From the NCBI GenBank assembly GCA_016840065.1, contig JAEOTB010000003.1, positions 1 to 23,852 of the forward strand: a stretch of 23,852 nucleotides of DNA, read 5' to 3'. Of the stretch, positions 1 to 23,852 are shown piece after piece. Positions within the stretch are counted from its first letter, which is position 1. Each line of letters starts with the position of its first letter. The DNA is from Candidatus Hermodarchaeota archaeon (GTDB lineage Archaea > Asgardarchaeota > Hermodarchaeia > Hermodarchaeales > Hermodarchaeaceae). Under the pieces are notes generated by a model, which worked only from the letters and a program-made list of their open reading frames with translations, did not search any database and had not been told where the DNA came from. Both the position numbers and the translations under genes were made by a program.

Positions 1-296
1 GCAGCAGCTGCTGAAGGAACATCGATTCCTAGAGCGCCACCCAGCTTTTCTTTACTTTCTACAAAAAGATAAGGAACATTCTTCTCTCCGCACAGAGGTG
101 GAAGATGAAAGACAATTTCAGGAGGATCACAATCCTCTGCAATCACAACTAGTTTTGCTATACCTCGCTCGATAGCTTTTGTAGTTTCGTTTGTGCCTTT
201 CCGAACCTTACCAGTATCTCGGGCAACTTCAATTATTTCCAGAGCTTTATCCTGAAGCTCTTTCGGGGCAGTGAATTTAACATGGGGTTTTGACAA
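1..296 (-). CDS. rpl7ae: 50S ribosomal protein L7Ae (eL8), kink-turn binding protein; 3' end runs off the window
   Basis: Not in the ORF track. Manual translation from TTG at 296 gives [69 protein letters not shown]..., with the typical [13 protein letters not shown] motif. SD GAGGTG lies 6 nt upstream. Confidence 0.97.
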
Positions 297-338
297 CAAG
301 AACACCTCATTAAGGGGGTTCATCGGGTCTTGTCGATG
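294..338 (-). promoter_or_regulatory. Kink-turn/k-loop hairpin in the rpl7ae 5' UTR covering the SD and start codon
   Basis: RNA CGACAAGA-CCC-GAU-GA-A...U-GA-GG-UGU-UCUUGUUG: a 3-nt bulge plus tandem G.A pairs, with the outer stem pairing over the UUG start. This matches the known L7Ae autoregulatory leader. Confidence 0.75.
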
Positions 339-390
339 TCAGCCAGCTACTAAGTGGTCTGGCTGGAGAAGAGAGTAGCCCGTAAGATTC

Positions 391-406
391 CTTTTAACCT
401 TTTTCC
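391..406 (-). promoter_or_regulatory. Putative BRE-TATA promoter of rpl7ae
   Basis: GGAAAAAGG-TTAAAAG about 25-30 nt upstream of the structured leader. Confidence 0.6.
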
Positions 407-417
407 TCAACCGTCAA

Positions 418-1557
418 TCAGGGCGCCGTCCGTTTTGCTAAGTAGCGAAGGTCTTCACCCCAACCTCGGAGTTCAAGCCAGTTCCGCGTATTCCCACCTA
501 TCAATACAGGTACTTGATTAAGTTCTCTGAGATTGGATGCCCCAACAAGAAACATTGCGGCTTTCAGTCCCAAAATAAGAGTATCGAGATGTTCACTTAC
601 ATCCTTCGAACTCGTAGCAGCAGGTCCTAGTACTGGTAAGGCTACGCCTACTAGAGTGGCACCTAGCGCAATGGCCTTGGCACACTCAATCCCAGTTCGG
701 ATACCACCAGAAGATATTATAGGAATCTTCACTGTGCGCGACGCTTCAAATGTGCTAACTGCAGTTGGTATGCCCCAGTTCGTAAACCAGCGCCCTAAGA
801 TGGCTTTCTGGGTGTCCTCACCTTTTGCGCGCTCCACTTCAACGGCAGGCCAGCTGGTGCCGCCTAATCCCGCTACATCGATTGCTTTTACTCCTACCTC
901 AACTAGACTCTTTGCGACCTCGCTGGAGATGCCTGCACCAGTCTCTTTTGCGATTATAGGAATGGATAGCTCGTGGGAAAGGGTAAGAATTGCTTTGAGT
1001 ACACCAGTAAAAGTGGCTTCACCTTCTGGTTGAACTGCTTCCTGAGCTGCATTGAAGTGGATAGCTAAAGCGTCAGCATCAATCATGTCAATAGCCGTTT
1101 GCGCTTCCTTGGCCCCATAACCGAGTGAGAGCTGAGGAGCACCAATGTTTCCGACAAGAAATGCTTTAGGAGCACTTTCCCGCGCAATTGCAAAAGATTC
1201 GGCGAGAAGGGGATCTTCAATCGCGGCGCGTTGACTGCCTACACCCATTGCCAACCCTAATTCCTCAACTGATTGAGCAATATTCTGGTTGATTGAAGTC
1301 GCTTCACTATGTCCTCCAGTCATTGCTGTTACTATTATTGGCGCATCTAGTTTGTGTCCGAGGAAACTACAGCTCAAATCCACATTGCTAAGATTTATTT
1401 CTGGTGCCGCGTTGTGCACTAGTTGGATATCATCAAATCCCGTAGGACACGCTGATTGGACTTCGCGCTCAAGACATATTCTAATATGATCTAATTTGCG
1501 TTCCTCTGTCAAGGACTGTTTCCTTGTTCTACTTGTTTTTCCAGAGGAAGTAACCAC
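418..1557 (-). CDS. fni: Type 2 isopentenyl-diphosphate delta-isomerase (FMN dependent)
   Basis: Motifs RKLDHI, AMTGG, GVGSQR, KETGAG, GGTSW, SGGIR. SD GGAGG before the GTG start. Confidence 0.97.
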   Translation of the reverse strand: MVTSSGKTSRTRKQSLTEERKLDHIRICLEREVQSACPTGFDDIQLVHNAAPEINLSNVDLSCSFLGHKLDAPIIVTAMTGGHSEATSINQNIAQSVEELGLAMGVGSQRAAIEDPLLAESFAIARESAPKAFLVGNIGAPQLSLGYGAKEAQTAIDMIDADALAIHFNAAQEAVQPEGEATFTGVLKAILTLSHELSIPIIAKETGAGISSEVAKSLVEVGVKAIDVAGLGGTSWPAVEVERAKGEDTQKAILGRWFTNWGIPTAVSTFEASRTVKIPIISSGGIRTGIECAKAIALGATLVGVALPVLGPAATSSKDVSEHLDTLILGLKAAMFLVGASNLRELNQVPVLIGGNTRNWLELRGWGEDLRYLAKRTAP

Positions 1558-1630
1558 TCAGGCAGCCTCCATTAAATCCAAGAAGCGATGTTTCAATCGA
1601 ATGATGTTCATAGTTCCGCTTTCCAATATT

Positions 1631-2023
1631 TTATCTGATTTCAACAAGCCCCTTTGTAGCATCAACATACAGTTTATCGCCTGTTGAAATCTTTTCGATG
1701 GGTATCTTATCAACTGCAGGAATGTCGCTAATGATACAACCGACTGCAGTAATAGTTTCGCACTCCTTATTGATGATGGCGACAGGAGCTTTACCTGTTT
1801 TCGCCAATTGGTATATCACATAAGAGCCTACAGTTGAACCCTTTCCTCTTGGAAAAACAAGAACCTTCCCTGTAATTGATTTCCCTTCTAGTTCGTGCCC
1901 TTTTTCAACTACAACAGCTGAATCTGGATCTACACCACCATAAAACGAAATGCCCTGGCTAGTTACCAATGCTTCCCCAGTAGCTGTTCCTTTGGCAATC
2001 TTACGACCTTGAAACTTTGTCAT
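1631..2023 (-). CDS. Aconitase X swivel-domain protein (DUF126); probable phosphomevalonate dehydratase small subunit
   Basis: ISFYGGVDP and VFPRGKGSTVGSY motifs. The real start is ATG 2023 (ATGA overlap with the upstream stop), not 2167. Confidence 0.9.
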   Translation of the reverse strand: MTKFQGRKIAKGTATGEALVTSQGISFYGGVDPDSAVVVEKGHELEGKSITGKVLVFPRGKGSTVGSYVIYQLAKTGKAPVAIINKECETITAVGCIISDIPAVDKIPIEKISTGDKLYVDATKGLVEIR

Positions 2024-3210
2024 CCCGATAGGGCCTCCTGAATACACTCTTCTAGTGACAGATGCTTTGTTTTGAATTTGTGGCGCCCCTGTGCGTAATA
2101 GCAGCCTTTCGCAGAGTCTGTAGCTAATCCTTGGAAGCGGCCCTTGATAGGGGCGACGACACAGCATGTGTCACAAGCGAATTTTATTCCTGATGCTTCG
2201 ATTATGGCAGTATAACCTACTCGGTCAGCAATACTCTTCGTTGGGCGCGCGGTGGTTACCCACGTTTCTTTCCGAACTTGTTTCCCTTCTACAAGCTCTG
2301 CAATACGTCTAATTTCCCGGATGGATGCGTGTGGACAGCCAATGCTAACAAAATCGATGACAGCTTCTTCGTCGTTCAGCTCCTTCTCTGCTTTTACAAA
2401 ATCTTTCTCAGTTATTAGAAGGAGGCCCTGGGGGATTTCTGTCTTGTTTGGTGTGATGCCCTCCATATGAAATAGGGCAGTTCCTCCGTAGGTTGCGACA
2501 GAAGCGCAAAAGGCTTTCAATTCATCTGTAGTGGCTCGAGGAATTCCCCGGATATACGGAATTGTCCAATCGGTGTTGCCATCGAGGATATCGCCAATCA
2601 CTTTACCCAAGGTTCCAAATCGGGCTGTACCTTCAACTTTTGCCTTCACTTTGATGGTTATGTGAGCTTGGCGGTTCTTTTCAAGGTGGTAGCCGTATTC
2701 GGGTGTTACACCTGTTATGGCAGCAGCTAAAGCGCTTGGACCACCTTCTCGGTTGGTTCGAGCTCCAATAACCGAGTTTGCGAAACACACTGCACTACTT
2801 TCCGCCCACGCTATGTGTTCGCCATAATGAGGCAAATTACCTACTAAATAGGGGGTACAAGTACAAGTCGTTATTATTCCCATCTTGGCAAACGCTTCAA
2901 CTACTCGTCCCTGATTTTTAGCGAATTCTGAATCGATACCGAGTGCTCTCCAGTTATCTAAATCCATTCCTGCAGGATTTAATGTCGTTAGAACTCGGAC
3001 CCTACCATCCTTTGCCATTTCTGCTAGCCATTCTAAACCGGGTTCACGGAGATTTGCGTAGCTGACTCCTGCGATTTGAACTGAGGTAACGGGGAGCATT
3101 CGTTTGGCATCGTAGATTTCGCCTAGGGCTACCAGAATCTCCATGCTTTTTTGGGCTGTTTTTGCATGTTTTCCTGCTAGCATTTCTTGCTCAATAGCCG
3201 CCAGCTTCAT
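2020..3210 (-). CDS. Aconitase X catalytic-domain protein (DUF521); probable phosphomevalonate dehydratase large subunit
   Basis: TTLNP, TCTCTPY, WAESSA, GARTNREGG, GCPH and DTC (Fe-S cysteines). Flanked by mvk and fni. Confidence 0.9.
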   Translation of the reverse strand: MKLAAIEQEMLAGKHAKTAQKSMEILVALGEIYDAKRMLPVTSVQIAGVSYANLREPGLEWLAEMAKDGRVRVLTTLNPAGMDLDNWRALGIDSEFAKNQGRVVEAFAKMGIITTCTCTPYLVGNLPHYGEHIAWAESSAVCFANSVIGARTNREGGPSALAAAITGVTPEYGYHLEKNRQAHITIKVKAKVEGTARFGTLGKVIGDILDGNTDWTIPYIRGIPRATTDELKAFCASVATYGGTALFHMEGITPNKTEIPQGLLLITEKDFVKAEKELNDEEAVIDFVSIGCPHASIREIRRIAELVEGKQVRKETWVTTARPTKSIADRVGYTAIIEASGIKFACDTCCVVAPIKGRFQGLATDSAKGCYYAQGRHKFKTKHLSLEECIQEALSG

Positions 3211-3217
3211 TTACAGT

Positions 3218-4519
3218 TCACTCCAAATAATCTTTCAAATCCACTTCAGGAAAGGGTGCAAGGTCGTAACCAGTTCCTTTCAGTGGCTTGGTAAGGTCAA
3301 AACCCATCTTTGTGGTTAGATGTGTTCCGTGTTCTCCGCTTGGGTCTAGGCTACTGCCTCTTTCCTTCGGCTTCACGACTAGGTCTCGATCACCTTGGAA
3401 GCGCGTGGCCATCGCCCATTCCACTTGGAGGGGGTCATAAATATCGATGTCACTGTCCACCACAAAGACGTGTTTACAGCTGCGGTGCCCTGCAAAGGCA
3501 GCATCAATGGCGCGTTTGCCATCGTCTTCCTTTTGCTTTTCGATTTGAACGATTGCATGAAGCCAGCTACATCCACCAGGATTAATGTTAACATCTAGAC
3601 ATTTCACCCCTGCCTCAACAACTTTCCTAAAAATTGTAGGTTCACGAGGCATACCCATTAACACTTTATGCTCAAATGCCCCTGGGAGTAATGCCTGCCA
3701 AATCGCATCTTTTCGGTGAGTAATGCATGTAACCTCGAAGATAGGTTCTTGACGAATAACATCATAGGTTCCAGTAAGATCCACAAAAGGACCTTCATCG
3801 TGACGTTCGTTTAAGTAGACTCGACCTTCGAGAACCCACTCACAATCTGCTGGGATTAGCAACTCTGATGTCTTTGCTTTCACAACACGGATAGGTTCAA
3901 GGGCATTCGCGATTTCAAGCTCGTTGATACCGATTTCGACCGAGGTTGCAGCTGCTACTAGAATGTTAGGTGAGTTACCAATGCAGAAGGCTACAGGCAG
4001 TTCACCTTTCTTTTCCAGAAACGTGTGAAAGTCCCGACGTGCTACTATTCGTGTACTCATCTTGGCCTTCGAAATCTGCATAGCCCTGTGAAAATCTAGA
4101 TTCTGTCCATAATCCTCATGGGCTGTAACGACAACCGCTGATGAGATATAGGGACCGCCATCACGTTTGTTATGAAGAAGAATAGGAACCTTATCCAAGT
4201 CAACCTTAAGCTCCACTACCTCCTGACATGGAGCTTTCTCAACAACCGTAGGCAGCGACCGTTGTTTGATTGCACGTGTTAAAGTGGGGATAAGGTCACT
4301 AGTGGATATACCTAGATAGGTAGCAATGCTGTCTTTTGTACAAAAGATGTTGCCCATTATCCGATAATCAGGGGTTTCTTTGACATTTTCTAGGAGGATA
4401 GGTCGCGGTTCCACTGCCTTGAGGAGTCCCGCCGCCTCTAATTTCTTTGATACAATATTGCTGACTTTGAGAAGCTGCCCTTCTTTATCCAGCCTTTCAA
4501 TATATCTTCGCAATCCCAT
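3218..4519 (-). CDS. UbiD-family prFMN decarboxylase; probable trans-anhydromevalonate 5-phosphate decarboxylase
   Basis: DGGPYI, FHR, EGPFVDLTGTY, VDSDIDI, WAMATRFQ and GSSLDPS motifs. Substrate is inferred from the position between mvk and AcnX. Confidence 0.85.
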   Translation of the reverse strand: MGLRRYIERLDKEGQLLKVSNIVSKKLEAAGLLKAVEPRPILLENVKETPDYRIMGNIFCTKDSIATYLGISTSDLIPTLTRAIKQRSLPTVVEKAPCQEVVELKVDLDKVPILLHNKRDGGPYISSAVVVTAHEDYGQNLDFHRAMQISKAKMSTRIVARRDFHTFLEKKGELPVAFCIGNSPNILVAAATSVEIGINELEIANALEPIRVVKAKTSELLIPADCEWVLEGRVYLNERHDEGPFVDLTGTYDVIRQEPIFEVTCITHRKDAIWQALLPGAFEHKVLMGMPREPTIFRKVVEAGVKCLDVNINPGGCSWLHAIVQIEKQKEDDGKRAIDAAFAGHRSCKHVFVVDSDIDIYDPLQVEWAMATRFQGDRDLVVKPKERGSSLDPSGEHGTHLTTKMGFDLTKPLKGTGYDLAPFPEVDLKDYLE

Positions 4520-4537
4520 GAACTACACCTCTAGAAA

Positions 4538-5491
4538 TTATACACCAATTCGGGTAGTCCAAACGCTGTACCCGCGCTGTTCGATGGTACCCGCAACATC
4601 ACGCTGTAATGCCCGTCCTGGTGTAAGAGCAATTACGTTTCCCCCACGACCAGTTCCCGTCACTTTCGCGCCCCATGCACCCGCCTTTCGTGCAACACCA
4701 ACAATCTCCTCGATTTCATCGCAGGTGACGCCAATTTCGATAAGGAGGTTGTGGTTTTGGTTCATTAACAAACCAATCAATCTCAGATCCATTTCTTCCA
4801 AACCTTGACGGCCAGCTTCCACGATATTCTTGTAGTCCTCAAGAATTTGCTCAAACCAGTTCGTTTTTTCCTCCTTCATACGCCGGACATCGCCTACTAC
4901 CTCTTTTGTGCTTGCAGTAATCCCTGAGCTGGCTATGACCAGTTCGGTGGGTTCTTTCAGTTTGATTGTTTCAACTGTAGGAGGTCCACCAGAGGTACCT
5001 CTTTGAAACCATACGATGCCTCCAAAGGTGGCAACAGTGTTATCAATACCACTTGGTGTGCCGTGATAGCCTTTTTCACCTTCAAAGGATGCAGCATTAA
5101 CTTGATGGTCATCCCATCCCAGTTTGAACTCATCGTTCAACGCGCGAGCTAGTGCTGTGCAACTGGCTGCACTAGCGCCAACTCCACTAGCACAAACTAA
5201 TCTTCCACCCAAGGCTATGTGAATTCCCTGTTCGCTCAAATCTATGCCCGCAAAACGTACAACGTTATCGATTGAAACCCGCTGTTCCTCCATCTTCTTA
5301 CTCTTATATCCAGGTACAGCCGGTCTACTATCAGTTAATTTCCAACCGGGTGATGAAATTCGCCGTACATAGCATTCAGTGCTTGAGCCGATTGCTGCAG
5401 CAATAGCAGGTAACGCTTCACCCTTATACTCATACAGCACGAAATGCTCTCCAAAAAGAATGGATTTTCCATATCCGCTTCCTTTGCCCAT
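4538..5491 (-). CDS. mvk: Mevalonate kinase (GHMP family)
   Basis: GKSILFGEHFV, ASGVGASAA, HGTPSGIDN and GAKVTGTGRGG motifs. Confidence 0.95.
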   Translation of the reverse strand: MGKGSGYGKSILFGEHFVLYEYKGEALPAIAAAIGSSTECYVRRISSPGWKLTDSRPAVPGYKSKKMEEQRVSIDNVVRFAGIDLSEQGIHIALGGRLVCASGVGASAASCTALARALNDEFKLGWDDHQVNAASFEGEKGYHGTPSGIDNTVATFGGIVWFQRGTSGGPPTVETIKLKEPTELVIASSGITASTKEVVGDVRRMKEEKTNWFEQILEDYKNIVEAGRQGLEEMDLRLIGLLMNQNHNLLIEIGVTCDEIEEIVGVARKAGAWGAKVTGTGRGGNVIALTPGRALQRDVAGTIEQRGYSVWTTRIGV

Positions 5492-5523
5492 ATTTCGACA
5501 CCGAAACGAGCTAGTTAGAGGAA

Positions 5524-5540
5524 CTTAATAGCCTTTTCTC
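5524..5540 (-). promoter_or_regulatory. Putative BRE-TATA promoter of the mevalonate cassette
   Basis: GAGAAAAGG-CTATTAAG about 33 nt before the mvk ATG, nearly identical to the motif before adk. Confidence 0.6.
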
Positions 5541-5639
5541 TATTTGTATACTTTTTCTTTCCTCAAGTCCCTTTGGAGTTAGATTTGACAGTTAAAGCAC
5601 GCGTGTTGTTTGGTGCTATACATTCCCTTTAGCAACGGT

Positions 5640-6254
5640 CTACTCTGTACGACGAAGTGTGGCGACATAGTCTTCTGGTCGCAGATTGAACTCTGCATCA
5701 GGAGTCAGTTCACCCCTTTCTTTGAGCACTTCTCGCGTTAATAACCAAAACACAAGCGCAAGCGATTGCCGACCCTTATTATTCGCAGGAATTGCAAGAT
5801 CAATATAGGATAGGGAGTTATCCGTATCTACTAGAGCAATGGTAGGAATCCGGATTTTCGCTGTCTCTTTCACGGCCTGATAATCCGCTCTGGGATCAGT
5901 AATTAAAACCAACTCAGGCTCAGTATATTGAGGAAGTCTAGGATTAGTGAATGTACCAGGAATGAATCGCCCAGCCAGCGCGGTGGCTCCTATCGCACTA
6001 CTAAATGTGCGGATGGGTTTCTGTGCATATTGACGAGCCCCGACAACAACGATTTTTGAGGGATTCTCTTGACGTGCAAGAGTTTTTGCGGCAATACGTA
6101 GTCGCTCGTCAAATTTCCGGATATCTAGAACATAAAGTCCATCTTGTCTGATACGATAGATGTAAGGCTCCATTGAAACAGTTTTGACTTGAGTGCCAAT
6201 ATGGATACCAGCGGCAAGGTATTGGTCTAGAGGTATGAGAAGGTCTTCAGTCAT
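5640..6254 (-). CDS. rps2: 30S ribosomal protein uS2
   Basis: YLAAGIHIGTQ, GRFIPGTFTNP and IPANNKG motifs. Confidence 0.98.
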   Translation of the reverse strand: MTEDLLIPLDQYLAAGIHIGTQVKTVSMEPYIYRIRQDGLYVLDIRKFDERLRIAAKTLARQENPSKIVVVGARQYAQKPIRTFSSAIGATALAGRFIPGTFTNPRLPQYTEPELVLITDPRADYQAVKETAKIRIPTIALVDTDNSLSYIDLAIPANNKGRQSLALVFWLLTREVLKERGELTPDAEFNLRPEDYVATLRRTE

Positions 6255-6455
6255 TTAGGTTTTCTCCGCGAATTGTAGTATGTCATCAATTAAATCAACG
6301 TGGCTAATTAGCATCCGGCGGCAACAGTATCGTTTAAGCCCAAGAGAGTCAAGAACAGTTGCTGGATTTTCTCCTTGACGAATTCGTCGACTATATTCGG
6401 TCCACTTATCAGCGACTAGCCGACCACAGGTAAAACATCTAATTGGAATTATCAA
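6255..6455 (-). CDS. rpoN: RNA polymerase subunit Rpo10 (N)
   Basis: [11 protein letters not shown]...RYCCRRM zinc motif. Confidence 0.98.
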
Positions 6456-6468
6456 AGACTAATCTCCT

Positions 6469-6870
6469 TTAACGGTAACTCTTTTGTTTCCGAGCACGTG
6501 CACCAGGACCTCCAAATTTCTTGGGTTCCCTGCGCCGCGAGTCTCCTGCAATCATACTTCGATCATAATCGATGAACATTGTTCGGAGGTCGATGCTCTT
6601 GGTGAAATCAACAAGCCCCTTTGCGATAGCCATCCGAGATGCTTGCGCTTGACCCATTACACCGCCTCCACGAACATTTATACTAATATCTACTTTTTCA
6701 GTTACCTCTTTTGGTGCTAGAAGGAGAGGCTCTTCGATGATCTGTCTAGCAATTTGAGGCTTTACGTGGGCCAGCAATATCTTGTTAATGCGAACCTGTC
6801 CCGTTCCTTCACGGACCGTTGCGCGAGCGATTGAGGTTTTTCGTTTTCCTGAACTCACTACAATTTTCAT
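6469..6870 (-). CDS. rps9: 30S ribosomal protein uS9
   Basis: GKRKTSIARA, GGGVMGQA and C-terminal QKSYR. Confidence 0.98.
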   Translation of the reverse strand: MKIVVSSGKRKTSIARATVREGTGQVRINKILLAHVKPQIARQIIEEPLLLAPKEVTEKVDISINVRGGGVMGQAQASRMAIAKGLVDFTKSIDLRTMFIDYDRSMIAGDSRRREPKKFGGPGARARKQKSYR

Positions 6871-6873
6871 GAT

Positions 6874-7347
6874 TTATCCCTTCCAGCCTATTTCACGGGC
6901 AATCTCACTAAGGTAGACAGTACGACGACCTGATCGTGTGAACTCGGGGAGATCAAGACGTCGCTTTATTGTAATTTCCTCGGGAGCCCATTGATAAACA
7001 CGAAGACGTTTCAAGGCTTGGCGACCACGAGCACTTTTCCAAGGCAGCATACCTCGTATCATTCGACGGAGCATATAGTGAGGCTCTCGCCAATGGAGAG
7101 GACCTTTCCAAGGCGCGCTTCGTGTGCGAATGTCAAGATGCTCTTTAAATTCTTGGATAATAGAAGCACGGTTACCAGAAAGAACCGCTTTGACAGCGTT
7201 GATAACAATAACGTGTTCTCCTTGGAGAAGTTGTTTGGCAACGATGCTGGCAATCCTTCCTGCTACTTTGTCAGTGGCATCAACAACTAAAGGCTCTATT
7301 ACAGTAGATTCCTCATCAGTTACAGATGCAGTCTTCCTTTTTGACAA
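6874..7347 (-). CDS. rpl13: 50S ribosomal protein uL13
   Basis: VDAT..GRIAS.VAK and IRGMLP motifs. Confidence 0.97.
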   Translation of the reverse strand: MSKRKTASVTDEESTVIEPLVVDATDKVAGRIASIVAKQLLQGEHVIVINAVKAVLSGNRASIIQEFKEHLDIRTRSAPWKGPLHWREPHYMLRRMIRGMLPWKSARGRQALKRLRVYQWAPEEITIKRRLDLPEFTRSGRRTVYLSEIAREIGWKG

Positions 7348-7360
7348 TGTTAATCTCTCC

Positions 7361-7720
7361 TCACATTATTAGTCTAAGATTCTTTCCTGAAGGATTTTTT
7401 TCCGCCAATTGTTCAAGTGAGAAGCATTTCCCACCTACAGCCTTAATTTTTGTGCGGGCTTTCGAGGAGAAGGAAACTGCTGCAACTTGTAGTTTATCAG
7501 TTACAATACCTTCTGAGAGTACTTTACCAGGAACCACCATGGTATGACCCTTCTCGAAATGTCGTTGGAGGTCGGCAACATTAACGACAACACGTGCTCG
7601 GCGAGGGCCTTGAAGTCGTTCATATAATGTACGCCAGATTCGCCCTCCTGGCGTTCTAGACTGTCGTTTTAATAGGATTAGAAGACGTTTCTGCTGTTCG
7701 TTAGTTGTCTTTGTTCGCAA
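7361..7720 (-). CDS. rpl18e: 50S ribosomal protein eL18
   Basis: VVPGKVLSEG and FSSKARTKI motifs; conserved position. Confidence 0.96.
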   Translation of the reverse strand: MRTKTTNEQQKRLLILLKRQSRTPGGRIWRTLYERLQGPRRARVVVNVADLQRHFEKGHTMVVPGKVLSEGIVTDKLQVAAVSFSSKARTKIKAVGGKCFSLEQLAEKNPSGKNLRLIM

Positions 7721-7726
7721 TGATTA

Positions 7727-8557
7727 TCACTTCCTGGATTTTCTCTTAGATCTGGTTCTTTGACCGGGAAACTGAGCGATGAGCTGTTCTAATCTTTCTT
7801 TGAAAACATCAAGACCCTTCTCAAATATTGTTACAGGAGGTAGAGCGCCTGTTGATTCAAGTACAAATATGAAACTTGTATTGTCATAATCTATCGAGAT
7901 TGCCTGCCCGACGCATTCCTTGGTGCAAAGATTGCATAGGGTGCAATCCATTTCCCTGGCGACAACAGCTTTTCCGCTCTCCATTTCGAAGACCTGTTTG
8001 AAGCAGACTTTTACACATTCTTCGCAGCCATCACACTTCGCAGGGTCTACTTTTACATGAGGTACCATCTTGTAAGCTACGGAGGAAACCGGTTGCCATT
8101 TTGCGTGCACTCTTCCTATGCCTAGCTTAGCAAATGCTTCAACTACTATCCGCTGACCCTTCGCAAGCTTTGCAATAGGAATGTCATCACTAACCGGAAC
8201 TATGTCAGGATCCTGAGGTTTTAGATCTCCTGTGGTTGCGACATAACCGTTCTCAGGCGCTTCAACCTCTAGAGTAAACCCGACTTGACATAGATTGCAG
8301 CCAACACCTTCACATTCACATTTTTCAGGCATTGTATAGCGATCAAGATTAGTGCGTAGAGGAACTAAACTAAGACGATGAGCAATAGTTTCATCAAACA
8401 ATGGTGACTGGTTCTCGAGTATTACAACTTCGTGGATTGCCATTACTGGTGTTTCAGAAAGGATGATGCGGCGTAGGGAGTTCATGAAGCCAGGGTTTAC
8501 ATCTTGAATGAGTAGAGTAATCATATCCTCAGTTTTTTCTAGCAGTGATACCTTCAA
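7727..8557 (-). CDS. rpoD: RNA polymerase subunit Rpo3 (D) with a Zn-type motif and a ferredoxin-like 2x[4Fe-4S] domain
   Basis: NSLRRIILSE, DETIAHRLSLVPL, HAKWQP, CECEGVGCNLC, and two CxxCxxCxxxC motifs. The likely start is TTG 8557, since 8641 overlaps rps11. Confidence 0.95.
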   Translation of the reverse strand: MKVSLLEKTEDMITLLIQDVNPGFMNSLRRIILSETPVMAIHEVVILENQSPLFDETIAHRLSLVPLRTNLDRYTMPEKCECEGVGCNLCQVGFTLEVEAPENGYVATTGDLKPQDPDIVPVSDDIPIAKLAKGQRIVVEAFAKLGIGRVHAKWQPVSSVAYKMVPHVKVDPAKCDGCEECVKVCFKQVFEMESGKAVVAREMDCTLCNLCTKECVGQAISIDYDNTSFIFVLESTGALPPVTIFEKGLDVFKERLEQLIAQFPGQRTRSKRKSRK

Positions 8558-8594
8558 GTTTATACAACCCCGCAGCTTACACCACATTGACTCC

Positions 8595-9194
8595 TTATAC
8601 TCGACGACCTCTTCGCCCTCCAGGGCGGCGTGTACCATCATGAGGCATTGGCGTTACTTCTTCAATCCGTCCGATACGGAGCCCCGCTCTCGCTAACGCA
8701 CGGATGGCTGCTTGGGCTCCTGGACCCGGTGTTTTGGGACCATGTCCTCCTGGGGCACGTACTCTGATATTTATTCGCGTGATATTTCGATCCATAGCAG
8801 TACGCGCAGCACGAAAAGCTGCTTGCATGGCAGCGTAGGGTGAACTTTCATCACGATCAGCCCGAACAATCATTCCACCAGAGGCACGGGCTATGGTTTC
8901 AGCACCAGTTAAATCAGTTATGTGTACTATCGTGTCATTATAAGAGCTGTAAATATGAGCAATACCCCATTTCTCCTTACTCTCAACAGGGGTGGGAGTT
9001 CGAACCCTTCGACTTCCTCTGCCTTCTCGCCGAGACGATTTAGGCGCACTTCGTCTTGTTGGTTTCTCAGCTTCAGCGGGTTTAGGTTCTGGCTCATCTT
9101 CAGGTGATTCAGAAGACTCGGTTGGAGGGGGTGTTGTACCCTTTTCTTTCTCAGACGTTTCATCAGATGCTGGATTTGTTTCTTCCTCAGTCAT
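8595..9194 (-). CDS. rps11: 30S ribosomal protein uS11 with a ~70 aa low-complexity N-terminal extension
   Basis: [35 protein letters not shown] and GGRRGRRV motifs. Confidence 0.97.
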
Positions 9195-9219
9195 TTTTCA
9201 TTCAACCTTATCATTCCTT

Positions 9220-9795
9220 TTACTCAGACCCCTTTGGTTGGGATTCTTTAGTTGGTTTTGAAGCAGGGGCTGGTTCCACCTCACGGCTGGGGCGTTCAGG
9301 GTGACTCGCACTACGGTAAGGGCTACCAGTTGAATATTTCAGAGTCTGTTCTTGCCCCCTTTTTAGGAGCATCCCTGGCGATGAGACGCGATGGTTATCC
9401 AGCATGATATGTCCATGTGTAATAAGCTGGCGAGCGTGATGTAAGGATTTCGCCAATCCCTGTCGGAATACCTGAGTCTGTAGCCGTCTTTCTAGAACAT
9501 CACGGATTGTGAGATTCAACACATCATCTAGAGTTGAATGCTTCTTCAATAAGGACAAGCGTTGCAAGCGTCCTAATAGCTGTGTCTCTTGAAGCCCACG
9601 ACTTTCAAAAGGCATAGCAAGAATGTCACGTGTTATTCCTCGACACCGAGCTAATAGCGCACGATGCCTCCATAATTCACGCTTATTTCGTAAAGCGTAT
9701 TCACCCACGAAGTTTAGCTCCTCTGCAAGGCGCGTCTTCTGGAAAGGATGCCCCGGTGAGTGATATTTCTTCTTAGGTTTCCGTATACCTCCCAT
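9220..9795 (-). CDS. rps4: 30S ribosomal protein uS4
   Basis: LRNKRELWR, LERRLQT and ARQLITHGHI motifs. Confidence 0.98.
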   Translation of the reverse strand: MGGIRKPKKKYHSPGHPFQKTRLAEELNFVGEYALRNKRELWRHRALLARCRGITRDILAMPFESRGLQETQLLGRLQRLSLLKKHSTLDDVLNLTIRDVLERRLQTQVFRQGLAKSLHHARQLITHGHIMLDNHRVSSPGMLLKRGQEQTLKYSTGSPYRSASHPERPSREVEPAPASKPTKESQPKGSE

Positions 9796-9808
9796 TATTT
9801 CTCGCCTC

Positions 9809-10261
9809 TTAACCTCTTCGTTTGCGTGTTACACCTACTGTTCGGCCCTTTCGACCTGTGCATCGTGTTCGCTGCCCTCTCACTTTTAAGCCAAGTCCGT
9901 GACGAATCCCACGCCAACACTTAGTTTTCATAAGATAATCTATATCCATTTTCAGCTGAAAGTCTAAATCAGCACCAACAATATGCTTGTCTAGACCAGA
10001 TGCCATGTCCTTACGGCGATTCACCATCCAATTCGGTATCCCGAACTTATGGGGCTCCTTCAGAATCTCCTCAAGCTTCCCGATATCCTCATCTGAAATG
10101 AAACCCGCTCGTTGATCAGGATTCAATCCAGCTGCCTTCACTAAGATGAAGGACAAACGATGACCTACACCCTTTATAGCGCTGAGCGCTTTGTCTAGCT
10201 TCATCGTTCCGTCAATATCTGTTCGGGCAATACGTACAATGTGGCGAAATGAGGAGGACAC
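9809..10261 (-). CDS. rps13: 30S ribosomal protein uS13
   Basis: FRHIVRIA, IKGVG and RHGLGLKVRGQRT motifs. SD GAGGTG 5 nt before GTG. Confidence 0.98.
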   Translation of the reverse strand: MSSSFRHIVRIARTDIDGTMKLDKALSAIKGVGHRLSFILVKAAGLNPDQRAGFISDEDIGKLEEILKEPHKFGIPNWMVNRRKDMASGLDKHIVGADLDFQLKMDIDYLMKTKCWRGIRHGLGLKVRGQRTRCTGRKGRTVGVTRKRRG

Positions 10262-10328
10262 TTTAGCACCTCTGGAATTGTGATAGCATCAGCTCTAAGG
10301 CTACCGCAGGAAGGGGATACAAGAGGCT

Positions 10329-10343
10329 CTTATAAATTCTTTG
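10329..10343 (-). promoter_or_regulatory. Putative promoter of the rps13 (alpha) cluster; the TATA also reads on the plus strand
   Basis: Minus strand CAAAGAA-TTTATAAG; plus strand TTATAAAT. Confidence 0.55.
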
Positions 10344-10366
10344 ATGTATTGACGACTATAGTATTG

Positions 10367-10414
10367 AAGATGACGGCGCATTTTCCCCATGAAGATAAGT
10401 CATTGAATCCCTGA
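10367..10414 (+). ncRNA. Candidate box C/D guide sRNA
   Basis: AAGATGA (C-like) ... ATGAAGA (C'- or D'-like) ... CTGA (D) spanning 48 nt, about 30 nt downstream of TTATAAA. The internal boxes are degenerate. Confidence 0.35.
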
Positions 10415-10430
10415 GCAAATCCTTAAAAAG
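10415..10430 (+). promoter_or_regulatory. Putative promoter of tRNA-Ser
   Basis: GCAAATCC-TTAAAAAG, with the TATA starting 30 nt upstream of tRNA G1. Confidence 0.55.
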
Positions 10431-10452
10431 GAAAAAGGTTGGTGACAACATA

Positions 10453-10561
10453 GCCGTGGTAGCCTAGCCCGGTAGGGCGCTGGCTTGGAACTGATTCCTC
10501 ATCTGAACCGAAAAGCCAGTGACCATTGGTCTCGTGAGTTCGAATCTCACCCGCGGCGCCA
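10453..10561 (+). tRNA. tRNA-Ser(GGA) with a 23-nt intron at 37/38 (10491-10513) and encoded CCA
   Basis: Acceptor stem GCCGTGG/CCGCGGC, discriminator G, CCA. Anticodon stem CTGGC/GCCAG with GGA at 10487-10489. Long variable arm GACC-ATT-GGTC. T arm GTGAG-TTCGAAT-CTCAC. BHB central helix UUGG/CCGA. Confidence 0.95.
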
Positions 10562-10581
10562 TCCCTCATTTTAGTGAGATA

Positions 10582-11604
10582 TTATGATTTCTGCCATAAT
10601 TTTGGATAGACATCTGGTGCCATTATAACCCGATCTGTATCTACCACAATACCAGATTTGGCATCTATAATCACTTCAGTAGTTTGTTGAGCAACACCAG
10701 TAGCAACCAGTTCACCCTTTAAAGTCATTATTGCTACAATGTCGCCGCGTTTAATATCTGAGTGTAATTGGAGTACTCCAGCGACTGCTAAATTTGCCCC
10801 ATGACATATCGCACTCACCGCAGAGTCACGAATAATGATTTTTGGTAGATGCCGCACCCCACTTTCGAGTGGCTGTAGATAGCGGCTTAGTAACCTTGTG
10901 TCATTATCCTCTTTCCAGAAATGATATGCATCAATTAAATCGTGGAGGGTGCAAAGTGTCTTGTCCTCCTTAAAGGGACCTGAGCGGCTTCTGCGAAGCT
11001 CAGCCATATGCGCGCCGCACCCGAGGACCTCTCCGCAGTCGTAAACAAGCTTCCTAATGTAAGTACCAGCTTCACAACCAGTTCGAAATAGAACATCCCT
11101 TCCTTCTATTTCCAGTATTTCTAGATAGTAGATATTTCGGATTCTGAGCTTGCGCTTCACTGAAGAGCGGAGTGGGGGGCGCTGATAGATTGGGCCAACA
11201 AATTCTTTACAGGCTGCACGGATTTTTTCTTCTTCTTTCTCCTTATGCAGTCGCATAATACAAACATATTCTTTACCTGCAGTTAACAGGGACTTGGCAA
11301 TCTTCGTGCTATTTCCTAACATCACTGGAAGGCAGCCTGTGACTTTCGGGTCGAGTGTACCTGAGTGACCAGCTCTATCAATGCCTAGAATGCGCTTAAC
11401 CCAGGACACTACTTCGTGGCTGGTTGGTCCAGGTGGCTTATCGAGGTTGATAATCCCATTATTAAATAGATCTTGTAAGCTGCGATTTTGTGGGGTTATG
11501 CCATAGGCTGGGTTTGTGGTATCCTCAGCTCGAACTACTAGTGTTCTTTCTTTGTCAGCGGGTAGCCGCCGTATCGTCACAACCGGGAACCTCACAGCCT
11601 CCAA
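10582..11604 (-). CDS. cbf5: H/ACA RNA-guided pseudouridine synthase Cbf5 (TruB family, PUA domain)
   Basis: DKPPGPTSHEVV, GHSGTLDPKVTG, QRPPLRSSVKR and CEAGTYIRKL motifs. Confidence 0.98.
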   Translation of the reverse strand: MEAVRFPVVTIRRLPADKERTLVVRAEDTTNPAYGITPQNRSLQDLFNNGIINLDKPPGPTSHEVVSWVKRILGIDRAGHSGTLDPKVTGCLPVMLGNSTKIAKSLLTAGKEYVCIMRLHKEKEEEKIRAACKEFVGPIYQRPPLRSSVKRKLRIRNIYYLEILEIEGRDVLFRTGCEAGTYIRKLVYDCGEVLGCGAHMAELRRSRSGPFKEDKTLCTLHDLIDAYHFWKEDNDTRLLSRYLQPLESGVRHLPKIIIRDSAVSAICHGANLAVAGVLQLHSDIKRGDIVAIMTLKGELVATGVAQQTTEVIIDAKSGIVVDTDRVIMAPDVYPKLWQKS

Positions 11605-11617
11605 TAAGGGTGAGGAG

Positions 11618-11887
11618 TTACTTCTCTCCTTTCATGAACTTTTCAAGCTTGGCAGCTGTAATAGCCTTAATTACAGCTTTATCATCAGCACCAGAATTGA
11701 TTTTAATTTCGTGTTCGGTGGGTGCGATGTGATCCACGTTAGCTCGTCTGCGACGAACTCCTGAAAGACTTTGTGGTCCAGTGACCAGCACGAAGTTCTT
11801 GTCAATACGTTCAACTACAACACACGGTCTTCCCTTTTCACGACCATGCGTCTTCACCACGACTCTACCAACTATATTTACACTCAT
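11618..11887 (-). CDS. rpl14e: 50S ribosomal protein eL14
   Basis: GRVVVKTHGREKG and VLVTGP..SGVRRRRAN motifs. SD GGAGGT supports ATG 11887 rather than 11923. Confidence 0.95.
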   Translation of the reverse strand: MSVNIVGRVVVKTHGREKGRPCVVVERIDKNFVLVTGPQSLSGVRRRRANVDHIAPTEHEIKINSGADDKAVIKAITAAKLEKFMKGEK

Positions 11888-11894
11888 ATCATCA

Positions 11895-11983
11895 ACCTCC
11901 GCCGTTTGAGCGTCAGCACCCATGTCGCCACGAATGCTTCATCCTATTTCCTCGAGGAGGACAAGTAGTTGGCACTCAACAGC
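11895..11983 (-). ncRNA. Structured RNA element with a kink-turn-like core between cmk and rpl14e
   Basis: GAU-GA-[AGCAUUCGUG-GCGA-CAUGGGUGCU]-GA: a 10-bp stem with a GNRA loop, enclosed by an 11-bp stem that ends at the SD. Confidence 0.6.
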
Positions 11984-11999
11984 TATCCAATTAATAAAT

Positions 12000-12554
12000 C
12001 TATTCCGTCAAACCTGAAAAGTTACAAAGGTAATTTTCCACAGCCTCAACACAGATGGCGACGGTACCCTCTGCGTCCCACCTTGCTGTGTTAAGAACCA
12101 GGTCAAATAGCCTGATTGCCCCAACATCGATACCGTAAAAATCCTGAAATCGTTTTTTCTGACTTTCTTCTCTGGCTAGGGTTTCCTCCATCACTTCTTC
12201 AAATGGCCGTTGCTCCCGCTCGGCTATCCTGCGTACTCGCACCTCCAGGGGAGCATACACATAGATCTTAATATCGGCCAAGTCACGCGCAACCCATCCA
12301 GCAATATATGCATCGAGGACAACATCTCCTCTTGCAGCTTCCTCCCTTGTCCTGTCATCGATGGCACGGTCGATTTTATAATCTTGTTCCGCTATCAAAC
12401 CGAACTCAGCTAGTGTTTTATTATGTTCCTCCGCCAGTCGTCGGAAAATCATCCCTGCTGACACATATCGCAAGTCGAATGCTTCTGCCAATGCCCTAGC
12501 GACAGTAGATTTACCAGCGCCATGTTCTCCGCTGACAGCGATTGTGAGAGTCGT
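12000..12554 (-). CDS. cmk: Cytidylate kinase, archaeal type; start probably ACG 12554 (alternative TTG 12575)
   Basis: P-loop SGEHGAGKST, SAGMIFR, IDRAID and RVRRIAERE motifs; conserved position before rpl14e. Confidence 0.92.
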   Translation of the reverse strand, partial: TTLTIAVSGEHGAGKSTVARALAEAFDLRYVSAGMIFRRLAEEHNKTLAEFGLIAEQDYKIDRAIDDRTREEAARGDVVLDAYIAGWVARDLADIKIYVYAPLEVRVRRIAEREQRPFEEVMEETLAREESQKKRFQDFYGIDVGAIRLFDLVLNTARWDAEGTVAICVEAVENYLCNFSGLTE

Positions 12555-12590
12555 AGATACACCTCCACAAATCAATCTAGGAAACAGGGT

Positions 12591-13223
12591 TTATGTTGGT
12601 GTCATAGATGTGCCCAAGATACGCTGCCAAATCATGTTCCCCAAGAGGCTGCAAATCATATACCAGATCACATAGAACAGCCCCTGTGCGCCCAGAGGTA
12701 TAGCTATCCCGTTGACTGTAGTGTAGCCAAACCCATGACCTAGCCCCAATCCGAATTGCCCTAAAATTTGTGTGAAGTTTAGGGGACTAATTATTACGGG
12801 TCCTGGTATTGCGGCAGGAGCAAATGTCACATCGTCGATGAAGATGCCATTCATAATTGTGAATATCAGGATAAAGGGAACGATTGTGACTAGCATCGGC
12901 ATGAAACTTTGTTTGCCAATATCGCCCTGCAGCTTCGTGATATAGCGCTCTCTCCGCTTCACTTTGAGCAATAGCTTCCGCTTCACTCTTTCATCAGTTG
13001 CCTTGCCGGCTTCCCGTTTCATTTCCTGCCATTTGCTGACTTCAGCCCGGGACCGTCGAAGGCGGTCATAATCGATAAACCGCTTGTTGACAATATTAGT
13101 GATGAACGCCATAGTCACACTTATCAGAAGAACCAATAGTGCTGACCCCGGTGGATAGGCGAGGCCGATGGCATTCAATGCACCTCGGAGAATTAAGGCA
13201 ATATCTACCAAAATATTTTGCAC
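12591..13223 (-). CDS. DUF106 / EMC3-TMCO1-like (Oxa1 superfamily) membrane insertase
   Basis: TM1, a basic coiled coil, FMPMLVTIVP, and C-terminal WYMICS; conserved secY-adk-DUF106 context. Confidence 0.88.
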   Translation of the reverse strand: MQNILVDIALILRGALNAIGLAYPPGSALLVLLISVTMAFITNIVNKRFIDYDRLRRSRAEVSKWQEMKREAGKATDERVKRKLLLKVKRRERYITKLQGDIGKQSFMPMLVTIVPFILIFTIMNGIFIDDVTFAPAAIPGPVIISPLNFTQILGQFGLGLGHGFGYTTVNGIAIPLGAQGLFYVIWYMICSLLGNMIWQRILGTSMTPT

Positions 13224-13227
13224 GACT

Positions 13228-13812
13228 TCACACCTTCAAGAGCAGTTCCGCAAATGTTCTTGCTGCTTCTTCTGCTTTACCTTCTTTGTTCCTGATAATC
13301 CTTACCGTTGCACCTGTAAGTGTGCCTACTGCCACGGCTGCCGCCCTACACATTTGCTGGTGACCGTCAATCCCTTTTGGATCTTGCTCGTCTCGACTTC
13401 GGGTCTTGTCTTTTGCTCTCCGACCTGCGATTTTCCGAGGATCCGCCTCAATCAATACTATTGACGAAGGGCGGATAGCTTCTACAACCCATTTCGGCAA
13501 CCCAATTAGGAACCCTTCTGGGGTTAGAATTAGCGTGTGGGTATCAACTACAACGAGCTGTTTCTTACTCATTTTTGCGATTTGATCTGCTGCTCGTTTC
13601 TGCACATCTCTCTGCACTTTCGCAGGCATTTTACGCATTTCGTCTCGATTCTTCACAAGCCCGCGCTTTGTGGCGATTTCCTCCATAAAGTCACCGAATG
13701 TCACCAGTTGAGCATCTACTTTGCTCTCGACCATTCGAAGAGCCCCATTAATCACCGTGGACTTACCGACTCCAGGGACTCCAGAGACTACGACAACTTT
13801 GAGCGTTTTCAC
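13228..13812 (-). CDS. adkA: Adenylate kinase, archaeal type
   Basis: GVPGVGKST, RDEMRK, VDTH and GLP motifs. SD GGAGGT supports GTG 13812 rather than 13905. Confidence 0.95.
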   Translation of the reverse strand: MKTLKVVVVSGVPGVGKSTVINGALRMVESKVDAQLVTFGDFMEEIATKRGLVKNRDEMRKMPAKVQRDVQKRAADQIAKMSKKQLVVVDTHTLILTPEGFLIGLPKWVVEAIRPSSIVLIEADPRKIAGRRAKDKTRSRDEQDPKGIDGHQQMCRAAAVAVGTLTGATVRIIRNKEGKAEEAARTFAELLLKV

Positions 13813-13854
13813 TGGTTGAACCTCCATCGAACGAGCGACTGTCTTTGCCTTGAC

Positions 13855-13869
13855 CTTAATAGCTTTTCG
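13855..13869 (-). promoter_or_regulatory. Putative internal BRE-TATA promoter of adk
   Basis: CGAAAAG-CTATTAAG, matching the mvk promoter motif. Confidence 0.6.
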
Positions 13870-13943
13870 AGCCAGCAATACCCCTGCGATGGAGAATCCT
13901 TTCACTGCTTCAAAGACCCAATTCCCTTTGGAATCTGCTAGGC

Positions 13944-15476
13944 CTACCCCATTCCGAGTAGTCCCTGCATAGCAGGGTGCATTTCGGACAGTTGTTCCTT
14001 TGCTAGAATCTCGAAATACTGCCGCATTATTCCAACCGCAAGTAGGATACCGATACCCGTAGACAACGCGCCGAAGAAGTCTGCGAATGCTGCAAGAGCG
14101 CCGATTAGTAGACCACCAAGGACAGCGACTACAGGTATGTATCTTTGCAGAATTCGTTCTAGAACTTGCGGTGAGCGCCTGAATCCTGGAACCTGCATGC
14201 CTGCACCAATAAGCTGCTGCGCAACATCACGAGGCGCAATACCCGATACATCAATCCACAATCTGGCAAAGCCAGCGCAAAGGAGCATAAGAATCAAGGC
14301 ATAGCCAGCACCACGGAGAAGCCCTAAACCAGTTAGGAGCTCAGAGAGCCCAGTAGGTGGGGTGAGGAACCAGACTAAACTTATAGGTTGAGGAACGAGA
14401 TATTGAGCGTCGGCCGCTGGAATGGCATATCTAGCTATTAAATGGAACCAAAACGCCAAGGGATGTGTCCCCGGATCTCCTAGACCCAACGCGGGATTGT
14501 TCCACAAGATTTGTGTGATAAATAAGAGATTAGCATACAATGCCTGCGTGAATATCACTGGAATATTCGACACATAGAGAAGCTTAATGGGATATTGCCC
14601 ACGGAACCCACGATACTTCGCATACTGGAGAGGTATATTCACCCTGAAAGACTCGATCCAGATTACAATAACGAATACAATAAATGTGATGATAACGCCG
14701 AAAAGGCTGGCACGAGGGTTCTCAGGACGGAACCAGAAAGTAAAAGGATCAGCAAAATTACCTCCAACACTCGCAGCACCAAAATTCTGCAGCGTAAATG
14801 GAATTACTCCGTGGAACCAGATTCGTGGTTCTACTCCTCCCTCTCCATCCGGAATCATATCCCAAGGAAGGTCACCTCGCTGGGCTGGACCAATAGAGAA
14901 CATGTTCCACATTATTTGCGTACAGACATTGGCCATAATGAATAGGCTTACGCCGCTTCCCAGACCCCATCCCTTCTGTATCGTCTCGTCCATCAAAATG
15001 ACGACAACGCCAGCGAACATAAGCTGGATGAATACAAGAATGGTTTCACCTGGACCCATTGCACCGTAGGCACCTGCAAAGATGTAGGCTATGGCCTGAA
15101 AGGCGGTCATGAAGATTGCGAGTACCTTCTGCGCTCCGGTATAGAGTGACCGCTGGTAAGGGTCCCCCATATCAACACGAATGAGCTGTGAGCCCACTAG
15201 GAGCTGCATTATCAAGCCCGCAGTTACAATCGGACCAATCCCAAGCTCCATTAACGAGCCACGATTAGAAGCAAGGATTATCCTCATCCAATAAAAGTAA
15301 TCGTATCCTTGTTGGGGGTCGATTCCGTATAGGGGTAGTTCTGCCATGATTAGGTATAGCAGGAGGATGAGCGCTGTCCAGACGAATTTTTCTCTGAATG
15401 ATACCTTGCGGTCGGGGGCTTTGACCTCTGGCATTATTCGTATCAGAGGACGCAGGGTATTCAGAAACCGGCTCAT
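13944..15476 (-). CDS. secY: Protein translocase subunit SecY (Sec61 alpha)
   Basis: GSLMELGIGPIVTAG, GWGLGSGVSLFI, YPIKLLYVSNIP and PGFR motifs. Confidence 0.99.
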   Translation of the reverse strand: MSRFLNTLRPLIRIMPEVKAPDRKVSFREKFVWTALILLLYLIMAELPLYGIDPQQGYDYFYWMRIILASNRGSLMELGIGPIVTAGLIMQLLVGSQLIRVDMGDPYQRSLYTGAQKVLAIFMTAFQAIAYIFAGAYGAMGPGETILVFIQLMFAGVVVILMDETIQKGWGLGSGVSLFIMANVCTQIMWNMFSIGPAQRGDLPWDMIPDGEGGVEPRIWFHGVIPFTLQNFGAASVGGNFADPFTFWFRPENPRASLFGVIITFIVFVIVIWIESFRVNIPLQYAKYRGFRGQYPIKLLYVSNIPVIFTQALYANLLFITQILWNNPALGLGDPGTHPLAFWFHLIARYAIPAADAQYLVPQPISLVWFLTPPTGLSELLTGLGLLRGAGYALILMLLCAGFARLWIDVSGIAPRDVAQQLIGAGMQVPGFRRSPQVLERILQRYIPVVAVLGGLLIGALAAFADFFGALSTGIGILLAVGIMRQYFEILAKEQLSEMHPAMQGLLGMG

Positions 15477-15536
15477 TTTTTCACCTCTGCTTTCTAATCA
15501 CAGTTCAGCAGGTTACAGCCCCCATCGAGGCTCCTC

Positions 15537-15563
15537 CTTTAAAGTCTACCGCCCAGTAAAAAA
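15537..15563 (-). promoter_or_regulatory. U6 tract (possible terminator after rpl15) followed by a TTTAAA promoter for secY
   Basis: Minus strand TTTTTT (15563-15558), then CTTTAAAG (15544-15537). Confidence 0.45.
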
Positions 15564-15588
15564 TGACCCGTCGTGGTTTTGACTGTTT

Positions 15589-16131
15589 TCAAGATTGTTT
15601 GGTCTTGGTTTTGGGCTTTGGCTTGGGTTTAGCTTTGGGCTTGGGTTTGGTTGTCTTCGGCTTGGGTGTTGTTTGTTTTTCGGGGCCTGGTAGAACTTCG
15701 CCTTTGACTTTGCCGCCGGCTGTTTTGATTTTCTCAGCGGCGCGGTGAGTGAATATTGGTGCGGTGACTGTAAGGGGTATGTGAACTGTACCGCCTCCGA
15801 GAACCTTGTCGTAACCGTGTGGTGTCAAATCAATTTGAGTTGGTGGTCCTTTAGGGTCGGGGGCTGCTTCGGTGAACCTGTCTAGGTGGGTGGCGATTTC
15901 GCCGATATTGATTGTACGGAGTTGCTTTCTGATCTGTTCTGGTCGGTGAAAGCCATGTTTGTCATACCTTTTGGGGTCTTTTGCTACCGTGTGTGTCCAA
16001 TCGTGTTTCTGTCCTCCGGCTTTGCCCTTGCCGCCGCGTTGTCCGCCCTTTCTGTGTTGACCAATTCGACCGTAGCCATGGGTTCGGCTGCCTCGAAGAC
16101 TTCGTGTACGTTTCCGTTTACGTAATGTCAT
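15589..16131 (-). CDS. rpl15: 50S ribosomal protein uL15 with a Lys/Pro-rich C-terminal tail
   Basis: RGSRTHGYG, KHGF, KVLGGG and AAEKIKTAGG motifs. SD GAGGT supports ATG 16131. Confidence 0.96.
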   Translation of the reverse strand: MTLRKRKRTRSLRGSRTHGYGRIGQHRKGGQRGGKGKAGGQKHDWTHTVAKDPKRYDKHGFHRPEQIRKQLRTINIGEIATHLDRFTEAAPDPKGPPTQIDLTPHGYDKVLGGGTVHIPLTVTAPIFTHRAAEKIKTAGGKVKGEVLPGPEKQTTPKPKTTKPKPKAKPKPKPKTKTKQS

Positions 16132-16162
16132 TATTCTTACCTCTGAATATTTCTCCAATTAC

Positions 16163-16714
16163 CTATCTTTTTGTCAAGTGAATCTCCAAGATTCCGTTTG
16201 CACAAGTGAATTTGGTGACCTCACGCTGACAAGGTGCGGGGAGGTCAATGGTCTTGAAGTATTTCCGTTTTAGTGTATCGACGCGAATCGTTACCTGGGT
16301 TTCAGTGATTTTTACCTGTATGTCCTCTTTTCGAACGCCCGGTAATTCTGCTACGATTATGGTTTCTCCGTCTTGTTCCATGACTTCAATTAATGGCTCT
16401 CTTTCGTCTTTCACCGACGGCGTTGAGCCTTCAGTACTAAGGTTACCGAAGGGATTCATTCGAACTCGTCCTTCTGGGTCTACGGTTACAGAGAAGCCCA
16501 AAATCATTGGATTCTCTTGAAGTCCTCGAAGGATTTCCTCAATCGATTCAGGGTCCGAACCGAAAATATCCTCTGATGTTGTGCTGCCAAGCCTTTTCAT
16601 TAACTCTTCAATCATTCGTTTCACTCCCTCAAACTGGTTCTGGAAGAGTTCATCCTCCCAGAAGGGAGGAAGCTTCTTTCTACGTTTTTCATCCCCAGGC
16701 AACACATTCACCAT
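16163..16714 (-). CDS. hsp20: Archaeal small heat shock protein Hsp20 (alpha-crystallin domain); start may be TTG 16702
   Basis: GFSVTVDPEG..PFGN, REPLIEV, AELPGVRKEDI and NGILEI motifs. Confidence 0.93.
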   Translation of the reverse strand: MVNVLPGDEKRRKKLPPFWEDELFQNQFEGVKRMIEELMKRLGSTTSEDIFGSDPESIEEILRGLQENPMILGFSVTVDPEGRVRMNPFGNLSTEGSTPSVKDEREPLIEVMEQDGETIIVAELPGVRKEDIQVKITETQVTIRVDTLKRKYFKTIDLPAPCQREVTKFTCANGILEIHLTKR

Positions 16715-16737
16715 GATTAGCAGTAAACCCGCATACT

Positions 16738-17232
16738 TTAAGTCATTCTTTTTAGCAGCGCATTAATTTCAGACCCACGATATCCCAGTGCACCCTTATT
16801 CCTGTAGGGACGTTTTATGCTCCCCCGAAAGCCCTTCGAAGGGGGATGCAAACGAAACACTTTCTTAAGTTTTGGAATTTCAGCGAGTTCTGCTTTGAAG
16901 GCGAGGAGTGAGGAGGCAAAGTCTTCAACGCTCTTGTACTTCGTTCTCCTCGTCACGTATTCTTCTGTGAGTCGGCGATTGCCTTCAAGGCGACCGCGCT
17001 TTTGTAGGAGACGTGTGAGAGCAGGAGCATCTAGTTCACCCCATGTAATCGCGTCTTTAGCCTTCTGCAGCATCCCCAAGTACGAGGGTCTCTTGTCGAT
17101 GATAACAGCGTGGTTTATACGAGAGAGGTTAAGTGTTAGTAGTGTCTCCTTAACGTCTTCTTGTAGACCAATACTACTTCGTAAACGGATAACAGCAATT
17201 CGAGCATTTTCACTGGCTTTTCTCTTTGGCAC
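16738..17232 (-). CDS. rpl30: 50S ribosomal protein uL30 (long archaeal form)
   Basis: AVIRLR, GMLQKAKDAITWGE, FRLHPPSKGF and GALGYRG motifs. Confidence 0.97.
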   Translation of the reverse strand: MPKRKASENARIAVIRLRSSIGLQEDVKETLLTLNLSRINHAVIIDKRPSYLGMLQKAKDAITWGELDAPALTRLLQKRGRLEGNRRLTEEYVTRRTKYKSVEDFASSLLAFKAELAEIPKLKKVFRLHPPSKGFRGSIKRPYRNKGALGYRGSEINALLKRMT

Positions 17233-17233
17233 C

Positions 17234-17896
17234 TTATTCTGACCCCCTGGTCCAATCCTGAGGTGACATCACTCTGTGGCTTTGTCTTAACGCTTCATAG
17301 ACAGCGTGAGCAAAGTTCAGAGTAGTTCGAGTGTTACCACGGGTCCTCGACCAAATATCTTGAATACCGGCCAAACGGAGTACAACCTTGATTGTATCCG
17401 CAGCCACAAGACCAACGCCCTTAGGGGCAGGTATTAGGGTCACTCTGACGCTCCCCGTTTTCCCATCTACCCTAAAGGGAACTGAGTGAGGATCACGACA
17501 ACCGCACTCCCAAGACCCGCACCCTCGTCGAACTGGGGTTATATTGATCTTTGCCCGGAGAATCGCCTTTCGGATAGCAGGTCCAATTTCAGTAGCCTTG
17601 CCTTCACCAATGCCAACATACCCTGCATCGGTTCCAACGATTACGGTAGCCTTGAAGCGGGATTTCTCGCCAGCATCTGTCTGTTTTTGTACCAGATTAA
17701 TATCAATTACTTCTTCTTGTAAACCGGGAAGCAGCACATCAATTATCTGGGGCTCCCTTATCGGAAGTCCCAACTGAAAGAGATCTTCTATGCTACTTAT
17801 TTGACCTTCCTTAACCATATGTCCGACGTTTGTAACAGGCTCCCACTCATCAATTGCGAAGGGTTGACTCGGTCTCGGTCTGCGGCGTCTACTCAT
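17234..17896 (-). CDS. rps5: 30S ribosomal protein uS5
   Basis: QKQTDAGE, RRGCGSWECGC and PAPKGVGLVA motifs. Confidence 0.98.
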   Translation of the reverse strand: MSRRRRPRPSQPFAIDEWEPVTNVGHMVKEGQISSIEDLFQLGLPIREPQIIDVLLPGLQEEVIDINLVQKQTDAGEKSRFKATVIVGTDAGYVGIGEGKATEIGPAIRKAILRAKINITPVRRGCGSWECGCRDPHSVPFRVDGKTGSVRVTLIPAPKGVGLVAADTIKVVLRLAGIQDIWSRTRGNTRTTLNFAHAVYEALRQSHRVMSPQDWTRGSE

Positions 17897-18498
17897 TTGG
17901 TTGACCTCCGTCGTGGTGACGAACCGATTTTTGATTTTGTTTTTTCAAACATTGCAGGAATTTGAGTGATATCGACACGGCCCTTAGCAACCTTTCCAAA
18001 TTGGCGTTTGAAGGTTTCAGGAGCGTTGTCGCTAAGATCCTTGGCATATGCTGCGATATGTTCCCCACGGATTCGTTTCTCTGACGGGAACATCTCCTCT
18101 GAACAGGGAATATCAAGCCCAGCATCAATTGCACCTTTTACTGCAGCGAAGACTCGTCCCCCAGAAATAGGTTTGGACAACCCGATGTCCACAATAGCAG
18201 ATGAGACACCGTTGTTAAGCGACAAATGTCCTGTGAGGTATCCTGCCAGATATGCAGCGGGAATATTCTTGACTCCTCCACGCCATCCAAGTTTCTTCAG
18301 TTGACTCGAGTCAGCGGCAGCAATAGTGCGGTCACCTTGTGGTAATGCTTGCATTATCTGCACAAGGATACGCTTGCCAGTGCACCTGACAACTAGACGA
18401 TGCTTATTTGATCTAATCATACGGCGTCTAGCGTGATAATCAGTCTTGCCTTGATGCCGACGCCGGAATACAACTTTATATCGGGGTCCTGTTGCCAT
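17893..18498 (-). CDS. rpl18: 50S ribosomal protein uL18
   Basis: MATGPRYKV.FRRR..GKTDY and AAYLAG motifs. Confidence 0.98.
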   Translation of the reverse strand: MATGPRYKVVFRRRHQGKTDYHARRRMIRSNKHRLVVRCTGKRILVQIMQALPQGDRTIAAADSSQLKKLGWRGGVKNIPAAYLAGYLTGHLSLNNGVSSAIVDIGLSKPISGGRVFAAVKGAIDAGLDIPCSEEMFPSEKRIRGEHIAAYAKDLSDNAPETFKRQFGKVAKGRVDITQIPAMFEKTKSKIGSSPRRRSTK

Positions 18499-18501
18499 AA
18501 T

Positions 18502-18951
18502 TTATCGCCTTTTCATTTTATTTTCCTTTATGTAGTGATCTACTCGGCGGATAGAGTCGAACATACCACCCTTTGCCAGTAGATAGAGCCGCCGATAATC
18601 CCGAGGTTTAATTACACGACGGGCTCTGAGTTTCTTAAGATGACGCCGTATGGCGCGAATCCTTATCATCCATCGTTCCTTACGAGAAAGAGATGCGGTA
18701 CTTCTTCCCTCACGACTCCCGAATCCGCGACGAAGCCCTCGCTTCCGCTTCTGGTGGAGCAGTTTTGCCCTACCACGACTAACACCTAAGGCTTGGGCTC
18801 TTCTGATAGCCCCTTCACGGACAAGGCGACGGATATCATCGCGGCGAATCGCCATAGCAACGTCGTCGACCCTGTTGGGATCAATCCAGATGCGGTTTTG
18901 ACCAACTTTCAGCACTCTTGCCGCTAATCTTCTTTGTGGACGTAGATCCAT
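18502..18951 (-). CDS. rpl19e: 50S ribosomal protein eL19
   Basis: QRRLAARVLKVG, RIWIDP and YLLAKGG motifs. Confidence 0.98.
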   Translation of the reverse strand: MDLRPQRRLAARVLKVGQNRIWIDPNRVDDVAMAIRRDDIRRLVREGAIRRAQALGVSRGRAKLLHQKRKRGLRRGFGSREGRSTASLSRKERWMIRIRAIRRHLKKLRARRVIKPRDYRRLYLLAKGGMFDSIRRVDHYIKENKMKRR

Positions 18952-18967
18952 AAATCATCACCTGTTC

Positions 18968-19414
18968 TCAAAGTTCCTCTCCGGGTTTTGATAGAATGTC
19001 TTCGATAACGCGAGTCTTCAACCGTGGATTCAATACACGCAGCCCAAGCTCATCAGCTCGGTCTAGGATGTCAATTCTCTTTCGATCTCCAACACGACGT
19101 GCAATCCGAACAGCATTGAATTTCGGGTGTAACCCTTCCAGCTGATCGCGGTTATAAACAAGAACTTCCTGTAGACCTGAGGGATGGATGTTACGCAGCT
19201 TGGCAGGAGTACGATAGCCAACTGAGGGCATTACGGGATAACCCTTGTGTTTCTTTCGAACCTTCGAATCAATTCCCTTTGGACGTCGCCAGCTAGTATC
19301 AAGTCGCTTGTACCTCGAACTCTCAGGACGCACAAACCTTGGCATTCGAGATTTTTCCCGGCGTTTACGTAACAATACCTGCTTCAACTTCTTCAAGCGC
19401 TTACTCATCTTCAT
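18968..19414 (-). CDS. rpl32e: 50S ribosomal protein eL32
   Basis: WRRPKGIDSKVR, GYRTP and HPSG motifs. Confidence 0.98.
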   Translation of the reverse strand: MKMSKRLKKLKQVLLRKRREKSRMPRFVRPESSRYKRLDTSWRRPKGIDSKVRKKHKGYPVMPSVGYRTPAKLRNIHPSGLQEVLVYNRDQLEGLHPKFNAVRIARRVGDRKRIDILDRADELGLRVLNPRLKTRVIEDILSKPGEEL

Positions 19415-19435
19415 TCATAATCCACTCCATTCAAC

Positions 19436-19999
19436 CTATATTCTCCACGAACGCTCACCAATTTGTTTCTCGAAGACGTAAATTCCGTCATGAAATTTCC
19501 TTGGGTCTTTTCTTCGGAGCCGGGTTGAACGCTGAATGTTTGCAGCTGTCTGTGCAACTCGTTCAATTTCGATTCCTTCAAGAATGATATCGTCACCCTT
19601 TATTTCCACTGAAACGCCTGGCAGAATCTTTGCTTTCCGAGCAGCCTTCTCGCCGTAAAAGTTCTCAATAATTAGCATGTCGTTTGCGACCTTTACGTTA
19701 GGAGGAAAGTGCGCGAAGACAACTTTCATCTTGTATGTAACACCCACTGTAACGCCCAACATCATGTTCTTGATATGTGAAGTGATTGTACCCACAAGGG
19801 CGATCTGCCGACTTCGAGGATATTCAACAGAGATCCGAATTGTCTTGCCTTTGCACTGAATGTCCACATCAGCGTGAGTGAAGTCACGTACGATTTCTCC
19901 TTTTGGTCCACGGACGGTAACAACACTACCGTCAACTTGGACTTCTGTTCCCTCGAATACGGGTGTCGTTAGTTCGTAATGGGTTGTTTTTGGAGGCAT
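19436..19999 (-). CDS. rpl6: 50S ribosomal protein uL6
   Basis: GPKG, AHFP, NFYGEK and KDPRKFHDGIY motifs. Confidence 0.98.
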   Translation of the reverse strand: MPPKTTHYELTTPVFEGTEVQVDGSVVTVRGPKGEIVRDFTHADVDIQCKGKTIRISVEYPRSRQIALVGTITSHIKNMMLGVTVGVTYKMKVVFAHFPPNVKVANDMLIIENFYGEKAARKAKILPGVSVEIKGDDIILEGIEIERVAQTAANIQRSTRLRRKDPRKFHDGIYVFEKQIGERSWRI

Positions 20000-20019
20000 C
20001 TTGTATACTAACTCCTTTG

Positions 20020-20412
20020 CTAATAGATATAGGCGATTAGCCGCCCACCGTGACCCTGTTCAACAGCTTCTCTGTGGGTTAAGAAACCCTTTGGAGTTGA
20101 AACTATGAGGATTCCGAATTGTCTGGCTGGGAGATATCGTTTTTCCCAATATTCGAATTCATCACGCTTTACAGCGTAATGGGGTTTGATTACTCCGCAT
20201 TTATTTATTCGGCCTAGTAGTTCAACACGGAACATACCTGCTTTCCCGTCATCAATGAATTCGAACTCACCAATGTAACCTAGGCGCTGCATAATTCGTA
20301 ATGCTGCCCCAACTTTTTTCGAAGCAGGTCGAAGTATGACTTCACGTTTCCGTAGTAACTCGTGATTCATTATATTTGAGTAAGCATCTGCGAGTGGATC
20401 TGATACGGTCAT
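20020..20412 (-). CDS. rps8: 30S ribosomal protein uS8
   Basis: [22 protein letters not shown] and GGRLIAY motifs. Confidence 0.98.
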
Positions 20413-20427
20413 TTCTTTATACCTCTT

Positions 20428-20577
20428 CTAGTTGAACTTCCTGAAGCCCAGTCGTTCTGCTACCTCGCGGAAGCATCGCCGACAGAGCATGATTTTATAG
20501 CTTCGAATGATAGCGCGGTGGGTCCCACACCGCCGACATGTGCGGCTGCCTTTTCCTTGACCCTTCTCTCTCGACAT
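20428..20577 (-). CDS. rps14: 30S ribosomal protein uS14 (Zn-binding, 49 aa)
   Basis: Not in the ORF track. Manual translation: MSREKGQGKGSRTCRRCGTHRAIIRSYKIMLCRRCFREVAERLGFRKFN. Confidence 0.96.
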   Translation of the reverse strand: MSREKGQGKGSRTCRRCGTHRAIIRSYKIMLCRRCFREVAERLGFRKFN

Positions 20578-20578
20578 A

Positions 20579-21247
20579 TTATTCTTCCTCCTCTTCTCCG
20601 GGTATGGTGAACTTCACACCAAGCTCCCGTGTTAATAATCCCATAGCTGTCTCCTTGGGAACTCTGTGACGACGAGGGATTCGATGGCGAGTTCGTCGCC
20701 TACGCTTTATGCGATGACCTGGTCTTTCTGTACACACACAGACATCCATCCCAAATATCCCTAAATCAGGGTCATATTTGGTACCAGGAATTTGGATGTG
20801 CTCAGAGATACCGAATGATACGTTTCCTCCGTGGTCTACTGAGGAGACTGGAAGTTGGTGGTCCTTGACATCGAGCGCGCGTTTAGCGAAATCAATGGCT
20901 TGTTGACCACGTAATGTGACTTTGCAACCCATTGGTTCACCCTTGCGCAACCCAAAATCCCGGTTGTGGGACCTCGCTAGCACATCTACTGGTTTCTGTT
21001 TAGTGAGTGATTCCAAGACAGTTTTTGCTTTTGCAAGAACCTCGCCACCAGCACCTAAAGACATATTCACCACCACTTTTGCGATGAAAGGGCGACGCAT
21101 CACATTGTCTTTTTTGAGTTTGGGCTTGGTTTCCTTGGGCTTAGCCTTGGGCTTAGCCTTGGGCTTAGCCTTGGGCTTAGCTGCCGCCTTTGTGGTAGTG
21201 CGACGTCTTCTTGTCTTTGGTTTTTCTTCAGTCTTGCTGCTAGGCAT
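20579..21247 (-). CDS. rpl5: 50S ribosomal protein uL5 with a basic N-terminal extension and an acidic tail
   Basis: KVVVNM, FGLRKGEP, KVTLRG and YDPDLGIFGMD motifs. Confidence 0.98.
   Translation of the reverse strand: MPSSKTEEKPKTRRRRTTTKAAAKPKAKPKAKPKAKPKETKPKLKKDNVMRRPFIAKVVVNMSLGAGGEVLAKAKTVLESLTKQKPVDVLARSHNRDFGLRKGEPMGCKVTLRGQQAIDFAKRALDVKDHQLPVSSVDHGGNVSFGISEHIQIPGTKYDPDLGIFGMDVCVCTERPGHRIKRRRRTRHRIPRRHRVPKETAMGLLTRELGVKFTIPGEEEEE
21133..21180. repeat. Perfect 12-nt tandem repeat x4 (CCTTGGGCTTAG) encoding (AKPK)4 in uL5
   Basis: Four exact adjacent copies read directly from the sequence. Confidence 0.97.
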
Positions 21248-21249
21248 AA

Positions 21250-21990
21250 CTAGCTGACCTCCGGTAGCGAAATAAGCGGTTTATCTTCACCAATAGCAAA
21301 GACGTATCGCAAGGCAGTTTGGAATGTTGTTCCATCGGCTCCCTTTATTGTACCAAGTTTTATCTCAGAATCAATTTTTTCAAGAATCCCTACAAAGCCT
21401 TTGTGTACACCGCCTGTTATTATTGCAGTAACTCCTTCCTTGAGGGGTACATGAGTTTGAATACTCTGTTTAGGGATTGTGATGAGTAGGGTGTCGCCGC
21501 TGTTGTATTCCTGTTCTGGTTTAGCTTTAGGATCTTTTACAGGAATGAGGATGTTCCGACCATCGTGTAGATGTAATTGTATATTGCCTTTGGCAACAGT
21601 GGTCTTCCCTACGATTTTACAAAGCTTGATGCCAACCTCGCCTTTAGGTATAGAATGAATTGCCAGGAGGTGTTGGGAAGATGGCACCATACGGTAACGT
21701 ACCTTGATTTCAGGGATTTCAATAACGTCCATTAGCCCAACAGGAAGTTTGTAGTTCTTTCGTACAAGACCATCAACTTTGACAGCACCACGCGCGATTA
21801 CCTGGCGAGTTTCTTTCGAAGTTGTTGTGAGACTAAGCATATCCCTAACTATAACCGCAAGAGGAACACTTTCTTCTAAGGAGTGACTACCTGGACTAGG
21901 TCGGATAGTGAAAGGATGCTCCTTTCGCCGGATTTGCCAGTGACCTGGAGCCGCCAATCGTTTCAGATGTTTTCTGGATCCCTTTGGCAT
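21250..21990 (-). CDS. rps4e: 30S ribosomal protein eS4
   Basis: KHLKRLAAP, VDGLVR, PVGLMDVI and LHDGRNI motifs. Confidence 0.98.
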   Translation of the reverse strand: MPKGSRKHLKRLAAPGHWQIRRKEHPFTIRPSPGSHSLEESVPLAVIVRDMLSLTTTSKETRQVIARGAVKVDGLVRKNYKLPVGLMDVIEIPEIKVRYRMVPSSQHLLAIHSIPKGEVGIKLCKIVGKTTVAKGNIQLHLHDGRNILIPVKDPKAKPEQEYNSGDTLLITIPKQSIQTHVPLKEGVTAIITGGVHKGFVGILEKIDSEIKLGTIKGADGTTFQTALRYVFAIGEDKPLISLPEVS

Positions 21991-22015
21991 CTATAAGCAC
22001 CTTGTTTCATTTTTT

Positions 22016-22387
22016 TCATTCTTGAGCCCCAGCTACCTTTCGATCGATAATAGCTTGACGTGTTTTATCCAATTTAGCTAATTTCGTGATGAGCACATTG
22101 CAAGGGGGAATAGGAAAAGGAACAGCGGAGCCATCGACCTTATCAATAGTGATATTTTCAACATGAATACGCACAGTTTTCATATCTACTTTCAATACAG
22201 TTCCTTCTGAATCTCGAAACGCGCCACGACAGACAAGGACAGTATCACCCTTATGAACAGGCAGGTTGCGTATTCCATATTTCTCAGCCAGATCTGGAGC
22301 CAAGCGAGCACTAAAGAGTTTGTGTCGTCGATGCCAAGGCATTGTGTAAAGCCGTTTCCTCTGTTTACTGGGTTTTCGTGTAACCAT
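22016..22387 (-). CDS. rpl24: 50S ribosomal protein uL24
   Basis: KPSKQRK and PVHKGDTV (KOW) motifs. Confidence 0.97.
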   Translation of the reverse strand: MVTRKPSKQRKRLYTMPWHRRHKLFSARLAPDLAEKYGIRNLPVHKGDTVLVCRGAFRDSEGTVLKVDMKTVRIHVENITIDKVDGSAVPFPIPPCNVLITKLAKLDKTRQAIIDRKVAGAQE

Positions 22388-22400
22388 TTGATTTTCTCTC

Positions 22401-22823
22401 CTACACTATAATACTAGCAACGCTTGCTACTCTGGGCCACCTTTCTGCAGCTTCACGAGCAATAGGCCCTCGAATCTCCGAGCCCTGTGGATCACCTGTT
22501 TCTGAAGTAATTACGACAGCGTTATCTTCAAAGCGAATCCATTGACCACTCACTCGCCGGTAAGGTCTGCGTTGGCGAACAATAATTGCCCGAAGAACTT
22601 GGCGTCGCATTTTTTCCGAGCCTACTTTGCAAGAGACTACAATCATATCAGCGACACTAGCGGCAGGTTGTCGCCGTAATCTCCCTTGCCATCCAATAAC
22701 GGCAATCAGTTCTACGATTTTTGCACCACTATTGTCTGCGACGGTAAGCCGGGCACCAGTTGGGAGTCCCCGGCATATACGATGTACAGATATTCCGCGT
22801 CCTTTGCCTCCTCTTTTAGACAC
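22401..22823 (-). CDS. rpl14: 50S ribosomal protein uL14
   Basis: [22 protein letters not shown] and GPIAREAA motifs. Confidence 0.98.
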
Positions 22824-23166
22824 TCTCTTTTTCCTCCTGAGATTTTGTACGCTCTACCACTACAAAAGCAACGGTTTTGCTGAGCGGTCGGCACTCTGCA
22901 ATCTTTACTATGTCTCCAGCCTCTACTTGGATGCAGGGTGGAAGATGGGCTGATGTCATGGAGTGGCATCGAGCGTATCGACGGTATTTGTTTACAAACC
23001 TCAAATATTCCCTTCGGATTGTGATTGTGCCCTTCATTCTTGTGCCTGCTACTTTACCAGTTAACACACGACCCCTAACTGGTAGAGTGCCATGGAAAGG
23101 ACACCGTGGGTCTTGACATTCACGTTCCGGTGGAGTTACTTTGAGCCCTATGTTATTTGCTGTCAT
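22816..23166 (-). CDS. rps17: 30S ribosomal protein uS17
   Basis: [10 protein letters not shown] and ECRPLSKT motifs. Confidence 0.98.
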
Positions 23167-23435
23167 CGTTGTCTTTTCGACCTCCTTATGCGTTCCGCAG
23201 GGTGACCGATGGTTGTTTTGCCATTCACCTGGAGCGTTCGTCCATTCGGAAGAGTAACCTCAAGAATTGCTACATCTTTTGGAATGATTATACTTCGGGC
23301 ACCGTCAGATAATGTGAGTGTACCGTGGGTTTCATTGACAACCCTGCCGGCTTTGTTACTATGACTAGAATTGGTTGATTGCACAATCTTAACTTGGAGC
23401 CCGATAAGAGGGCAAATTGCTAGGTTGTTACGCAT
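23163..23435 (-). CDS. rnp1: Ribonuclease P protein component 1 (Rpp29/Pop4)
   Basis: [18 protein letters not shown] and G..IGHPAERI motifs; conserved position. Confidence 0.9.
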
Positions 23436-23438
23436 TTT

Positions 23439-23681
23439 CTAGTCACCACCGCTCTCTTCTTCTGGTGTTTCTTCTGTGATCTGAGTGCTTTGCTCATTCA
23501 TGTAAGTAAGAATACGTGCTATACTTCTACGAATAGCGCGAATCACACCTGGGTTTTCCATGCCAGCTCCAGACGCCATAGCTGCGCGTTGTTTTGCTAA
23601 TTCAGAGCGAAGCTCTACAAGTTTCCGCTCAATATCCTCTTGACTCATCTCACGGATTTCTGTCATCTTCAGGATTGCCAT
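23439..23681 (-). CDS. rpl29: 50S ribosomal protein uL29
   Basis: EIREMS, ENPG.IR.IRRSIARILT motifs. Confidence 0.97.
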   Translation of the reverse strand: MAILKMTEIREMSQEDIERKLVELRSELAKQRAAMASGAGMENPGVIRAIRRSIARILTYMNEQSTQITEETPEEESGGD

Positions 23682-23714
23682 CGTGCTTCGTCTCCTCTAC
23701 ATAATACCTCAGGT

Positions 23715-23852
23715 TTATTCTGATTTCTCCGTAGATTCAGCTTTCGCCTTTCTAGTCCGACGCTTACGCTTCGGCTTCTCCTCTACAGGCTCCTCCGCAG
23801 ATTCAGCTTTCGCCTTTCTAGTCCGACGCTTACGCTTCGGCTTCTCCTCTAC
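23715..23852 (-). CDS. rps3: C-terminal tail of an upstream gene, by synteny 30S ribosomal protein uS3 (partial)
   Basis: Open frame VEEKPKRKRRTRKAKAESAEEPVEEKPKRKRRTRKAKAESTEKSE*. Identity rests on gene order only. Confidence 0.7.
   Translation of the reverse strand, partial: VEEKPKRKRRTRKAKAESAEEPVEEKPKRKRRTRKAKAESTEKSE
23733..23852. repeat. 66-nt-period tandem repeat (54 nt identical: 23733-23786 and 23799-23852), may continue beyond the window
   Basis: Direct sequence identity. The period is a multiple of 3, giving a 22-aa unit. Confidence 0.95.

Follow-up and report, generated by a model that had tools for sequence, protein, structure and literature searches.

Introduction

L7Ae is a protein common to both ribosomal subunits, box C/D RNPs, H/ACA RNPs and RNase P. 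Yeast RPL30 is autoregulated through a kink-turn (k-turn) in its own transcript, and some bacterial or archaeal leaders of ribosomal protein genes mimic rRNA sites. The leader described here would share with them, by analogy only, feedback through a protein of the L7Ae/L30 family or a ribosomal protein that binds an rRNA-like motif in a leader; they concern other proteins, operons and domains of life.

The control of L7Ae in balance with its partners is partly known in archaea, for its own mRNA and nop5 in Sulfolobus and from a passing prediction for cbf5 in Thermococcus. The 5′ UTR of l7ae in S. acidocaldarius and A. fulgidus carries a k-turn that serves L7Ae autoregulation, and folding of this k-turn by L7Ae occludes the Shine-Dalgarno sequence (SD) (Daume 2017 PMC5539422, Huang 2019 PMC6298567). 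L7Ae represses its own mRNA and also binds nop5 mRNA, in which a k-turn was found in S. acidocaldarius (Daume 2017 PMC5539422). Putative L7Ae sites in the aNOP56 (TK0184) and Cbf5 (TK1509) transcripts of T. kodakarensis were mentioned without further treatment (Jaeger 2014 PMC4247193). On the archaeal ribosome, cryo-EM places L14e on the tip of 23S helix 25 (H25) and L7Ae on KT-25, and KT-33 is the L7Ae site on the 30S subunit (Armache 2013 PMC3553981).

We analyzed a window of 23,852 nt from a Candidatus Hermodarchaeota archaeon, a member of the Asgard phylum (Promethearchaeota). An earlier note, made from its letters alone, had proposed an undescribed structured RNA with a k-turn core on the minus strand, ahead of rpl14e and cbf5. 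We conclude that a real, selected, k-turn-containing cis-RNA is very probably present there, while the interpretation given in the earlier note is, as a whole, partly supported. The principle, an L7Ae/k-turn operator in an mRNA, is already known; the operon and the well-defined element are new, and the element is not in Rfam. Three of its features are new: the NC arm covaries and is capped by a GNRA loop, the SD has an anti-SD dedicated to it, and the k-turn contains a stop codon. The leader, present in several Asgard classes, would be the first well-defined RNA family for the balance between L7Ae and its partners; it would connect L7Ae with eL14, its neighbour on 23S H25, and with Cbf5, the H/ACA enzyme. 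The same leader would be a compact natural OFF-switch with an unusual overlap between a stop codon and a protein-binding motif. Adding the element to Rfam could improve annotation of Asgard genomes.

Organization of the locus

The element lies in the 112-nt spacer between cmk and rpl14e on the minus strand. The upstream gene, cmk (cytidylate kinase, 12575-12000, assigned by Pfam PF13189/PF02224 and the ORF list), ends with a TAG stop codon at 12002-12000. The gene rpl14e (eL14, 11887-11618) was recognized from its translation, with homologues named 50S ribosomal protein L14e. It is followed after a gap of 13 nt by cbf5 (H/ACA pseudouridine synthase, 11604-10582; Pfam DKCLD, TruB_N, TruB_C_2 and PUA), and in 33 of 40 Asgard loci cbf5 was found to follow rpl14e. 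An N-terminal extension of rpl14e from an ATG at 11923 was rejected, as this in-frame ATG is absent in relatives.

The kink-turn is formed by a bulged strand at 11944-11938, with G(-1b) at 11944, the GAU bulge at 11943-11941, G1b-A2b at 11940-11939 and A(3b) at 11938, and by a non-bulged strand at 11915-11912, with U(3n) at 11915, G2n-A1n at 11914-11913 and C(-1n) at 11912. Between the two strands is hairpin P3, the NC helix, with 9 bp (11937-11929 and 11924-11916) and a GNRA loop, GCGA (11928-11925). The 3′ strand of the C arm (11912-11901), which is the 3′ arm of helix P1 in the earlier note, joins the kink-turn to the SD of rpl14e, GGAGGU (11900-11895). This SD is invariant in the class Hermodarchaeia and ends 7 nt before the ATG at 11887. 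A UCCUCC anti-SD motif at 11961-11956 can pair with the SD or inside a local hairpin, P2. All the coordinates that the earlier note had assigned to P1, P2, P3, the GA flanks, the SD and a TATA-like box on the minus strand were correct.

Comparison with known kink-turns

The k-turn of the l7ae 5′ UTR is like the leader in several respects. Both are mRNA stem-loops with a GAU-type bulge and tandem G.A/A.G pairs, a 3b.3n pair that bars ion-induced folding, a weak C helix, and the SD on the C-helix side. The leader differs in its operon, rpl14e-cbf5, and in its NC helix, which is 9 bp long, covarying and GNRA-capped instead of ending in a short loop. In addition, its SD is separated from the kink-turn by 11-13 nt and has a dedicated CCUCC motif as pairing partner, its 5′ half often overlaps the end of the cmk ORF, and for the leader the binding of L7Ae is a prediction. 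The sites proposed in T. kodakarensis likewise place a k-turn in mRNAs of the guide-RNP partners of L7Ae, with cbf5 among the proposed targets; they differ from the leader in being predictions given without description or conservation and in the genes that stand beside cbf5.

Among rRNA sites, the covariance model described below matched 16S KT-33 best, with a score of 16.3 bits (E = 0.064). The cores of KT-33 and of the leader in the same genus differ only at L1, over a stretch that starts with the pair beneath the bulge and runs three bases beyond the non-bulged GA, and GGAGGU follows KT-33 at a distance similar to that in the leader. Unlike the leader, KT-33 belongs to rRNA; its NC stem is 7 bp long with a loop of 7 nt, and its C helix is properly formed. 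Another likeness was seen in 23S Kt-46, with a 3-nt bulge, GA, 3b = A, 8 bp, a GNRA loop, GA and C. However, the k-turns of Kt-46 and H25 have 3n = G and are self-folding, and the leader never has 3n = G.

Distribution of the element

The sample of Hermodarchaeia consisted of 19 species genomes in two genera, and all genomes used were MAGs. A DNA search with the spacer in 40 relatives gave matches only in three genomes of the same genus, with 82-86% identity. As the DNA search did not reach beyond the genus, retrieval had to be anchored on a protein. When spacers were collected from relatives through eL14, each of the 18 Hermodarchaeia genomes with rpl14e proved to have a homologous element of about 95 nt directly upstream of that gene.

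A covariance model built from the elements of the class gave one match per class genome; a second match in G018 was on a duplicate contig. In four other families, six genomes gave weak full-length matches, always immediately upstream of rpl14e. With filters off, a search of 41 upstream regions returned 12 matches with E < 0.003, in families f2 (Odin), f5 (Ca. Asgardarchaeum), f7, f14 and f19. Inspection by eye revealed a variant of the element in f25 and in all 10 f6 genomes examined. Thus, with f6 and f25 judged by eye, the element precedes rpl14e in seven Asgard families beyond Hermodarchaeia.

Among the genomes searched, the element was not found in f3, f4, f8, f9, f21 and other Asgard families; the family-level counts are samples, and absence holds for these genomes. 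The model matched none of 68 TACK rpl14e loci, where a crude scan for GA-flanked hairpins gave only noise-like matches.

The suggestion that this structured leader was undescribed agreed with the Rfam check. At gathering thresholds no Rfam family matched the spacer, and an E-value search returned only a box C/D model (E = 4.5), whose 10 bits fall far short of its gathering score of 60.

Structure of the hairpin and kink-turn

P3 proved to be a real hairpin. Alone it folds with -13.4 kcal/mol (z = -3.15), and none of 200 shuffled sequences was as stable. The opposite strand gave -4.5 kcal/mol (z = -0.24); P3 folds on the minus strand only, because it has three G-U pairs. P3 is thus clearly non-random and strand-specific.

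Comparison of 29 sequences from six families gave double changes at 8 of the 9 pairs of P3, with 87.6% of the cells paired. The number of double-change cells was 98, compared with 35.9 +/- 4.8 in shuffles, and slid controls collapsed. The loop is GCGA in 14 sequences, GCAA in 11 and GUAA in four. The tip G-GYRA-C is invariant, and the stem is 8-9 bp long throughout. RNAalifold, when run on a MAFFT alignment, missed P3 because of indels in that alignment, and returned only an invariant helix between the anti-SD and the SD.

The flanks of P3 fit a standard simple k-turn with a 3-nt bulge, tandem G.A/A.G pairs, a Watson-Crick -1b.-1n pair and the NC helix, which bears out the k-turn signature recognized earlier. 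L3 is U, and GA is present on the bulged strand, in all 29 sequences. The non-bulged GA is present in 27 of 29, and in G043 it is replaced by AA, which is a rare type of k-turn variant already known (PMC3985660). The -1b.-1n pair is G-C in 27 sequences and A-U in two f7 sequences, a compensatory double change. The 3-nt bulge occurs as GAU, AAU, GGU, AGU or GUU.

According to a published rule for the 3b.3n pair, k-turns with neither 3n = G nor 3b = C require protein for folding and are not folded by metal ions. In the 29 sequences, 3b.3n is AU in 13, UU in five, GU in four, CU in three, AA in two, UA in one and AC in one. There was thus no 3n = G in any of them and 3b = C in three, so that 26 of 29 belong to the type that requires protein. 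On this rule, the k-turn of the leader is predicted not to fold alone. As a standard k-turn it would have a kinked three-dimensional geometry with A-minor contacts.

In every family, 11-13 nt separate A1n from the SD. The C helix beside the kink-turn is 65% pairable in Hermodarchaeia, where 15 of 18 sequences have a mismatch at the -2 position. In the f6 genomes the C helix is canonical and covarying, with a sequence that differs between genomes, and in f14 it consists of 3 + 3 bp.

The anti-SD motif reported earlier was also real: UCCUCC is invariant in all 18 class members, and a motif of CCUC(C) type is kept in other families. The helix that it forms with the SD is 100% pairable in the class but invariant, without covariation. 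The MFE structure in most lineages, including the closest relatives of the window, G002 and G003, is a long hairpin in which the SD pairs with CCUCC. In two f6 genomes, the variant SDs GGUGAG and UGAGGUGU were matched by UUCACC and ACACCUCA, respectively, as judged by eye from sequences and folds. The comparative data show that P3, its GA flanks and the CCUCC motif are kept far more than chance would allow.

Proposed mechanism

The element is conserved, its NC helix covaries, the core of its kink-turn is invariant, its geometry relative to the SD is fixed, and it resembles L7Ae sites. We propose that it is an L7Ae-responsive translational operator, an OFF switch, for rpl14e and, downstream, for cbf5, a reading that we consider to have an even chance of being correct. 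The cmk-rpl14e spacer would encode a cis-acting leader of the rpl14e-cbf5 message. Its functional core would be one long irregular hairpin, composed of a basal helix of SD and CCUCC, a weak C arm, the kink-turn and the 9-bp GNRA-capped NC helix. The kink-turn would be of the type that does not fold alone, with L7Ae as the reader of the switch. Translation of eL14 would then be turned down, and probably that of Cbf5 too, through the 13-nt junction. Binding of L7Ae, occlusion of the SD in vivo and the effect on cbf5 are what we infer here.

Several observations speak against an L7Ae operator: the weak C helix in the class, the MFE structure of the spacer in the window, which leaves the SD open, the lack of covariation in the anti-SD:SD helix within the class, the AA of G043, the invariant tip and fixed length of P3, for which L7Ae alone gives no explanation, the nop5 leader, in which no k-turn is obvious, and the restriction of the exact hairpin type to one leader of the genome.

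eL14 as a possible alternative or additional ligand

Autogenous control by eL14, alone or together with L7Ae, through a leader that mimics the 23S H25 site is the first alternative, and we consider it unlikely. H25 combines KT-25, which binds a second copy of L7Ae, with a tip that eL14 contacts and that is a GNRA hairpin in Asgard 23S rRNA, and the leader would imitate this layout. Cryo-EM has L14e on the H25 tip and L7Ae on KT-25 (PMC3553981), and in the H25 of relatives KT-25 is joined by a stem of CCUCC/GGAGG type, an internal loop like loop E and a tip with a GNRA cap. L7Ae needs neither the invariant G-GNRA-C tip nor the constant stem length of the leader, and alone would not explain them. 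GNRA hairpins that adjoin the SD but lack GA flanks were found before rpl14e in two other genera, in one of them without a downstream cbf5, and within the source genome this hairpin type is unique to the rpl14e leader. However, such hairpin-only variants are rare, and no eL14 autoregulation is known. The resemblance to H25 is also incomplete. H25 has a loop-E-like interruption and is about twice as long, with about twice the distance from the kink-turn to the tip, and the closing pairs of the tip differ. The H25 of Odin has no GNRA tip, yet the Odin leader has one. The core of the leader kink-turn is closer to KT-33 than to KT-25.

The linkage to cbf5 was considered as a means of discriminating between L7Ae and eL14, but it was uninformative, because cbf5 follows rpl14e with or without the k-turn.

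Overlap with cmk

In several lineages the element overlaps the end of cmk. For 13 of the 14 genomes of the sister genus, and also for f5, f14 and one f7 genome, cmk stops at the UGA that L3-G1b-A2b form in the kink-turn. In these stop-overlap genomes, CCUCC and the 5′ strand of the C arm lie within the last cmk codons, where CCUCC encodes Ser-Ser near the Cmk C-terminus.

This arrangement would suit a coupling that is independent of protein, in which the hairpin hides the SD of rpl14e until ribosomes finishing cmk melt its 5′ strand, and the kink-turn-like motif is structural only; the MFE folds indeed pair the SD with that region. We consider this explanation unlikely. The element is fully intergenic in the genus of the window, in G016, in Odin and in f6, yet the kink-turn, P3 and CCUCC are kept there. 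In one f7 genome, another frame runs through the kink-turn UGA. Coupling by ribosomes would also have no need for the invariant GA/GA, for L3 = U or for the GNRA tip.

The intergenic state in the window might have a history in cmk. In alignment A6, positions 11986-11939 are colinear with the true 3′ end of cmk at 12047-12000, suggesting that the 5′ half of the element in the window probably arose as a duplicate of the cmk 3′ end and survives as a non-coding relic. CCUCC was kept in the non-coding copies and lost from the coding copy in the window. The motif is therefore maintained by selection at the RNA level.

A reading that combines these features would make the leader a two-protein mimic of a minimal 23S H25, with L7Ae on the kink-turn, eL14 on the GNRA tip, a tertiary lock and a reset by ribosomes; we consider it quite unlikely. 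Kinking upon protein binding would turn back the 9-bp arm and let its GYRA loop dock on the CC:GG steps of the helix between SD and anti-SD, which would lie at a matching distance on the other arm; the docked loop would then lock the ribosome-binding site. In lineages with the kink-turn UGA as the stop codon of cmk, terminating ribosomes would reset the switch. If true, synthesis of eL14 and Cbf5 would be tied to free L7Ae, free eL14 and upstream translation together.

Three-way junction and long hairpin

The earlier note had described P1, P2 and P3 in the spacer, which together make up a three-way junction. This is the MFE structure of the region 11880-12005 of the minus strand (-37.3 kcal/mol, z = -1.99), and 7 of 200 shuffles were as stable, so that the signal over shuffles is modest. 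The junction is the MFE of this one sequence and is weakly conserved. In this structure, the P1 5′ arm (11983-11973) pairs with the C-arm 3′ strand, CCUCC is contained in the local hairpin P2 (11961-11949, UCCUC/GAGGA), and the SD is open.

One alternative takes this three-way junction as the main fold, which would switch between read-through transcripts and promoter-proximal transcripts. A candidate internal promoter is available for it: the TATA-like TTTATTAA at 11998-11991 recurs in each of the four genomes of the genus, and G002 carries it with a single base change (TTTATTTA); the sequence 5′ of this box is unalignable within the genus. Across the class, P1 is 79% pairable, with double changes at two of its pairs. 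Alignment A5 was fitted to the model, and the support that it gives to P1 is inflated. However, 17 of 18 sequences have a mismatch at one pair of P1. The P1 5′ arm, which lies within the segment colinear with the cmk 3′ end, varies within the genus without compensation, and its homologous bases are cmk codons in the sister genus. P1 as a functional helix is doubtful. P2 takes a different register in the two genera and shows no double changes. In known k-junctions the third helix is on the non-bulged strand, but this fold puts P2 in the bulged strand. The closest relatives, as stated above, fold as the long hairpin. We consider the three-way junction very unlikely as the main fold: P3 and the MFE of the spacer in the window stood, while P1, P2 and the junction geometry did not gain convincing support.

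P2 and the helix between anti-SD and SD are mutually exclusive. Forcing the latter in the full spacer of the window costs about 9 kcal/mol. For the 71-nt core of the window, the P2 fold is about 3 kcal/mol below the anti-SD:SD fold, and the centroid is the anti-SD:SD fold. Within the class, the pairing data choose neither fold; across families the long hairpin is better supported. In the operator proposed above, it is plausible that P2, with the SD open, and the long hairpin, with the SD closed, would be the ON and OFF states.

Small RNA or processing site as an improbable alternative

A stand-alone small RNA, as a guide of box C/D or H/ACA type (a Cbf5-linked guide-like RNA had been suggested), or an excised L7Ae/RNase P processing site is extremely improbable: C- and D-box lookalikes (AGGAUGA and CUGA) do occur in the genus of the window, forming an L7Ae-type k-turn as in archaeal box C/D sRNAs, and processing has been suggested for such leader k-turns (Jaeger 2014 PMC4247193), but there are no C′/D′ boxes, the 22 nt between the boxes are self-paired with no free guide, a pseudouridylation pocket and an ACA box are likewise missing (the bases 3′ of the stem vary as AAAC, AAGC, AGGC and AACC), scores in Rfam are far below threshold, and the element is not a separate gene but always adjoins the rpl14e SD at a fixed distance. 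We rejected a box C/D register in which the first GA of AGGAUGA would take part in the GA pairs, as the sister genus has AA there.

A possible L7Ae regulon

The nop5 leader of the source genome, G000, inspected by eye in this genome alone, has no evident k-turn. A scan of G000 for the pattern GA-N-stem-GNRA-stem-N-GA gave 28 matches, compared with 15-26 in shuffles. A 10-bp hairpin with one mismatch on contig C51 was dropped, as it is inside an ORF. The only perfect 9-bp case was the rpl14e leader. As this hairpin type occurs nowhere else in the genome, the case for a regulon comes from two leaders only, those of rpl14e and rpl7ae.

The likeness to the rpl7ae leader, which lies at the opposite end of the window, was confirmed. 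That leader has a k-loop with GAU-GA...GA over its SD, conserved in all 18 class genomes. For this reason, and given the published precedents, we consider an L7Ae regulon plausible.

Leader of rpl14e and the 3′ end of cmk

On the minus strand of the window, the 5′ half of the rpl14e kink-turn (k-turn) leader (11939-11986) aligns colinearly with the final ~48 nt of cmk (12000-12047). Judged from the sequence, this looks like a tandem duplication of the cmk 3′ end, which would have released the RNA element in the leader from coding duty. In the sister genus, an independent uncoupling of the rpl14e leader from cmk coding was seen in one genome (G016).

In the window's genus, the strand 3′ of the k-turn, 5′-ACGCUCA, can be paired with 5′-UGAGUGU of the start-codon region (AUG AGU GU), giving an alternative fold at 11880-11912 (minus strand). 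This pairing is the MFE structure for leader transcripts without the 5′ arm of the helix P1 (11983-11973, minus strand). Because the P1 5′ arm and the start-codon region target the same ACGCUCA strand, they compete with each other. The alternative pairing is conserved across the genus (four of four genomes), and no covariation of it was seen among these four.

Leader of rpl7ae

The rpl7ae leader carries a k-loop (294-340, minus strand), as read in the window and in loci L249-L266, with the order ACCC-GAU-GA, ~8 variable nt and U-GA-GGUG. It was kept in 18 of 18 Hermodarchaeia genomes, and the SD lies inside its C helix. The rpl7ae start codon is likely the TTG after GAGGUG, rather than the ATG at 323.

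Leaders of rpl14e in other Asgard families

In families f22 (genus g38; L101, L104) and f4 (genus g23; L105, L271), the rpl14e leader has a GNRA hairpin of 8-9 bp that lacks the GA flanks and whose 3′ arm continues into the SD, GAGGUG. These hairpins showed compensatory changes between genomes. No cbf5 follows rpl14e in f22.

The variant in f6 (L080, L094, L109, L279-L285) has a canonical and covarying C helix adjoining the GAU bulge, and a conserved insertion of 6-7 nt between the 3′ arm of hairpin P3 and the non-bulged UGA. On its bulged strand, GG replaces GA in two genomes. The leader in f12 (L084, L106) is of another, larger structured type (~130 nt), in which a closing helix, CCAGCA/UGCUGG, adjoins the SD and a CCCUU/AAGGG inner hairpin is followed by GGCAAC.

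Other structured elements

In Hermodarchaeia 23S rRNA (L198 and L196, from G002 and G003), helix 25 lies ~100 nt before the CCGUCUCGAAACACGGG block. KT-25 is followed there by a CCUCCGC/GUGGAGG stem, so that the NC helix of this rRNA k-turn contains an SD-like GGAGG. Beyond the stem, the helix continues with an internal loop resembling loop E (AGUA/GAA) and ends in a GNRA tip.

In the window, an intron-containing tRNA (10453-10558, plus strand) was detected by Rfam (47.5 bits) between cbf5 and rps13, on the strand opposite to them; ARAGORN made no call for it. A GA-flanked GCGA hairpin (10 bp with one mismatch) on contig C51 of the window's genome, G000 (4350-4381, plus strand), is probably a chance occurrence. 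It lies inside an ORF of 361 aa, in its 3′ portion.
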